Shown: positions 1-64,000, counted from the first letter of the stretch. The stretch is DNA of 64,000 nt from Candidatus Latescibacterota bacterium (GCA_965203805.1 OZ241917.1:4416001-4480000), one strand, 5' to 3'. The notes: generated from the letters alone by a model not told the origin. Numbers and translations: made by a program.

Positions 1-104
1 GGATTTCGACGCTTTAAGGTATACAGGCAGTGCGAAGAATCATGTACGCAGATTTCATCGACGTTTTGCTGCAAGATTCGAACGCTGCCTGTTCGCTCCA
101 CTTC

Positions 105-3374
<3,270 letters not shown>

Positions 3375-3390
3375 TTCAGACCGTCCTATG

Positions 3391-5040
3391 CTATGGGAAG
3401 ACGCCTCTCAGGAGCTTCGCCTGAGTCACGCGGTGAATGCCCTCTATCAGCGCCGCTGTACGCATATCCAGCCCATCGCGTTCGGACCGCCGTATTGTCC
3501 GCCGGAACGCGTGGAGCAGTATCTGCCTTAGCCGCTCGTTGATTTCGTCGAGGGTCCACATATAATTCTGGGTGTCCTGCACCCACTCGAAATAGGAAAC
3601 CGTAACCCCTCCGGCGTTTCCGAGCACATCCGGAAGAACAAACACGTCCTTGTCTTTCAGGATCTCATCGGCCTCCAGTGTGGTGGGGCCGTTGGCGCCT
3701 TCGGCCAGAATCCTGCATGAGATGTTGTCGGCATTGTCCACGGTGATCTGATTCTGCAGGGCCGCGGGTACAAGAATGTCGCACGGTATCTCGAGCAATT
3801 CCCGATTGCTCACGGCATCTCCGCCGGTGTAACCTTCCAGAACCTGGTTTTCATCCGTATGTCGCAGCAGCGAATCCACGGACAGGCCATCGGGGTTGTA
3901 AATGCCGGTGGTCACGTCGCTTACGCCCACGAGCCTGACCCCGCAGGCGTCCAGAAACCGCGCGGCATTGCTCCCCACGTTCCCGAACCCCTGGACGATG
4001 GCGGTCGCGTTGTTCAGGTCCATCCCGATATGTGCGGCCGCTTCCTCCACGAGATACACCAGCCCACGCCCCGTCGCCTCACGGCGGCCTTCCGAGCCGC
4101 CCAGTACCACCGGCTTGCCCGTGACGACCGCGGGCACCGTATGTCCCGTCTGGTGGCTGTAGATGTCCATCATCCACGCCATGACGTGTTCGTCCGTGCC
4201 CATGTCGGGCGCGGGGATGTCCTTTTGCGGTCCGATCACGTCGATGATCTCCGACGTATACCGGCGTGTCAGGCGCTGCAGTTCGGTACGAGAGAGGACG
4301 GTGGGGTCAATCCGGACGCCCCCCTTGGCGCCGCCGAACGGGAGGTTCATCAGGGCGCACTTCCAGGTCATCCACATGGCCAGGGCGGTCACCTCGCCCA
4401 GGTTCACGTCGTGATGGTATCGAACGCCGCCCTTGGTGGGCCCCATCGTCAAGACATGCTGGATCCGGTATCCGGCAACCGTTTCCACGTATTCGTGTTC
4501 GTCCCGCCGGAACGGAAACGTGACGACGTGGGTGCGCTGGGGAAACAGCAGCCGCTGCCGGATATTGTCATCCAGTTCCATCAGGTGGGCGGCCTTGAGA
4601 AACTGCTGCTGCGCCAGCCGGAACATGGGCGATTCCCATTCGGCGTGCTGCGCCCGGCTGCGCTCCACGGCGTATCGAATCGACCGCACCAGCAACGCGC
4701 CGTTCATATTCGACTTGACGAGATAATCCTGCGCGCCTGCCTCAACGGCTCGCGCCGCGAGTTTGATATCCTGCAGGCCGGACAGGATCACAACCGGCAG
4801 GTCCGGATATGACGCGCGGACCCGGAAGTACGTATCCAGGTCCTCGCTGTCGGGCAGCACGAGGTCCAGCAGCAACAGCTCATACCCGTCCGCCGCAAGC
4901 CGGTTCAGCCCTTCCGCGAGCGTTCCCGCCAGATCCACCTCGAACTCCGGGCCCTCGGATTTGGCGAGCAGTTCCCGAATCAGGCGGGTGTGAAGCGGAT
5001 TGTCCTCAATCAGCAGCGTCTTCAGGCTTTTTCCTGGCAT
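3391..5040 (-). CDS. Response-regulator receiver domain fused to Glu/Leu/Phe/Val (glutamate) dehydrogenase
   Basis: aa ~1-125 REC (LLIEDN, LLLDLVLPD, ILSG, YLVK), then GDH motifs PTKGGVRY, MTWKCA, PFGGAKGG, DIPAPDMGT, ATGRG, QGFGNVG, EGANGP, NAGGVTVSYFEW. Confidence 0.93.
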   Translation of the reverse strand: MPGKSLKTLLIEDNPLHTRLIRELLAKSEGPEFEVDLAGTLAEGLNRLAADGYELLLLDLVLPDSEDLDTYFRVRASYPDLPVVILSGLQDIKLAARAVEAGAQDYLVKSNMNGALLVRSIRYAVERSRAQHAEWESPMFRLAQQQFLKAAHLMELDDNIRQRLLFPQRTHVVTFPFRRDEHEYVETVAGYRIQHVLTMGPTKGGVRYHHDVNLGEVTALAMWMTWKCALMNLPFGGAKGGVRIDPTVLSRTELQRLTRRYTSEIIDVIGPQKDIPAPDMGTDEHVMAWMMDIYSHQTGHTVPAVVTGKPVVLGGSEGRREATGRGLVYLVEEAAAHIGMDLNNATAIVQGFGNVGSNAARFLDACGVRLVGVSDVTTGIYNPDGLSVDSLLRHTDENQVLEGYTGGDAVSNRELLEIPCDILVPAALQNQITVDNADNISCRILAEGANGPTTLEADEILKDKDVFVLPDVLGNAGGVTVSYFEWVQDTQNYMWTLDEINERLRQILLHAFRRTIRRSERDGLDMRTAALIEGIHRVTQAKLLRGVFP

Positions 5041-5100
5041 AGCCCCGTTGTCCGCGCGATTTCAAGTTTGTGACGCGTGCCTCGATACAGTCCTATCGGA

Positions 5101-5129
5101 TATTTAGTCCTATTGCCGATTTGTGTCAA
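5101..5129 (-). promoter_or_regulatory. Putative sigma70 promoter of the REC-GDH/kinase operon
   Basis: Minus strand TTGACA (5129-5124), 17-nt spacer, TAAATA (5106-5101), ~60 nt upstream of the start; the -10 element is imperfect. Confidence 0.4.
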
Positions 5130-5282
5130 GCCCAAAGCGCTAAATGACACGCTATCGCACGATTCCGCTACGCCGTGTACGGAAAAAAGGCAGGGTATCT
5201 CCAATGCCCCGCCCGTCTTTCGCCCCCAAACCGGTCCCATTCAGTAAGACGAATGGATCCGCTTCGGGTTGCACGTTGTCCG

Positions 5283-6254
5283 TCACCGGTGTTCCCGGCG
5301 CAGGTCCAGCCAGTCCAGTTCTTCCGGCGTCAACCGGATTTCCATGGCCTCCCGGTTCAATCGGCTTTCCTCGACTGTTCTGCAGCCAGACACCGTGAAG
5401 ACGTTCAGGGGCTGGTTGAAGAGAAACGCGAGCGCGACCTGCGCGACGGTCTTCCCGCGCGCCCCGGCAAGTTCGGTCGCACGTTCCAGTCGGGTGAAGT
5501 TTTCTTCGTGGCCATAGACCTGCGCACAGCCTACCGTCGTTTGTTTCGACATTTGAGCGATGTTCTCCCGGGTCAGCAGGCCGGAGAAAAACCCCTGCGC
5601 CAGGCTGGACCAGGAGAATACCGGCATCTGCGATTCCCGGTACCAGGCCCGTTCCTCGACCCCTTGAGGACCGGATATACTCAGACAGCCCTCCCAGATC
5701 TCATTCATTCGCACGGCCAGGCTGAAGTTCGGGCTGCTGGCAACAAAGGGCCTCAGACCGTGCTCCCGTGCATACGAATTCGCCTCGCGGATCCGGCTCG
5801 CCGACCAGTTGGACCCGCCGAAAGCGCGGATACGACCCTCCGACGCGTGTCCGTTCAACGCCTCCACGAGCGGTCCGACCGGCGCCTCCGGATCGTCCCG
5901 GTGAAGCAGATAGAGGTCGATATAATCTGTCCGGAGCCGCGCCAGCGAATCGAAGAGGTCGGACGCGACGTCGAACACCGTCACCCTGCGGCTGCGGTCC
6001 GCGTTGGGATGGCCGCCCTTGCTCAGAATGAACACATCGCTTCGATTGCCGCGCCGGTCCATCCACGCGCCCAGCGCCCGCTCCGCCTTTCCGTTTCCAT
6101 AGACGGGCGCGGTATCGAAGCTGTTGCAGCCCTCCGCCCGGATCCCGTCAAGAAGGTCGATGCTCCGCTCGAGATCGTCCGTCGAGACCATCAACGTGCC
6201 CTGGACCAGCCGGGAAACCGGTTTGTCAATCCCCTCGATTCGGCCGTATATCAT
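5283..6254 (-). CDS. Aldo/keto reductase
   Basis: FDTAPVYG, ILSKGGHP, SLARLRTDYIDLYLLHRDD, GRIRAFGGSNW; start trimmed to MIYGRIEG because the upstream ORF extension is AT-rich non-coding-like sequence. Confidence 0.9.
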   Translation of the reverse strand: MIYGRIEGIDKPVSRLVQGTLMVSTDDLERSIDLLDGIRAEGCNSFDTAPVYGNGKAERALGAWMDRRGNRSDVFILSKGGHPNADRSRRVTVFDVASDLFDSLARLRTDYIDLYLLHRDDPEAPVGPLVEALNGHASEGRIRAFGGSNWSASRIREANSYAREHGLRPFVASSPNFSLAVRMNEIWEGCLSISGPQGVEERAWYRESQMPVFSWSSLAQGFFSGLLTRENIAQMSKQTTVGCAQVYGHEENFTRLERATELAGARGKTVAQVALAFLFNQPLNVFTVSGCRTVEESRLNREAMEIRLTPEELDWLDLRREHR

Positions 6255-6312
6255 CGGCAGTCCCATATTAAATATGATATATTCATATACTCTAATTAAT
6301 ATGTATTGCAAT

Positions 6313-6453
6313 GTCGAATAGCAGCGATCAGCCTTCAGCGGTCAGCTTAAAGCAAGGTCGAAAATCAAATTCAACATCCACATCTCCCCAAATTCCCTGC
6401 CGTCGAAAAGCAGCTATCAGCGGTCAGTCTTCAGCCGTCAGCTTGAATCAAAA
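6313..6453. repeat. Two imperfect direct repeats made of TCAGCnn heptads
   Basis: gtcgaatagcagcgatcagccttcagcggtcagcttaaagcaa (6313-6355) and gtcgaaaagcagctatcagcggtcagtcttcagccgtcagcttgaatcaaa (6402-6452). Confidence 0.75.
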
Positions 6454-6520
6454 GCCAAACCCGTTGACGTCTGCACCATAACATGACGGCATCGGACGAA
6501 ACGCAGACCTCTCCCCCCTG

Positions 6521-6545
6521 CCCCCTCTCCCGGGGGGAGAGGGGG
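6521..6545. repeat. REP-like palindrome CCCCCTCTCCC-ggg-GGGAGAGGGGG
   Basis: Perfect 11-bp stem with a 3-nt loop just downstream of the 6569-7555 gene. Confidence 0.7.
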
Positions 6546-6568
6546 AGAAGAGCTGGCGGGCTCAATGC

Positions 6569-7555
6569 TTATTCCATAGGAAATTTCAGCCCGATCTGAT
6601 CGCGGATCGTGTCCATCGTCCCCATGATCGCGACGGATTCGTCCAGCGGGATTTCGTCGCTCTCGAGTTTCCCTTCGCGCAGATAACGTCCCACCGCTTC
6701 CGCCTGGCAATTGTACCCGTTCCCGTCGAACGGGTGTTCGACCGTCGTCTCCTCGCCGCCTTTCACGAGCGTCGCGGTCGTTCCGCGCCAGTACGGCGGA
6801 TGGATGCGAATCATCCCTTCGGTGCCCATGATGTGAGCCCAGTGGGACGTGCTGCACTGGATCGACGTATACAGCATGGCCATTTCGCCCCCGTCGTATC
6901 CAAGCATCATCCCCGCCTGCTCGTCCACCTTCAGATCGCCGATGTGGGCCATGCCCGCCACCCGCGACGGCGCGCGCCGGAACACCATGGAGGCGAACGA
7001 GAGCGAGTAGATGCCCACGTCCATCAGCGCACCGCCGCCCAGCGCCGGGTCATAGAGGCGTGACTTCGTGCTGCCGGGACGCGACCCGAACCCGAAATCC
7101 GCCGCGACCATCCGGACGTCTCCGATCGCGCCTTCCGCCAACCACTTTCGCACCTGAATCATGATCGGCAGGAAGCGGGTCCACATGGCCTCCATCAGAA
7201 AGAGGCCTTCCTCGCGCGCAACGGCAACGAGTTCCGCGGCTTCCGGTCGATTGATGGTGAAGGGCTTCTCGCACAGGACCGCCTTCCCCGCCTTGAGACA
7301 AAGGATGCTGTTCTCCTTGTGGAAGGTATGCGGTGTGGCAACGTAAATGACGTCCACGTCCGGGTCGTTCGCGAGGGCCTCATAGCTCGCGTGCCTCCGT
7401 GAAATGCCGAATTCGTCTCCGAACGCATCCGCCGCCTGCTGAGTCCGCGACCCCACGGCAACCGGTTCCGCGTCCACAACCGCCGCCAGGCCCTTCACGA
7501 ACGACTTTGCGATGGCACCCGTGCTCAGGATACCCCATCGAGTGCTGTTGGCCAT
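6569..7555 (-). CDS. Gfo/Idh/MocA family oxidoreductase (dihydrodiol/xylose dehydrogenase-like)
   Basis: RWGILSTGAIA, YVATPHTFH, VLCEKPF, LMEAMWTRF, GGGALMDVGIY; start MANSTRWG follows a purine-rich RBS. Confidence 0.92.
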   Translation of the reverse strand: MANSTRWGILSTGAIAKSFVKGLAAVVDAEPVAVGSRTQQAADAFGDEFGISRRHASYEALANDPDVDVIYVATPHTFHKENSILCLKAGKAVLCEKPFTINRPEAAELVAVAREEGLFLMEAMWTRFLPIMIQVRKWLAEGAIGDVRMVAADFGFGSRPGSTKSRLYDPALGGGALMDVGIYSLSFASMVFRRAPSRVAGMAHIGDLKVDEQAGMMLGYDGGEMAMLYTSIQCSTSHWAHIMGTEGMIRIHPPYWRGTTATLVKGGEETTVEHPFDGNGYNCQAEAVGRYLREGKLESDEIPLDESVAIMGTMDTIRDQIGLKFPME

Positions 7556-7631
7556 TTCCTCTTCCTCTCTGCGAATTACGGGTTCGCGCGGCACCCGCGG
7601 TCTGAAGCGACGGGTGGAATGCAGACGATTA

Positions 7632-9485
7632 TCAGCCGGCCTGGCGTGCGGCTCCGTCCTCGTCCGCGGAGAGCACGCGGGGCGACAGGGCCTCCAGTTG
7701 CGCCAGGGGCGCCTCCAGGCTGCGAATCGCCTGCACCCAGAAGTCCGGCTGTTCGAGGTCGCTTCCGATACTGCGTTTCGCCACGTTCTCGGCGTTGTCG
7801 CTGCCGGTTAACCGCAGGAAACTTTCGTACCGGGGCAGGAAGTCCGGCCCCTCCTTCTTGAACATGGCAAAGAGCCCGCGGCTCAGCAGATAGCCGAACG
7901 TGTACGGAAAATTGTAAAACGTGACTCCCGTGATATAGAAATGGAGCTTGGAAGCCCAGAACCAGGGGTCCTCTTGCTCCTCCTGAAGCACGTCGCCGAA
8001 TACCCCGCGCTGCTTCTCGGTCATCAGCGCCTTCAACCGGGATACGCTCAGTTCTCCGCTGCCGCGCTCTTCATAGAGCGCCTTTTCGAACTCAAACCGC
8101 ACCGGGATGTCCATCAGATAAGCGCCGGCGTGTCCCACCTCCGAGTCGAGAACCACGGCTTTCCGGAGGTCGTCCGCATCCGGGTCCGAAAGGACGCCGT
8201 CGGCCAGAATCATCTCCGCGAACGTCGAGGCCGACTCCGCCAGCGTCATGGGATAATGCCTTGCGAAGGGCCGCAAATCGCGCATCACGTGGCTGTGAAA
8301 CGCGTGCCCGGCCTCGTGCGCGAGCGTCAGGGTGTCGCCCATCGTATTGTTGTACGTCATGAATATCCGAGACTCGGAGATCATCGTCGATCCCGTACAG
8401 AAGCCCCCGGGACGTTTCCCGGCGCGTGGCTCGTAGTCGATCCACCGCCTGTCGTACATGTCCTGGGTAAACCTTCCCAGGGCCGGATAGGCCCTGGCGA
8501 ACGCACCCTGCACCATGGCGGTCCCCTCATCCCAATCCATCGGCGACACATCGGGAAAGGGCAGCGGCGCGCCGAGGTCATACCAGGCCACCTTGTCCAC
8601 GCCCATCGCCTTCGCCCGGAAACGCTGGATCCGTCGCCCCACCTCGATTTCGGAGAATATCGCGTCGAACATCGCATCGAGCGTCTTCCGCGTGATGGCG
8701 GACTGGAACAGGGCGACCTCCAGAAAGTGCGGCACCTCGCGATAGCGATTCATGGTCAGCCGCGTACCGGAGATTGCGTTCAATGCGGCCGCCGCGACGT
8801 CTTCCACGCTCTCCCACGCGGCATTGCCCCTCTCGAACGCGGCCCGCCGGACCCGTCGGTCCGGATTCTCCATCAGCGACCGCCGCTGCGAAATGGGTAC
8901 CTTCTCCTCCCGGCCGCCGGGAAACCGCATCTCGAACTCCAGCTTTCCCGACAGGGTATCGTAGAGCCGGCCCCACGCCGAGATACCGTCCACTCTCAGG
9001 TCCGCCGCGAGCGACTCTCTCGCCGAGTCCATCGTGTACCGCGCCTCGCGGCGCATCCGTGCCAGGGCATAGCCTGCGTCCGAAAGCGAGTCCCGGCTCG
9101 CGAGCGCCTCGAAGGCTTCGTCGGACGCCGCCTTCAATCCCCTCAACAACTCCGTCTGAAGCTTGGACGCCTCGGCGTATTGAAGCGTCAATGCGGCTTC
9201 CTCCTTCAGATACGTCTCGTTTCGGGCGTCGGCGGCCGTCAGACATCCCACGTAGGAGGCCAGATGGCGCAGCCGGGCGAACAGGTCTTCGCAACGGACG
9301 AAGACGTCTCCCCAGGATTCAATATTACCGTCGTCCAACTGCTCCAGCGTCCTCGCCGTGTCCAGCAGGTCCCGGGTATCCGAGTCCAGTTCCTGCTTGA
9401 ACCGCTCCATCTCGGGCCCGTTGAACGCCGGGAAGTAGCTTGTCAGGTCCCAGTTCATCCCCTCTTCGACAGCAGTCTCCACCAT
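7632..9485 (-). CDS. pepF: M3 family oligoendopeptidase F
   Basis: WDLTSYF N-terminus, GKRPGGFCT, TLAHEAGHAFH (HExxH), LAESASTFAE, KLHFY, FYNFPYTFGYL. Confidence 0.92.
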   Translation of the reverse strand: MVETAVEEGMNWDLTSYFPAFNGPEMERFKQELDSDTRDLLDTARTLEQLDDGNIESWGDVFVRCEDLFARLRHLASYVGCLTAADARNETYLKEEAALTLQYAEASKLQTELLRGLKAASDEAFEALASRDSLSDAGYALARMRREARYTMDSARESLAADLRVDGISAWGRLYDTLSGKLEFEMRFPGGREEKVPISQRRSLMENPDRRVRRAAFERGNAAWESVEDVAAAALNAISGTRLTMNRYREVPHFLEVALFQSAITRKTLDAMFDAIFSEIEVGRRIQRFRAKAMGVDKVAWYDLGAPLPFPDVSPMDWDEGTAMVQGAFARAYPALGRFTQDMYDRRWIDYEPRAGKRPGGFCTGSTMISESRIFMTYNNTMGDTLTLAHEAGHAFHSHVMRDLRPFARHYPMTLAESASTFAEMILADGVLSDPDADDLRKAVVLDSEVGHAGAYLMDIPVRFEFEKALYEERGSGELSVSRLKALMTEKQRGVFGDVLQEEQEDPWFWASKLHFYITGVTFYNFPYTFGYLLSRGLFAMFKKEGPDFLPRYESFLRLTGSDNAENVAKRSIGSDLEQPDFWVQAIRSLEAPLAQLEALSPRVLSADEDGAARQAG

Positions 9486-9496
9486 TCGTTCCTTTC

Positions 9497-10633
9497 TCAG
9501 ATTTCGTGTTCCACGCCCAGAATCCTTGCCGTGGTCCCCCCCATGATCATCTTCAGATCGTCCCCGCCCAGGAACGTGCAGTACTTCTCAATCCACCGCC
9601 TGGATTGCCGGTAGGTACAGAACCTGTTCTGAAACGGCATGTCCGTGCCCCAGTTCAGGTGATCTGCGCCCACATGCTCGACCATGGACTCCAGGACCGG
9701 CCAGACCTCACGGTAGGGAAAGTCGAACCAGTCTCCGATTCGGACCGGAAAGCAGACTTCCAGATTGCAGTTGGGGTTCTCGAACGGCAACCAGATGTCG
9801 GGCGGCATGGGCATGAAAACGTCGTCCGCGACGAACGCGCGCCAGGGAAATCCGTGGGTCAGGTTGACCACCACGTCCGGGTACCGTTCCATCCAGCGGA
9901 TCAACGTCTTCTGTTCGTCCAGGTAGCCCTGACGGGCGCCGTCCGGCGTCATCCGCCGCGTCACGTCTCCCGGTCCGGAGCCCAGCGTAAAGAAGATCGG
10001 CACGCCCAGAGACGTCGCCGCGTCCCAGAACGGGTGACATGATGGCGCGTCCCACGGTTCGGCGGTGCCGAAATAGGCCGGCCGGGCGTTGAACTTGATC
10101 GCGTGGAGACGATGTACCGCAATGGCTGTCCGGAGTTCTTCGATGACCGCATCCGTTTCGGTACGGATGCGCCACTCGTCCACGGGCGCCATGGAACGGA
10201 GCCGGTCGGGGTACTGACGCACGCAATCGGCAAGGAATTCGCTGTTGCGGGTCAACATCGGATTCGTATGGATGAGCGCCATGTCCACGCCCGCGTAATC
10301 CATCTCCGCGATCAGGCTGTGCGGCGTGAACTCCAGGTTCCGCAAGTTGGGCGGATAGAATTGTTTCGTATAGTCCTCTCCGTCGATCGTCCAGACCACG
10401 CGCCCCTTCTGTCTGTCCACGCGGAAGTCCGCATCGGGCAGGTCCCGCCAGGACTCGTAATCCCGCGGGATGAGTCCGTCCGAAGTCGCCGGCGCCCGGT
10501 CCCGCACGCGCCAGGCCGGCTGATGGTGCAGTCCCTGGGCCTCCTGGACCCACTTCAGGTGCGCCGCGCTGTCTTCGAACCCGGCCGGATCGTCCCCCGG
10601 CTCGAAACAATACGCGTGGGAATCGAATATCAT
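9497..10633 (-). CDS. Amidohydrolase family protein (amidohydro_2-like)
   Basis: IFDSHAY, LIAEMDYAGVDMALI, LTHGFP, LNWGTDMPF, IMGGTTARIL. Confidence 0.8.
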   Translation of the reverse strand: MIFDSHAYCFEPGDDPAGFEDSAAHLKWVQEAQGLHHQPAWRVRDRAPATSDGLIPRDYESWRDLPDADFRVDRQKGRVVWTIDGEDYTKQFYPPNLRNLEFTPHSLIAEMDYAGVDMALIHTNPMLTRNSEFLADCVRQYPDRLRSMAPVDEWRIRTETDAVIEELRTAIAVHRLHAIKFNARPAYFGTAEPWDAPSCHPFWDAATSLGVPIFFTLGSGPGDVTRRMTPDGARQGYLDEQKTLIRWMERYPDVVVNLTHGFPWRAFVADDVFMPMPPDIWLPFENPNCNLEVCFPVRIGDWFDFPYREVWPVLESMVEHVGADHLNWGTDMPFQNRFCTYRQSRRWIEKYCTFLGGDDLKMIMGGTTARILGVEHEI

Positions 10634-10642
10634 ATTCGGCTC

Positions 10643-11443
10643 CTAAGCCGCGTTTTGTTCGGGCATCATTGCGCCTTCACCGAAGATCATCGAGAACGAC
10701 GACTTTCGACTGGATTGTGTCCGCGCGTCGATATAACACGCGCTGAACGCCCGCCTGGGAATGTCCATCCGGTTCACCCCGGACCGGTGCAGCAGCCAGT
10801 TGTGAAGAATCACCACGTCCCCGGCGTCCATCGTCAGGTCCACGATCCGGTCTTCAGGGCACCACTCCTGCTCGTGTTCGTCCGAAATCGTGTGCCCCTG
10901 CTCGCTGAGAATGCCCAGATGGTGGGACCCCGGCACCACCTGCACGCATCCGTTCTCCGGTGTGGCCGGGTCCAGCGCCGTCCAGACCGTGACCAGCGGG
11001 TCCCGGTCCACGTACCATGAAGACCCTCCGTCCTGATGCCAGGGCAGGTCGGAGCCCTTATGCGCGGGTTTGTTCATGAACATCGCCCGGAAACATGCGA
11101 TCGACGCGTGCGCGCCGTATATATATGCGCAAATTTCCCCGAAGACCGGCTTCTGCATATAGGCCAGAAACAGGGAATCGAACTCCAGACCCTGAATCTT
11201 GCGGTAATTCAGACTCGCTCCCTGGTGGCCGATTCCGCCGCCCCGCACCTCTTCGTACCGGTCGGTGTTCGCGTCGATCTGCATCGTCAACCGGCCGTAG
11301 TCCAGCGACGCCCTACCCAGCATGATCTCGTCGATCCGCCGCTGCAAACCGGCCAGTTCCTCTTTGCTGCATTGCATGCCGATTTTCAGGAATCCGTCCC
11401 GGTGGTAATCGCTCCACCGGTCCTGCGAAATGATCCGCTGCAT
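10643..11443 (-). CDS. Phytanoyl-CoA dioxygenase (PhyH) family Fe(II)/2-oxoglutarate dioxygenase
   Basis: YHRDGF, PWHQDG (HxD), WTALDPATPENGCVQVVPGSH, LLHRSGVN..RRA; start MQRIISQD at 11443 because the longer ORF overlaps the upstream ligase. Confidence 0.9.
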   Translation of the reverse strand: MQRIISQDRWSDYHRDGFLKIGMQCSKEELAGLQRRIDEIMLGRASLDYGRLTMQIDANTDRYEEVRGGGIGHQGASLNYRKIQGLEFDSLFLAYMQKPVFGEICAYIYGAHASIACFRAMFMNKPAHKGSDLPWHQDGGSSWYVDRDPLVTVWTALDPATPENGCVQVVPGSHHLGILSEQGHTISDEHEQEWCPEDRIVDLTMDAGDVVILHNWLLHRSGVNRMDIPRRAFSACYIDARTQSSRKSSFSMIFGEGAMMPEQNAA

Positions 11444-11516
11444 AAAGTTATCCCCCAATGTCGATGGAATCGACGGCGTGTGCTCCACAAGTTGGTCCGG
11501 TTCGGGATGTCCATCG

Positions 11517-13091
11517 TCACGACGAGGATGCCAGCCGGTCGCGTACGACCTGCTTCCGGATTTTTCCCACCGACGTCCTCGGCAGCGCATCCACGAACGC
11601 GACCCGGTCCGGGACCTTGAACGCCGCGAGCCGCTTCGCGCAATACGACCGTATCGTTTCCTCGCTCTCATTCGCGTCCGGTACCAACACGACGGCCGCG
11701 ACGACGCGTTCGTCGCGAATCTCGTCGGGAACGCCCACCACACAGACATCCGCCACACCCGAGCACTCCTGGATCACCCCCTCCACTTCGATGCTCGAGA
11801 TATTCTCTCCGGAACGCTTGATGAGGTCCTTTCCCCGGTCCAGAAAATACAGAAACCCGTCTTCATCCGCACGTACTGTATCTCCTGAATACAGCCAGGT
11901 CCCGTCCGCCCGTCGCCGCAGGGTTTCGGCCGTGGCCTCCGGATTCTTCAGATAACCCAGCATGACCGTTCGTCCGGGAATTCCCCGCACAATCAATTCG
12001 CCCGGCCTACCCGCACACACTTCCCCGCCCTTTCCGTCCACCACGTTCACGCCGTACCCGGGCACCGGCTTCCCCATTGCCGAAAGGTTGCGCTCGTCCG
12101 TCAACGGACTCATCACCGGGAGCCCGCACGTCTCCGTCATCCCCCACAACTGCTGCAGCGGCGCCCTGAACCGCCGGCGCCAGGCTTCGTATTGGCTCGA
12201 CGTGAGATTCTGGGCGAAGGTGACGTTCCGGATCCCGTGGGCTGCGTCGGTCTTCCGCGCCGGCTGGTTCAGCAGCATCCGCAGCAATGCCCCGAACATC
12301 GCGGCCATTGTGCAGCCGTATACGATCGCCTGTTCGAAGAACCGGCCCGCGCTGAACCGGGACATCACCGCCACGCTCGCGCCGGTCACCAGAGACGGCC
12401 ACAGCGCGTGGCACTGCGCGCCCGCGTGAAAGAGGGGAAGCACCACCAGGTGCCGGTCGTCCCGCCGCAGCCCCGAACCCGCGGCGAACACTTCCGCGCC
12501 GTAGACGAAACAGGCATTGGTGAGCATCACCCCTTTAGGCCGCGAGGTCGTGCCGGAGGTGTAAAGGAGCTGCACCACACGCTCGGCCGCGCCGCGTCCG
12601 TCGGGCGGTTCCGCGCGCTGCCCGGAGAGCGCGTCTTCGTAAACCGGGTATCCGCCGGGGACCTCGTCGCCCGTTTTGCATACCACAACGGGAATCTTCG
12701 AATCCGCCGCGACCTGTTTGGCCGCGTCCAGACTTCCCGGCTCTGCAAATATCAACCTGCTCCCGGAATGCCCGACCAGGTACGCCAGTTCATCCTCCGT
12801 GGAAGCCGGATTCGTGGGCATTGCCGTCGCCCCGAGGTGCGATGCGGCGAGGATCAGCTGCGCATAGGCCGGATGGTTGGACAGGTGCAGGTTGAAGACG
12901 TCCCCGGCGCGGATCCCGAACTCGCCCAGCAGATTGACTGCCTGATGCACACCCTCCAGGAACGCGGCGTACGTCCAGCGGCAGACCCTCCCGTCCGCCC
13001 GTTCGTAGACCATCCACTCCCGGTCCGGTTGCCTGCCGGCGTAATCTGCGAAATCCAGGTACAGCGTCCGGTCCGCCGCAACGTCGATCAT
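11517..13091 (-). CDS. AMP-dependent acyl-CoA ligase, crotonobetaine/carnitine-CoA ligase (CaiC)-like
   Basis: YTSGTTSRPKG, WGMTET, SGD, DRGKDLIKRSGENISS, LPRTSVGKI. Confidence 0.9.
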   Translation of the reverse strand: MIDVAADRTLYLDFADYAGRQPDREWMVYERADGRVCRWTYAAFLEGVHQAVNLLGEFGIRAGDVFNLHLSNHPAYAQLILAASHLGATAMPTNPASTEDELAYLVGHSGSRLIFAEPGSLDAAKQVAADSKIPVVVCKTGDEVPGGYPVYEDALSGQRAEPPDGRGAAERVVQLLYTSGTTSRPKGVMLTNACFVYGAEVFAAGSGLRRDDRHLVVLPLFHAGAQCHALWPSLVTGASVAVMSRFSAGRFFEQAIVYGCTMAAMFGALLRMLLNQPARKTDAAHGIRNVTFAQNLTSSQYEAWRRRFRAPLQQLWGMTETCGLPVMSPLTDERNLSAMGKPVPGYGVNVVDGKGGEVCAGRPGELIVRGIPGRTVMLGYLKNPEATAETLRRRADGTWLYSGDTVRADEDGFLYFLDRGKDLIKRSGENISSIEVEGVIQECSGVADVCVVGVPDEIRDERVVAAVVLVPDANESEETIRSYCAKRLAAFKVPDRVAFVDALPRTSVGKIRKQVVRDRLASSS

Positions 13092-13852
13092 CGGTCTTTC
13101 TTTCGCGCGATGAACGCCGCCACGTTCGCCCGCGCCTCGTCCGTACCGAAACAGGCCTCGAACGCTTCCGAGGCGGCGTCATCCCAGCCGGGGTCGCGGG
13201 CGGCGGAGATCCGGTTCAGCAGGGCTCTGGTCTCTCTCAGCGCTGCCGGCGGAAACGACGCCAGACGCAGCGCGAACGACCTGACGCGATCCCTCAACGC
13301 GTCGTCCGCGACGCAATCGTGCACCAGGCCGAACGCCTTCGCCTCCTCGCCGGTGACCGTTTCGCACCCCAGAGCGATCCACCTTGCGGCCGACCCGCCG
13401 ACAGCGTCCACCAGCCGGCCCATCCCCCACGGCGGCGTCCACCCCAGTTCCACCTCCGGCATGCCCAGCCTCGCCGATGACGATGCGATCCGGAAGTCGT
13501 GATACATCGCCATCACGACCCCGCCGCCGAGCACGTGGCCGTGAAGCATTGCGACGGTGGGCTGGGGGATCGCCTCGAGCATGGCGAAGGCGTCCGCGTG
13601 CTCCTTTTCCGCGTCCGCGGCTTCCCGTGCCGAAAGCGGCGCCAGGTCTTTCAGATCGCTGCCCGCGCAGAACGCCCGTCCCGCGCCGCCGGTGACCACA
13701 ACCCGCACGTCTTCCCGATCGCGTATCCCCTCGAGGTGCGCCCTGAACGCGCGCACACTTTCGAGATCCATCGCATTCAACACCTCGGGCCTGTTCAACG
13801 TCAGCCAGGCGATTCCGTTGTCAACCGTCAGATCGATCATGGCTTTCTTCAA
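13088..13852 (-). CDS. Enoyl-CoA hydratase/isomerase family protein
   Basis: LTLNRPEVLNA, AFCAGSDL, GHVLGGG, GMPEVELG; 4-bp overlap with the ligase gene. Confidence 0.92.
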   Translation of the reverse strand: MKKAMIDLTVDNGIAWLTLNRPEVLNAMDLESVRAFRAHLEGIRDREDVRVVVTGGAGRAFCAGSDLKDLAPLSAREAADAEKEHADAFAMLEAIPQPTVAMLHGHVLGGGVVMAMYHDFRIASSSARLGMPEVELGWTPPWGMGRLVDAVGGSAARWIALGCETVTGEEAKAFGLVHDCVADDALRDRVRSFALRLASFPPAALRETRALLNRISAARDPGWDDAASEAFEACFGTDEARANVAAFIARKKDR

Positions 13853-13863
13853 TTCATTTCAAC

Positions 13864-13932
13864 CGGAACTAACATGGATGGGCAGGATGGACAGGATAAA
13901 AACCAAAATGCGCGAGAAAGGCACGAGAAAAC
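13864..13932 (+). repeat. Dispersed intergenic repeat, copy 1
   Basis: CGGAACTAACATGGATGGGCAGGATGGACAGGATAAAAACCAAAATGCGCGAGAAAGGCACGAGAAAAC matches the reverse complement of 42135-42192. Confidence 0.85.
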
Positions 13933-14130
13933 GAGGAAAACCGAAAAACGCCAGAAAACGAGTAACGGCAGTGAATCGATTCACCAGACTGTGCGTCGTC
14001 ATTCCGGCCACCTTTAAGCCCCAACATTTCGCAGGCCAACCCGATTCCGGATACTCCTGGACGACCTTTACGCCCCGTTTCGGAAGTTCTCCCCGCAGTG
14101 TCGGCTTGATGGATTTTTCGACCTGAGGCA

Positions 14131-14275
14131 AATTGCCGCAAGAGGCGCAAAACAGCTATCCTGTTACAGGGCGCATAGCCGAACGTCCAGGAATTACCTG
14201 CAGCGTCACGGCGTTACGGCACACGCCGATTCGCAGCGATATTTTCTGTGCCCTTTGTGCCATTTGTGGCCAATT
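14131..14275. repeat. Imperfect inverted-repeat-bounded element (MITE/REP-like)
   Basis: aattgccgcaagaggcgcaaaa (from 14131) and tttgtgccatttgtggccaatt (~14254-14275); the left 16-mer recurs exactly, inverted, at 42061-42076. Confidence 0.5.
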
Positions 14276-14321
14276 TGACGGTTATCTTTTTTCAAATTGA
14301 GGTTGGCTCAAGCCCGGGGGT

Positions 14322-14816
14322 CTATGCGTGTTTTTTCGGATAGTCGTACGACACCATCCGCCCGAGACCGCCGGATACGTCGCCCCAGGATTCCACCTCC
14401 AGATCGATGCAGCAGACGGCGCAGGTGGGCATATAAATCGACGCGTCCGAAGCGAGATACCCGGCCAGGTCGGAGAAACCCGGATTATGTCCTACCAGGA
14501 TCACTTCGCCGCAATCGTCCGGAAGCTCCCGCACGACCCCAACCAGGTCTTGAAGGCTCGCCTCGTATACCGCCGTCTCCTTCGTGATCTTCCCGGCGGG
14601 AAATCCCAATGCCTTTGCGATCGCGCGGGATGTCTTCATCGCTCGTTTTGCAGGACTGGAGACGATCATATCGGGTCTGGCGCCGTCTTTTTTCATTCGT
14701 GCGCCCATTAACGGCGCGTCCCGTTTGCCGCGTTTGTTCAACGTGCGCTCGAAATCGCCGAGCGACGGATCGCTCCAACTCGACTTCGCGTGTCGAATCA
14801 CATAAAGCCGTTTCAT
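14322..14816 (-). CDS. sixA: Histidine phosphatase, SixA-like
   Basis: IRHAKSSW, RTLNKRG, SSPAKRA, LVGHNP, MPTCA. Confidence 0.85.
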   Translation of the reverse strand: MKRLYVIRHAKSSWSDPSLGDFERTLNKRGKRDAPLMGARMKKDGARPDMIVSSPAKRAMKTSRAIAKALGFPAGKITKETAVYEASLQDLVGVVRELPDDCGEVILVGHNPGFSDLAGYLASDASIYMPTCAVCCIDLEVESWGDVSGGLGRMVSYDYPKKHA

Positions 14817-14883
14817 GCGGTGACGCCTCCAACGCCTCTCGATGGCGGCCCTGGTCGACCCGGTCAGGCGGCAGGTGCGGCGC

Positions 14884-15780
14884 CTACGGATCGCGCACGG
14901 GTCCGCTACCGTCCCAGATCAGCCTGGGACCGCCGTCAAGACCATGAATGTGCCCGGTCTCCCGTTCCCGCGGGTATCCCAGACAATGTGATACATAGGT
15001 CACGCCCTCGATCTCGCGAAAGCGGTTTCGATGCTGGTGCCCGTATACGTGTATCGACGCCCCGATTCGCCGCACCTGCGCATCCAGGCCCCGGCATCCG
15101 GCGACGCGGCTGAAGTTGAACCCCGGATGGGGATCGGCCGGCCACTTCCCGGACGGCCGCCGTGCGGGCATGCCGTAAATCAGTTCCTTCCTCGGCAGAA
15201 AATGGCTGAACGAGATCACCGGCGCATCGTATTCCCGCGCGACGCACCTCTCGTTCAGGCGAAGGAAGAAATCTGCGGCCGGCCTCGCCGCCTCCGGCCA
15301 TCTGACGAAATGGTCATCGCTCCACATGGACAGCGTCGTGTCTTCGCCGGCTTTCGGTGAGTATAAACTGTCCGGCCCCTCCTCCGGTTTCAGATACCAC
15401 GAAAAGAGAGGAACGATCCACACGCCCGTCCCGTTGCCGGCCCTGCCGGGCCGCGTGTTGACGTCGAGTCGGTCGCAAAGGGCGAGTACCTGATCGAATT
15501 TGTCCAGAGATCCGCGGGGCGGCGTCGCTCTACGTACCCACAATTCGTGGTTTCCCGGGACGAAAAACAAACTCGAGAATCGGGACCGCAATTCCGACAG
15601 CGTCCTCTCCAGCCGGTCCATGCGGTCGGTGACGTCGCCGGCGAGGATCAACACGTCCCGCTGAAAATCGGACCGGGACAGCGCACGCACCCAGGCCAGA
15701 TTGAGCCTGGAGTCCACGTGGAGGTCGGACAGCGCGAATATGCGCAGCGTATCGTTTTCGGTCTCGCCCATGGCTGTCAA
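14884..15780 (-). CDS. Calcineurin-like metallophosphoesterase
   Basis: SDLH, AGDV, PGNHE, SHFLP, YGHQH. Confidence 0.88.
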   Translation of the reverse strand: MTAMGETENDTLRIFALSDLHVDSRLNLAWVRALSRSDFQRDVLILAGDVTDRMDRLERTLSELRSRFSSLFFVPGNHELWVRRATPPRGSLDKFDQVLALCDRLDVNTRPGRAGNGTGVWIVPLFSWYLKPEEGPDSLYSPKAGEDTTLSMWSDDHFVRWPEAARPAADFFLRLNERCVAREYDAPVISFSHFLPRKELIYGMPARRPSGKWPADPHPGFNFSRVAGCRGLDAQVRRIGASIHVYGHQHRNRFREIEGVTYVSHCLGYPRERETGHIHGLDGGPRLIWDGSGPVRDP

Positions 15781-15840
15781 CCCGTCCGCGCAGAGCAGAC
15801 GGTCATGGCCGCCTCCACGATTTGCGAAAGCAAACCGGCG

Positions 15841-16473
15841 TTATTCCCGTCTTACACGGCACACCGCCCGGGAACCGGCGTCACAGTACCAGAAATCCCC
15901 GTCCCACATCGTCATGCCGTGAGGCTCGGGATTCCCGTCGGGAATCCCGATCTTTTCGCGGACCGCTCCATCCGCAGGGTTCAACCGGTAGATTGCGCGG
16001 TGATTGGTTTCGACGCACCAGAAGTCCCCGTCCTCCCACGCAATGCCGTGCGGCCGGTCCCCGGGCGCCGGAATCGAATGTGACACTTCGAAGCCGTTCG
16101 CCACGTCCACCTGGTAGATCGTGGCCGACGGCGGCACGGCCATCCAAAGGCGGCCGTCGCGCATCTCCAGGCCGTGGGCGCCCGTTTCAACCGCGCCGGG
16201 GGTATCGAAGCGCTGCAACGTTTCGCCCGTCTGCCGGTCCACGTGGAGAATCTCCCGGCTGTACGTGGATGCCAGCCACAGCGCGGCGCCGGTGTCCGTA
16301 ATCCCGCTACCCTTGTCCGACGCCGTATCGAGCGTCTTTATCGATTCGCCCGAGAAGGAAACCAGAGCGACCTGGTTCGTCGCCTGGTCCAGAATCCAGA
16401 TCCCTTCAGACGTTGCCTGCATCCCGTTCGGATGCGGCCCGGGTGCGTCAAACTCGTGTGAAATGTCGACCAT
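15841..16473 (-). CDS. Small beta-propeller protein (glutaminyl cyclase/Vgb-like repeats)
   Basis: Repeated blades APGPHPNGM, TPGAVETGAHGLE..DGRLW, APGDRPHGIAWEDGDFW, PEPHGMTMWDGDFW; start MVDISHEF. Confidence 0.65.
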   Translation of the reverse strand: MVDISHEFDAPGPHPNGMQATSEGIWILDQATNQVALVSFSGESIKTLDTASDKGSGITDTGAALWLASTYSREILHVDRQTGETLQRFDTPGAVETGAHGLEMRDGRLWMAVPPSATIYQVDVANGFEVSHSIPAPGDRPHGIAWEDGDFWCVETNHRAIYRLNPADGAVREKIGIPDGNPEPHGMTMWDGDFWYCDAGSRAVCRVRRE

Positions 16474-16523
16474 GAGAGCGTTCCCCGTTTCTCGTGTATG
16501 AGATTTCCCGATCTGCCAGCGAG

Positions 16524-17345
16524 TCACGCCACCCGCGTCGGCCTCGTATTCATCAGTCCGATAATGCTGTCGGGGTGCTCGTCGCGGGTGCTGAAACCCG
16601 GCGTGTCGCCGCGCCGCCTATAGCGCGTGGTGCGAACGTAGGGCGGGCTCATTTCCGGATAGCTGAAAGAGGAAGGATCCGCCTTCAGCTTCGCGATCGC
16701 CGTCAATGCCCCTTCGCGGATGAGCGCGCGGGACCGCGCCGGCGCCAGGTTGACGGCGCTCAGCTTGGCGCGGCTGTAGGCGTCCGCATCCAGGTCTTCG
16801 AGGCCGTCCGGGAGCAGGCCGCGTTTCACGCCGACCGTAACCACGCCGGGCGTGAGCGACTCGGCCTCACCAGCGAACGCTTCCTCGCCGGCGGCGAAAA
16901 TCGCGGGAACACCGAGTTCCATCGCGCACAACACCAGTTGCCCGTATTCTCCAATGGAAATCCCGTTGATCGCATAGTCCACGCACGCGAAACTCCCCGT
17001 GTGGGTCAGGTGCGAAAAGGGGGTACCCGCCTTCGCGTGCTGCCCCACGTACGCCAATCCATGGTACGATTCATTCAGACTCCACGGCCAGATCGGGTCC
17101 GCGTGTCCCCGCATCAACTGCGCACGTTCGTCGAGAAGCTCCGGATCCATCGCGCCGTGCCCGTGTCCGTCCACCACCAGGATCTCTTCCGCGCCGCCCT
17201 CACAGAAACCGTCCACCGCGGCGTTGACCTCCAGCGTCAGGAGTCTCTTCGCTTTGTCGTAATACATCGCCTCCGGCACGCACCAGTCCTCGAAATTCAG
17301 AATGCCCGCGACGCCTTCCAGGTCCGTCATAATCATCAGCTTCAT
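16524..17345 (-). CDS. M55 family D-aminopeptidase (DppA-like)
   Basis: MTDLEGVAG, EVNAAVDG, VVDGHG, VGQHAKAG, LTHT, ISIGEYG. Confidence 0.9.
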   Translation of the reverse strand: MKLMIMTDLEGVAGILNFEDWCVPEAMYYDKAKRLLTLEVNAAVDGFCEGGAEEILVVDGHGHGAMDPELLDERAQLMRGHADPIWPWSLNESYHGLAYVGQHAKAGTPFSHLTHTGSFACVDYAINGISIGEYGQLVLCAMELGVPAIFAAGEEAFAGEAESLTPGVVTVGVKRGLLPDGLEDLDADAYSRAKLSAVNLAPARSRALIREGALTAIAKLKADPSSFSYPEMSPPYVRTTRYRRRGDTPGFSTRDEHPDSIIGLMNTRPTRVA

Positions 17346-17385
17346 CGCCGGTCTCCCGTCTATATGCGACCATCGTCTTATGCGT

Positions 17386-18597
17386 CTACGCTTCGCGCCC
17401 GACCCAGAAGTCGTTGAAGCCCGTCACGGGCCCGTCGTCGTTCGGTCCGCTCGCAAGATCCAACCCGCCGAACAGGTACACCGCTTCATCCAGGGACACC
17501 ATGCCGGGTACGCGCCGGACCCCCGGAAGCGTCGCGGATGCCGAATAGTCTTTCGCCCCGTCGTGCGCATGAAGACACGTCCAGGCGCCGGTACGCAGAT
17601 TCAGGCGCCAGAGGTCATTCAATTGAGGTCCATTCACTTCTTCAGGCAGGAAAGCGCCCTGCGGTCCGAACCCGCCGAAAACGTACCATCGATCGCCGAT
17701 CCGGGCCGAACCGTGGCCGTACCGGGCAGAAGGCCGGTTTACCGCCCCGAAGTTATTCTCCGCGAGGCAGGTCCACGCGGACGTGGCCGGATCGAAGCAC
17801 CAGAGGTCGTTGTAGAACTGCGGATCGCGGTCCTGCGTATCCCGCCCTCCCCAGATGTAGATCCGGTCCTGCCAGGCCGTCATCGACATCACGTACCGCT
17901 TCGACGGCCACCCCGCGCCGCCTTCCGCTTCGATCCGCTCCCAGGTCCCCGCAGCGGTATCGTACGTCCAGAGTTGCCGGCTCAGCACCGCGGTTTCCAC
18001 CGTCGGAGGAAGCGGCGCCCGATGGCCCCATCCGCCAAAGAGATAGATCCTGCTCCCGATCACGGCCGTTCCGAACCCGCCGATGGTCGTCGGACGGCCC
18101 AGGCCTGCGCAGTCGGGGTGCTCCAGCAAGACGCCGTCGTCGGGCTCCAGCAGCGTCCAGCCCGCTTCCGTCGGGTCGTACATCCACAGATCGTTCAGCA
18201 GGGTGAACTTCCACCCTTCGCTCAGGATCGACAGCCCCCCGAACAGGTAGAACCTGCCGTCAATCTCAACCCACGCGGGCAGCATGCGGGCGCAGGGCCG
18301 GTCCGCCAAGACGTCAAAACCTGTCGCGCCGTCGTTCTCCTCCAGCAGGTCCCATTCTTCAGTCGCAGGATCGTACGCCCACATGTCGTTCAACCCGCCG
18401 AGCGTGGATTTATTTCCCTGCCCGGCGGAGGCGCCGTATCTGAGCGTACCACCGCCGAACATGTAAACGCGTCCCCGGAACGACAGCATCGCGCCCGGCG
18501 CTTCTCTGGCGCAGGGCACGTTGCCGTCAGTCGACTCGACGTGCGGATGGCACATCCGCCAACGGAATGTGGAGTCCATAGTATTCCTGGGCCGCAA
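17386..18597 (-). CDS. Kelch-repeat beta-propeller protein
   Basis: Repeated YMFGG/YLFGG/YIWGG/YVFGG followed by LNDLWxYD..W blades. Confidence 0.88.
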   Translation of the reverse strand: MRPRNTMDSTFRWRMCHPHVESTDGNVPCAREAPGAMLSFRGRVYMFGGGTLRYGASAGQGNKSTLGGLNDMWAYDPATEEWDLLEENDGATGFDVLADRPCARMLPAWVEIDGRFYLFGGLSILSEGWKFTLLNDLWMYDPTEAGWTLLEPDDGVLLEHPDCAGLGRPTTIGGFGTAVIGSRIYLFGGWGHRAPLPPTVETAVLSRQLWTYDTAAGTWERIEAEGGAGWPSKRYVMSMTAWQDRIYIWGGRDTQDRDPQFYNDLWCFDPATSAWTCLAENNFGAVNRPSARYGHGSARIGDRWYVFGGFGPQGAFLPEEVNGPQLNDLWRLNLRTGAWTCLHAHDGAKDYSASATLPGVRRVPGMVSLDEAVYLFGGLDLASGPNDDGPVTGFNDFWVGREA

Positions 18598-18636
18598 TTC
18601 CTGATTCCGCGAGTACCCGTTTCGCCTGCCGCCGGA

Positions 18637-20337
18637 TCAGACAGCGACCCGCAGGATCAGACGTGAGGGATATTCCGCCGAATGGTGGACTTCCTGGGTT
18701 GCCGCCACGAGTTTGGTATCCGCCAGATCGTTCCCGCCGGTATTGTGATTCCTGTCGTGATTCGGAAAGTCGCTGCTGGTGATTTCCAGGCGGATCCGGT
18801 GCCCGGAAAGGAACCGGCAGGCGGTGGCCGTCAATCGAATGCGATACTCCGTTACGTGTCCGGGTGTGATGAACTCCTCCTCGTCCAGCGCCAGGCGGTG
18901 CCGGGCGCGGACCATCCCGTAGGAGATCTCCATCGCGGGACCGTTCGGGACTTCGTCCACCAGGCGGGCGAAGAAATCGGTATCGGGCGCCGAGGTGGCG
19001 GCATAGAAAATGACCTCGGGATATCCCACGATTTCTACGTCGACCTCCAGGACCCGCGTGCGGTATATCAGGATATCCTGCCGGTAGTCCAGCCGTCTCC
19101 TGTCCGACGGTTCCGTATACAGACCCCTCGACCAGAGCGTGGGTACCGGATCGTTCGGATCGTACACGAACCCGTCGGGCTTCGATCCCGCGCCGGGCCC
19201 ATCCTGCAGGCGTCCGGATCCCATGGTGAGGTGTGCGTCGCCTTCGCTGTCCAGATAGTAAACTGCACGCGAGGTTCCCGGGGGAGGCCAGGTCGACGCC
19301 GTCTTCCACGCGCCCGATCCCATCACGAAGTATCGTACCGCCGGGTCCCGGTCCACCCCGTTATCCGTGCCCTTCAGCCAGCGGTCGAACCAGCGGATCA
19401 TCGCATCCTGCAGGTTCAGACTCGCCTCGGGACCGAAATCGAACGGTCCCTGGCGCCGGTTTCCGAGGCCGCTGTGGTTCCACGGGCCGACCACGAGCCG
19501 GGTCTGCGTTCTGGCGATTTCCGAACGGCCATGCTTCTGCATCAGGCCCAGGTGCGCCATCGTGCCCCCGCAATGGTCGTACCAACCGCTGAAGTCCAGG
19601 TTCGGGACCTCCACTTCGCGGTGCACCTCGTCGAACTTCCAGCACCGGCGGTTGGGATGTCGCAACCAGTCCTCGGCGTAACCCGCCATTGCATCGGGCA
19701 GATAGCGGGGGAGGTCCAGCCAAGGCATGAAATAGAGCCACCGCATATGCTCGACGTTCTCCCAGATCTCCACGGCCTCGTCCCGGTGATGCGGGCCCGG
19801 GCCGCCCGCCCGCCTGCGGATATCCGGCGCGATCGTCCCCATCCACCACTTGACGCGCCGCCCCGGGCGGAAAGACCCCCACCAGTCCACTTCAGTGTTC
19901 TCCAGCGGTATCGACCAGGCGCACATTGCGACCAGATGCGGCGGCCGCAGCTTTGCCAGCATCCACTGCATCCAGGCGTTGTACGACCCGCCGAACGTGC
20001 CGACCTTTCCGTTGCAATACGGCTGCCGCGCCAGCCACTCGACGCTCTCGTAGCCATCCTGCGCATCCGGTGTGCCGCCCTCCACGGTATACGGGATGTA
20101 CTTCCCGCCGGAAGCGTACCGCCCGCGCGAGTCCTGCGTGACCACGGCGTAACCGGACCGGACAACCCGATCGAAGCCACCCTCGGGCTTTCCGTAGGGC
20201 GTTCGCATCAGCAGACCCGGATACCGTCCGGGGGCGTCCGGCCGGAACACGTTCGCTCGAAGCGTGATCCCGTCCGACATCCCGACGGGGACGTTTTTCT
20301 CAACGACGATTTCCAGGATTTCGTTCTTCTTCGCCAT
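18637..20337 (-). CDS. CocE/NonD family hydrolase (S15)
   Basis: MRTPYGK, QDSRGRYASGG, FGGSYNA nucleophile elbow, GWYD, VGPWNH, GHRIRLEITSSDFP. Confidence 0.92.
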   Translation of the reverse strand: MAKKNEILEIVVEKNVPVGMSDGITLRANVFRPDAPGRYPGLLMRTPYGKPEGGFDRVVRSGYAVVTQDSRGRYASGGKYIPYTVEGGTPDAQDGYESVEWLARQPYCNGKVGTFGGSYNAWMQWMLAKLRPPHLVAMCAWSIPLENTEVDWWGSFRPGRRVKWWMGTIAPDIRRRAGGPGPHHRDEAVEIWENVEHMRWLYFMPWLDLPRYLPDAMAGYAEDWLRHPNRRCWKFDEVHREVEVPNLDFSGWYDHCGGTMAHLGLMQKHGRSEIARTQTRLVVGPWNHSGLGNRRQGPFDFGPEASLNLQDAMIRWFDRWLKGTDNGVDRDPAVRYFVMGSGAWKTASTWPPPGTSRAVYYLDSEGDAHLTMGSGRLQDGPGAGSKPDGFVYDPNDPVPTLWSRGLYTEPSDRRRLDYRQDILIYRTRVLEVDVEIVGYPEVIFYAATSAPDTDFFARLVDEVPNGPAMEISYGMVRARHRLALDEEEFITPGHVTEYRIRLTATACRFLSGHRIRLEITSSDFPNHDRNHNTGGNDLADTKLVAATQEVHHSAEYPSRLILRVAV

Positions 20338-20378
20338 TCCCGTCCTTACACTTCCATACCGTTACAGCGGTCCGAAGT

Positions 20379-21935
20379 TCAGATCCGTTCCATGATTTCC
20401 CGAAAACCGTTCAAGGCATCCAGGAATCCCGATGGACCGGGCATCGGCCAGAGGCAGAAGATCCCGTCGAAACTCCGGCACCGGAGATTGGAGAGAATCT
20501 CGACGAGTTCCGCGTTGCCCCCGCCGGGGATCGCCGGGTCGCCGCTCGCCGCGACGACGTCCCTGAATTCAACGTGCCTCACAAACCGGCGGATCGGTCC
20601 CTTGTACAGTCCCGAGTAGAACGGGCTTCCGCCCGACAGCGCGACGGCCGCCGGATCGTACGCCATTTTCACCCCGTTCGACCCAATCGCTCGCAGACTC
20701 TTTGAGATCTCCAACGGGCTGATTCCGTCGGGATTCCCCACGAGAACGTCGACGCCGTTTTCGTCGGCTGCCCGGCAGAGCCGTTGAAGCAAATCATCCA
20801 CGCCCGCGTGGTCGAGGTTGTCCGGAAGCCGGACGTGCAGGTACTCCGCATTCAATGCGGCCGCCTGCTCACAACGCTCCGCCGCAGTCACCGCAGACGC
20901 GTACGGTGCGCGCATCGCAACGGGTTCCACCCCCATCGCCGTCAGTTGTCCGTTCAGGTTCGTGGCGCCGTCGAGTTGCTTCGCATGCACTTCTACCGAC
21001 GAGATCCCCGCCCCGGCTACTTGCTCCAGCGCCCGTTCGGGGTTGGCATCAACCGCCCACAGCGGCGCGCTAAGCCTGAATTTCTCTTCCTCCATAAGGG
21101 ATTCCAGCGATTTGCCGCCATTGGCTACCGCATCGCGCCGGACCGTCGGCCGCCCCGCCGAAGCACGCGCGGTCTTCTCCCTGAATCCCACGCAATCTGC
21201 GCAATGCGGGTTCTCGTCCAGCGCAAATCCCGGATCGCGCGACATTTCGCGGCGCATCACGGCCGCCGCGCGGGGCGCGTCAATCAGGCGGCATACCGCC
21301 GGACCGACCGTACCCACGGCCATCGCGCCTTCGGCTCTGAAGAGCCGGTCGAACTTCAACACGCCGCCGCGGTGACCGCCCGGACAACGGCGAATCGACA
21401 TCGTGCGGACCTCGCCGGAGGCGTCCACGTATTGCATTTCCAGTTCGCGGAGGTACGGCAGGTCCAGCTCCGCCTCCACCGTGTGCAGCAGCGTCATCGT
21501 ATCCAGGTCGCACCCGATGTGCAGCACCATTCCGCCGAGGGTGATCAGGCGGCCATAGGGCGTTTCCGGGCCGTCGGGCACGGCGCTCTTCTCGTGATCG
21601 GAGAGGATCTCATCCGCCCTCGCACCGCACCCCGCCACCGGATGATAGGGGTGCCGGCTGCGCAGCACGCCGGGCCGCAGCCGGAACGTCTCGCTGATGG
21701 TTCCCATATCGGAAGGGATCGTGTCCGGATCGAACGTGCGTCCGTCGCGTGCCGGATGGGTGGGCATCAGCAGGGTCCCTCCGCGACCCAGGACATCGAG
21801 AAGGGCGTCGATCACCCCGTCCGCGCCGCCCGCAACGCGGCCCAGAGCGCTCAGGGACGAGTGCACGACCACCATCGCGCCCGGCTGCAATCCGAGCGCC
21901 GACAACCCGTCTGCGATTTCACGTTGCGTCAGCAT
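20379..21935 (-). CDS. AAC(3)/YokD-family N-acetyltransferase fused to a C-terminal xylose-isomerase-like TIM barrel
   Basis: VVVHSSLSALG, GGADGVIDALL, GTLLMPT, MGTISETFR, SRHP, TLLHTVE; C-terminal half has MAYDPA, RHVEFRD, PGGGNAE, LRCRSFDG. Confidence 0.75.
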   Translation of the reverse strand: MLTQREIADGLSALGLQPGAMVVVHSSLSALGRVAGGADGVIDALLDVLGRGGTLLMPTHPARDGRTFDPDTIPSDMGTISETFRLRPGVLRSRHPYHPVAGCGARADEILSDHEKSAVPDGPETPYGRLITLGGMVLHIGCDLDTMTLLHTVEAELDLPYLRELEMQYVDASGEVRTMSIRRCPGGHRGGVLKFDRLFRAEGAMAVGTVGPAVCRLIDAPRAAAVMRREMSRDPGFALDENPHCADCVGFREKTARASAGRPTVRRDAVANGGKSLESLMEEEKFRLSAPLWAVDANPERALEQVAGAGISSVEVHAKQLDGATNLNGQLTAMGVEPVAMRAPYASAVTAAERCEQAAALNAEYLHVRLPDNLDHAGVDDLLQRLCRAADENGVDVLVGNPDGISPLEISKSLRAIGSNGVKMAYDPAAVALSGGSPFYSGLYKGPIRRFVRHVEFRDVVAASGDPAIPGGGNAELVEILSNLRCRSFDGIFCLWPMPGPSGFLDALNGFREIMERI

Positions 21936-21950
21936 CGTTGCCTGGAGTTC

Positions 21951-22670
21951 CTATCGCCACTCGATCAGCGCCTTGACGTATGCGCGGCCCACCAGTCGGT
22001 GTCCTTCCCTCAGATACGGTATATGATGACCTGCCAGTATACAGTCCACGTGAAGACCCGCCAGCCGCTTCAGCGTGCGGATGTACGTGGGTTTGTCAAA
22101 TTCCTCTCCGCCCTGCCAGCCCAGTTCGGGCTGAAAGCCGGTATTTCCGCAGAACAGCACGTCGCCGGCCAGCCAGATTGTCTTTCCGGCGTGTTCGAAC
22201 CGGTAGATGACGCATCCGTTCGTGTGGCCCGGCGCGTGGATGACGTCGAAACGGAATCCGCAGGCCTCGATCGTGTCGCCGTCTTCGACCACCCGGTCCA
22301 CCTTGCAGGCCGGCAGGCGGAATCCGGCGGCATAGGGTATCGTCCGCGCGTCCGATTTCTCGATTCCCTCCGCGTCGCCCGGACCCGCGATCACGAAAGC
22401 GCCCCGCTCGCGGATCGCGGCCGCGTTGCCGATGTGATCGTAATGGCTGTGGGTCAGAAACAGGTAGTCCACTGTTTCCAGCGAGATCCCCCATACGTTC
22501 AACTGCGCCTCGGCGCGCTCCAGGTCGGCGGGCACCGAGCCCGAATCGACCACGATGGTACCTGAGTCGTTGTGCAGGACGTAGAAATTCGGGTGCTGCG
22601 CGTATGCGAACCCGTCCGCGAGATAGATATCCGGCAGAATCTGCATTTCGGCCTCCGTCGGCCTTGTCAC
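21951..22670 (-). CDS. Metallo-beta-lactamase fold hydrolase
   Basis: VDSG, LTHSHYDHIG (HxHxDH), APGHTNG, AGDVLF, AGHH. Confidence 0.9.
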   Translation of the reverse strand: MTRPTEAEMQILPDIYLADGFAYAQHPNFYVLHNDSGTIVVDSGSVPADLERAEAQLNVWGISLETVDYLFLTHSHYDHIGNAAAIRERGAFVIAGPGDAEGIEKSDARTIPYAAGFRLPACKVDRVVEDGDTIEACGFRFDVIHAPGHTNGCVIYRFEHAGKTIWLAGDVLFCGNTGFQPELGWQGGEEFDKPTYIRTLKRLAGLHVDCILAGHHIPYLREGHRLVGRAYVKALIEWR

Positions 22671-22671
22671 G

Positions 22672-23547
22672 CTAAACGTCGGAAACGCCCGTGTATCCGG
22701 GGCGGATCAGCCCTCTCTGGTGGTCGCGGCAGTGCGCCAGAAAGCTTCGGTCGCTCAACAGAAAGCCGGGATCTTCAATGATACAACGGGTGCCCTCGTC
22801 AATCAGCTCCCTTGCGTTCATGACGGTCACTCTCGCATCGCCGATCTTTCCGTACTGAACCAGGCCGAGCCGCTGCATCTCGGGCTCCATCAGGAAATAA
22901 TCCCTGGGCACGTTCGGCGTGTGCACCTTCTGGACGTGGACGTGGATCCGGCCATGCTCGTCCGCCACCTCCAGGCGCGAAGGTTCGTCCGCCAGCGCAT
23001 AGGGCGCATGGCCGTATTCCTCGCAGGCGTGCATCAGCGTGCAGCTGGTCCATCCCGTGCCGAGGAACATGTAATGCGCTTCCAGTTCCCCCAGCTTTCC
23101 CCATGCCGTGTCCCGCCCGCAAGGCGTAAAACAGCGAACGGCGCCCTCGGCGAGGTACTCCGCCTGGCGTCCGATCGCGCACATCGGATTGCTGGAGTCC
23201 AGGCAACGCACGGCTCCCGGATGATGTCGAAACACCTCGGTGATCCTGCCCATCCTGGAAGGGGAGCGGCGAACGTCGAAGGCGGGGGACCCGGCGGTGC
23301 GGGCGTATTCCCAGTGCCATCCGTTGAAATGACACGTGTGTACCGCAATCGTGCCCCGTGGCCCGACGGCCTCCAGGAACGCGTCGATCACCGTTTCGGC
23401 GCCGCCTTCCACGTATCCCATACTGCTTAGGGAATTGTGAAAGAACACCGCATCGCCTGGATTCACACCCAGATTCCGAAGGCCTTCGACAATGTCGCGC
23501 TTTCGAACGACCGTTTTCCCTTCCGGCGACCAGGGTTTCTTTGCCAT
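22672..23547 (-). CDS. AAC(3)/YokD-family N-acetyltransferase
   Basis: FFHNSLSSMGYVEGGAETVIDAFL, MGRITEVFR, MFLG, TLMHACEE, GKIGDA; start MAKKPW follows AAGGAG. Confidence 0.85.
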   Translation of the reverse strand: MAKKPWSPEGKTVVRKRDIVEGLRNLGVNPGDAVFFHNSLSSMGYVEGGAETVIDAFLEAVGPRGTIAVHTCHFNGWHWEYARTAGSPAFDVRRSPSRMGRITEVFRHHPGAVRCLDSSNPMCAIGRQAEYLAEGAVRCFTPCGRDTAWGKLGELEAHYMFLGTGWTSCTLMHACEEYGHAPYALADEPSRLEVADEHGRIHVHVQKVHTPNVPRDYFLMEPEMQRLGLVQYGKIGDARVTVMNARELIDEGTRCIIEDPGFLLSDRSFLAHCRDHQRGLIRPGYTGVSDV

Positions 23548-23626
23548 CAATGGAGTCTCCTTGCAAAATAGCGATGCCTGGTGAGACACAAAAAGGACGA
23601 GAGCAGGCGCCTCCGTCGGCAGGCCA

Positions 23627-24214
23627 TCAGCGGTATGGGGCGAGAGACGGATGGTCCAGTACGGAGGCGAGCCACGTCCAGCCCTCGGCGCACCGGTCGT
23701 AGGTTTCGATCGGGACAAAGCCGAAGTCCAGGTACAGGTTGATCGCCCTCGCGGTGTTGGTCTGCGTGGTCAGATAGGCGCGATCGTGGAAGTCCGCGAT
23801 CCGGCAAAGGGACGCTGCCAAAAGCGGTTTGGCGAGACCGCGGCCCTGATACTCGGGACGGATGGCGACCCAGTGGATGCGGCCGTAGTCCCTGCCGTTG
23901 AACGCGTCGTTGTACCAGGCGGTACACGTGCCGATCACCTCACCCTTCGGATCCTCCAGATACAGACACCGGGCCTCCATCCGGTCCCGGCCCGGCCCGA
24001 ACTCGCTCTCGAAGTACTCCAGCGCCTTGTCCACGGAATCGAACGACGCCACGGCGATTTCGATTTCCGCCCAGAGGCGGTCTTCGCCGGCCCTGTAATA
24101 GCGGAGCCGGTATCCCTCAGGAAGCGGAAATGACGGGAGGTCCGTCAGGTCATCCCTGACCATGACCACCGGAATGTGCTTCTGCTTCCTTTCCCAGTGC
24201 CTGTCGATTCTCAC
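23627..24214 (-). CDS. GNAT family N-acetyltransferase
   Basis: VAIRPEYQGRGLAKPL, AINLYLDFGF. Confidence 0.88.
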   Translation of the reverse strand: MRIDRHWERKQKHIPVVMVRDDLTDLPSFPLPEGYRLRYYRAGEDRLWAEIEIAVASFDSVDKALEYFESEFGPGRDRMEARCLYLEDPKGEVIGTCTAWYNDAFNGRDYGRIHWVAIRPEYQGRGLAKPLLAASLCRIADFHDRAYLTTQTNTARAINLYLDFGFVPIETYDRCAEGWTWLASVLDHPSLAPYR

Positions 24215-24270
24215 AGCGCCTGCCTCCGTTCCACATTCGCCGGGGCACGCCCGCTACGCGTGTGGACGCG

Positions 24271-26451
24271 CTAGATAACGGCCGTCCCGGCTTCCGTTAC
24301 TGCGTATGACCGGCCCTCGCCGAGTACCGTACTCCACCGTTCGCCGTCGTGCTGCTCGAGGGCGAGCCTGATCCGGCCTGCGGACGGCTCGCCGAGCACG
24401 AAAATCGTCTCCGGTCGTTGCGGAAGCACCGGTCCCCGGACGGGCGCGGCGCCCTCTTCGCCTGTTGGCGCCAGGACCATCCACGGCGACCCTCCCGGGT
24501 CCGCATACCAGAGGGTGATCAGCGAATCGCCGGCGCACTGTTGCACGACGCAACCCTCACCGTCAGGCAGAATCGCCCACAGGACGTCGAGTGACGTTTC
24601 GCCATCCATCACGAATTGGTAGCGGAGGTCCGCCTGGTCCATCGCGTCCAGGTCTTCGGGCGGAATGTTGTAGCCGGACAGGTACGTCCTCCAATAGGGG
24701 TCGACCGGCTGTGGGACCCGCTCGAACGCTGCTGCGCGGGAAGACGCCTGAAAAAGCCGGCAGGACTGCCCGGAAGGCGTCCGCAGCAGGAGCGAGCCGT
24801 CCGGATCGATCCGGGTGTCGACCTCATGCCCTGTGTGAAAATGGGCCTCCACGTGACGCGGCGCAAGGCCGGTGAACCGGACGCGGTCCAGAATGAATGC
24901 GGCGTGGAAGTCTCTCGCGTGCATTACGGTCCGTTCGAACGAGGTCAGCCCCGGCACGTCCGGATATGCTCCCGCCGCCTCGCACCGCGCGGCCGAATAA
25001 ACGTCGTCCTCACCGCAAAACACCCCCGTCATCCCGCCGCCCGAGTCGGGTCCGTCCGACTGTCCTGCGCCGTCGAACGTGAGGGTGTTCTTCAACGCGG
25101 TGTCAAATCGAAAGTACCCCGACGGCCTGAAGAAATAGTGCCCTTTGGCAAAGAACGTGAAACTCGCACGGTCTTCATAGTGGGCGTGTTTGTTCTGCGT
25201 AATGGTCTGTAACGGAAGCCCCGTATCCCGCCCGGCCTGCGCCAGCGGACCCCCGGGGACCGTACACTCGAAGCTCAGGACGGAGGCGCTCTCGTCACAC
25301 TCGAAGCTCAGGACGGAGGCGCTCTCGTCGAACCCCGTGCGGGAGAAGAACTGACCCAGCGACGGGAAAAACGCTGCTGCCGGCAAACCGTCCGGAGGTT
25401 CCGCCTCAACGCCGGGATCGTACCACAAGAAGCTCCAGCCGTGGTCGTGGTAGTCTTTCAGAAACGTGCGCGACGTCTCCCGCTCCGCCTGCCACTGCGC
25501 CAGCCCGTCATTGAACTCGGTCGCGAGTTTGCACAGCTGAAATGCCACGACCCCGCCGGTCTCCCCGTGGTACCGGCCGCTGGGCGTCGAATCGTCCAGA
25601 AACACGTACGATCCGTCGGGCAGCAGGTGGTACGCACGCCAGCGGGCCAGCGACTTCAGCCATTCGATATCGAACGCGTCTTCACCGAACACCCGCTTCC
25701 GGCCCTCCAGGTAGAACAGCATCGGCCCAAGCGCGTAATTCAGAGGGGCCACGCCCTCGTTCCATGCGCCGTCGTCACCCTGTATGGAGATGATCCGGTC
25801 GACCTCCTTTTCAACCGTGGATAACCACGCTTCCGCTTCCGGTGCGTACGGTAACAACGCCAGGCAGCCGATGCCCGCGCCGAAGACCGGCACCCAGCAG
25901 TCGTGGTAGTGGTATCGCCGGCTCCAGCCCGCCTCGCCAGTATCCATGTGCCGGACCATGCGTCCGGTCTCGACCTGCAAAACCTCGACTGCGCGCCGAA
26001 TTAAGGGTTCCGGTAGAACCCGCGCGAACAGGTCCAGGCCATAGGCCAGCGCCATAACGTGGAATGCGACCAGGTAGGAACCCTTGACCTGATCGTCGTC
26101 CGCACCGCCGACCTCGACCCATCGCGCCAGCCAGCGTTCGGCCAGCCCGCGCCACCGCCCGTCTCCGGTGACCTGCCAGGCGATGCCGCAGTTTACCACC
26201 AGAGAAAAGCAGATCTCGAGGATATCGCTGTATTCGGGTTCCTCCAGGTCCCAGAGCGTAGCTGGCGGTTCGTGGGCTATCCGGCGACCCAGGTCTTCGA
26301 CCAAGGCGCGAAAGAACCGGGCGTGCGACGACGCGCTGCGGTTGCGCAGGTCATCCAGTTCGCAGTCAGCCAGAATCAACCGCGGCGCTGCGGGATCGAC
26401 CATTGAGGAACCCATTTCCGATAGCCGGGATGGAGCCGGATGGCCCACCAT
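24271..26451 (-). CDS. DUF4962/heparinase II/III-like oligosaccharide lyase
   Basis: APRLIL, helical toroid region, DDGAWNEG..YAL, LWYDP, SRTGF, HAHYEDRASF, KNTLTFDGAGQ, EAAGAYP; exact start uncertain. Confidence 0.75.
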   Translation of the reverse strand: MVGHPAPSRLSEMGSSMVDPAAPRLILADCELDDLRNRSASSHARFFRALVEDLGRRIAHEPPATLWDLEEPEYSDILEICFSLVVNCGIAWQVTGDGRWRGLAERWLARWVEVGGADDDQVKGSYLVAFHVMALAYGLDLFARVLPEPLIRRAVEVLQVETGRMVRHMDTGEAGWSRRYHYHDCWVPVFGAGIGCLALLPYAPEAEAWLSTVEKEVDRIISIQGDDGAWNEGVAPLNYALGPMLFYLEGRKRVFGEDAFDIEWLKSLARWRAYHLLPDGSYVFLDDSTPSGRYHGETGGVVAFQLCKLATEFNDGLAQWQAERETSRTFLKDYHDHGWSFLWYDPGVEAEPPDGLPAAAFFPSLGQFFSRTGFDESASVLSFECDESASVLSFECTVPGGPLAQAGRDTGLPLQTITQNKHAHYEDRASFTFFAKGHYFFRPSGYFRFDTALKNTLTFDGAGQSDGPDSGGGMTGVFCGEDDVYSAARCEAAGAYPDVPGLTSFERTVMHARDFHAAFILDRVRFTGLAPRHVEAHFHTGHEVDTRIDPDGSLLLRTPSGQSCRLFQASSRAAAFERVPQPVDPYWRTYLSGYNIPPEDLDAMDQADLRYQFVMDGETSLDVLWAILPDGEGCVVQQCAGDSLITLWYADPGGSPWMVLAPTGEEGAAPVRGPVLPQRPETIFVLGEPSAGRIRLALEQHDGERWSTVLGEGRSYAVTEAGTAVI
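25264..25329. repeat. Perfect 33-bp in-frame tandem duplication
   Basis: acactcgaagctcaggacggaggcgctctcgtc twice, giving DESASVLSFEC twice in the protein. Confidence 0.95.
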
Positions 26452-26827
26452 GTGGCAATTTCGAAAGTGCTAGGGATCTACCTGCGACGCGCGGTCCAGA
26501 GTCTTGCCGGCCGCACGGCGAACGTCCGCTCGAATATCGTACAGATCCCAACGTGCCCTGGCGTTACAAAACCCCTCATCCCAAGTCTAAACCATACCGG
26601 GAGGGATTGCAAGTCCCATCGTGTACGGAGTGAAGGGCGACGCCTGAATCCGGACAGGTGGCAGGCCGTGGTGAATGACAGAAAATCTGACATCCTGCCC
26701 GGTTTGAATTCAGCATCGACAGCCAATAATCAGTTGTGATTGGATCAGAAAAGCACTTCCACGAACCCGCCGCGGCCGTGCGCGACCTCGACATCCCGAA
26801 AATCAAAAAAGACACCCCTTTTTTCTC

Positions 26828-26867
26828 TTGACAAAATTCGTTGCCTGATATTATCATATATTATAAT
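26828..26867 (+). promoter_or_regulatory. sigma70-type promoter of the outer-membrane cluster
   Basis: TTGACA (26828-33), 18 nt, TATCAT (26852-57); also a perfect TATAAT at 26862-67; lies in an AT-rich island. Confidence 0.65.
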
Positions 26868-26878
26868 CGCTATTTTTA

Positions 26879-27065
26879 GATGCCTGCTTAATTAGGGCGG
26901 GTATCGAAACGGCATCGCGAGGGCTTTCTCTGTGGGAGGGGCACCGTCTTGCCGTATCCACGATTATCGGTCCTCCCCCCGCGATTGCGGATGCCCGTTT
27001 CCGGTGTCGCCGAACGGGTTGCTCTGGCAACGCCGGGAGTATCGCAGGGGGAGTCGGTGACAGGT
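26879..27065 (+). promoter_or_regulatory. Structured 5' leader (candidate cis-regulatory RNA)
   Basis: Successive stems gatgcctgc/gcgggtatc, gaaacggcatc/gatgcccgtttc enclosing gggagg/cctccc, and tgtcgccga/tcggtgaca enclosing gttgc/gcaac. Confidence 0.4.
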
Positions 27066-27153
27066 TGAGCCAAAGTTTCGAAAACGGACCCGGTCTCGCG
27101 GGAATTCAGGCGGCATTCGCGCGGCTTTGTCCATCTTTTAAGGAGGGCAGTCT

Positions 27154-27900
27154 ATGGGCACATGGAGGGTTTTGGCTGTTGCCGGGCTTCTGGTGTCGCT
27201 TCTCGCACCGGATTCCGGCGCACGGGAGTTCGACCGGATCGGCGGGCGGATGCTGTTGGGCTACAACCTGCCCGTGATGGGGCTTCGGACGAACTGGTAC
27301 ACACAGGCCGTACGTTGGGGCGGCAGCGTTGTTTACAACCGGAATATCAACAACGCGATCGAGTTCGAGTATCACCGGCTCGAATACAATGACGGCAAGA
27401 TCGAGAATCAGACGTTCACCTGGAACGAAGACTCGAAAGATTATTTGAGTCCCGAGTCGGACGCCAGTATGCGGATCAACAGCGTGTTGTGCAATATGGT
27501 TTTCCGGCTAGGTGACAAATCCCGCCTGTTCTATAACCAGGCGACGTCCCCGTACGTGGTCGCCGGCGGCGGGTTTCACAGCTACAGCAATCGCGTCAGC
27601 GGGCTGATTTATCCTGGGCAGAAGGGCATCGCCGTCGAGGGCTCCGAGGAGAATATGCTGGACCCGAGCGTGGTCCTCGAACCCGTGGTGGAGAGCCGGT
27701 GGGCGCTTGGGGCCCATTTCGGGTTCGGTGTCGAGCGGTTCATGTCCAACAACTTTTCACTGGATTTCCGGGTTCAGCACAATTTCCTGGTTGGGACGCT
27801 CGGTCCGCGGGAGGCCTGGGGCATCAAGGGCGTGATGCCGCTGCTGCAGATGCTGGATCTGGAGGTGGCCGTTAAATTCTACGAATCGGGTGTAAAGTAG
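27154..27900 (+). CDS. Small outer-membrane beta-barrel protein (OmpA-TM/PorT-like)
   Basis: RBS AAGGAGG; signal peptide; alternating beta-strands SPYVVAGGGF, ALGAHFGFGVERF, FSLDFRVQHNF, LDLEVAVKFY. Confidence 0.7.
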   Translation: MGTWRVLAVAGLLVSLLAPDSGAREFDRIGGRMLLGYNLPVMGLRTNWYTQAVRWGGSVVYNRNINNAIEFEYHRLEYNDGKIENQTFTWNEDSKDYLSPESDASMRINSVLCNMVFRLGDKSRLFYNQATSPYVVAGGGFHSYSNRVSGLIYPGQKGIAVEGSEENMLDPSVVLEPVVESRWALGAHFGFGVERFMSNNFSLDFRVQHNFLVGTLGPREAWGIKGVMPLLQMLDLEVAVKFYESGVK

Positions 27901-27996
27901 CGTGCCTCCCGTGCCCGGGAAAGGAGGAGGGCCGATCCGAATCGGGCACGAAAGGCCGAAGATAACCAGTCGGACAATACAAACGGAGGTTCGGTA

Positions 27997-30900
27997 ATGA
28001 AGAAGTGTGTTCTGTTTCTCGGATTTCTTTCCCTCTGCACGGCACTGGCGTTGAGTGGCAGCGCCTGGTCCGGCACGACCGGAAAGATTGTTGGAAAGAT
28101 CCTGGACCAGAATGGCGAAGCATTGCCTGGCGCCAATGTGGTCATCGAGGGATTGAATCTCGGTTCCACCGCCGATGTGGAAGGGTTCTACGTGATTCTG
28201 CGCGCCGATCCGGGGCTTTATACCCTCAAGGCCTCGCTGATCGGGTATCAGACCGAGTCGCAGACGGACGTTCGGGTGCAGGCCGACGTGACCACGGAGG
28301 TCGATTTCACGCTCCAGGAAGCAACGCTGGAACTGGGGGAGATGGTGGTCAAGGCGGAGCGTCCTCCGGTGGAAGTCGACAAGACCTTCAGCAAGTACAT
28401 CGTGGGCGCCGATGAAATCGAGCAACTCCCCATCGTCCGCACCACCAGCGAAATGATCACGCTGCAGCCGGGCGTGCACCTCGACGGTTCCGACCGCATG
28501 CGGGGAAGCAACCGGCCCGGGGAATGGCGAAGCCGCACGGGCGGAGACGTGGCTTATTACGTGGACGGCGTGAAAATCGTGAACAGCGACGGCGCCGGCT
28601 CCCACAACTGGAAGTCCATCAACCGGTCGACCGTCCAGGAAATTTCCGTGGTTACGGGCGGGATGAACGCCGAGTACGGCAATGCCCAGGCCGGCGTTGT
28701 CAGCATTATCACGAAGGACGGAAGCCAGAACTTCCACGGATGGGGCGAGTACCGGCGGACGCCGCCGGGACAGAAGCACTGGGGCGCAAACGCGTACGAA
28801 AGCCCGTCGCATCTCGACAAAATGAAATGGGGCGAGGGCGAGTGGCAGAACGAGCGTGACCCGGAAACGGGTCGACTCGTCCACCAGCGCTCGGACTACG
28901 ATGAAATCACCGGACACGAGGTGGAGGGGAATGTCTCGGGTCCGCTTTCCAAAAGCGCTTCGTTCATCGTTTCGGGCAAGACGGCCCGGAAGGCGCCCGT
29001 CTATCCCTCGGGGACGGAGAGGGGCTACTATGACGACATCGGGCGGTTTGTTCCTTCTTTGAACAACTACCAGGGATCGTACAGCGTCACCGTCCGCGCG
29101 TCCGAAAACGTAAAAATGAAGATCGGCGGTCTGTTCGAGCACAACAAGAAATTCATCGGAACCGACCGGGATTCATGGCGGAACGAGCGGTCCGCGGGCA
29201 CCTCCAGCGGCGTCATCCGCGGCTTCGGCAAGAACATATTTCTGCCGGTTGATTGGAGCGCGGCGGGCAAGATGAGCACGACCCACAATATGCAATACCT
29301 GGCCGTCACCCATTCTCTCTCGCCCAGGACGTTCTATGACCTCCGGATTTCGCGCTATTCAACCGTCGACGACACCAGCGAAATCGCGGCGAGAACGTCC
29401 GACGTGCGTACGGATGCGGACGGATGGTTCGCCGTGGACCGGGAGGTCCGCCATTACCAGGTTGCGGACCGGAAGCGGTACCAGGTGAAGCTGGATCTGG
29501 CCAGCCAGATCACGAAGGGGCATTTCGTGAAGGCCGGTTTCGAGTTCATCAAGTACAGCATGTATCTCACCCGCTACACGGGAGAGAGCGCACAGGCCAG
29601 GCGGCTGGAGTTCGCCGGCGCGCAGGGCGTGATCGGAGAACCTGTCAAGCCCCAGCACCTTGCCATCTACGCCCAGGACAAGATGGAGTTCGAAGGTATG
29701 GTCATCAATGCCGGCCTTCGCCTGGACCTGTTCGATCCGGTCTCCAAATTCCCGGCTTCGGGCGCGTACGCGTTCTCACCCATGTACAACTCGCCTCTGC
29801 GGTTCCAGAATGCGCCCCACCGCGAACCGGTCGTGTTCAAGAACCTGAGCCCGCGGGTGGGGGTGTCGCATCCGATCACGGCGCGGTCGTCCATGCACTA
29901 TTTCGCGGGTCTGTTCCTGGCCTATCCGGATATCTATTATCTGTTCAACGGGGACTGGCGGACGTCGGGTCCCGACCAGGACTGGAACGGGAACGGCGCG
30001 ATCGACCCGGGTGAGCGCTACAACGCCATGCGCCCATCTTATCCCATTCGCAGCGGGCAGGGCACCACTGAAATCCGACCCGAAAAGACCGTTTCCATGG
30101 AGGTGGGGGCTGACTGGAACTTCGTGCAGGACTATACCGGCGCGATCGCGCTGTATTACAAGAGCGCGAAGGACCAGTACCATTACCATTCCGACGTGCG
30201 CTTTTACGCGCCGCACCGGCCCGGATGGGTGCATCCCTACGCACGGATCCTGCACAACAACGGTTTCGAAGAGCAGCGGGGTCTGGAATTCTCCCTGCGG
30301 AAGCCGCTCAGCCACAACTTCGCCATCAACCTGGCCTACAACATGACGTGGGCCCAGGCCGGATGGGGCAACTTCGACGCCTGGTTCAACTTCCTGTATC
30401 CTGACTCCATGTACATTGCCAGCGGGCGGTACTGGTACGAATACAGGGTGGAAAACGGCGTTGAGGTGCCGGTGCCCCTCACGGTGGAACAGATCCGCGA
30501 GATCGGGCACACCGCCAACAACGCGATCAAAAGCATCGCCCGGCGGGACGGCAATCCGGGAGGCCGGGGATACGAGCAGACCCGGATGACGGCCCGGGAG
30601 TACGGGCTCATCGGTCTGGACGACTTCGAACTGGACCACATCCACGTGTGGGCCAGGGGATATCAGACCGGCCTGAACGCCGACGGCGGCAACATCCGCA
30701 ACCAGGGCAGCGTGCAGTTCCTCTATCTCACGCCGGGGGACTACGGACCCGATTTCAAGGTGTTCGGAAGCAAGTTCCTTGCCAACTGGCGGGTAAACCT
30801 GCTCTGGCGCATGCAGAACACGGGTTCGTTCTGGTACACGCCGCCGAATTCCGGCCGCGAACGGAGGCTGCGTCCTATCCGCACCTGGACCGACATTGCC

Positions 30901-31137
30901 GTTGAGAAGCGCTTTCCGTTCGGTCATGGGCGCGGCGACGTGAGCCTCTTCCTGGAGGTGCGGAACCTGTTCAACCAGAAGGACGACAGTTCATACAATA
31001 CCACCGACTGGACCAACTGGGGACTGTTGACGGCACGTCCTGACAACTCCGAATTCCTCCAGTACGGGGATACACGCGACCGGAACTTCTACAGCCATCC
31101 CCGGCGCGCGGAAATGGGTCTGAGAATACAGTTCTGA
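27997..31137 (+). CDS. TonB-dependent receptor with N-terminal carboxypeptidase-regulatory-like domain
   Basis: Signal peptide; GTTGKIVGKI..LPGANVVIEG; plug LQPGV, YYVDG, EISVVTGGMNAEYGNAQAGVVSIITK; barrel YAQDKMEF, NAGLRLD, LSPRVGVSHPI, RPEKTVSMEVG, EVRNLFN; ends MGLRIQF. Confidence 0.92.
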   Translation: MKKCVLFLGFLSLCTALALSGSAWSGTTGKIVGKILDQNGEALPGANVVIEGLNLGSTADVEGFYVILRADPGLYTLKASLIGYQTESQTDVRVQADVTTEVDFTLQEATLELGEMVVKAERPPVEVDKTFSKYIVGADEIEQLPIVRTTSEMITLQPGVHLDGSDRMRGSNRPGEWRSRTGGDVAYYVDGVKIVNSDGAGSHNWKSINRSTVQEISVVTGGMNAEYGNAQAGVVSIITKDGSQNFHGWGEYRRTPPGQKHWGANAYESPSHLDKMKWGEGEWQNERDPETGRLVHQRSDYDEITGHEVEGNVSGPLSKSASFIVSGKTARKAPVYPSGTERGYYDDIGRFVPSLNNYQGSYSVTVRASENVKMKIGGLFEHNKKFIGTDRDSWRNERSAGTSSGVIRGFGKNIFLPVDWSAAGKMSTTHNMQYLAVTHSLSPRTFYDLRISRYSTVDDTSEIAARTSDVRTDADGWFAVDREVRHYQVADRKRYQVKLDLASQITKGHFVKAGFEFIKYSMYLTRYTGESAQARRLEFAGAQGVIGEPVKPQHLAIYAQDKMEFEGMVINAGLRLDLFDPVSKFPASGAYAFSPMYNSPLRFQNAPHREPVVFKNLSPRVGVSHPITARSSMHYFAGLFLAYPDIYYLFNGDWRTSGPDQDWNGNGAIDPGERYNAMRPSYPIRSGQGTTEIRPEKTVSMEVGADWNFVQDYTGAIALYYKSAKDQYHYHSDVRFYAPHRPGWVHPYARILHNNGFEEQRGLEFSLRKPLSHNFAINLAYNMTWAQAGWGNFDAWFNFLYPDSMYIASGRYWYEYRVENGVEVPVPLTVEQIREIGHTANNAIKSIARRDGNPGGRGYEQTRMTAREYGLIGLDDFELDHIHVWARGYQTGLNADGGNIRNQGSVQFLYLTPGDYGPDFKVFGSKFLANWRVNLLWRMQNTGSFWYTPPNSGRERRLRPIRTWTDIAVEKRFPFGHGRGDVSLFLEVRNLFNQKDDSSYNTTDWTNWGLLTARPDNSEFLQYGDTRDRNFYSHPRRAEMGLRIQF

Positions 31138-31162
31138 TCCATTCCGGATCTGATTTCGAAAG

Positions 31163-31197
31163 GGCGGGGAGCCCGGAGGGTTGCCCGGGCTCCCGCC
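31163..31197 (+). other. GC-rich intergenic hairpin (possible mRNA stabiliser or attenuator)
   Basis: ggcggggagcccgg pairs with ccgggctcccgcc; no clear U-tract follows. Confidence 0.5.
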
Positions 31198-31245
31198 GCC
31201 ACGCGATTCCTTCATTGACGATCTATACACGCTAAGGAGGATACG

Positions 31246-33678
31246 ATGCGTCCGAACCGTATGAACACCGTCCTGAAAGGGTGCGGTGGTTGGGCGTTCG
31301 CAGCAGTCCTGGCGATATGCTGGTCCGGGCAGGTCTGGGGCCAGGCGAATCACCCGGGTTCCGCCGGCAGGGGCGCCCTGGAACGCGGAATGTTGTATAC
31401 GTCCGTGACCAATCTGGGCACGCAGGGAGGCTCCATCGGGGCGGCGCTCTCGCGGTCTTCCAGCATGGTCTACCCCGCGACGGTGGGCGGGGACATCATA
31501 ACGGGCCAGGGCTGGGCGAGCCAGCTGCCCTTCTTCCGCGTCGACTGCAACAGCGAGGGGCGAATCGAAGCCACGTCGCACGGGGAGGGCATTGGCCTGG
31601 CGCTGCGGCTGCCGTCCAGTTTCCAGGGCTCCAGAGCCTACGACAATTTCTCCAAGAACGGATTCTACGTGGTATTGACCGGCCCGCGGTCGGACATGCT
31701 GGACGAGATTGTCCCCATGGTGGGAGACCCCGCCATGGATGAGGACCTGCAGTACCTGGGCGGGGAAATCAGGGCGCAGCCCTCCTCCGCCGAGGATCCC
31801 GGCAGGGAGTGGCGTAAAGGCGCGCCGTGGTACTACGCGCCCACGTGGAGCGAGAACCTGGCGCAGATTCTGGAGAATGCGCCCCTGAACAGGGCCCCCG
31901 TGAGGATCAGCAACTGGGCATGGGGGGAATACGCGACGCCGGGGCCACCCGCCGCACCGTCTTCCCGTTCCGACGAATGGCCCGAAGAGATCATCGTGAC
32001 CAAGTGGACCACGCTGGCGGGAGTGACCTTTACACGGCGAACGATGGCCTGGAGCTACCCCGCCTGGGACGACTTCATCATTACGGAAATCGAGATTGAG
32101 AATACGGGCGACAGCGACGGCGACGGCGAAAGGGACCTGCCCGCGGTAAGGCTGGAGGACGTCTATGTTCCCATCATCGGCGCCTGGATGATCTCGGACT
32201 CGGGGCTCTCCCACTACAACCGGTCCGATAGCTGGCACTGGTACAACGTGGGCGGTCTCGACGACTGGATCGTGTATACGGAGAATGCCGGCTATTCGGG
32301 TCCCGCAAAGGGTCTGAAGATGATCGTGGACTGGGACGGCGACAGTCCGGAGTTCCCCTGGGACGATACCGGCGATCCCGTCAACAAGCTGATTATTTCG
32401 CCCTCTTGCGATACGGGCCGCAAGGACGGCGAATTCACCTCGTATCAGTATATGGGCTTCGGTCCGCTGGCGTACGAGGACGGCGGCGACTGGGGATTCA
32501 ATACCCGGGACGCCGGCAAGTACGTGCAGCCCCAGGGCGACCAGCCCCACGCCGTACGCTTCTGGCGGATCGAAAGCACCACCGTGTCCGCGGACCCCCG
32601 TCCCGGCGCGCACGACCGGGAGACCATGTACAATATGATCGCGGATGCCGGCTATCAGTCGAATCCGGACGAGATCGGCGTGCATTACAGCGCCCAGACC
32701 TTCGGTCCGTACTCACTGGCGCCCGGCGACAAGGCCAAGCTCGTGGTGGCCTGGGTGGGCGGATCGGGCGCAGGGGAGAGCGACCTCTACACCTGGACGC
32801 GGTCGCATCTTTACGACTTCGACGGGCTGAAGAAGGGCGAGGAATGGATGGTTGAGTTCTTCAAGCGCGCGAAGTGGGCCTATGACAACGAATACGATGT
32901 GCCGGATTCGCCGCCCGACGTGTACGTGGCGGTGACAAACAGCCCGGACGCGCAGAACCTGCTCACCTGGAATTCGGCCGACGGCGCAATGAACCCGGAT
33001 TATGTCGGCGCCGACGCGCAGGACGTGGCGGGTTATCGCATTTACCGGTCCGAATGGAACCCGGATGGGCCCTGGACGAGGATCGGCGAGGTTCCGGCCG
33101 GGACGCATACGTATACGGATGTCGAGTCGGTAGCCGGCTTCAACTACTGGTATTCGGTAAGGCCGTTCGCCAGGGGCCACGAAGACTGGATGGGGCGCGT
33201 GGGCACGATGGCCACCCTTCCCGCGCTGGTGCAGGCACAGGTAAAGGCCGGCCTGGAAGGCGGCCAATGGGCCAGGTCCCAGCGCAAGCCGCCGTTCTTC
33301 AGCCCGAAGCAGCCCGCTGTGAGCGAGACCGAGGCGTTGGGCAGAGAGGTTTTCGTGGTGCCGAACCCGTTCCGGGTTGGCGACGCCAATCTGCAATATC
33401 CGGGCAAACCGCAGATCCGGTTCGTGAACGTGCCGAGCAAGGCCTGGATCTACGTGTTCAACAGCGCGGGCGACATGGTCGGAAAGATCCTGCACGACGA
33501 TCGCACGGATGCGCCCGACGATCCCAACGTCTGGCTGGGCGAAGCGCAGTGGGACCAGCTGGCGATGTCGCTGGGCACAGGGTCCATATCGGCAGGCGTC
33601 TACTTCTTCGTGGTGGAATCTCTCGTCTCCGAAAGCATGGGGAAAAAGCGGATTGGGAAATTCATGGTCATCCGATAG
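31246..33678 (+). CDS. Secreted protein with FN3-like domain and T9SS type A-like C-terminal sorting domain
   Basis: Signal peptide; Ca-binding-type loop GDSDGDGERD; FN3-like LLTW..GYRIYRS..YTD..YWYSVRPF; CTD VFVVPNPF..IRFVNVP..IYVFNSAGDMV..AQWD..ISAGVYFFVVE..IGKFMVIR. Confidence 0.75.
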   Translation: MRPNRMNTVLKGCGGWAFAAVLAICWSGQVWGQANHPGSAGRGALERGMLYTSVTNLGTQGGSIGAALSRSSSMVYPATVGGDIITGQGWASQLPFFRVDCNSEGRIEATSHGEGIGLALRLPSSFQGSRAYDNFSKNGFYVVLTGPRSDMLDEIVPMVGDPAMDEDLQYLGGEIRAQPSSAEDPGREWRKGAPWYYAPTWSENLAQILENAPLNRAPVRISNWAWGEYATPGPPAAPSSRSDEWPEEIIVTKWTTLAGVTFTRRTMAWSYPAWDDFIITEIEIENTGDSDGDGERDLPAVRLEDVYVPIIGAWMISDSGLSHYNRSDSWHWYNVGGLDDWIVYTENAGYSGPAKGLKMIVDWDGDSPEFPWDDTGDPVNKLIISPSCDTGRKDGEFTSYQYMGFGPLAYEDGGDWGFNTRDAGKYVQPQGDQPHAVRFWRIESTTVSADPRPGAHDRETMYNMIADAGYQSNPDEIGVHYSAQTFGPYSLAPGDKAKLVVAWVGGSGAGESDLYTWTRSHLYDFDGLKKGEEWMVEFFKRAKWAYDNEYDVPDSPPDVYVAVTNSPDAQNLLTWNSADGAMNPDYVGADAQDVAGYRIYRSEWNPDGPWTRIGEVPAGTHTYTDVESVAGFNYWYSVRPFARGHEDWMGRVGTMATLPALVQAQVKAGLEGGQWARSQRKPPFFSPKQPAVSETEALGREVFVVPNPFRVGDANLQYPGKPQIRFVNVPSKAWIYVFNSAGDMVGKILHDDRTDAPDDPNVWLGEAQWDQLAMSLGTGSISAGVYFFVVESLVSESMGKKRIGKFMVIR

Positions 33679-33715
33679 CCGGCGTGCGGCAATTCCGGGA
33701 AGGAGCGATAAGCTT

Positions 33716-34696
33716 ATGAAGCGGATACTATGCATGACACTGATGACCGTTCTCGCGGCCGGCGCATTCTGGGATTCGCCCGCGGAAGCGCGGGACGTCC
33801 CCGAGATCCTGAAGTCCGAGGATTTCCGAAAACTGGGACTGGCGTCGTTTCCATGGATGAAAGTGACCCAGTCTGCACGCGCGGCGGGTATGGGAGATGC
33901 GTTTACGGCCGTGTCGAACGACATCAACGCGATTTTTGCCAACCCGGCCGGCCTGGTCCACCTGAAGCGGTTCGGGTACCAGCTTTCCCACACCCGGTGG
34001 CTGGTGGACACCGGATTCTATACCGGCGCATTCGCATACAGGACGGGCTGGGGCGTGCTGGGCGTCAGTGTCGTGAACTACGACGTGGGCGATATGCCGG
34101 TGCGGACCATATTCAACCCCGAGGGAACGGGGGAAATGATCAAGGGCGGGGGAACGTCCGTCGGCGTGGCGTACGCGTTTCACGCGACCGACAAGCTGGG
34201 CCTGGGCATCCGGGGGGTGTATATTTCGGAGACCCTGCACGTGGACAATATGACCTCCGTTGTTCTCGACGCCGGGACCCACTTTTATACCGGTTTTCGC
34301 AGTTCACGTATCGCCCTGGCCATGCGGAACTTCGGGCCGGATACCAAGGTGCTGGCGGAAGACCAGAAATTCCTGATGCCGATGAATTTCGATATCGGCG
34401 TGGCGATGGAGCTCGTCGGCCAGATGGACGAACCGAATTATCTGACCGTCTCGTTCGGCAGTTCCTATCAGGTCGACTACGAGCAGCGATGGCAGGTCGG
34501 CGCGGAGCTCTGGCTGTCGGGCGCCGTTGCTCTCCGGACCGGGTACAAGTTCAACCACGACCTGGAAACGTACAGTTTCGGCGCGGGCTTCAAGGGCAAC
34601 TGGGGCGACCGGACGGTGCTGGTTGACGTCGCCTATACCGACGTCGGCGAGTTGCTGGACTCGCCGATCCGGTTCAGCATCGGCGGTGCATTCTAG
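33716..34696 (+). CDS. PorV/PorQ family outer-membrane beta-barrel
   Basis: Signal peptide; KLGLASFPWMKVTQSARAAGMGDAFTAVSND.NAIFANPAGL; ALAMRNFG; ALRTGYK; ends IRFSIGGAF; start follows AAGGAG. Confidence 0.85.
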   Translation: MKRILCMTLMTVLAAGAFWDSPAEARDVPEILKSEDFRKLGLASFPWMKVTQSARAAGMGDAFTAVSNDINAIFANPAGLVHLKRFGYQLSHTRWLVDTGFYTGAFAYRTGWGVLGVSVVNYDVGDMPVRTIFNPEGTGEMIKGGGTSVGVAYAFHATDKLGLGIRGVYISETLHVDNMTSVVLDAGTHFYTGFRSSRIALAMRNFGPDTKVLAEDQKFLMPMNFDIGVAMELVGQMDEPNYLTVSFGSSYQVDYEQRWQVGAELWLSGAVALRTGYKFNHDLETYSFGAGFKGNWGDRTVLVDVAYTDVGELLDSPIRFSIGGAF

Positions 34697-34896
34697 TACC
34701 GGGCGCCGGGGCGGCCCCTGTTGGGGGCCACTCGACGTAAACAGCGCTAACGGCGGCGCAATGTGTCTCCGGCCGGGTCGGCGGGAAGGGGCATTGGCCG
34801 CCGTTTTGTTATCGAAACAGGGGCTGGCAGAGGAAGAGGCGGGGGCGGTTAGGGATCGACCGGGGGTCCATGGCATCAACCCGGCGCGGGGTGGTC

Positions 34897-35784
34897 ATGC
34901 GTGCCATCAGATTCTTGAACATATGTCTTGTTTGGTGGAGCGTTGCGGCTTGCGGCGGGGCGGATGAGCCGCCGACCAGCGCGGTGGAGGAACTCGACCC
35001 GAGTGTGGACAGGCCCCTTCCCGTGGGCCTGGTGAGGCTTTTCGGCGGCGTTGAGATGGTTCGGGTGCCCGCCGGCAATTTCACCATGGGCATGGAAAGG
35101 GGGCCTGCCGATCAGCAGCCGGCCCGGCAGGTGTACCTGAGCGCATTCTACATCGACCGGTATGAAGCGACCAATGCCCGGTATTTCAGGTTCTGGGCGG
35201 CTCCCGACGGCGGCAACCGGCAGCGGCATACGCCCGCCAGCCACGGATCCAGGAACGGCATCGGAGACTGGCCGGAACGGGCGGAAACCCGGCCGAACTT
35301 TCCGGTCGTGGGGATCAACTGGTTCGACGCGGCCGCGTACTGCGCCTGGCGTGGGGCCAGGCTGCCTACCGAGGCGGAGTGGGAGAAGACCGCGCGCGGC
35401 GACGAGGCGAGAGAGCCGTATCCCTGGAACAAGGGACTGAATGGATCCAGGGCGAATTACAGGGACGGCGACGACGGGTACGACAATACCCTGGCCCCGG
35501 TGGGAAACTATCCCGAGGGCGTCAGCTTTTACGGGGCGATGGACCTGGTGGGGAACGTCTGGGAGTGGTGCGCGGACTACTACGATTCCGAATACTACAA
35601 AGTGAGCGCCACCATCGGCCCCACGGGCCCGGAGCAGGGCGAGTTTCGCGTACTTCGGGGCGGGTCCTGGCGCACGGCCGCGGGACAGGACCCGAACAAG
35701 CTCAGCATCACGTACCGGAGCTGGTCGGATCCCTGGGGAGCCACCGACGGATGGGGCGTCCGGTGCGCGAGGGACGTAAACTGA
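34897..35784 (+). CDS. FGE-sulfatase (SUMF1/EgtB/PvdO) fold lipoprotein, non-catalytic type
   Basis: Lipobox VAAC; VPAGNFTMG, FYIDRYEATN, PVVGINW, RLPTEAEWEKTARG, DLVGNVWEW, VLRGGSW, GVRCA. Confidence 0.88.
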   Translation: MRAIRFLNICLVWWSVAACGGADEPPTSAVEELDPSVDRPLPVGLVRLFGGVEMVRVPAGNFTMGMERGPADQQPARQVYLSAFYIDRYEATNARYFRFWAAPDGGNRQRHTPASHGSRNGIGDWPERAETRPNFPVVGINWFDAAAYCAWRGARLPTEAEWEKTARGDEAREPYPWNKGLNGSRANYRDGDDGYDNTLAPVGNYPEGVSFYGAMDLVGNVWEWCADYYDSEYYKVSATIGPTGPEQGEFRVLRGGSWRTAAGQDPNKLSITYRSWSDPWGATDGWGVRCARDVN

Positions 35785-35786
35785 AC

Positions 35787-36644
35787 ATGGTCGGCTGGAG
35801 GTGGCGTCGGGCGGCCGGGGTCTTCTGCCTGTTGTGTTGCGGATGCAATGGCGGGTCCCTCGTGGACGACCTCCCCGACGGGGTCTTCCTCGACCGCACG
35901 CCGGCGGGGACCGTGGACACGATGCTGGCGGTAACCGCAGGCGACTTTCTGATGGGAACGAACCGGGGATTCGACCCCGAGGGCCCCGCGCACGTCGTCT
36001 ATCTCAGTGCCTTTTACATTGACAAATACGAGGTGACCAACGCTCAATTCCGTGCGTATGCGCGCATTACGGGGGCGTCGTTGCCGCCGGAAAACCTGAA
36101 TCCGCTATTCTCCGAAGACCGCCAGCCGGTTGTGGGGGTGACGTGGACGGAAGCGGAGGCCTACTGCCATTGGCGGGGTGGACGTCTGCCCACCGAGGCG
36201 CAGTGGGAGAAAGCGGCCCGGGGGACCGACGGACGCACGTACCCGTGGGGCGAAGAAGCGCCCGGTGGGGACTTCGCAATCATGGACCTGGGCGGAAGGT
36301 GCGGGCGCACCAACTGGGCCGATCCTTCGGCGGGTCCGGTGCCCGGGGAATTCTGTCATACCATGCCCGTGGGTTCCAGGCCCAGAGGCGCGAGCCCGTA
36401 CGGGTTGCTGGACATGGCGGGCAATGCCTGGGAGTGGTGCAACGACTGGTACGACGATACTTACTACGGTCGAAGTCCGGGTGAGGATCCATCCGGCCCG
36501 GCGTCCGGGACGTTCCGTGTGGTCAGAGGCAGTTCCTGGCATCACCTGCCCCATTATCTGAAGACGTCGGCACGGTTCCGTTTTTATCCCGACCAGAGGG
36601 GCAATTTCATTGGTTTTCGCTGTGTTCGGGGCGTACATCAATAG
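35787..36644 (+). CDS. Second FGE-sulfatase fold protein, probable lipoprotein
   Basis: LLCCGC; AGDFLMG, FYIDKYEVTN, PVVGVTW, RLPTEAQWEKAARG, DMAGNAWEW, VVRGSSW, IGFRCV; ATG 2 nt after the previous stop. Confidence 0.88.
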   Translation: MVGWRWRRAAGVFCLLCCGCNGGSLVDDLPDGVFLDRTPAGTVDTMLAVTAGDFLMGTNRGFDPEGPAHVVYLSAFYIDKYEVTNAQFRAYARITGASLPPENLNPLFSEDRQPVVGVTWTEAEAYCHWRGGRLPTEAQWEKAARGTDGRTYPWGEEAPGGDFAIMDLGGRCGRTNWADPSAGPVPGEFCHTMPVGSRPRGASPYGLLDMAGNAWEWCNDWYDDTYYGRSPGEDPSGPASGTFRVVRGSSWHHLPHYLKTSARFRFYPDQRGNFIGFRCVRGVHQ

Positions 36645-36672
36645 CCTGTGCAGGGGCGTCGGAGGCCGGGGG

Positions 36673-37785
36673 TTGTGCGTGTTCGCGGTCTTCGTGTCGA
36701 CGGCGCAGCCGCTGTGCGCCGGCACCGAAAAGGCCACCCTGGACGACAGCGTCGCGATCAGGTTGTACCCGGCGATCGGCGTGGCCCATTCGACGTTGAC
36801 GAGATCCGGGGCGGGTGCGACACAGGGCGCGTTTCCCCTGTTCGCCGAAGCCGCCGGACTTCTGGCCGGAAGCCGGGATGAGAACGGAGCGGGATGGAAC
36901 CTGACGCGGGAGACGATAGACCTGTCGGTCACGCGCCTGCGTAAGGCCCTGGCGGAGGCGCCGGGATTCGCCGCCGCACACTACCTGCTGGGCCTGTTGG
37001 AGGCGCGGCGACGCCGGTACGGGGAGGCGATGGCCGCCTGGCGGCGGGCCGCGCAGGTGGGGCCCCCGTTTTCGGTCGATCCTATGAAAGCGCTGTTCCT
37101 GCGAACGGTGTCCCGTTCTCAGACCGCCGCGGCGAAGGTTGCGAGGGGCACGCAGTATCTGGATCGGGGGAAAGTTCAGGAGGCCGGCGCAGCCTACGGG
37201 GGCGCCGCCGCGATGATGCCGGACTATGCCGAGGCCCATGCGAACCTGGGCCTTGTCCATATGCTCTTGGGGGATCTCGATGGAGCCGTTTCCCGCCAAC
37301 TCGAAGCCATTCGGCTGAACCCCGGTCTCGCTGAGGCGTTTTATAACCTGGGCAATGCGTATTCCCGGCTGGGACGGTACGCGGAGGCGGTGCCGGCGTT
37401 CCGGGAGGCCATCCGGTTGAAGCCGGAAAGCGCGCCGCCCGATTCCGTCGTGTCGAATGTCGACGCGCATCAGGGGGCGTATACCCGGTCGGTGGCCGGG
37501 TACCAGCATGCCAGGCGCTACGCCGGTCTGGCGAACGCGTATTTCAATCTCGGCGACGATAAAGCGGCGATTGAGGCGTACATCCGCGCGGTCGGCCTCG
37601 CGCCGGACTTTGCCGACGGGCATTACAATCTTGGCGTCGTCTACGAACGGACGGGAGACGTGGCAAGCGCTATCCGCCACTGGCGGGAATATATGAGACT
37701 CGCCCGAAACGATCCGGCGCAACAGGCATGGGTTGCGGACGCCAGGACGAGACTGGATCGGCTGGAGAATTCGCGAAAAAAGTGA
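36673..37785 (+). CDS. Tetratricopeptide repeat protein
   Basis: TPR motifs AEAHANLG, AEAFYNLGNAY, ANAYFNLG, ADGHYNLGVVY; TTG start chosen after GGAGG (uncertain). Confidence 0.85.
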   Translation: MCVFAVFVSTAQPLCAGTEKATLDDSVAIRLYPAIGVAHSTLTRSGAGATQGAFPLFAEAAGLLAGSRDENGAGWNLTRETIDLSVTRLRKALAEAPGFAAAHYLLGLLEARRRRYGEAMAAWRRAAQVGPPFSVDPMKALFLRTVSRSQTAAAKVARGTQYLDRGKVQEAGAAYGGAAAMMPDYAEAHANLGLVHMLLGDLDGAVSRQLEAIRLNPGLAEAFYNLGNAYSRLGRYAEAVPAFREAIRLKPESAPPDSVVSNVDAHQGAYTRSVAGYQHARRYAGLANAYFNLGDDKAAIEAYIRAVGLAPDFADGHYNLGVVYERTGDVASAIRHWREYMRLARNDPAQQAWVADARTRLDRLENSRKK

Positions 37786-39515
37786 GACGCTCCGGGATCA
37801 TATGGGTTGTTTTCGCGTTCCTGACGTGCGTGGAGGGAGAGTGCCTCGCCCAGGGTGTGATCTTCAAGGATGTGACCCGGTCCGCCGGGATCCGGTTCAG
37901 GCACGACAACGGCGGTTCCGGCAGGGAATATATGCCGGAAACGATGGGTTCCGGATGCGCGTTCTGGGACTATGACGGGGATGGGGATGCGGATATTCTC
38001 CTGATCAACTGCAGCCCGCTTCAGGAGCGCGGACCCGAACCGCCATCCACAATGGCGCTCTACAGGAATGACGGAGAAGGGCGCTTTTCGGACGTTACGG
38101 CCCGGGCGGGGCTCGATCGCCCCATGTACGGGATGGGCTGCGCGGCAGGGGATTACGACAACGACGGAGACAGCGACCTCTACGTGGCCAGCCTGGGCGC
38201 GAACCGGCTCTTCCGGAATCGGGGCGACGGGAGGTTCGAGGACGTCACGGGGCAGATGGGGGTGGGAGATTCGACGTGGAGCGTGTGCGCGGTCTGGCTG
38301 GACTACGATCGGGACGGCGACCTGGACCTGTTCGTGGGAAACTATCTGCAATGGTCGGCGGCAAGGGATGACTGGCTTTCGGAGCGTTCCAACGCGCGGT
38401 CTTACGCCCCGCAGCTGTACGATCCCGAGTATTCGCGGCTCTACCGCAACGACGGAGACCGTTTCAAGGACGTCACGAACGCATCCGGAATCGGCGCAAA
38501 GCCGGGAAAGGGCATGTCCGCGATTGCCCTGGATTACAATGGCGACGGATGGTCCGACATCCTGATGTCCAACGACACGATGCCGGACTATCTGTACCGC
38601 AACAACGGGGACGGCACCTTTACGGAGGACGGGCTTCTGGCCGGCGTGGCGTACAGCGCTGCCGGAGAGGCGAAATCGGGGATGGGGGTCGACGCCGGAG
38701 ATCTGCGCAATACCGGCCGGGAGGACGTGGCCATTGGGAATTTCGCCTTCGAGATGATATCGCTGTTCGGGAACCAGGATGGCGCGTACTTCACGGATAA
38801 GACCCTGCCTTCGGGCGTGGGACACCCCAGCGCGCCTTTCGTCACCTTCGGAGTTTTCTTTTTCGACTACGATCTGGACGGCCACCTGGATCTTTTCGCG
38901 GCAAACGGGCACGTTGACAGCCGGATTCACCGGGCCAAATCGCATCTCAGCTATGCCCAGCGCCCGTTACTTTACAGGAACAGGGGCGGCGGCAGTTTCG
39001 ACGAAGTGGGGGGGACGAGCGGCGATCTGTCGCATCCGATGGTGGGGCGCGGCGCCGCGTATGCCGACTATGACGGAGACGGCGATCTGGACGTGCTCGT
39101 TTCCGCCAACAACGGCCGTCCAGCGCTACTGCGCAACGAAGGCGGCACCCGGAACCGCTGCCTGAGGGTCAGGCTGATCGGCGGCGGTGCTTCCGCCGGC
39201 CCCCGGCTTCGGAAGCCGCCCGGAGAACAGTCGTGGTCCAACCGTGACGGGATCGGCGCGAGGGTGCGCGTAAGGTCGACGGACTCCGTGCAGACACGGT
39301 CCGTAAGGGCGGGGTCCAGCTACTGTTCGCAAAGTGAGCGAATATTGACGTTCGGGCTGGCGGCCGCGGGGTCCGCCGATGAAGTCGAGGTGGTCTGGCC
39401 TTCCGGTCGTGTAGAACGAATCGACAATGTTCCAGCAGGGCAGACGGTGACCGTTCGGGAGGGGCGGGGAATCGTTGCCAGAACGCCGCTGAGAGCCGTA
39501 CCCGCGGCGGATTGA
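37782..39515 (+). CDS. CRTAC1/ASPIC-UnbV family protein with FG-GAP repeats
   Basis: FKDVTRSAGI, ETMGSG, repeated DYDGDGDxD / DYDNDGD, NRDGIGARV, SSYCSQSE..LTFGL, VVWPSG; GTGA start/stop overlap with the TPR gene. Confidence 0.92.
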   Translation: MRRSGIIWVVFAFLTCVEGECLAQGVIFKDVTRSAGIRFRHDNGGSGREYMPETMGSGCAFWDYDGDGDADILLINCSPLQERGPEPPSTMALYRNDGEGRFSDVTARAGLDRPMYGMGCAAGDYDNDGDSDLYVASLGANRLFRNRGDGRFEDVTGQMGVGDSTWSVCAVWLDYDRDGDLDLFVGNYLQWSAARDDWLSERSNARSYAPQLYDPEYSRLYRNDGDRFKDVTNASGIGAKPGKGMSAIALDYNGDGWSDILMSNDTMPDYLYRNNGDGTFTEDGLLAGVAYSAAGEAKSGMGVDAGDLRNTGREDVAIGNFAFEMISLFGNQDGAYFTDKTLPSGVGHPSAPFVTFGVFFFDYDLDGHLDLFAANGHVDSRIHRAKSHLSYAQRPLLYRNRGGGSFDEVGGTSGDLSHPMVGRGAAYADYDGDGDLDVLVSANNGRPALLRNEGGTRNRCLRVRLIGGGASAGPRLRKPPGEQSWSNRDGIGARVRVRSTDSVQTRSVRAGSSYCSQSERILTFGLAAAGSADEVEVVWPSGRVERIDNVPAGQTVTVREGRGIVARTPLRAVPAAD

Positions 39516-39529
39516 GAAAAGGGCATATC

Positions 39530-42001
39530 ATGGACACCAGACATCGATTCCAGCCTCTCCGTATTGTGCGACGCTTCATTCCGCTTCTAATAATCGGCTT
39601 GAGTGCATCGGCGGCGGCCGGTTCGCTTTCGGTGCGAGACTCGCTGCTCGCCGTTGCGGAGCGCCAGTTGGACGGGCGTCAACACGCCGAGGCCGTGGAC
39701 ACGTTGTCCCGGATTGCCGAATCCTTTCCGGATGATGGGCATATCCTCACGCGCCTGGGGTACGCGCAACTGAGGATTCAGGAATTCGAGGCGGCCAAGG
39801 AGTCCTTTCAGTCGGCCCTTGAGCTGGATGAGGACAATGCGGCGGCTCATGCGGGGCTCGCGCTTTCCTACGCGGAGATTCCCGCCAAGGGGATCAGCGC
39901 CCTGCATAACTTCCGGCGGGCGGTCGGCGCCGCTAAGAAGGCCATCGAACTGGATCCCAACCAGGCCGTCGCCTACCGGGCGCTGGGAGAGGCGCATGCG
40001 CGTTTCAAAGAGGACCACGAGAAGGCGCTCGGGTATTTCGAGACCTACCTGGAAAAGGAGCCGGACGATCCGGACGGCCTTTTTTATTTCGGCCTGGCGT
40101 GTATCGAGGCCGAAGCCTACGACAAGATCTCGGACCACATCATTCCCCACGTCGAGGCGCTCGTCGGGGAGACCCGGCTGCTGCCGATGATCGCGCAGGG
40201 ATACTTCTTCGAGGAGAAGTACGAAGAGGCACAGAAGTACTTCGAACGTTTTCTCGAGCGATCGAGCGAGGAAGAGCAAGCTCTATACGCGGATATCGCG
40301 TATGCCGCTTCTCCCGAGGAACTTCGGGAATACGCTGCGTTGACGGGAGAATCAGACCGTCAAGCCTACGTGGAGCGGTTCTGGCTCCGGCGAGACCCCG
40401 ATATGATGACCCGTGTCAACGAACGCGTCGTGGAACACTACCGGAGAGTCTGGTATGCGCGCGCCTTTTTTGCGGAGAAAGTTTCACCCTGGGACAAGCG
40501 GGGTGAAGTCTACATCCGGTACGGGAAGCCGGACTACCGGTCGCGGTCGTATCAGCGCGACCTGACGCTTACTCCCGACGTGGAGGCGGTCCGCATGCGC
40601 ATGGCAGCCAGTCTCTACGGCGCCGAGGCTTCCTTCATGACGTTTACCGGCCCGGTGTTTCCCATCCGGGCGTTTCGCCATCCCATCACCCGGCGAACGC
40701 TGGACGAAATGCACGGGTTCGGTTCCGCCGATCAGCGCGACGCCACGTTTCAGGAGGACGACTTCAGGACAAATGCGGATGCTGCGGATGAAGAGGAGTT
40801 TCAGGAACGCGACCTGGAAGGGACCCCGCTGACCGCGCCGCTTACCCGGAGTGACTACGACGACCAGGACGGTGCGAGGTTCGACGAGTTCGGAAACCAG
40901 ATCGCCCGGATCAAATTCGGCGACTACATTCCCGTGACAATTCACACCGATATGGCCACCGTACCATGGGAAACCTGGATCTATACCCAGGTTCAGGGGG
41001 GTATCGAGATCGTGTTTACGGACGAGAACAAGAGCGGCGTGTTCAATTTCGCCCCGATTCCGCCCGTGACTGCCCTGGAAAGACAGATCGTCAATGTGAC
41101 CCGCCTGGTCAGATACGCGCCGGAGATCATATACCAGAATGCCAGGAACGAAACGCCCGACTATTACCGGCCGGGCGTCCATGGACCGGCGCTGAATTTC
41201 TATTACGATCTGGCCAACTTCCAGGGCGCCGACGGGGAGACAAACGTTGAAGTCTACTATGGCATTCCACCCGAACAGGTGCAGATTGCCGAGCAGGCGG
41301 ATTCCGCGCAGGTCCGGGTCCAGTGCGCGATGGCCCTGGCTGACGCCGCGCACACAATGATTTATCGGGACACGCGGGAGTTCAACTACGAAGGACGGGC
41401 TGATTTCGACAGGGTCAGAGGCGCATTCCTGCCCGAAATGCTTAAAACCGGGGTGCCGCCAGGCAAATACGAACTCCAGGTGCAGATCAAGGATTTGGCC
41501 TCGGGACATACCGGGCTCTACAAGCAGGCTGTCGAGGTTCCCGATTATAACGTCGAGAAACTCAAGATCAGCGATATCCTGCTGGCTTCGGAAATCCGCG
41601 AAACGGATTCGGCGGGCAAGTTCAAAAAGGGCGATATTCGAGTCGTCCCGATGCCCACGAGGAATTACAGGGAGGCGCAGAAGGTATATGCCTACTACGA
41701 AATTTACAACCTCAAGAAAAACCGTTTCGGGCAGACCGATTACGAGGTGAAATACGTCGTCCGAAACGTCGTCGGGAGGTCGGAAGGCGTCGTTGGCGCC
41801 CTCACTTCGCTTTTCAAGCGCAGGAAGACGCAGGTGTCGGTTGCGTACGACCACGCGGGAACCGCCACCACCGAACAGCAGTACTTTGAGATCGACCTGG
41901 ACAAAGCCAAGCCCGGCGTTCAGGTCCTCGAGGTGAAGATCATGGACAGGGTCAGCGGCAAGAGCGACACCCGCGAGATTCAATTCCGCTACGGAATCTG
42001 A
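39530..42001 (+). CDS. TPR + GWxTD domain-containing protein
   Basis: Signal peptide; TPRs; FWLRRDP..NERVVEHYRRVWYA..PWDKRGEVYIRYGKPD; WETWIY; C-terminal Ig-like LKISDILLA, YAYYEIYNL. Confidence 0.85.
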   Translation: MDTRHRFQPLRIVRRFIPLLIIGLSASAAAGSLSVRDSLLAVAERQLDGRQHAEAVDTLSRIAESFPDDGHILTRLGYAQLRIQEFEAAKESFQSALELDEDNAAAHAGLALSYAEIPAKGISALHNFRRAVGAAKKAIELDPNQAVAYRALGEAHARFKEDHEKALGYFETYLEKEPDDPDGLFYFGLACIEAEAYDKISDHIIPHVEALVGETRLLPMIAQGYFFEEKYEEAQKYFERFLERSSEEEQALYADIAYAASPEELREYAALTGESDRQAYVERFWLRRDPDMMTRVNERVVEHYRRVWYARAFFAEKVSPWDKRGEVYIRYGKPDYRSRSYQRDLTLTPDVEAVRMRMAASLYGAEASFMTFTGPVFPIRAFRHPITRRTLDEMHGFGSADQRDATFQEDDFRTNADAADEEEFQERDLEGTPLTAPLTRSDYDDQDGARFDEFGNQIARIKFGDYIPVTIHTDMATVPWETWIYTQVQGGIEIVFTDENKSGVFNFAPIPPVTALERQIVNVTRLVRYAPEIIYQNARNETPDYYRPGVHGPALNFYYDLANFQGADGETNVEVYYGIPPEQVQIAEQADSAQVRVQCAMALADAAHTMIYRDTREFNYEGRADFDRVRGAFLPEMLKTGVPPGKYELQVQIKDLASGHTGLYKQAVEVPDYNVEKLKISDILLASEIRETDSAGKFKKGDIRVVPMPTRNYREAQKVYAYYEIYNLKKNRFGQTDYEVKYVVRNVVGRSEGVVGALTSLFKRRKTQVSVAYDHAGTATTEQQYFEIDLDKAKPGVQVLEVKIMDRVSGKSDTREIQFRYGI

Positions 42002-42016
42002 GTCGACGGGCTGTTA

Positions 42017-42058
42017 AGATAGAAACAGGGCGCAGTACACTGCGCCCTGTTTCTATCT
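42017..42058. terminator. Perfect 20-bp inverted repeat, probable intrinsic terminator
   Basis: agatagaaacagggcgcagt-ac-actgcgccctgtttctatct, 15 nt after the GWxTD stop. Confidence 0.8.
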
Positions 42059-42134
42059 GTGCCTCTTGCGGCAATTGACGTCAGGCACGAATTTTTCAAT
42101 TTTTCGATTGCGTGTTTCGTAGTTCCTGATGTTG

Positions 42135-42192
42135 GTTTTCTCGTGCCTTTGCCGCTTTTTGGTTTTCATCCTGTCCATCCATGTTTGTTCCG
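42135..42192 (-). repeat. Dispersed intergenic repeat, copy 2
   Basis: Reverse complement CGGAACAAACATGGATGGACAGGATGAAAACCAAAAAGCGGCAAAGGCACGAGAAAAC aligns to 13864-13932. Confidence 0.85.
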
Positions 42193-42240
42193 TTTCATGA
42201 ACCAATGGGGCTAAGTCGCTTCTCACGGAGGTACCGGGCA

Positions 42241-43221
42241 ATGAGCGAACTTCGCGCCGGACTCATCGGATGCGGCGCGATCGGCGGCGTGCATAGCGAG
42301 GCGGTTGCCGGTCTCGATGGCATACGCATGGCGGCGTTTTGCGACGTGGTTGAAGAGAAGGCGCGTGCGCTGTGCGCGCGCTATGGCGGCGATTACGCCA
42401 CGGATGATGCCGGCCGCATCCTGTCGGACGACTCGCTGGATACCGTCTATATCTGCACCCACCACGACACCCATGCCGACTACTGTATCCGGGCGGCGGA
42501 AGCAGGAAAGAATGTCCTGGTAGAGAAGCCCCTCGCGCTGACGGTTGAGGACTGCCGGAGGATCGGCGATTCGGTCGAGCGGGAGGGGACTCGGCTCTTT
42601 ACGGCCTTCAAGATGCGGTACTATCCGATGGTACAGAGAGCCCGGGAACTGATCCCTGAGCCGCTGATGGTGGTGATGCAGATGATGGACAACCGATGGG
42701 GGGATACCTGGGCCAACGACCCCGTCCTGGGGGGTGGCAACGTATACAGCCAGGGATGTCATTCGTGCGACCTCCTCAGGTACGTGGCCGGCGCGGACCC
42801 GGAGGAAGTCTATGCGGCGGGCGGTAATTATTACCAGCCGAATGGCAGGCTGGACAATCTGACCGCCACGTTCCGATTCGAAAACGGCGCGGCCGGCTGC
42901 TGGATCCAGGGAGATGCCAATCAACCGGAGTTAACGAGCAAGCTTTTCATGGAGGTTTTCGCTGAAGACCGGTCCGTACTGCTTACGGACCGGTTCTGCA
43001 CCCTCACGTATACGGAGACCGGCAAGGAGCCGGTGGTGTACCGTGGTGAAGAGGGAGGGTTTGTGGAGGAGAACCGGCTGTTCGTGGAGGCGTTGAGAAC
43101 CGGGGCGCCGATGGCCGCGGACCACGTGGACGGATTGATGGCCACGCTGATGATGATCCAGGCCGGACGGAGCGTCGAGAGCAAGCGGCCGGAGCCGGTC
43201 GCGTCGCTTGCCCGGGTATGA
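42241..43221 (+). CDS. Gfo/Idh/MocA family oxidoreductase
   Basis: AGLIGCGAIG, YICTHHDTH, VLVEKPLA, GGGNVYSQGCH; start MSELR follows GGAGG. Confidence 0.9.
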   Translation: MSELRAGLIGCGAIGGVHSEAVAGLDGIRMAAFCDVVEEKARALCARYGGDYATDDAGRILSDDSLDTVYICTHHDTHADYCIRAAEAGKNVLVEKPLALTVEDCRRIGDSVEREGTRLFTAFKMRYYPMVQRARELIPEPLMVVMQMMDNRWGDTWANDPVLGGGNVYSQGCHSCDLLRYVAGADPEEVYAAGGNYYQPNGRLDNLTATFRFENGAAGCWIQGDANQPELTSKLFMEVFAEDRSVLLTDRFCTLTYTETGKEPVVYRGEEGGFVEENRLFVEALRTGAPMAADHVDGLMATLMMIQAGRSVESKRPEPVASLARV

Positions 43222-43283
43222 ATCTGCTGCACGGTACACGGGTTTTCTTGCCATCGTCACTGAAATGATCGGGAGGGAACACC

Positions 43284-45626
43284 ATGAAGGAACACAGACA
43301 TCCGCACCCGCACAAAGACCCCCGGCAGCCCGGGGACGGCGCCAGGCCCGGGACGAACCCTCCGGTCTTCGCATGGCTGCCATTGGAGGACGCGGACGGA
43401 TATCGGCTCGAGGTGGCGCGGGATTCTTCGTTTGAGACCATCTGTCTGGACATAGGTGGACTACAGGAGTCTCTTTACCTTCCCGAGACGGCTCTGGATC
43501 CCGGGATGTATTTCTGGCGGTGGTCCGCGGGACCTGCGGCGACCTCGGAGGTCTTCGCGTTTGAGATCGATCCGGAAGCCGTTGTGGTCGAGGTGCCTCC
43601 GGCCAGCGACTGGCTGAAAGGATTCCCGGCGGAACACCCGCGAATCTACGTGCGACCCGAGGAAGTGCCCGCGCTCCGCTCTTCAGCTGCCGGTGAGGAG
43701 GCTCAGGCGTGGGCGCGTCTGCGAGAGAGCGCCGAGGCCGTGTTGGCCGAATCCCATGAAATCGAGGAGCCGCCCTTTCTTCCGGACCGAAGCGAGAACT
43801 ATCAGAAATATCACGAGACCTGGGCGCCGATAATGTGGAATTCCAGGCGTTTCGTGAAGGGCGCCGAGACCCTGGGGCTGGCCTATCTGGTGAGTGGTGA
43901 GGATGTCTTCGCCCGCGCCGCGTGCCGGAGGATGGCGTCCATATCCCGCTGGGACCCGGAGGGGTCAAGCCATCTCCCCCACAACGATGAAGCCCACATG
44001 TCGGTGATCTGGAACGGTTCGAATGCGTGCGACTGGGTATGGGACCGTTTTACGGAGCAGGAACGCGAGGCCGTCGTGGCGCAATTCCGGCGGCGTGGGC
44101 AGATCACGTTCGACCATATGCACAACAGGGGGTCCTACGGAGTGACGCGTTTCGACTCGCACGCCGGCCGTGAGATCGTGTTTCTGGCGCACATCGCGCT
44201 CGTGTTTCACGAGCATATTCCCGAAGCGCAGGCATGGCTGGAGTGGCTCAGGCCGGTGCTGTGCGGCATCTGGCCGATCTGGGCGGGGGACGACGGGGCA
44301 TGGGCGGAAGGACCCTCCTATGGACTGGCTTATGTCACCATCATGACGATGTTCGCCTCGGCATTGAAGCGGGGTATCGGCGTGGACCTGTACCGGAAAC
44401 CCTTCTGGAAGAACCACGCCCGGTGGCGCCAGTATTGCCTGCCGCCGTACGCCGAGTGGATGGGATTCGGCGACCATACGGAACGATGGGCAGGAACCTG
44501 GCGGTCGAACGCGGATCTGGTGGACCTGATCGGACGCGAGACGGGCACCGCCGAGTTCACGGAATACGTGAAGGCGTTCCGGGCGGAGGCGGAGGAGATG
44601 CAGACGCCGGCGGAACGGCGAAGCTCCGGCGTCCTGTCACAACTGGTTCTGGCCGGGCCCGTACAGACGCGGCCGCCTTCGGACGCGGACGGAACGATCC
44701 TGCGTGTGTTCCCGGCCGCGGGCTGGTGCGCGGTCCGGACGCATCTGAACGATCCCGCGCGGGATGTCGCGATGATCTTCCGGTCTTCCCCGCTGGGCGC
44801 CATCAGCCATTCCCACGCGAACAACAACGACTTCATTCTGCACGCGGGCGGCAAGGTGATGGCGATGCCCAGCGGGTATTACATCGGGTACGGTTCGGAC
44901 CATCACACGCACTGGGTGTGGCACACCAAATCTCACAACTGCGTGACCCTTTCGGACGCGTCGCAGATTATGCGGTCCCACGATTCGCTGGGAAGCATCG
45001 AGAACGACTTCGAGGACGAACGGCTCGCCTACTTTGCGGGCATCGCGGACGCCAGCTACAGCGACCGCGCGGAACGCTGCCGGCGGCACGTTTTCTTCCT
45101 GAAGGCGAAGCGCTGTTTCGTGATGATCGACGAGTTCGTCGCGGTACCGGGCATCGATTCGGCGCTCCAGTGGAATATCCACTCCTGGAACCGTTTTTCC
45201 GTGGATGAGGAGGCAAGGACCTTCCTGCTGGAGCGTGACGGGAGCTCCCTCGAAGGGCACTTCATGTACCACAACAACGCATTCTTCTCTCTGAGCGAGG
45301 GATGGGACCCGCCTCCGATGCGGACCGGGAAGGATGAATCGCAGTGGGGCGAGCAGTACCACCTGCGCTTCACGCCCTCCGGCCTGGTGAGTCGCCGCAA
45401 CCTGGGGGTGGTGTTGTGTCCGGGGCACGGTTCGCTTGACAGGGCGGAAGTACAGACCGAGCGATCGGGCGAGACCGAAGCGGCACGGATCGGCGACGAC
45501 CTCGTGCTGGTGGGCGTTCGGGACGGCGTGTCCTACGGCGAGCATCGCTCGGCCGGGCTGGCGCTGCTGGTCGTCCAGGGCCACACGTATGAACTTGGCG
45601 ATGGCGGCGTGGTGGCAGGACGGTAA
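43284..45626 (+). CDS. DUF4962 + heparinase II/III-like oligosaccharide lyase
   Basis: TNPPVFAW, GMYFWRW, EHPRIYV, FDSHAG, DDGAWAEGPSY, SSPLGAISHSHANNNDF, YGSDHH..W..TKSHNCV; no signal peptide. Confidence 0.85.
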   Translation: MKEHRHPHPHKDPRQPGDGARPGTNPPVFAWLPLEDADGYRLEVARDSSFETICLDIGGLQESLYLPETALDPGMYFWRWSAGPAATSEVFAFEIDPEAVVVEVPPASDWLKGFPAEHPRIYVRPEEVPALRSSAAGEEAQAWARLRESAEAVLAESHEIEEPPFLPDRSENYQKYHETWAPIMWNSRRFVKGAETLGLAYLVSGEDVFARAACRRMASISRWDPEGSSHLPHNDEAHMSVIWNGSNACDWVWDRFTEQEREAVVAQFRRRGQITFDHMHNRGSYGVTRFDSHAGREIVFLAHIALVFHEHIPEAQAWLEWLRPVLCGIWPIWAGDDGAWAEGPSYGLAYVTIMTMFASALKRGIGVDLYRKPFWKNHARWRQYCLPPYAEWMGFGDHTERWAGTWRSNADLVDLIGRETGTAEFTEYVKAFRAEAEEMQTPAERRSSGVLSQLVLAGPVQTRPPSDADGTILRVFPAAGWCAVRTHLNDPARDVAMIFRSSPLGAISHSHANNNDFILHAGGKVMAMPSGYYIGYGSDHHTHWVWHTKSHNCVTLSDASQIMRSHDSLGSIENDFEDERLAYFAGIADASYSDRAERCRRHVFFLKAKRCFVMIDEFVAVPGIDSALQWNIHSWNRFSVDEEARTFLLERDGSSLEGHFMYHNNAFFSLSEGWDPPPMRTGKDESQWGEQYHLRFTPSGLVSRRNLGVVLCPGHGSLDRAEVQTERSGETEAARIGDDLVLVGVRDGVSYGEHRSAGLALLVVQGHTYELGDGGVVAGR

Positions 45627-45706
45627 ATGCAGGCCATCGTCAGGCGATACTTGACAGAAATCCGAAAAACATACCCGCATGAGGGTGCTGTAGCGAGGAG
45701 AGTCCC

Positions 45707-48700
45707 GTGAAGAACGGACCGGTGGGCCTGAAGGTGGAAGCGCTGAAAGCCATGTGTCTCGATACGGCGCTGGTGGTCGACGGCGAGCCGCAGGCGACCA
45801 TTGTCATCGGCGGGGATGGTGCGCACGCGCGGCATGCAGACAGAATCGTCGAGCGGGTGAAGTCGGCGACGGGCGCGCGCCTGGACGTGGTCACGGCGGT
45901 AGACGCGAATGCCGGAATGCTGCGGAAGGGGCACGTGGTGGCGCTGGGAAATATGGCTGACAACGCCTTTATCCGGTGGCTGTATTACCAGTGGTGGGCG
46001 GTGGAAGACCGTTGTTATCCGGGAAGGGGCGGGTACGCGTTGCGGACGCTGCACAATCCACTGGGCAACGGCAACAACGTGGTGCTGTTGGGGGCCAGCG
46101 ACGAAACCGGACTGGAGCGTGTGGTGTCGCGTTTTGCGACACTTGTGTCCGATGAGAAGACCGGCGGCCTGGGGAGGTTGATGGAAATCCGGCTCGGTCC
46201 CGAATTCGACGCATTCGGCCGTCCGCCGGAGGGATGGCTGCAGGAACGGCGGGAGGACTTCCTCGCACGGGCGACCGCAGAGCACGCCTCTGAATCGGGC
46301 GCGGGCTTCCAGTTTATTTCCGAGGCGGGCGCGTACGGGCTGATGTATCACCGCACCGGTTACGAGGCGTATGCAGAGGCCGTTCGGGAAATCGCGGAAG
46401 CGCATTTGAAGATGGGCGAGTTCGGGGTGATGGCACACTTTCACGTCTGGTGGCTGGCCGCGGTGTGGGACCTGATCGAAGAGAGCCCCGTGTTCTCGGA
46501 CGAGGACCGGCTGAGGATCACGCAATACCTGCTGTGGATCATGGATTCCACCGAGGGGGCGTATACCCGGTTCTTCCGTGAGGGCGTGGGGCACCGGATG
46601 GTCCGGCAGAACCACCAGACGCTGGTGGCGCTGGCGGCGTGGTTCGGCGGGCGGTATTTCTCGACGCACTACGGCTTCGAGGAGGCGAAGGAGTGGATGG
46701 CCGCGTCCGCGGACGTGTTCAAGGGGCAGGCGGTGTCGTTCAAACCGATCGAGGATGCCAACGCGTACCAGTGGATGACGCTGGACCACATCCTGACCTA
46801 CACGCTGGCGAGCGGAGATACCACGTATATCGACAACGGGAACTGCGGGCGGTCTCTGGACCAGGCGGTGCTTTACTGCAACAACCGGGGCGCCCTTCCG
46901 GCGTTTGGAGATACGGGGGCTCCGATGGAAGGATACCCGACGAATTTCCTGGTCAAGGCGGGGCATGTATTGCAGGACGGCCGCGCGGCGTTCCTGCTGG
47001 GCAAACGGTTCGACAGACCGTCGGACTATTTTCGGCCACAGCCGCCGGGTGAGCGTTACGAGTCCGTAAGCGATCCATTGCTGGTAAGGAGCTTTGAAAA
47101 GTATTTCTGCGACGGGCTGGCGCCGGAGGTCCCGGTGGAGATGGCCGGCGTACAGGTGCTGGAGGTCGCGGGCGGGTTCTACGATTTCGCGGAAGACCCG
47201 AAGGCGAGGCCGCGCGAAGTGAAGCCGCTGAATCTGCGAAGGGACGAGGCGTTCGACACCATCTGTTTCCGTGAGGGGTTTTGCCGGGACGACCAGTACC
47301 TGATGCTGCACGGGATCTTCTACGGCAACCACAGCCACGAAGACGGGAATACCATCGCGGAATTCTCGGCGAACGACCGGCTTTACCTGGTGGATGCATC
47401 GTATACGGAAGGGCCGACGCTCAAACACCACAATGGCGTGACGGCGGTGCGGAACGGAGAGGCATGGAACGTGCCCGCGCTGTGCCGCATGGAGGGCGCG
47501 GCGGACCTGGGCCGTGCGGGCATGAGCCGGACGTCCGTGGAAGGAGACTGGGGCGCAACGTGGGTCCGGAACGTCGTGTGGCGAAGGGGGCGCTTTTTCG
47601 TGGTGGTGGACGAAGTCGAAGCAACGAAGGCGGGCGCGTTCGCGCTCCAGTGCCACTGGCGCACATTGGGGACGCCCGCCTTGAAGGACGGTACGCTGGA
47701 GGCGGTGCAGCAAGACCCCGAGACCGGCCGCGAAGACCGGTTTGTCCTGCAGAGCGCGGGCGGAGGCCGGATGTCGCTGGAGCGGGACTGGGAGAATTTC
47801 GGCCACTGGTGGGATTCATATCCCTATGCGGACAATTACGTGAACATCCTGCGCGAGTCGGCCAACCGGGAGATGGCGGTGGGAGACCGGCACACGTTTC
47901 TCAATCTGTTCTATGCCTCCAACCCGGAGAAACCCGTGGACGACCGGATGCGCCGCGTGGGCGAATCGGTCGTTGTGGTCGAAGGATCGGACGGCTGGAT
48001 GCTGGCAGGCACCGGGGGCGGAGACGGTGCGTTCGAGGTCGGGCCTCTTGCGGGCCGCGCCGAAATCTTCGCGGCCGGCGACGGGTGGTTTGCGCTGTGC
48101 AACGGGACATCGCTTTATTCGGAAGATGCGATGTTTGAAAGCGAACGCCCCGTTTCGATCGAGTTCGATCTGGATGCGGGAGAGGGCGTGGTTGTGGCGT
48201 CCGAACCTGCCGAGATCTCCCTGTGTGGCGAGCGGATCCGCGTTGCGGCCGGGAGGCAGGAGGTGAAGACACGGAAGCGCGGAGCAGGTGTAATTTCGAT
48301 GGGCGGGATCACGGACCTCCCGGCGTACCTGGCGGACGTTCAGGCGCCCGCGTGGGCAGCGTCTGTTCCGGGGTTGCGGAGCGTCTGGACGTACGACGCC
48401 GGTTCGGGCGTACGCTGCGCCGCCGGGGGCCCGGACGGGGTGGTCCTGGGAACGGAGGACGGACGGGTCCTGGCGCTGGACGAAAACGGGAAGCCGGCCT
48501 GGTCCTTCCAGGCGAACGGGCCCGTGCTTTCCGTGTATCCGGCGGACCTGGACGACGGGCGTTGTGTGATCGCGGGCGCCGACGACCGGCGCCTCTATCT
48601 GCTGGAGGAAGGCGGACGCGTGCGGTGGTCGCGCGAATTCGAGATCTACAGGGGAACATGGGACCGGTACGCCCGGAATTCCGCGGTGGAGTTCGTAACG

Positions 48701-49444
48701 GCGGCGGACCTGCGCGGCGACGGGCAGACGGATATCCTTGCGGCGGTCTCGGACCGGCAACTCCACTGTTTTGACGCCGACGGCGTCGAACGCTGGAGTT
48801 TTATGATCTACGGGATATTCGCGCCGCTTCGCGTGGCGGATATCGATGGAGACGGTCGGCGGGAGGTGATCGGCGGACCGGGCCGGATCACGTGCGGAGG
48901 GACCTGCTATGTGCTGGACGCGGACGGCCGCAACCTCGGCAGCAACGGGCTGGACGGGTGGGCGTCCATGATGCCCGCGTGCGACGTTTGGGTGCGGGAG
49001 GAGGACCATCTTATCGTTTGCGGGACGAACCGGTCGCACGTCTTCGGGTTGAAGCTGGAGGGCAATCGACTGGCGACGCTGTGGAAGCAGCGGGTAGGTG
49101 AGGAAGTCAACGCGGTCTGCGCGGTTGACGTGGATGGGGACGACAGGCCGGAAGTCGTGGTCGGGTCGGACTGCTTCTATCTCTATCTGCTGGATGAGGA
49201 AGGTACGGAGCGCTGGAGGCGAAACCTGGGAGCGCCGGTGCAACAGGTGATGGTTGCTGACCTGAACGGAAGCGCAAATATCGTCGCGGCGTGCGAGGAT
49301 GGAACCATGTGGGTCCTGGACGGGTACGGCGCGACAGTTGCGAGCCATTCGGCGAATGGCGCGATTCACGTGCTGGCGGCGGACGGCGGGGGGCATCTGA
49401 TGCTCGGGGGGTCGGATGGGACGCTTACGGTGCTGGGGACGTGA
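45707..49444 (+). CDS. Large heparinase II/III-like protein with C-terminal PQQ/FG-GAP beta-propeller
   Basis: RQNHQ, EDANAYQW, LPAFGD, GNHSHEDGN, KHHNGV; C-terminal ADLRGDG, ADIDGDG, DVDGDD and G..RW blades. Confidence 0.7.
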   Translation: MKNGPVGLKVEALKAMCLDTALVVDGEPQATIVIGGDGAHARHADRIVERVKSATGARLDVVTAVDANAGMLRKGHVVALGNMADNAFIRWLYYQWWAVEDRCYPGRGGYALRTLHNPLGNGNNVVLLGASDETGLERVVSRFATLVSDEKTGGLGRLMEIRLGPEFDAFGRPPEGWLQERREDFLARATAEHASESGAGFQFISEAGAYGLMYHRTGYEAYAEAVREIAEAHLKMGEFGVMAHFHVWWLAAVWDLIEESPVFSDEDRLRITQYLLWIMDSTEGAYTRFFREGVGHRMVRQNHQTLVALAAWFGGRYFSTHYGFEEAKEWMAASADVFKGQAVSFKPIEDANAYQWMTLDHILTYTLASGDTTYIDNGNCGRSLDQAVLYCNNRGALPAFGDTGAPMEGYPTNFLVKAGHVLQDGRAAFLLGKRFDRPSDYFRPQPPGERYESVSDPLLVRSFEKYFCDGLAPEVPVEMAGVQVLEVAGGFYDFAEDPKARPREVKPLNLRRDEAFDTICFREGFCRDDQYLMLHGIFYGNHSHEDGNTIAEFSANDRLYLVDASYTEGPTLKHHNGVTAVRNGEAWNVPALCRMEGAADLGRAGMSRTSVEGDWGATWVRNVVWRRGRFFVVVDEVEATKAGAFALQCHWRTLGTPALKDGTLEAVQQDPETGREDRFVLQSAGGGRMSLERDWENFGHWWDSYPYADNYVNILRESANREMAVGDRHTFLNLFYASNPEKPVDDRMRRVGESVVVVEGSDGWMLAGTGGGDGAFEVGPLAGRAEIFAAGDGWFALCNGTSLYSEDAMFESERPVSIEFDLDAGEGVVVASEPAEISLCGERIRVAAGRQEVKTRKRGAGVISMGGITDLPAYLADVQAPAWAASVPGLRSVWTYDAGSGVRCAAGGPDGVVLGTEDGRVLALDENGKPAWSFQANGPVLSVYPADLDDGRCVIAGADDRRLYLLEEGGRVRWSREFEIYRGTWDRYARNSAVEFVTAADLRGDGQTDILAAVSDRQLHCFDADGVERWSFMIYGIFAPLRVADIDGDGRREVIGGPGRITCGGTCYVLDADGRNLGSNGLDGWASMMPACDVWVREEDHLIVCGTNRSHVFGLKLEGNRLATLWKQRVGEEVNAVCAVDVDGDDRPEVVVGSDCFYLYLLDEEGTERWRRNLGAPVQQVMVADLNGSANIVAACEDGTMWVLDGYGATVASHSANGAIHVLAADGGGHLMLGGSDGTLTVLGT

Positions 49445-49538
49445 GGACTGTTTGATTGCGGTTCTTGCCTCGTTTCACTAGCGGGACAGAGGCGACGGTC
49501 GGCTCCGGATACCGGGGCCCGTCAAGGGAGCCGGAGAG

Positions 49539-52277
49539 ATGTTTCGATCGATCTTTTTGGTCCTTTTCCTCAATTTGTGGATCGAAAGCCTCGCGTTCGC
49601 CGTGCCCGGAGATCCCTCGAAGAGCGAAGTGATTCGGGAGGAAGTGCTCTTTTCGGCATCCGGCGAAGCGCTTGGACAGGTTGCTTCAGGGAGGTTCGAT
49701 CTCCTTCGGCGTGAGGATGGAACGGTAGTCCGTACGCTTGGATCGGATTTCGCATTGAGGCTGAACCCGGACCTGATGCCGGGCATCTATCGGATGAGCG
49801 TTCGCTGTCTGGCCCCGTCGACGTCAACCGATTCGTTCTGGCTGGAGATAAACGGTGAGCGGCAGCCGCAAGCGATCGTGTTGCCCAAGGGCGCTTACGG
49901 AGAGGTGCACAGGGGCTTTCGCCTGGACGTGCCGGGACGAACGGACATACGCCTCGTGCTGCGGGAACGGCCCGGCGTGAGTGTGGCGCAACTGAAGCTG
50001 ACGCATCTCACGGTGCAGTACGATGCCGCGTTGGTCATCCGTCCCGATTTGGCGCGGGAGCGCCCGCGACTCTTCCTGACGCGGTGGGACGTCCAGCGGT
50101 TGCGCGACGTTCAGCGCGGCGCGGCCGGCCGGCGGCTCTACCGCCGGCAGGGGATGTTGCGAGGCACGCCGCCTCCCCGAACGGGGCCGCCAAAGCGCGC
50201 GGGGTGGGCATGGCGCATGGAGAATCAGGCGATCCCGTGTCTGCTCGCCAACTCCACCGATGCGAACGAGCGTTTCGATGCCATCCGGCGTCACATTCTC
50301 ACGATTTGCACATACGATAAATGGCTACCGGACGGCTGGTCGCACAGCACGCCGGACCTGGACCTGGACGCGGCCTATATGATCCATGGTACCGCGATTG
50401 CCTACGACTGGCTCTACAACTGGTTCACGGCAGAGGACCGGCGGATCATCCGCGAGAAGCTGACGTACCAGGCGCGGCTCATGTTCGAGGCGTCCTTTCT
50501 GGAGCGGATGTATTGGGCGCGCACGGTGCAACAGAACCACTACTGGTTCGACAACTACGCCATCGGCGTGGCCGGCGCCGCGCTTTACGGCGAGGTCCCG
50601 GAGGCCGAGGTGTGGATGGCCTGGAGCTGGGACCGACTGCAAGGTACGCTGAAGACCTTCGGAGAAGACGGTGGGTTCCACGAGGGCCCTGCCTACTGGA
50701 ACTTCTCCATGGGGTCTCTCTTTCGATGGATCGACCTCTATGAGCACACAACGGGACAGACCATTGCATACGCGGACACGTGGCTGAGGAAGACCGGCTA
50801 TTTCCCGATCCACTACGTCTACCCCGACCTGCGTTCCGGCGCGGCGATTGAAGATACGTTTCGACCCGGTGTCGTCCCCTCGCTGGAGACGCTGCTGTGG
50901 TTGGCCGCGAGGAACCGTGACCCGCGATTGTTCCGGGTTGCCGAACTGATTCACGCGGGGAAGCACAGCACGCACTGGTGGACGCTGAAAGCGCTGGCCG
51001 CGGACATTGGCGCGGCGGCGGGTACGCTGGACGAGATGATGCCGGCGCTTGCCTACTACCCTGACGTGGAGATGTACTTCGCACGGACGTCGTGGCGGAC
51101 GGATGCCACGATGTTCGCGCTCGAGGCGAGGCCGCTTGGAGGGCATACGCTGGCTCGACTGAACGAGGCGTATCCCTGGATCCGCGGTGTGGGACACAAC
51201 CATCCCGCACAGAACAGCTTCGTGCTTTACGGTAACGGGAAGGAACTGCTGATCGATCCGGGTTACACGCTGAAAAAGGAAACGGCGAACCACAATACGG
51301 TGCTGGTCGACGGGCAGGGGCAGTACGGCGACGGAGAGCGATGGCCGCGCTGGTATCCTGGATGGTCGCACATCGGGTACGCCTCAGCGCAGTTTCCGTA
51401 CGTGCGGGGGGAGGCCGCATCGGCGTATCCGCCCGAGTTGGGTCTGAAGCGGTTCACGAGACAGATGCTGATGCTGGACGGCAAGCGTATATTGATTGCA
51501 GACCATCTGGAGGCCGATCGACCCCGGCGCTTTACGTGGCTGCTGCATTTCGACGAAGACGCGGAGGTGGTATCGGCGGGCGAAGGGCGGTTCGCGGCGT
51601 CTTACGATGGCGCACCACTGCAGATCGACGTACTGACTCCGCACGGCCTTGCATCCCATATCGACCGTTACGAGCCGACGTGGAACAATATCGCCCGTCC
51701 GGACTATCACCCAAGGGTCGGACGGCTGCAGCTGACGACGGGCGCTGTTGGCGCCACCTGTGTTGTGGCCGTCCTGGGCCTGGAGCGCGGAGCCGCGCGT
51801 CCGACGATCGATATCGGCCCCCGAGTCCTGCTGGTCGCGTTTCCGGACAGTACCCGCGTGGGCTTCAATCGAACGGCCGAAGTGGTCGCGGTGGATGGAC
51901 TCGAGACAGACGGGCGCGCAGTCGTCATTACTCCTGAGGGTAACGGCGGACGCAGGGCCAGGGTGCTGGACATGCTCCGCTACCGCGATGGCTCGGGTCT
52001 CTTACACGACATTCCGGAGCGCGAGGGCGAATTCGTCCTGGCGAACGGCGTCTGGCTGCCAACCTTCCCGGTGGCTCCCGTAGTGGTCACGGCGGACTTC
52101 GACGGGAACCGTACCGTGGGCTTCAGCGATTTCCTTGCGTTCGCGCAAGCGTTCGGCGCCCGCGCCGGTCAGGAGGACTGGGACGCCAGGTTCGACCTGA
52201 ACGGCGACGGCGAGGTGGGATTCGGAGATTTTCTCTTGTTCGCAATTCAATTCGGCCGGCGTGATTCCGGGAATTGA
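49539..52277 (+). CDS. Secreted DUF4962/heparinase II/III-like lyase with C-terminal dockerin-like EF-hand pair
   Basis: Signal peptide; N-terminal beta-sandwich (TDSFWLEING); ERPRLFL, QQNHYW, EDGGFHEGPAYW, ARTSW, GHNHPAQNSF, NHNTVLVDGQGQ; tail DFDGNRTVGFSDFLAF..FDLNGDGEVGFGDFLLF. Confidence 0.85.
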   Translation: MFRSIFLVLFLNLWIESLAFAVPGDPSKSEVIREEVLFSASGEALGQVASGRFDLLRREDGTVVRTLGSDFALRLNPDLMPGIYRMSVRCLAPSTSTDSFWLEINGERQPQAIVLPKGAYGEVHRGFRLDVPGRTDIRLVLRERPGVSVAQLKLTHLTVQYDAALVIRPDLARERPRLFLTRWDVQRLRDVQRGAAGRRLYRRQGMLRGTPPPRTGPPKRAGWAWRMENQAIPCLLANSTDANERFDAIRRHILTICTYDKWLPDGWSHSTPDLDLDAAYMIHGTAIAYDWLYNWFTAEDRRIIREKLTYQARLMFEASFLERMYWARTVQQNHYWFDNYAIGVAGAALYGEVPEAEVWMAWSWDRLQGTLKTFGEDGGFHEGPAYWNFSMGSLFRWIDLYEHTTGQTIAYADTWLRKTGYFPIHYVYPDLRSGAAIEDTFRPGVVPSLETLLWLAARNRDPRLFRVAELIHAGKHSTHWWTLKALAADIGAAAGTLDEMMPALAYYPDVEMYFARTSWRTDATMFALEARPLGGHTLARLNEAYPWIRGVGHNHPAQNSFVLYGNGKELLIDPGYTLKKETANHNTVLVDGQGQYGDGERWPRWYPGWSHIGYASAQFPYVRGEAASAYPPELGLKRFTRQMLMLDGKRILIADHLEADRPRRFTWLLHFDEDAEVVSAGEGRFAASYDGAPLQIDVLTPHGLASHIDRYEPTWNNIARPDYHPRVGRLQLTTGAVGATCVVAVLGLERGAARPTIDIGPRVLLVAFPDSTRVGFNRTAEVVAVDGLETDGRAVVITPEGNGGRRARVLDMLRYRDGSGLLHDIPEREGEFVLANGVWLPTFPVAPVVVTADFDGNRTVGFSDFLAFAQAFGARAGQEDWDARFDLNGDGEVGFGDFLLFAIQFGRRDSGN

Positions 52278-52384
52278 TGGGGGGACCCGAGGTCCCGCGA
52301 TCCCTGCGAGCCCGCGCTCGAATTCCGCCGTCTTTCTGGAGGATATGCGCCACGTTCTCTATTGTCTGCAGGAGGTGAAAACAC

Positions 52385-53419
52385 TTGATCGAGCTCGTAA
52401 TTTACGTCTGTGCCGTGATCTTCGTCTCCGCGATGTGCTCTCTTTTCGAGGCCGTTCTCTATGCCGTACCCGTCAGTTACGTCGAGAGTCTCGCGCAGAA
52501 GGGCGCCGTTTCCGGCCGGATCCTGAAAGACCTGCGCATGCGCAACGTGGATCGTCCCATTTCGGCCATCCTTTCGCTGAATACGATCGCGAATACCGGC
52601 GGCGCTTTTCTGGCAGGCGCGGCGTTCATCATGGTATTCGGCGTGGAATGGGAGCTTTATTTCACCATCTTTATCACACTGTCGGTTCTGTTGCTTTCCG
52701 AAGTCATTCCCAAGACGGTCGGCGTGGTTTACAACCGTTCTCTGGCCGGCTTTGTTGCGATCCCGCTTCAATTCCTGGTCTGGGTCCTTTATCCTCTGGT
52801 GGTGATGTGCAGACTGGTCACCCGTGCGTTTTCGAAGGGCCGTTCGAGCCAGGAAGTGTCGGAAGAAGAGATCGCAGTCATGGCGCGCATGGGCCGGCAG
52901 ACCGGCGCGATACAACCCGATGAAGCCCGCGTGATGCAGAATATCCTCACCCTCAAACGCAGGACGGTGCAAGACGTGATGACCCCGCGTACGGTCGTAT
53001 TCGCGTTGAGCGCGGACCTGACCGTGGAGCAGGCGCAGAAGGAAGCGGGCGTCTGGCCGTACAGCCGGGTTCCGGTCTTCGAGAATGACTTTGAGGACGT
53101 GATCGGCGTCGTGATGCGTCGTGATGCGTTCAGTGCCCTGACCGAAGGGCGGGGGCAGACGACCGTTTCGGAACTGATGCGTCCGGTCCACTTCGTTGCA
53201 GAGACCGTCTCACTGGACCGCGTCCTGGAGATGTTTCTGGAACGGCGGCAGCACCTGTTCGCGGTCATCGACGAATACGGCGGGCTGGCAGGAATCCTGA
53301 CGCTGGAAGACGTGCTGGAAGAAATCCTGGGCAGGGAGATCGTGGACGAGTCCGATACGGTCACGGATATGCGGGAACTGGCGCGCCGCCGCCGCCGGCA
53401 GGTCTCGGAAGAGGAGTAG
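52385..53419 (+). CDS. CNNM (DUF21)-CBS domain membrane protein (CorB/TlyC-like)
   Basis: SAMCSLFEAVL, AILSLNTIANT, LLSEVIPKT, DVMTPRT, YSRVPV, VIDEYGGLAGILTLEDVLEEILGREIVDE; TTG start follows GGAGGT. Confidence 0.92.
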   Translation: MIELVIYVCAVIFVSAMCSLFEAVLYAVPVSYVESLAQKGAVSGRILKDLRMRNVDRPISAILSLNTIANTGGAFLAGAAFIMVFGVEWELYFTIFITLSVLLLSEVIPKTVGVVYNRSLAGFVAIPLQFLVWVLYPLVVMCRLVTRAFSKGRSSQEVSEEEIAVMARMGRQTGAIQPDEARVMQNILTLKRRTVQDVMTPRTVVFALSADLTVEQAQKEAGVWPYSRVPVFENDFEDVIGVVMRRDAFSALTEGRGQTTVSELMRPVHFVAETVSLDRVLEMFLERRQHLFAVIDEYGGLAGILTLEDVLEEILGREIVDESDTVTDMRELARRRRRQVSEEE

Positions 53420-53430
53420 GGGCATTTTCC

Positions 53431-53484
53431 CGGGAGTGAGGGCATCCTGCCCTCGATGGCAGGGCGAGACGCCCTCCACCCCGG
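53431..53484. repeat. REP doublet (inverted pair)
   Basis: gggagtGAGGGCatcctGCCCTC-gatggc-AGGGCGagaCGCCCTccaccccg. Confidence 0.65.
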
Positions 53485-53540
53485 ACAAGCCCATCTGCGT
53501 CCGTGGAATCGGGTGCCTGGGTTTTTCTTGGAGGACAGGA

Positions 53541-54812
53541 ATGGCGGTCACACAGCCAACGCTCTTCGACCGGCCTCAACAGGCAACAGGACTCCTTTCT
53601 TACGACGAGTTCCTGGATCACATTGAGAATTTCGACGATTTTTTCAAACAAACCGAAGTCCTGGAATTCCCGGATGCGGATTTCGAGATTCCGGTCTTCG
53701 TGAATGAGTTCTGGACGTCGAAACAGAGAGCGGCCAATTCGCTTCACGAGGTTTCGTACCGCGCTTGTTTCAAGCCCCAGTTGCCCCGGTTTTTCATCAA
53801 ACGTCTGACCGCTCCGGGCGACGCGGTCTACGATCCCTTCCTGGGCCGCGGAACCACCGTCATTGAGGCGGCGTTGCTGGGGCGAACGCCCGTCGGGACG
53901 GACGTCAATCCGCTGAGCGAAATCCTCGTCTCGCCCCGGCTGGCCCCGCCTCCTCTCGCGGCCGTTTCCGAACGATTGAGGGAACTTCCGCTCGAGGCCC
54001 GAAGTGAGTCCTGGGACGACTTGCTGGCCTTCTATCATCCGAATACGTTGCGCCAGATAACGAACCTGCGGAAATACCTGCTTGCAAGACAGGAAGACGG
54101 AAGCCTGGATGCCGTCGACGGGTGGATCAGAATGGTGGCGACCAACCGGCTGACGGGTCATTCTCCCGGCTTCTTTTCGGTCTACACGCTGCCGCCGAAC
54201 CAGGCCGTCACAGTCGAACGGCAACGGGGAATCAACCTGAGCAGAAAGCAGACGCCTCCCGAACGGGACGTTCGGGTATCGATTCTGAAGAAGTCCAGGT
54301 CGCTCCTCGGCAAACTTGAGGAACACGACGCCAGACGGCTGCGGGAGACTTCGGGAAAGGCATTGCTCACGACCGGCTCGTCGGACGACACGCCGGAAAT
54401 AGCGAGCGATTCCGTCAGTCTGGTCGTGACTTCTCCGCCGTTTCTGGACGTGGTGGATTACCAGACGGACAACTGGCTGCGCTGCTGGTTTAACGGCATC
54501 GACGCGCGGACCGTGGACGTATGGCACTTCAATAAGCCGCGGGAATGGCAAGCGGCCATGACGCGGGTGTTCGCCGAACTCAAAAGGGTCCTCAAGCCGG
54601 GAGGTTATGTCGCATTCGAAGTCGGGGAAGTCCGCGGCGGGACAATCCTCCTGGAATCTCTCGTCGTGCCCGCGGCGGCGGAAGCGGGTCTCGAACCGCT
54701 GATGGTCCTGGTAAACGACCAGGTGTTCACCAAGACCTCCAACTGCTGGGGCGTGGAGAACCTCAAAAAGGGAACGAATACCAACAGGATCGTACTGTTG
54801 AGAAAACCCTGA
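53541..54812 (+). CDS. DNA amino-methyltransferase (probably N4-cytosine), orphan
   Basis: Motif X YRACFKPQLP, motif I YDPFLGRGTT, later motif IV VTSPPF, ELKRVLKPGG; start follows GGAGG. Confidence 0.85.
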   Translation: MAVTQPTLFDRPQQATGLLSYDEFLDHIENFDDFFKQTEVLEFPDADFEIPVFVNEFWTSKQRAANSLHEVSYRACFKPQLPRFFIKRLTAPGDAVYDPFLGRGTTVIEAALLGRTPVGTDVNPLSEILVSPRLAPPPLAAVSERLRELPLEARSESWDDLLAFYHPNTLRQITNLRKYLLARQEDGSLDAVDGWIRMVATNRLTGHSPGFFSVYTLPPNQAVTVERQRGINLSRKQTPPERDVRVSILKKSRSLLGKLEEHDARRLRETSGKALLTTGSSDDTPEIASDSVSLVVTSPPFLDVVDYQTDNWLRCWFNGIDARTVDVWHFNKPREWQAAMTRVFAELKRVLKPGGYVAFEVGEVRGGTILLESLVVPAAAEAGLEPLMVLVNDQVFTKTSNCWGVENLKKGTNTNRIVLLRKP

Positions 54813-54884
54813 GAATTGTCTTCCAGATTTGGAAATCTCGTCTGTTACAGGGATGCGAGCTTACCTTCCGCCGTCTTTCCGACA

Positions 54885-54928
54885 GAAGGGCGGCAAGGCA
54901 GGCAGACAGGAGGGTCTGCCCCGCCTTC
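54885..54928. repeat. REP-like or terminator-like hairpin
   Basis: ggcagac-aggagg-gtctgcc, enclosed by gaagggcgg and ccgccttc. Confidence 0.45.
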
Positions 54929-55091
54929 ACGCCGGCTTACTCAACGTGGCGGAACTCGTGTGACTATGGCATTTCACGCATGACTCGGCGGCGCACAATA
55001 GAAGCCCACAGTTCCGGATGCGTCGAAACAAAGCGCAGCCGTGCCCAAAAAAAACACTGGAAAATTCCCAAAGATTCCTGTGAGTGTTGCC

Positions 55092-56114
55092 ATGTCAAAT
55101 GAAGACGTCGGGATCGGCATCATCGGCGGCGGAAAGGCCGGGCGGAACTTCGCCATGGCCATCCGGTCCTGCGCGGGCGCCAGGGTGCGGATGTTCTGTA
55201 CGCGGCACGAGGAATCGGCCAGGGACGCGGCGGAATCCTGCGGTGTCGCGGGATGGACGACGGAATACCGGACGATGTTGCGGGACCCGGAAATCGGGGC
55301 GATTATCGTGGCCACGCCCGACGAGTTTCACTGCGAGCACGCGGTCCTGGCTGCCCGTGCGAAAAAACACGTTCTGTGCGAAAAGCCGATGTGCCGTTCC
55401 GAGGAAGAGGCGGACCGGATGATCGGGGCGGCGCGGGAACATGGCGTGATCCTGATGGTCGGGTTCACCGAGCGGTACAGCCATCCCTGCGCCGAAGCCA
55501 AAAAACGGATTGACGCGGGCGAGATCGGTACGCCCAGGATGATGTTCGCCAGAAGATGCCATCCACGGTCCGTCCTGAGAAACCGTGCGTGGGTCAACGA
55601 CGATGAAACCGGCGGCGTCCTGAACTATGCCGGACCCCACAATATCGACCTGATCTGCTGGCTGATGGGAGGCGCGCCCGAACGGGTATACGGCGAAATG
55701 GGACAGCTGATTCTGAAAGATCAGAACTTTACCGATTGCGCGGTCATGACATTCAGATTTCCCAACGGGTCCGTCGCGGCGCTCTACGAGACCTTCGCGT
55801 ATCCGGGGACCTATCCCCACGGCGTGGACCGGAACATCGAGATCCTGGGTGACCGGGGGGTCCTGCACGTGGACTTCATGTCCCAGCCGCTGAGGGCGTT
55901 TACGGATGAGGGACACCAGGTGGCCGATTCGATTACGTGGCCGGCGTCCGAACACGGGATTCAGGGCGCGTTGCTGGCCGAAGTCGAGCATTTCATCCTG
56001 TGCGTACGGCAAGGGAGAACACCGCTCACGAAGGGCGAGGACGGCAAACTCGCGATGAGGATCGCGCTTGCCGCAAGGAAGGCGGCCGATACGGGAACGG
56101 CGATTCCCATATAG
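55092..56114 (+). CDS. Gfo/Idh/MocA family oxidoreductase
   Basis: IGIIGGGKAG, IVATPDEFH, VLCEKPM, VGFTERY, GGVLNYAGPHNID. Confidence 0.9.
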   Translation: MSNEDVGIGIIGGGKAGRNFAMAIRSCAGARVRMFCTRHEESARDAAESCGVAGWTTEYRTMLRDPEIGAIIVATPDEFHCEHAVLAARAKKHVLCEKPMCRSEEEADRMIGAAREHGVILMVGFTERYSHPCAEAKKRIDAGEIGTPRMMFARRCHPRSVLRNRAWVNDDETGGVLNYAGPHNIDLICWLMGGAPERVYGEMGQLILKDQNFTDCAVMTFRFPNGSVAALYETFAYPGTYPHGVDRNIEILGDRGVLHVDFMSQPLRAFTDEGHQVADSITWPASEHGIQGALLAEVEHFILCVRQGRTPLTKGEDGKLAMRIALAARKAADTGTAIPI

Positions 56115-56169
56115 AACGTGCGCTGGTACTTCAGTGGACGGTGCAGTCATTCAGTCTGAGAGGGAATTT

Positions 56170-59100
56170 ATGCTGACCATCGACAGAGACGCACCGGTCC
56201 CGCGGCCGGGGAGGTCCATCTGGTACACGGTGGACGGGATTCGCCGGGCACGGAAGAATATCCGCACGCAAGAGTGGGCCGCGAAAGAGTGGGAGCGGAT
56301 CAGTGAAGTGGCGGAGCGGTGGGTCCGTGTTTCCGACGAGGAGATCCACGCGCTGGTACCGGATCGGGGGTCGATCTTCTGCAGCGGGCGGAACGGGAGT
56401 CCCTGCTGCAAGGCCCCCTGGCGGTGCGAGGTGTCGCGGCCCCGCCGTGCATTCTGCGGAGCTTGCGGTCGTGAATATCCGGATAATCGAAAAGGGTCTC
56501 CTTTCCGCGACGAGGGACGCGGCTTCTACTACGAAGGAAAATGGTTCGCGCCGGTGCCCGTCTGGAACAGTTTTGTCGTGAGTATGCTGAGCACCTATTC
56601 GTACGGCTCCGGCGGCCCCACCGACAATGCGTTGTTGAATCTGGCCCTGGCCTACGCGATAACCGGCGAGACCCGGTTCGGAGAAAAGGCGCTGCTGATC
56701 TACGACGCGCTGGCCACGCTGGCGCCCACGACCATCGGGCCGCTGGACATTCCGGAGGGTAAACAGGAGCGGGAGATGGGGCGCATGCATGCCGAGACGT
56801 GCCACGTCAACCGGCAGCGGTTCGTTGACATGCAGGCGTACGATCTCATCTCGGGTCTTCGCGCGATGGACGGGATTTCACCGACACGGGGGAATGGGCG
56901 CATCAGCATCAGGCAGAATATCGCAGAAGGCATGCTGGAAGACTACATCATGACGGAGGGAGGCGGGTACAATCTGCATGAAGGAAACCTCACCCATTTC
57001 CAGAATCACGAACTGGACGGGTTCCGGGCGCTGCTGTCCATCGGCCTGGCGACCGGCAGACCCGACTTCATTACCTGGGCGGGAGGGGCTTTCCGGTCCT
57101 TTCTGGACAACGTGCTCGGCAGGGACGGAGGATACTACGAGAACTCCGAGATGTACGCGTATTTCTCCGGTACGCTGATGCAGGACGTGGCGGAACTGAT
57201 GTACCACTACGATCCCGGCAAGTACGCTTCACCTGAAGATTTCCCGGCGGCGGAGGCGCTGATGGGGCTGAGGAACGCCTTCGATCATCCCCGTCTCGTC
57301 CGGCTGTGCCTGGAGTACACGGAACTGATCCGGGCGTGCGGCCGCATCCCCTCCTATGGAAATACGAACGCGCTACCGGGTTACCGGCCGCCTTCGGAAC
57401 GCCAGGTGATGCCCTCGCACTGGTCGCTGCTGGAACGGCTCTACTTCCGGAGCGAAAGCGCGGAGACACGGCGGCAGGCGAAGGAAATGATGCTGGATCT
57501 GTCTGACGGCGCCGCCGAAAACGTCCGCAACGGGACGTGGGCGCTGTTCAATACCGAACCCGGTCCTGCCGGCGGAGAACGTGCCGCGCCCGCGCGCGGC
57601 TCTTCCTTTGTCGGTCATAAGGGCGTGGTGGTCCTGCGCAGCGGGGTCGGCGACCGATCGCGCGCGCTGATCGTCCGGGGAGGCGCGAATCTGCTGTCGC
57701 AGGACGATCAACTGGCGGTTTTTCTGTACGACAAGGGCCGCACGATTATCGAAGACGTGGGTTACGCCCTGGCCGGTTCACACGTGCACAAAGGGTGGGG
57801 CATGCGGGCGATCTCCCACGCGATGGTGACCGTGGACGAGGATATTCCCACGTCTCAGGGCTACGAATTCGTGCCCAGCGCGGACCTGGTTGCCTTCGAG
57901 GACATGGGCGGCGTGAAGATCGCGGAGTACTCCGCGCCGCTGTCACGGATCCACCAGGGCGCAACCGAGTACCGACGGGCGCTGGTCTTCTGCGACGTGG
58001 ACGAAGAGACCTCGTATACGCTGGACCTGTTCCTGGTGGCCGGAGGGCGCATCCACGACTACGCGGTGAACGGGCCGAAGTTCTTCGATGGGGATTCCGG
58101 CGCCTATTCGCTGGAAGGCGTGTCGCCCGAGGCCCGCGCGGGGGTGTGGACACTGGCGGGGCTGGGTACCCTGGACGGTTCCGAAGAGGCGAACGCGCCG
58201 GGAAAGAGCTGGGGAGAGCGAATCGGCCCGAACGATCGGATTCAGGGCGTGGCCGCTCCGGACGGCAGCCCGCTGCCCTACGGGTGGCTCCCGCCCCCGG
58301 GAAACGGGTACGCGTTCATCCACGACGTGAAGTCCGCCGCGCTGGAACGGGATGCGTACGCGCACTGGCGATTCGGCGACGAGCGGGACACCCATTTCGG
58401 TGTCCTCTTTCCCGCCGATCCCGACGCGACCCTCATCGCCTCAAAGGGTCCCGATCTGAAAGGCGAACAGCAGATCGACAGACTGATCGTCCGCCGGGAA
58501 GGGGAGGATGTGAAAAGCCTGTTTGTCAGCGCATTCGAGGCGTTTTCAGGTTCGCGCAACGTGACCGGCGTCCGGGTGCTCGCGCGGGATCTCCAAAGCG
58601 GGAGCGCCGCGGTGCGGGTGGAACTGGCGGACGGCAGGCGGGATACGATATTATTCTCGAGAAACGGCCGGATGGAACTGGAGGATCCCGAAGGGGCGCC
58701 AATCGCGCTGGCGGGGCGATTCGGAGTCGTTCGGGAAGGGAACGGCGAGGTGGCGCTGTTCCTGGTGGAAGGGACGCGCCTGCGGTTTGGCGACGCGGAA
58801 ACCACACTCCCGCACGCGCGTTTCGAAGCCCGGATCGCGGATATGGATGCCGATGCGGAAACCGTGACGATCGACCGGGGTCTACCGGGCTGGATGCGTT
58901 TGGAGGACCGTCTGTGCCGGGTCGAATCGGGCGAACCGGATGCGCCCTATTCTCACCGTTCGGGATATCGTGTCGCCGCCGCGGAGGGCGGAGAAACCGA
59001 CCGGCTGTTTCTGCAGCACGGCGACCCGCGGCTGGTCAGGGGCAAGGCTGTCTCTGTCGAAGCCCCGGATATCCTGAACTGCGACGTGCCGATCGCGTTT

Positions 59101-59334
59101 GCCTGGGGCTTCAATAACAGCGGTGATAAAGGTGAATATAGAGGAAAGGTGCTGCGAACGGAGGACGGATCGTTCTCGTCCAGGATCGTCGAACTGCTGG
59201 CGTTCAAGAAGATCCGGCTGGAATCCGTGAGGGGGCTGCGCCCGGGCAGCCGTTTCGAGATTCTCGATTTCAAGCCGGCGGATCGGATTTCGATTCCGAA
59301 TTCCGGGAGCTCGGTCCTGTCACGGAGACGTTGA
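56170..59334 (+). CDS. Large heparinase II/III-like protein with Cys-rich N-terminal insert
   Basis: ARKNIRTQEWA, CCKAPWRC..CGACGREYPDN, FQNHE, DGGYYENSEMY, IPSYGN, VVLRSG, DVGY, ISHAMVTVD, YRRAL, YTLDLF..GGRIHDY. Confidence 0.7.
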   Translation: MLTIDRDAPVPRPGRSIWYTVDGIRRARKNIRTQEWAAKEWERISEVAERWVRVSDEEIHALVPDRGSIFCSGRNGSPCCKAPWRCEVSRPRRAFCGACGREYPDNRKGSPFRDEGRGFYYEGKWFAPVPVWNSFVVSMLSTYSYGSGGPTDNALLNLALAYAITGETRFGEKALLIYDALATLAPTTIGPLDIPEGKQEREMGRMHAETCHVNRQRFVDMQAYDLISGLRAMDGISPTRGNGRISIRQNIAEGMLEDYIMTEGGGYNLHEGNLTHFQNHELDGFRALLSIGLATGRPDFITWAGGAFRSFLDNVLGRDGGYYENSEMYAYFSGTLMQDVAELMYHYDPGKYASPEDFPAAEALMGLRNAFDHPRLVRLCLEYTELIRACGRIPSYGNTNALPGYRPPSERQVMPSHWSLLERLYFRSESAETRRQAKEMMLDLSDGAAENVRNGTWALFNTEPGPAGGERAAPARGSSFVGHKGVVVLRSGVGDRSRALIVRGGANLLSQDDQLAVFLYDKGRTIIEDVGYALAGSHVHKGWGMRAISHAMVTVDEDIPTSQGYEFVPSADLVAFEDMGGVKIAEYSAPLSRIHQGATEYRRALVFCDVDEETSYTLDLFLVAGGRIHDYAVNGPKFFDGDSGAYSLEGVSPEARAGVWTLAGLGTLDGSEEANAPGKSWGERIGPNDRIQGVAAPDGSPLPYGWLPPPGNGYAFIHDVKSAALERDAYAHWRFGDERDTHFGVLFPADPDATLIASKGPDLKGEQQIDRLIVRREGEDVKSLFVSAFEAFSGSRNVTGVRVLARDLQSGSAAVRVELADGRRDTILFSRNGRMELEDPEGAPIALAGRFGVVREGNGEVALFLVEGTRLRFGDAETTLPHARFEARIADMDADAETVTIDRGLPGWMRLEDRLCRVESGEPDAPYSHRSGYRVAAAEGGETDRLFLQHGDPRLVRGKAVSVEAPDILNCDVPIAFAWGFNNSGDKGEYRGKVLRTEDGSFSSRIVELLAFKKIRLESVRGLRPGSRFEILDFKPADRISIPNSGSSVLSRRR

Positions 59335-59544
59335 TCCCGGGACTGCAACCCGGTACCGGCAATGCTTTGATCGCGGCCCCAGTGCGGCATAGAGATGCGA
59401 TACGGCCGCCCTTTTTCCTTCTAATTTCCCCGATTATTCGATATTATGCACGGCAGCGGACTTTAGCGGAAGTGACACCTGGCACGACCGGGCGTTCCGG
59501 CAACAAACGCCGCTAAATCCTTCCACATCAACGGGGGGACGGTT

Positions 59545-61509
59545 ATGCAGACAACACAGCCGGATACACATCCTGAAGCGACTGCCGGTCCGGAACGATG
59601 GGGCGTCACCGTGCGAGCGGTCGCCATCGGGCTTGGCGTTGCCCTCTTCATTCAGGGCTGGGGCATCTTTTCCAGCCGGGTGATCCGGTCGTCCGGCGTG
59701 ACGGCCGGTTTTCTTTCGCCGGCCCTGTTCATTGCGATCCTGCTCGTCCTGTTCGTTCTGAATCCCTTCCTGAAGCGGGTCGTTCGGTCCGCGGGACTGA
59801 GCCTCGCGGAGATGCTGACGATTTTCGCGATGGGGCTGATGGGCGGCGCTCCCATCGCGCTCCTGTACGCCTTTATCACGATTCCCTACTACCTGGCCAC
59901 CCCTGAAAACCAGTGGGGCAACCTCCTGCACCCGAACCTGCCTTCATGGGTCGCGCCCCTCGACGTGGACGGCGCCGTCACGCTTCTGTTCAACGGATTG
60001 CCGGACGGGCAGGGTACGATACCATGGGGGGCATGGGTCGTGCCCATGTTCTGGTGGGTGCTTCTGTTCTGCGTGCTGGCATTCGCCGCGGCTTCGATTT
60101 CCGTGGTACTCCGGAAACAGTGGGTGGAACACGAGCGGCTGCGGTACCCGGTCCTGGAACCGATCGTGGAGATGGCCAGGGGCTCGGAATCCGGCGGGTG
60201 GTGGCCGCAGTTCGCCCGCGGAAAGCTGTTCTGGTTCGGGGCGGGATTCGCGTTCGTATTTATCTTCTGGAATGCGCTGCCCTGGATCTCGCCGGCCTTT
60301 CCCGAGATGCCGGTACGCGGGCGGGTGTATGCCTTCTTCGGGCGGGACATGCCGCCCATGTTCAGCTATATCGATCCTTTCTCCTTCGCGTTCTCCTACT
60401 TTGCGAACTTGGACGTTCTGTTCAGCGTCTGGTTCTTCTTCGCCGTGTTCGTGCTGGAATTCGGGATTTTCAACCGGCTGGGCTACAGCATCGGCGGCAG
60501 AGGCGACCGGTACGGGTCCTACGACGCGGCATCGAGCTGGCAGGGCCTGGGCGCGTTCTGCGTCTTTGTGTTGTTCGGCCTGTGGATGGCCAGGCGCCAC
60601 CTGAAGGACGTGGTGATGAAGGCGTGGCGGTCGGACCATTCCGTGGACGATTCGCGGGAGATGCTGTCGTACCGGACTGCGGTCCTGGGCGTTGTGGTTG
60701 GGTTTGTTTTTGCGGTCGTGTGGCTGAACCGGGCGGGGATGGACCTGCAGATGGCGATTCCGCTCGTGGCGATGCTCTTCGTTCTCTACATAGGCGTCGC
60801 GCGGATCATCGCCGAATCGGGCCTGTTGTACGTGCAGGGGCCGATGACGGCGCAGAGCTTTTCGGTGTATCTGCTGGGCGCGAAAGCGGTGTCGCCGTCG
60901 AGCCTGACCACGCTCCTTTTCTCCTATCCGATCCACGCGAATTCGACCTCGCAGATGTCGCACGTGGCCAAGGTCGGCGAACAGATCCGGGACAGAGGAC
61001 GACGGCTGTTCTGGGCGGTGGGTCTTTCGTTTCTTGCGACAACCCTGATCGTGATCGTCGGGACGCTCTATCTGGGCTATACCCGCGGGGCGGAGAATTT
61101 CGGACACGGCTTCATCTGCGGGGGCGTGCACAATTTTCCGGATACCGTGAGCAAGATCAAGGAGCCGTTCGACGTCGACTGGAACCGGATCATGTTTTTC
61201 GGGATCGGCGCAGTGGTGATGGTCGTCCTCACGTTTCTCCGCTACCGGTTTCCATGGTGGCCGATCCATCCGGTGGGGTTCGCCATTATGGGGACGGACC
61301 TGGTGCGAAATTTCGCGCTGACGCTGTTTCTGGCGTGGGCGTGCAAGACGGTGATTCTCCGCGTGGGCGGCAACACGCTGTTCCGGCAGGCGCAGCCGTT
61401 CTTCCTCGGCCTGCTGGTGGGGCACGTCCTGGGGATCACGGGGGCGTTCCTCGTGGATATGTTCATGTTCCCCGGAGCGGGGCATAGCATTCACCCGTGG
61501 ATTGAGTAA
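59545..61509 (+). CDS. DUF6785/DUF6784-like multipass membrane protein (OPT-like putative transporter)
   Basis: Many TM helices; GVTVRAVAIG, LSLAEMLTIF, PYYLATPENQW, IPWGAWVVP, LRKQWVEHERLRYP, RIIAESGL, RFPWWPIHPVGF, PFFLGLLVG. Confidence 0.8.
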   Translation: MQTTQPDTHPEATAGPERWGVTVRAVAIGLGVALFIQGWGIFSSRVIRSSGVTAGFLSPALFIAILLVLFVLNPFLKRVVRSAGLSLAEMLTIFAMGLMGGAPIALLYAFITIPYYLATPENQWGNLLHPNLPSWVAPLDVDGAVTLLFNGLPDGQGTIPWGAWVVPMFWWVLLFCVLAFAAASISVVLRKQWVEHERLRYPVLEPIVEMARGSESGGWWPQFARGKLFWFGAGFAFVFIFWNALPWISPAFPEMPVRGRVYAFFGRDMPPMFSYIDPFSFAFSYFANLDVLFSVWFFFAVFVLEFGIFNRLGYSIGGRGDRYGSYDAASSWQGLGAFCVFVLFGLWMARRHLKDVVMKAWRSDHSVDDSREMLSYRTAVLGVVVGFVFAVVWLNRAGMDLQMAIPLVAMLFVLYIGVARIIAESGLLYVQGPMTAQSFSVYLLGAKAVSPSSLTTLLFSYPIHANSTSQMSHVAKVGEQIRDRGRRLFWAVGLSFLATTLIVIVGTLYLGYTRGAENFGHGFICGGVHNFPDTVSKIKEPFDVDWNRIMFFGIGAVVMVVLTFLRYRFPWWPIHPVGFAIMGTDLVRNFALTLFLAWACKTVILRVGGNTLFRQAQPFFLGLLVGHVLGITGAFLVDMFMFPGAGHSIHPWIE

Positions 61510-61527
61510 TGCGCTGTACGGGGATGA

Positions 61528-64000
61528 ATGATGTTTGACGCGATCAGAAGGGTTCTTCTCGTTCTGTTGACGCTGGGCGTCCTCGCACTCGTGGTCGTAT
61601 TCGACCCCGAGGAAGTATCCGACGTGATGCGGGATACGCTGAATATTCATCAGGTGGCGCCAGGGGAGCAGGTGCGCGGCGATCTGTCGGCCGAGGACCG
61701 TGCGGTTCGACAGGTCGTGGATGCGATCACCGAAGACGACGTCAGGACTCACGTGGCGTCATTGACCCGGATGCCGTCGCGCGTGGTCGGGTACGGCGGG
61801 GAAAGGCAGGCGCGGGACTATATTGTATCGCAATTCAAGGCGCTGGGTCTGGAGCGAATCACGACGGAGACCTTCGACGTGACCGTGCCGATCGACCGCG
61901 GCGGCGTGCTGAAGGAGACGGCCACGGGCACGGAGATCCCCATATTCGGTCTCTGGCCGAACGACGTCCGGACGCCGACGCTTCCGGCCGAAGGAATCGA
62001 GGGGTCTCTGATCTACGGGCGGCGCGGAGAGTTTTCGGATTTCAACGGGTCGGTCGTGGACGGCAGCGTCGTGTTGATGGATTTCGGTTGCGGGCAGAAC
62101 TACGTGAACGCAATGACCCTTGGCGCGAAGGCGGTTCTGTTCTTCGACGACGGGAACGTCACGCGCGGGGAGGCGGAGGACAAGTTTCTGGAGGTGCCGG
62201 TAAACGTGCCCCGGTTCTGGATAGACCGGGAGGATGCGCATCGCCTTCTCAATGAAGTTGAGCGCAGGGACGTCAGCGTGCATCTCACGGCCCGAATGGA
62301 CTGGAAAACGGTGGAGGCGGCCAATGTGTACGGCTATCTGCCGGGATCCGAGGAGCGTATTCCGGGGGGAACCGGCATCAGGTGGAAGGACAGGCTGATT
62401 GTGGTCGGGGCGTACTACGACGCCATGTCCATCGTGCCTGCCCTGGCCCCGGGCGCCGAAAGCGCCTCCGGCGCCGCCGCGCTGCTCGAGGTGGTCCGTT
62501 CGCTGAAGCGGCACGGTTCGCGGTACTCCTTCCTCTTTCTGGCGACGTCGGCGCACTTCGAGGGACTCACGGGAATCAACGAATTCCTCTTCAGACATTC
62601 CCGACGAAGCGATTATTTCAGGGACCGGATCCCCGAAGGCGACCGGATCGACTTCAGCCTGTTCGTCGGGCTGGACCTGTCCAGCCGCAGCAGGCAGGTG
62701 GGCGGATTCGCGATGGGGACCTTCTACAACGCCCGCAAGGGAACGGACGAATACCTGAAAAACCTGCTGACGCCGTATTCTCACCGGTTCCGCGAATACA
62801 GCAGGGCGCTCTTCCCGGACGAAGAGCGGTACGTGGACGTGGTGGCGCCGGCCAAGCGGCCATGGACGTCATATATGCCGGTACCCCTGGCCCTGGAAAG
62901 CGAGGCCGCCGTCTTCGTCGGGCAGGAAGCGATGACGCTGGTCACCCTGTACGACGGTCGCGCCCGCACAGACACGCCCCTCGATCTTCCCGAGGCTATG
63001 GCCTTCGACCGCCTGACCGATCAGGTGCGGTCCGTGGCGGCCATGATGATCAGGGCGGGGAACGACCCCGGCTTTTTCCGGGAGACCCAGCTTCGGCTGA
63101 TCGATCGTGGGCACCGTCTCTCCGGGCGAATCCTCTGGTTCGACCGGGACGTGGACTTCGCGATTCCCAGGGTGCCGGTTCCGGGCGCGCTGGTGACCTA
63201 CAAGCAGCCGGGACCGGGCAGCCTGGCCGGCGTCCGGACGCTGATGGTCACGCAGGCCACCAGGGGTCCGATATATGAAGGACCGCCCACCCGCGGGACG
63301 CTGTTCGGATCGAGGGAAGCGGTTGGGCGGACCGGCCGGTTTGGGTTCGACATCGTGAGAAACCGTTTTTCGAATCAGATTCTGGCTTACGAGATCGACG
63401 CGGAGGGGCGGATTGTATCGGCGCCTGACATGGGACGCGAGGGCGCCGGCTCGGATGGCAGAGACGGGAAGTACCCCCTGCTTCAGGGATACGGTTGGTG
63501 GGACAACCAGATGATGGGCGTGCTGTTCAGGTGCCGGTCGCTGAGCCTGTTCGAGATTGTGGATTCCAGCTATCTCTCGGTGCTGGATCACATGAAGGTG
63601 CTCGGGAGGGACAACAGCGAGCCGATCGAGTACGGATTCCGATACGTGGCCAACCAGGGCCGGAAGGAGGGAAAGGTCACGCAGGCGTCGGTGGCGTTCG
63701 CGCCGCCCGGGGAGCGGATCAAGATCCTGATGAGCAGCGGGCTGTTCGGAATCAAGTACCTGCTGATCAACGCGCCGGAAGACCTGTTGACCGATCCGGT
63801 CTCACCGCGACAGGTGAACGCGGCGACCGTGAAGCGGTCCATGGGAGCCGGCTACGTCCCGGACGGAGATGCGATTTCCCTGCCGTCATACAGGGCGGCG
63901 CGGGACATGTGGATCGTGGACGACGTTCGGATGAAGCAGCTGGCACGCTACGGCGTGGAAAACCAGCGGCTCTCCCGGCTGCACGAACGGGCCCGGGAGT
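61528..64000 (+). CDS. Large membrane-anchored M28-peptidase-like protein with PA-like domain and degenerate Zn ligands (3' partial)
   Basis: My translation is open from 61528 to the window end: N-terminal TM, SRVVGYGGERQARDYI, LWPNDVRT, NVYGYLPG, IVVGAYYDAMS, APGAESASG, FLATSAHFEGL, GLDLSS, TDTPLD; absent from the ORF track because no stop codon lies in the window. Confidence 0.85.
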   Translation, partial: MMFDAIRRVLLVLLTLGVLALVVVFDPEEVSDVMRDTLNIHQVAPGEQVRGDLSAEDRAVRQVVDAITEDDVRTHVASLTRMPSRVVGYGGERQARDYIVSQFKALGLERITTETFDVTVPIDRGGVLKETATGTEIPIFGLWPNDVRTPTLPAEGIEGSLIYGRRGEFSDFNGSVVDGSVVLMDFGCGQNYVNAMTLGAKAVLFFDDGNVTRGEAEDKFLEVPVNVPRFWIDREDAHRLLNEVERRDVSVHLTARMDWKTVEAANVYGYLPGSEERIPGGTGIRWKDRLIVVGAYYDAMSIVPALAPGAESASGAAALLEVVRSLKRHGSRYSFLFLATSAHFEGLTGINEFLFRHSRRSDYFRDRIPEGDRIDFSLFVGLDLSSRSRQVGGFAMGTFYNARKGTDEYLKNLLTPYSHRFREYSRALFPDEERYVDVVAPAKRPWTSYMPVPLALESEAAVFVGQEAMTLVTLYDGRARTDTPLDLPEAMAFDRLTDQVRSVAAMMIRAGNDPGFFRETQLRLIDRGHRLSGRILWFDRDVDFAIPRVPVPGALVTYKQPGPGSLAGVRTLMVTQATRGPIYEGPPTRGTLFGSREAVGRTGRFGFDIVRNRFSNQILAYEIDAEGRIVSAPDMGREGAGSDGRDGKYPLLQGYGWWDNQMMGVLFRCRSLSLFEIVDSSYLSVLDHMKVLGRDNSEPIEYGFRYVANQGRKEGKVTQASVAFAPPGERIKILMSSGLFGIKYLLINAPEDLLTDPVSPRQVNAATVKRSMGAGYVPDGDAISLPSYRAARDMWIVDDVRMKQLARYGVENQRLSRLHERARE

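Follow-up and report, generated by a model that had tools for sequence, protein, structure and literature searches.

Several described families come close to parts of the locus analysed here. The Type VII ABC transporters and mechanotransmitters (MacB, LolCDE/LolF, FtsEX and YtrF) have an FtsX domain of four helices with a large outside loop. In the ADOP family of orphan duplicated FtsX permeases (NCBIfam TIGR03434), an FtsX-type permease usually stands without an adjacent ATPase gene. The PA-domain M28 aminopeptidases are represented by 2ek8 of Aneurinibacillus, 6hc6 (BSAP/YwaD) of Bacillus, 8ac7 (PaAP) of Pseudomonas and 1rtq of Aeromonas, and the inactive M28 receptors TfR1 and nicalin have an M28/PA fold without the canonical site, a membrane anchor and multi-pass partners; nicastrin is also an inactive M28-fold receptor. 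Peptides are substrates of other OPT members. PMC9691689 describes HvYS1 as a homodimeric, proton-coupled, elevator-type symporter, and a characterised OPT/YSL member as carrying an iron-phytosiderophore complex by proton symport.

The window, a stretch of 64,000 nucleotides of a Candidatus Latescibacterota genome, ends in a multipass membrane gene (P0001) and the first part of a long fusion gene (P0003). The features used below are:

55041..56114, + strand: GFO/IDH/MocA oxidoreductase, 357 aa (Pfam GFO_IDH_MocA E 1.2e-27), opening the block kept syntenic with the module
56068..59334, + strand: 1088-aa protein immediately 5' of the DUF6785 gene, with no Pfam family at E <= 0.001
59545..61509, + strand: DUF6785/DUF6784 protein P0001, 654 aa, predicted OPT/Yellow-Stripe-fold permease with about 13 TMs (Pfam and AF2 fold match)
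61510..61527, + strand: 18-nt intergenic gap with a G-rich, ribosome-site-like stretch (sequence read)
61528..64000, + strand: M28-like/FtsX fusion P0003, first 824 codons of 1571 aa (frame 61528-63999 open at the window end)
61552..61608, + strand: P0003 N-terminal membrane anchor, residues 9-27 (hydropathy 2.64 over 19 residues)
61687..63090, + strand: P0003 PA/M28-fold head, residues 54-521 (VIA-align, model residues 27-494; Pfam; profile against the PDB)
62029-62247, + strand: P0003 PA insert, about residues 168-240, inside the PA/M28-fold head
62413..62973, + strand: P0003 remodelled metal-site positions Y296, D298, E311, H343, F344, D383 and D482 (alignments and family column counts)
63112..63765, + strand: P0003 beta-rich middle ectodomain, residues 529-746 (AF2 strands, model residues 502-719, high pLDDT)

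An earlier note on this DNA had read a multipass gene followed, after 18 bp, by a frame of more than 820 codons, and the open reading frames at 59545-61509 and 61528-63999 (824 codons) agree with this. It had also stated that similar proteins continue into FtsX-like helices. In the genome, the P0003 gene (L003:3529-8244) extends 2243 bases past the window end to a protein of 1571 aa with an FtsX domain at residues 1293-1402; the statement is correct for this gene, and the frame is thus not a decayed stub. In the gap between the two genes, GGGG stands 5-8 nt before the ATG of P0003, and the terminator scan returned no site there (L003 3511-3528). Contigs from RNA libraries cover both genes in pieces and none bridges their junction; with DNA carry-over possible, they give a faint hint of transcription. 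The 1088-aa protein clusters by BLASTP with a Hepar_II_III_C and Kelch protein of the same genome, and the block around P0003 also holds heparinase II/III-like and beta-propeller proteins. Two further genomes (L052 and L022), one of them of another genus, keep the order GFO oxidoreductase, 1088-aa protein, DUF6785, fusion and propeller, with 75-87% identity across the first four genes. A second DUF6785 protein (P0004), which likewise passes the Pfam DUF6785 and DUF6784 models, is encoded downstream of P0003.

P0001 matched Pfam DUF6785 (PF20581; E 5.4e-99, 332.4 bits against a cut-off of 25) and DUF6784 (PF20580; E 4.1e-24, 85.1 bits against 26.4), and has 13 hydrophobic segments. Its AF2 model (pLDDT 87.3, pTM 0.89) aligned with HvYS1 (7wsr_A) over 549 of 600 residues at Z 22.0 and rmsd 4.2 A, with the runner-up at Z 5.7. 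Furthermore, Foldseek returned 7wst_A at E 1.5e-7 (TM-score 0.61/0.66); the OPT matches stood at E 1.5e-7 and 1.4e-6, and the next match at E 3.6e-3 and TM 0.11. These matches indicate that DUF6785 has the OPT/Yellow-Stripe transporter fold. The full-length fold of the DUF6785 model is thus common to OPT/YSL proteins (HvYS1, 7wsr and 7wst), whereas DUF6785 differs from them by an identity of 10-12%, by its Pfam filing as DUF6785/DUF6784 and by being encoded beside an FtsX-type protein. A very divergent relative of DUF6785, labelled X660 here, aligns by hhalign with DUF6785 (96.3%, E 1.5e-9) and, over 510 columns, with genuine OPT proteins of Latescibacterota (88.9%, E 2.4e-6). By profile alone, DUF6785 against genuine OPT was not significant (8.8%, E 0.0038). 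Pfam OPT (PF03169) had no match to P0001 or to three X660 proteins at E <= 10 with hmmscan, nor, at E <= 0.01, to another three X660 proteins. In a six-frame genome search, PF03169 gave 35-49 bits for five X660 genes and 28.7 bits for one DUF6785 gene, so membership of PF03169 is borderline by sequence.

Along the P0003 chain, the N-terminal TM is followed by a PA/M28-fold ectodomain, three further TMs, a four-helix module of the MacB/FtsX type and, last, a C-terminal domain that is conserved; eight TMs are predicted in all, in a layout that would place residues 28-865 outside the cell. Pfam FtsX (PF02687) matched residues 1293-1402 at E 3.8e-14, and the TMs of the module lie at 994-1012, 1293-1311, 1335-1353 and 1377-1395, with an outside loop of ~280 residues between the first two. 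Searched against PDB sequences, the fusion-family profile found YtrF (E 3.2e-11), MacB (6.9e-9, over positions 1188-1365), LolF and LolC. The conserved cytoplasmic C-terminal domain of 160 residues matched no known family, and most of its occurrences are at the C-terminus of proteins of ~1450-1900 aa. P0003 shares the four-helix FtsX domain and the large outside loop with the Type VII ABC systems, but differs from them in what precedes the module (four additional TMs and an M28-like ectodomain of 840 residues), in the additional C-terminal domain, in a locus without an ATPase gene and in its fixed partnership with OPT-fold permeases. To our knowledge, no described Type VII member has such a partnership. 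The match to ADOP TIGR03434 was weak (E 3.1e-6, FtsX domain only; 25.6 bits against a cut-off of 622), and P0003 has one FtsX unit instead of two and a different ectodomain.

The N-terminal TM, PA-like domain and M28 fold proposed earlier were recovered, the first at residues 9-27 and the others by profile and AF2 model. Peptidase_M28 (PF04389) scored 22.0 bits, above its cut-off of 21.3, and PA scored 22.8 bits, just below its cut-off of 23.9. The fusion-family profile matched the PDB sequence of 2ek8 at E 3.1e-16. The AF2 model of residues 28-865 (pLDDT 89.4) matched 2ek8 by Foldseek at E 7.6e-24 and aligned with the Aeromonas aminopeptidase 1rtq over 269 residues at Z 29.8 and rmsd 2.6 A, and with glutaminyl cyclases at Z 24-26. 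Across the PA-domain M28 aminopeptidases, which share the fold and the PA insert, the range was E 7.6e-24 to 3.4e-21 and Z 26.9-29.8. Matches to the M28 head crowded these fold searches, which barely probed the beta-rich middle region. Profile, Foldseek and structural alignment collectively demonstrate that the head of P0003 has the PA/M28 fold.

Aligned by HMMER to 2ek8 and to the Aeromonas aminopeptidase, P0003 shows the substitutions noticed at first sight: GSHHD reads GAYYD, APGAnDDASG reads APGA-ESASG and AEE reads AHF. Relative to the aminopeptidases, Tyr therefore replaces the first ligand His, Glu the bridging Asp, His the catalytic Glu and Phe the adjoining ligand Glu, while D298 and D383 keep their canonical identity. 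The further change read earlier as YHT to TDT, in which the last ligand His would be replaced by Asp482, is probable from motif position and family invariance. Unlike the aminopeptidases, the head is also tethered to the membrane, and a beta-rich domain and a helical stalk come after it. In 124 sequences, D298, H343 and D383 were invariant (124/124 each) and D482 nearly so (123/124); position 311 was E121/D3, 344 was F119/H5 and 296 was Y74/H40/F8. Judged from these columns, the site is remodelled, not decayed. The description of a dead peptidase thus stands as far as the canonical Glu and most Zn ligands are gone, but not as drift. Since the replacement residues are invariant, metal or ligand binding, even altered catalysis, is possible. 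R1314, in the loop after the second FtsX helix, is also invariant, and together with H343, D383 and D482 it suggests that selection acts on both the M28 site and this loop. The inactive M28 receptors resemble P0003 in the fold and in the loss of the canonical site (TfR1 matched by Foldseek at E 3e-20, nicalin by the fusion-family profile at E 1.1e-6); P0003 is set apart from them by invariant replaced positions that are potential metal ligands and by its FtsX-type anchor.

Linkage was counted in 34 genomes from 12 families, which supplied 45 fusion genes. For 32/45 of these, a DUF6785 or X660 gene lay within 300 bp, for 40/45 within 1.5 kb and for 44/45 within 5 kb. Further named loci with 4-kb flanks had one in 70/80, or 59/63 where at least 2.5 kb was present on both sides. 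All four fusion genes of the window's genome have such a neighbour, and both of its X660 genes lie directly 3' of a fusion gene; most other loci pair DUF6785 with X660, as against two DUF6785 genes (P0001 and P0004) here. Small genomes with 1-3 DUF6785 matches keep one near a fusion gene (L042, L043, L044 and L061). Two of 148 representatives join the families in a single chain: P0392 (2120 aa) carries M28-like, MacB_PCD, FtsX, DUF6785 and DUF6784 domains, and the fragment P0356 carries FtsX then DUF6785. Full-length fusion relatives occur in 155/168 genomes of the phylum and DUF6785 in 154/168; in family f10 both are absent (0/13 each). The genomes counted belong to one phylum and are kin, so these counts overstate independence. 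In the window's genome, 19/23 DUF6785 genes have no adjoining fusion gene and lie in varied catabolic clusters, so DUF6785 needs no partner encoded in cis. Fusion-adjacent DUF6785 proteins do not group together: a quick tree requires 7 changes of the label, at least 5 of them forced by well-supported branches, so DUF6785 includes no dedicated partner subfamily. Taken together, adjacency, single-chain fusion and shared absence in one lineage support a functional link between the two families, as the earlier note had supposed.

No ABC ATPase was found within 20 kb around the P0003 gene. Near the 45 fusion genes an ATPase occurred within 1.5 kb in 0/45 and within 5 kb in 3/45, and in the named loci with 4-kb flanks in 1/80. 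Two tables read together show that, in 18/22 genomes of the family, the paralogous D locus encodes an ATPase on the strand of its D-type fusion gene, 2.7-5.3 kb upstream of that gene. This ATPase belongs to the LolD/FtsE/MacB class of the Type VII systems, and its presence in cis at this locus is new here. A binding-protein-dependent ABC importer, the model implied by the earlier note, was rejected: the ectodomain has the M28/PA fold and not that of a periplasmic binding protein, the permease module is of the FtsX and not the BPD_transp type, and the locus lacks an ATPase gene.

The folds, domain order, conserved linkage, occasional one-chain fusion and shared phyletic pattern are established by these results. 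We propose that P0001 and P0003 form one conserved Latescibacterota membrane module, a reading with about equal chances of being right or wrong. It would comprise one or two OPT/Yellow-Stripe-fold permeases (here P0001 and P0004) and the 1571-aa P0003, with its periplasmic head tethered to the MacB/FtsX-type module and its cytoplasmic C-terminal domain. By analogy, the FtsX module would work as in MacB, LolCDE and FtsEX: its cytoplasmic face would receive a LolD/MacB-class ATPase, and the D-locus ATPase, encoded in cis only at that locus, may serve P0003 in trans. ATP hydrolysis would then move the M28-like head; at its altered site the head would bind a periplasmic substrate, perhaps trim it, and hand it to the permeases for import. 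The earlier idea of a binding part joined to a translocator is therefore only partly supported: linkage and the transporter fold favour it, but the FtsX module means that P0003 is not a passive binding protein, and only 4/23 DUF6785 genes adjoin a fusion gene.

The strongest competitor concerns the head itself, which could be a working metallo-hydrolase whose ligand set is new (for example one metal held by E311, H343, D383 and D482) that processes import substrates. We consider this possible but rather doubtful. In its favour, the substituted residues are of kinds that classically bind metal and show little or no variation in the family, D298 and D383 are canonical, and glutaminyl cyclases, which work with a single zinc, share the fold; the loss of the catalytic Glu to His and of its neighbour to Phe, the variability of position 296 (Y, H or F) and the matches to inactive transferrin receptor and nicalin weigh against it. 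An envelope-maintenance role is unlikely, though less so than the two readings that follow. The module would then be LolCDE/FtsEX-like housekeeping, its head for example recognising or trimming wall peptides that the OPT-fold permeases recycle. FtsEX systems that control wall hydrolases provide an established precedent; the module is core to the phylum and retained even in 1-2.6 Mb genomes, PPIC-type rotamases and TPR proteins recur as neighbours, and the distant relative P0300 has LysM and an NMB0315-like domain before M28, MacB_PCD and FtsX. However, the LysM hint comes from one representative, P0003 lies in a glycan-degradation-like block and not among wall genes, and the 23 DUF6785 copies in catabolic clusters better fit nutrient uptake.

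Alternatively, the fusion protein might sense substrate or flux, like BceAB-type FtsX transporters, and gate or regulate the permeases without transporting. The scarcity of ATPases in cis, the conserved cytoplasmic domain outside known families and the ratio of 4 fusion genes to 25 permease genes in the window's genome are consistent with this; yet no kinase or regulator gene is kept beside the fusion gene and single-chain fusions indicate a stoichiometric complex, which makes it improbable. We see equally little chance that the proteins work independently and never touch, with only a common regulation or history keeping their genes adjacent. Most DUF6785 copies stand alone and their tree lacks a partner clade, but linkage spans 12 families, both X660 genes of the genome adjoin fusion genes, in-frame fusions exist and both families are missing together in f10.

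The P0003 copy is of the A type, a lineage-specific paralogue in the conserved oxidoreductase/heparinase-like/propeller block. The oligosaccharide substrate suggested earlier was a guess from this neighbourhood; the A-type copy probably functions in taking up a product released when a complex glycoconjugate of a sponge or coral is broken down. A literature search found no paper describing this DUF6785/M28-FtsX module, and the gene set, conserved in uncultured Latescibacterota, probably forms an uptake or envelope machine of a new type.

The genome is a single contig of 5,865,457 bases, of which the window takes up 4,416,001-4,480,000, and the locus at the end of the window is called A here. 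By the source names of its homologues, the organism belongs to Latescibacterota. The earlier note had described, 18 bp after a multipass membrane gene, a frame of more than 820 codons with an N-terminal transmembrane segment (TM), a PA-like domain and an M28 fold, had suggested FtsX-like helices at the far end of similar proteins, and had considered that a decayed gene might end soon after the window. The frame begins 18 nt after the membrane gene, has 824 codons in the window and runs on intact to 1571 aa (L003:3529-8244 in the region fetched from the genome). A terminator scan detected no terminator-like site in the 18-nt gap.

Genes of locus A and its surroundings
59545-61509, + strand: DUF6785/DUF6784 gene, product P0001, ORF of 654 aa
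from 61528, + strand, 18 nt after the P0001 gene: fusion gene, product P0003, 824 codons in the window, open at the window's end
downstream of the fusion gene, same strand: P0004, 655 aa, of the P0001 family
downstream of P0004, same strand: two proteins of 1228 and 1262 aa with FG-GAP and lambda-carrageenase-like propeller matches
upstream of P0001: 1088-aa protein without Pfam family
also upstream: GFO/IDH/MocA oxidoreductase, two DUF4962/Hepar_II_III_C proteins and another propeller protein

Genomes G055 and G060 have the same succession of GFO oxidoreductase, 1088-aa protein, DUF6785, fusion and propeller proteins. A-type fusion orthologues of >80% identity were confined to the window's own genus and genus g5 (G060, 81% and 74%), and the next closest relatives, from family f3, were 60-64% identical. 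Because close orthologues are limited to these two genera and the gene order is kept, the A copy is a lineage-specific paralogue, and the block around it resembles one for glycan degradation; this setting fits a role in the uptake of some breakdown product, which it does not itself identify. Three paralogous proteins of 1228-1262 aa (window 45707-49444 and L003:10341-17757) carry a C-terminal FG-GAP/lambda-carrageenase-like propeller, their ~800 N-terminal residues match no family, and all three are candidates for new glycan-active enzymes. The glycan-degradation-like gene run is broken at window 52385-54812 by genes for a CNNM/CBS membrane protein and a 458-aa N6_N4 DNA methylase. Near-identical DNA was present in runs of several studies, labelled sponge, coral and marine metagenome. 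Contigs from three RNA libraries covered the P0001 and P0003 genes piecewise, none of them spanning the junction; they are weak evidence of expression and are silent on co-transcription.

P0001 matched DUF6785 (E 5.4e-99) and DUF6784 (E 4.1e-24) in Pfam and no NCBIfam model, and it has 13 hydrophobic segments. Its AlphaFold2 model, built with 46 relatives, reached a pLDDT of 87.3 and a pTM of 0.89. When the model was compared with the PDB using Foldseek, just two matches were found at E ≤ 0.001, both to barley Yellow Stripe 1 (HvYS1; 7wst_A, E 1.5e-7; 7wsr_A, E 1.4e-6, TM 0.61/0.66), and the runner-up had an E of 3.6e-3 and a TM of 0.11. An independent structure alignment, all against representatives, gave 7wsr_A a Z of 22.0 (rmsd 4.2 Å, 549/600 residues) and the runner-up a Z of 5.7. 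HvYS1 is described as an OPT/YSL-family symporter that is homodimeric, proton-coupled and of the elevator type (PMC9691689). By sequence, lenient Pfam scans gave no OPT match, P0001 having none to PF03169 at E ≤ 10; the six-frame genome search, unlike these scans, did give OPT matches, and the discrepancy is borderline evidence only. The DUF6785 profile did not match 12 genuine Latescibacterota OPT proteins significantly (8.8%, E 0.0038), the DUF6785 profile and that of its distant relative X660 found no usable match among PDB sequences, and the leads that the ESM Atlas gave for P0001 were all below threshold (clusters of peptide transporters and of OPT, 0.78-0.79). Because the fold match to HvYS1 is strong and the sequence link weak, DUF6785 is, on the predicted model, an OPT fold yet falls outside PF03169 by Pfam's model. 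No genuine OPT gene was found in the window's genome. Across the phylum, the Pfam OPT model was matched strongly (E 1e-58 or better) in ~19/168 genomes, among them all 12 from the small-genome families f5, f6 and f12; the window's own family had 0/21. In the fetched region L089 and ~15 genomes of family f4, ORFs of ~1070-1190 aa match the last ~95 positions of that model, and the scanned 599-aa part from L089 also bears PDZ domains.

The domains named by the earlier note were recovered in P0003, FtsX among them. Pfam detected PA at 22.8 bits (below the 23.9 cut-off), Peptidase_M28 at 22.0 bits (cut-off 21.3) and FtsX at residues 1293-1402 (E 3.8e-14). A fusion-family profile built from 48 members was compared with PDB sequences, and it matched the PA-domain aminopeptidase 2ek8 (E 3.1e-16), BSAP/YwaD (4.5e-12), nicalin (1.1e-6) and transferrin receptor 1 (3e-4), while its C-terminal half matched YtrF (3.2e-11), MacB (6.9e-9), LolF and LolC. 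The model of residues 28-865 (pLDDT 89.4, pTM 0.88) matched 2ek8 (Foldseek E 7.6e-24), BSAP, PaAP, TfR1 and GCPII, and aligned with the Aeromonas aminopeptidase at a Z of 29.8 (rmsd 2.6 Å, 269 residues). Beyond the M28 head, the model has a beta-rich region (529-746) followed by three long helices; the fold matches were filled by the head.

The eight TMs of P0003 by hydropathy
9-27, 866-884, 894-922 and 927-945
FtsX set: 994-1012, 1293-1311, 1335-1353 and 1377-1395

The topology of MacB is established, and by analogy with it these TMs would place residues 28-865 and 1013-1292 on the outer side of the membrane and 1396-1571 on its inner side. Neither Pfam nor the ESM Atlas gave a match for the C-terminal 167 residues. 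A search for this domain found 1417 representatives at E ≤ 0.001, 946 at ≤ 1e-10 and 93 at ≤ 1e-30; among the 150 matches listed, it lies mostly at the C-terminal end of ~1450-1900-aa proteins, and the remaining ones are a few longer variants and shorter proteins that are probably partial. Extra N-terminal parts were seen in the fusion-family variants P0300, P0247, P0248 and P0254: P0300 has LysM and an NMB0315-like domain I, giant variants of 2769-3053 aa have extensions of 1100-1240 residues, and both giants scanned (P0247 and P0254) have Big_5 (bacterial Ig-like) domains by Pfam.

HMMER alignments of P0003 to 2ek8 and the Aeromonas enzyme confirmed that canonical M28 positions are substituted. 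The first zinc-ligand His is replaced by Tyr296, the bridging Asp by Glu311, the catalytic Glu by His343 and the adjoining ligand Glu by Phe344; D482 would replace the last ligand His, judged by motif position and not by superposition.

Residues at the M28 site in 124 sequences (P0003, 120 database homologues and 3 paralogues of the window's genome)
296: Y 74, H 40, F 8
298: D 124
311: E 121, D 3
343: H 124
344: F 119, H 5
383: D 124
482-484: DTP 123

Since the replacement positions are fixed across the 124 sequences, the site is, on this alignment evidence, one remodelled under strong selection. 'Dead', as the earlier note had called the peptidase, stands only in part next to such fixed replacements: the label pseudo-peptidase is plausible, and the alternative is that the site binds one metal or a ligand, or has changed chemistry.

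In the window's genome, 23 genes belong to DUF6785, 4 to the fusion family and 2 to X660, a multi-pass family of 655-806 aa without any Pfam match. In hhalign, X660 matched DUF6785 at 96.3% (E 1.5e-9, 218 columns; 95.3% in a separate run) and genuine OPT proteins at 88.9% (E 2.4e-6, 510 columns), so on profile comparison it is a distant relative of DUF6785 that is also related to OPT proteins.

Gene order at the four fusion loci
A (the window's): DUF6785, fusion, DUF6785
B: fusion, X660
C: DUF6785, fusion
D: ATPase, small ORF, DUF6785, fusion, X660

Both X660 genes (2/2) lie beside a fusion gene, and in this genome X660 behaves as a dedicated partner. A first linkage sample comprised 40 regions from 33 other genomes, picked from fusion-protein matches alone. 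Over 45 full fusion genes (34 genomes, 12 GTDB families), DUF6785 or X660 was found within 300 bp of 32, within 1.5 kb of 40 and within 5 kb of 44, almost always on the same strand as the fusion gene. In a second sample, of named loci with 4-kb flanks, either family was present in 70/80, and in 59 of the 63 with at least 2.5 kb on either side; the two samples overlap in genomes, and genomes of one phylum are kin. Some named loci bear the submitters' labels Gemmatimonadota, Planctomycetota or Nitrospirota, which, if correct, would mean a spread beyond the phylum. Phylum-wide, the fusion was present in 155/168 genomes and DUF6785 in 154/168, and both were missing from all 13 genomes of family f10. 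Among 148 representatives of the C-terminal domain, two run on in frame into DUF6785: P0392 (2120 aa; MacB_PCD, FtsX, DUF6785 and DUF6784 by Pfam) and P0356, a fragment with FtsX and then DUF6785. None of the 120 listed homologues had a fused DUF6785 or X660 part; fusions appeared only in the wider representative search. Complex prediction for P0001 with fusion residues 860-1015 gave a score of 0.00, which weighs neither way. In two small genomes (L044:14234-17365 and L043:2534-5365), same-strand genes after X660 encode a 294-aa protein without family, a PqqD-like 125-aa protein, a 228-aa FtsX-type protein and a LolD/MacB-class ATPase; such a pair of small FtsX and ATPase also occurs elsewhere in the window's genome (~2,417,096-2,418,629). 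Just downstream of the D-locus X660 lies a gene (L021:1929-3740, - strand) whose product of 603 aa has four BMC (microcompartment shell) domains.

The earlier note had proposed looking downstream for an ATPase or partner genes. P0004 is a candidate partner. No ABC ATPase lies in the 20 kb around the A copy. ATPases were found within 1.5 kb of 0/45 fusion genes, within 5 kb of 3/45, and at 1/80 named loci. At the D locus, a 262-aa ATPase (L021:13571-14359, - strand) lies upstream of DUF6785 on the same strand, with the rest of the locus, including the 96-aa small ORF, at L021:3761-13045. Its best NCBIfam matches were LolD, DarD, FtsE, MacB and DevA, all under the equivalog cut-offs; LolD/FtsE/MacB-class ATPases work with FtsX-type permeases. 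Orthologues of this ATPase were 79-98% identical, and 18/22 genomes of the family have it 2.7-5.3 kb from the D-type fusion gene on the same strand, the exceptions being G040, G041, G043 and G044. In addition, the loop after the second FtsX helix, which is the coupling helix in MacB-type proteins, is conserved, R1314 being invariant and E1313 and E1317 present in at least 90%. From the D-locus linkage and this loop, we infer that an ATPase still serves the FtsX module and that for the A copy it would do so in trans. An ATPase beside the DUF6785 gene at genome position 607,639 was rejected as the partner; it is of the taurine/nitrate importer class and lies near a BPD_transp permease.

How the two families relate functionally was weighed between a simple import pair, as proposed in the earlier note, and broader arrangements. 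Linkage and in-frame fusions favour the pair, whereas 19 of the 23 DUF6785 genes of the window's genome have no fusion gene nearby. Around these solo copies lie genes for PhyH dioxygenases, heparinase II/III-like proteins, GFO/IDH/MocA oxidoreductases, xylose-isomerase-like barrels, aminotransferases, amidohydrolases, an enolase-superfamily enzyme and UxuA; in relatives, a first look counted ~20 to 88 candidates per genome. DUF6785 has the look of a general importer family distributed among catabolic clusters, and it may be the phylum's main one. In a quick maximum-likelihood tree of 46 DUF6785 proteins, whose solo rows all came from the window's genome, fusion-adjacent copies were interleaved with solo copies; the fusion-adjacent label required 7 changes, at least 5 of them forced by well-supported branches. 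A wider reading, tentative and as a whole rather doubtful, is that of a hybrid transporter class: an ATP-driven MacB-type mechanotransducer with a repurposed M28 head would join elevator-type OPT-fold permeases in a stoichiometric complex and would either feed or gate these, one import machine would draw on both primary (ATP) and secondary (proton) energisation, and paralogues would be plugged into different catabolic loci, a few fusion proteins serving many solo DUF6785 proteins in trans.

Among known systems, the closest in its working would be a type VII ABC mechanotransmitter coupled to an OPT-type importer. The module is not a full member of any of the three families concerned: it differs from type VII ABC systems in that the A locus has no cis ATPase, from the OPT family in that P0001 has no PF03169 match, and from the M28 family in that P0003 lacks the canonical site. 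A literature search by name for DUF6785 and DUF6784 found no paper, and the titles and abstract openings of papers on FtsX, M28 and Latescibacter apparently contain nothing on the fusion protein. The main text of a study of sponge Latescibacterota genomes (PMC12993501) has no mention of FtsX, M28, oligopeptide or OPT; its transporter list, Supplementary Data Set S5, may include the module's genes under generic labels. The earlier note's observation holds, and its interpretation is supported in part. The module is a real, conserved combination of known folds that is undescribed in the literature searched: each part belongs to a known fold class, and what is new to that literature is the fixed association of OPT-fold permease, FtsX-type mechanotransmitter and remodelled peptidase head. 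It is core to nearly the whole of a phylum of uncultured bacteria common in sponges, corals and sediments, and the D locus, with its cis ATPase, offers a concrete set of three or four genes. Should the parts work together, they would represent a new coupling of ATP-driven periplasmic movement to a secondary-transporter fold, and would give a function to a large DUF family with 23 copies in the window's genome and dozens in its relatives.
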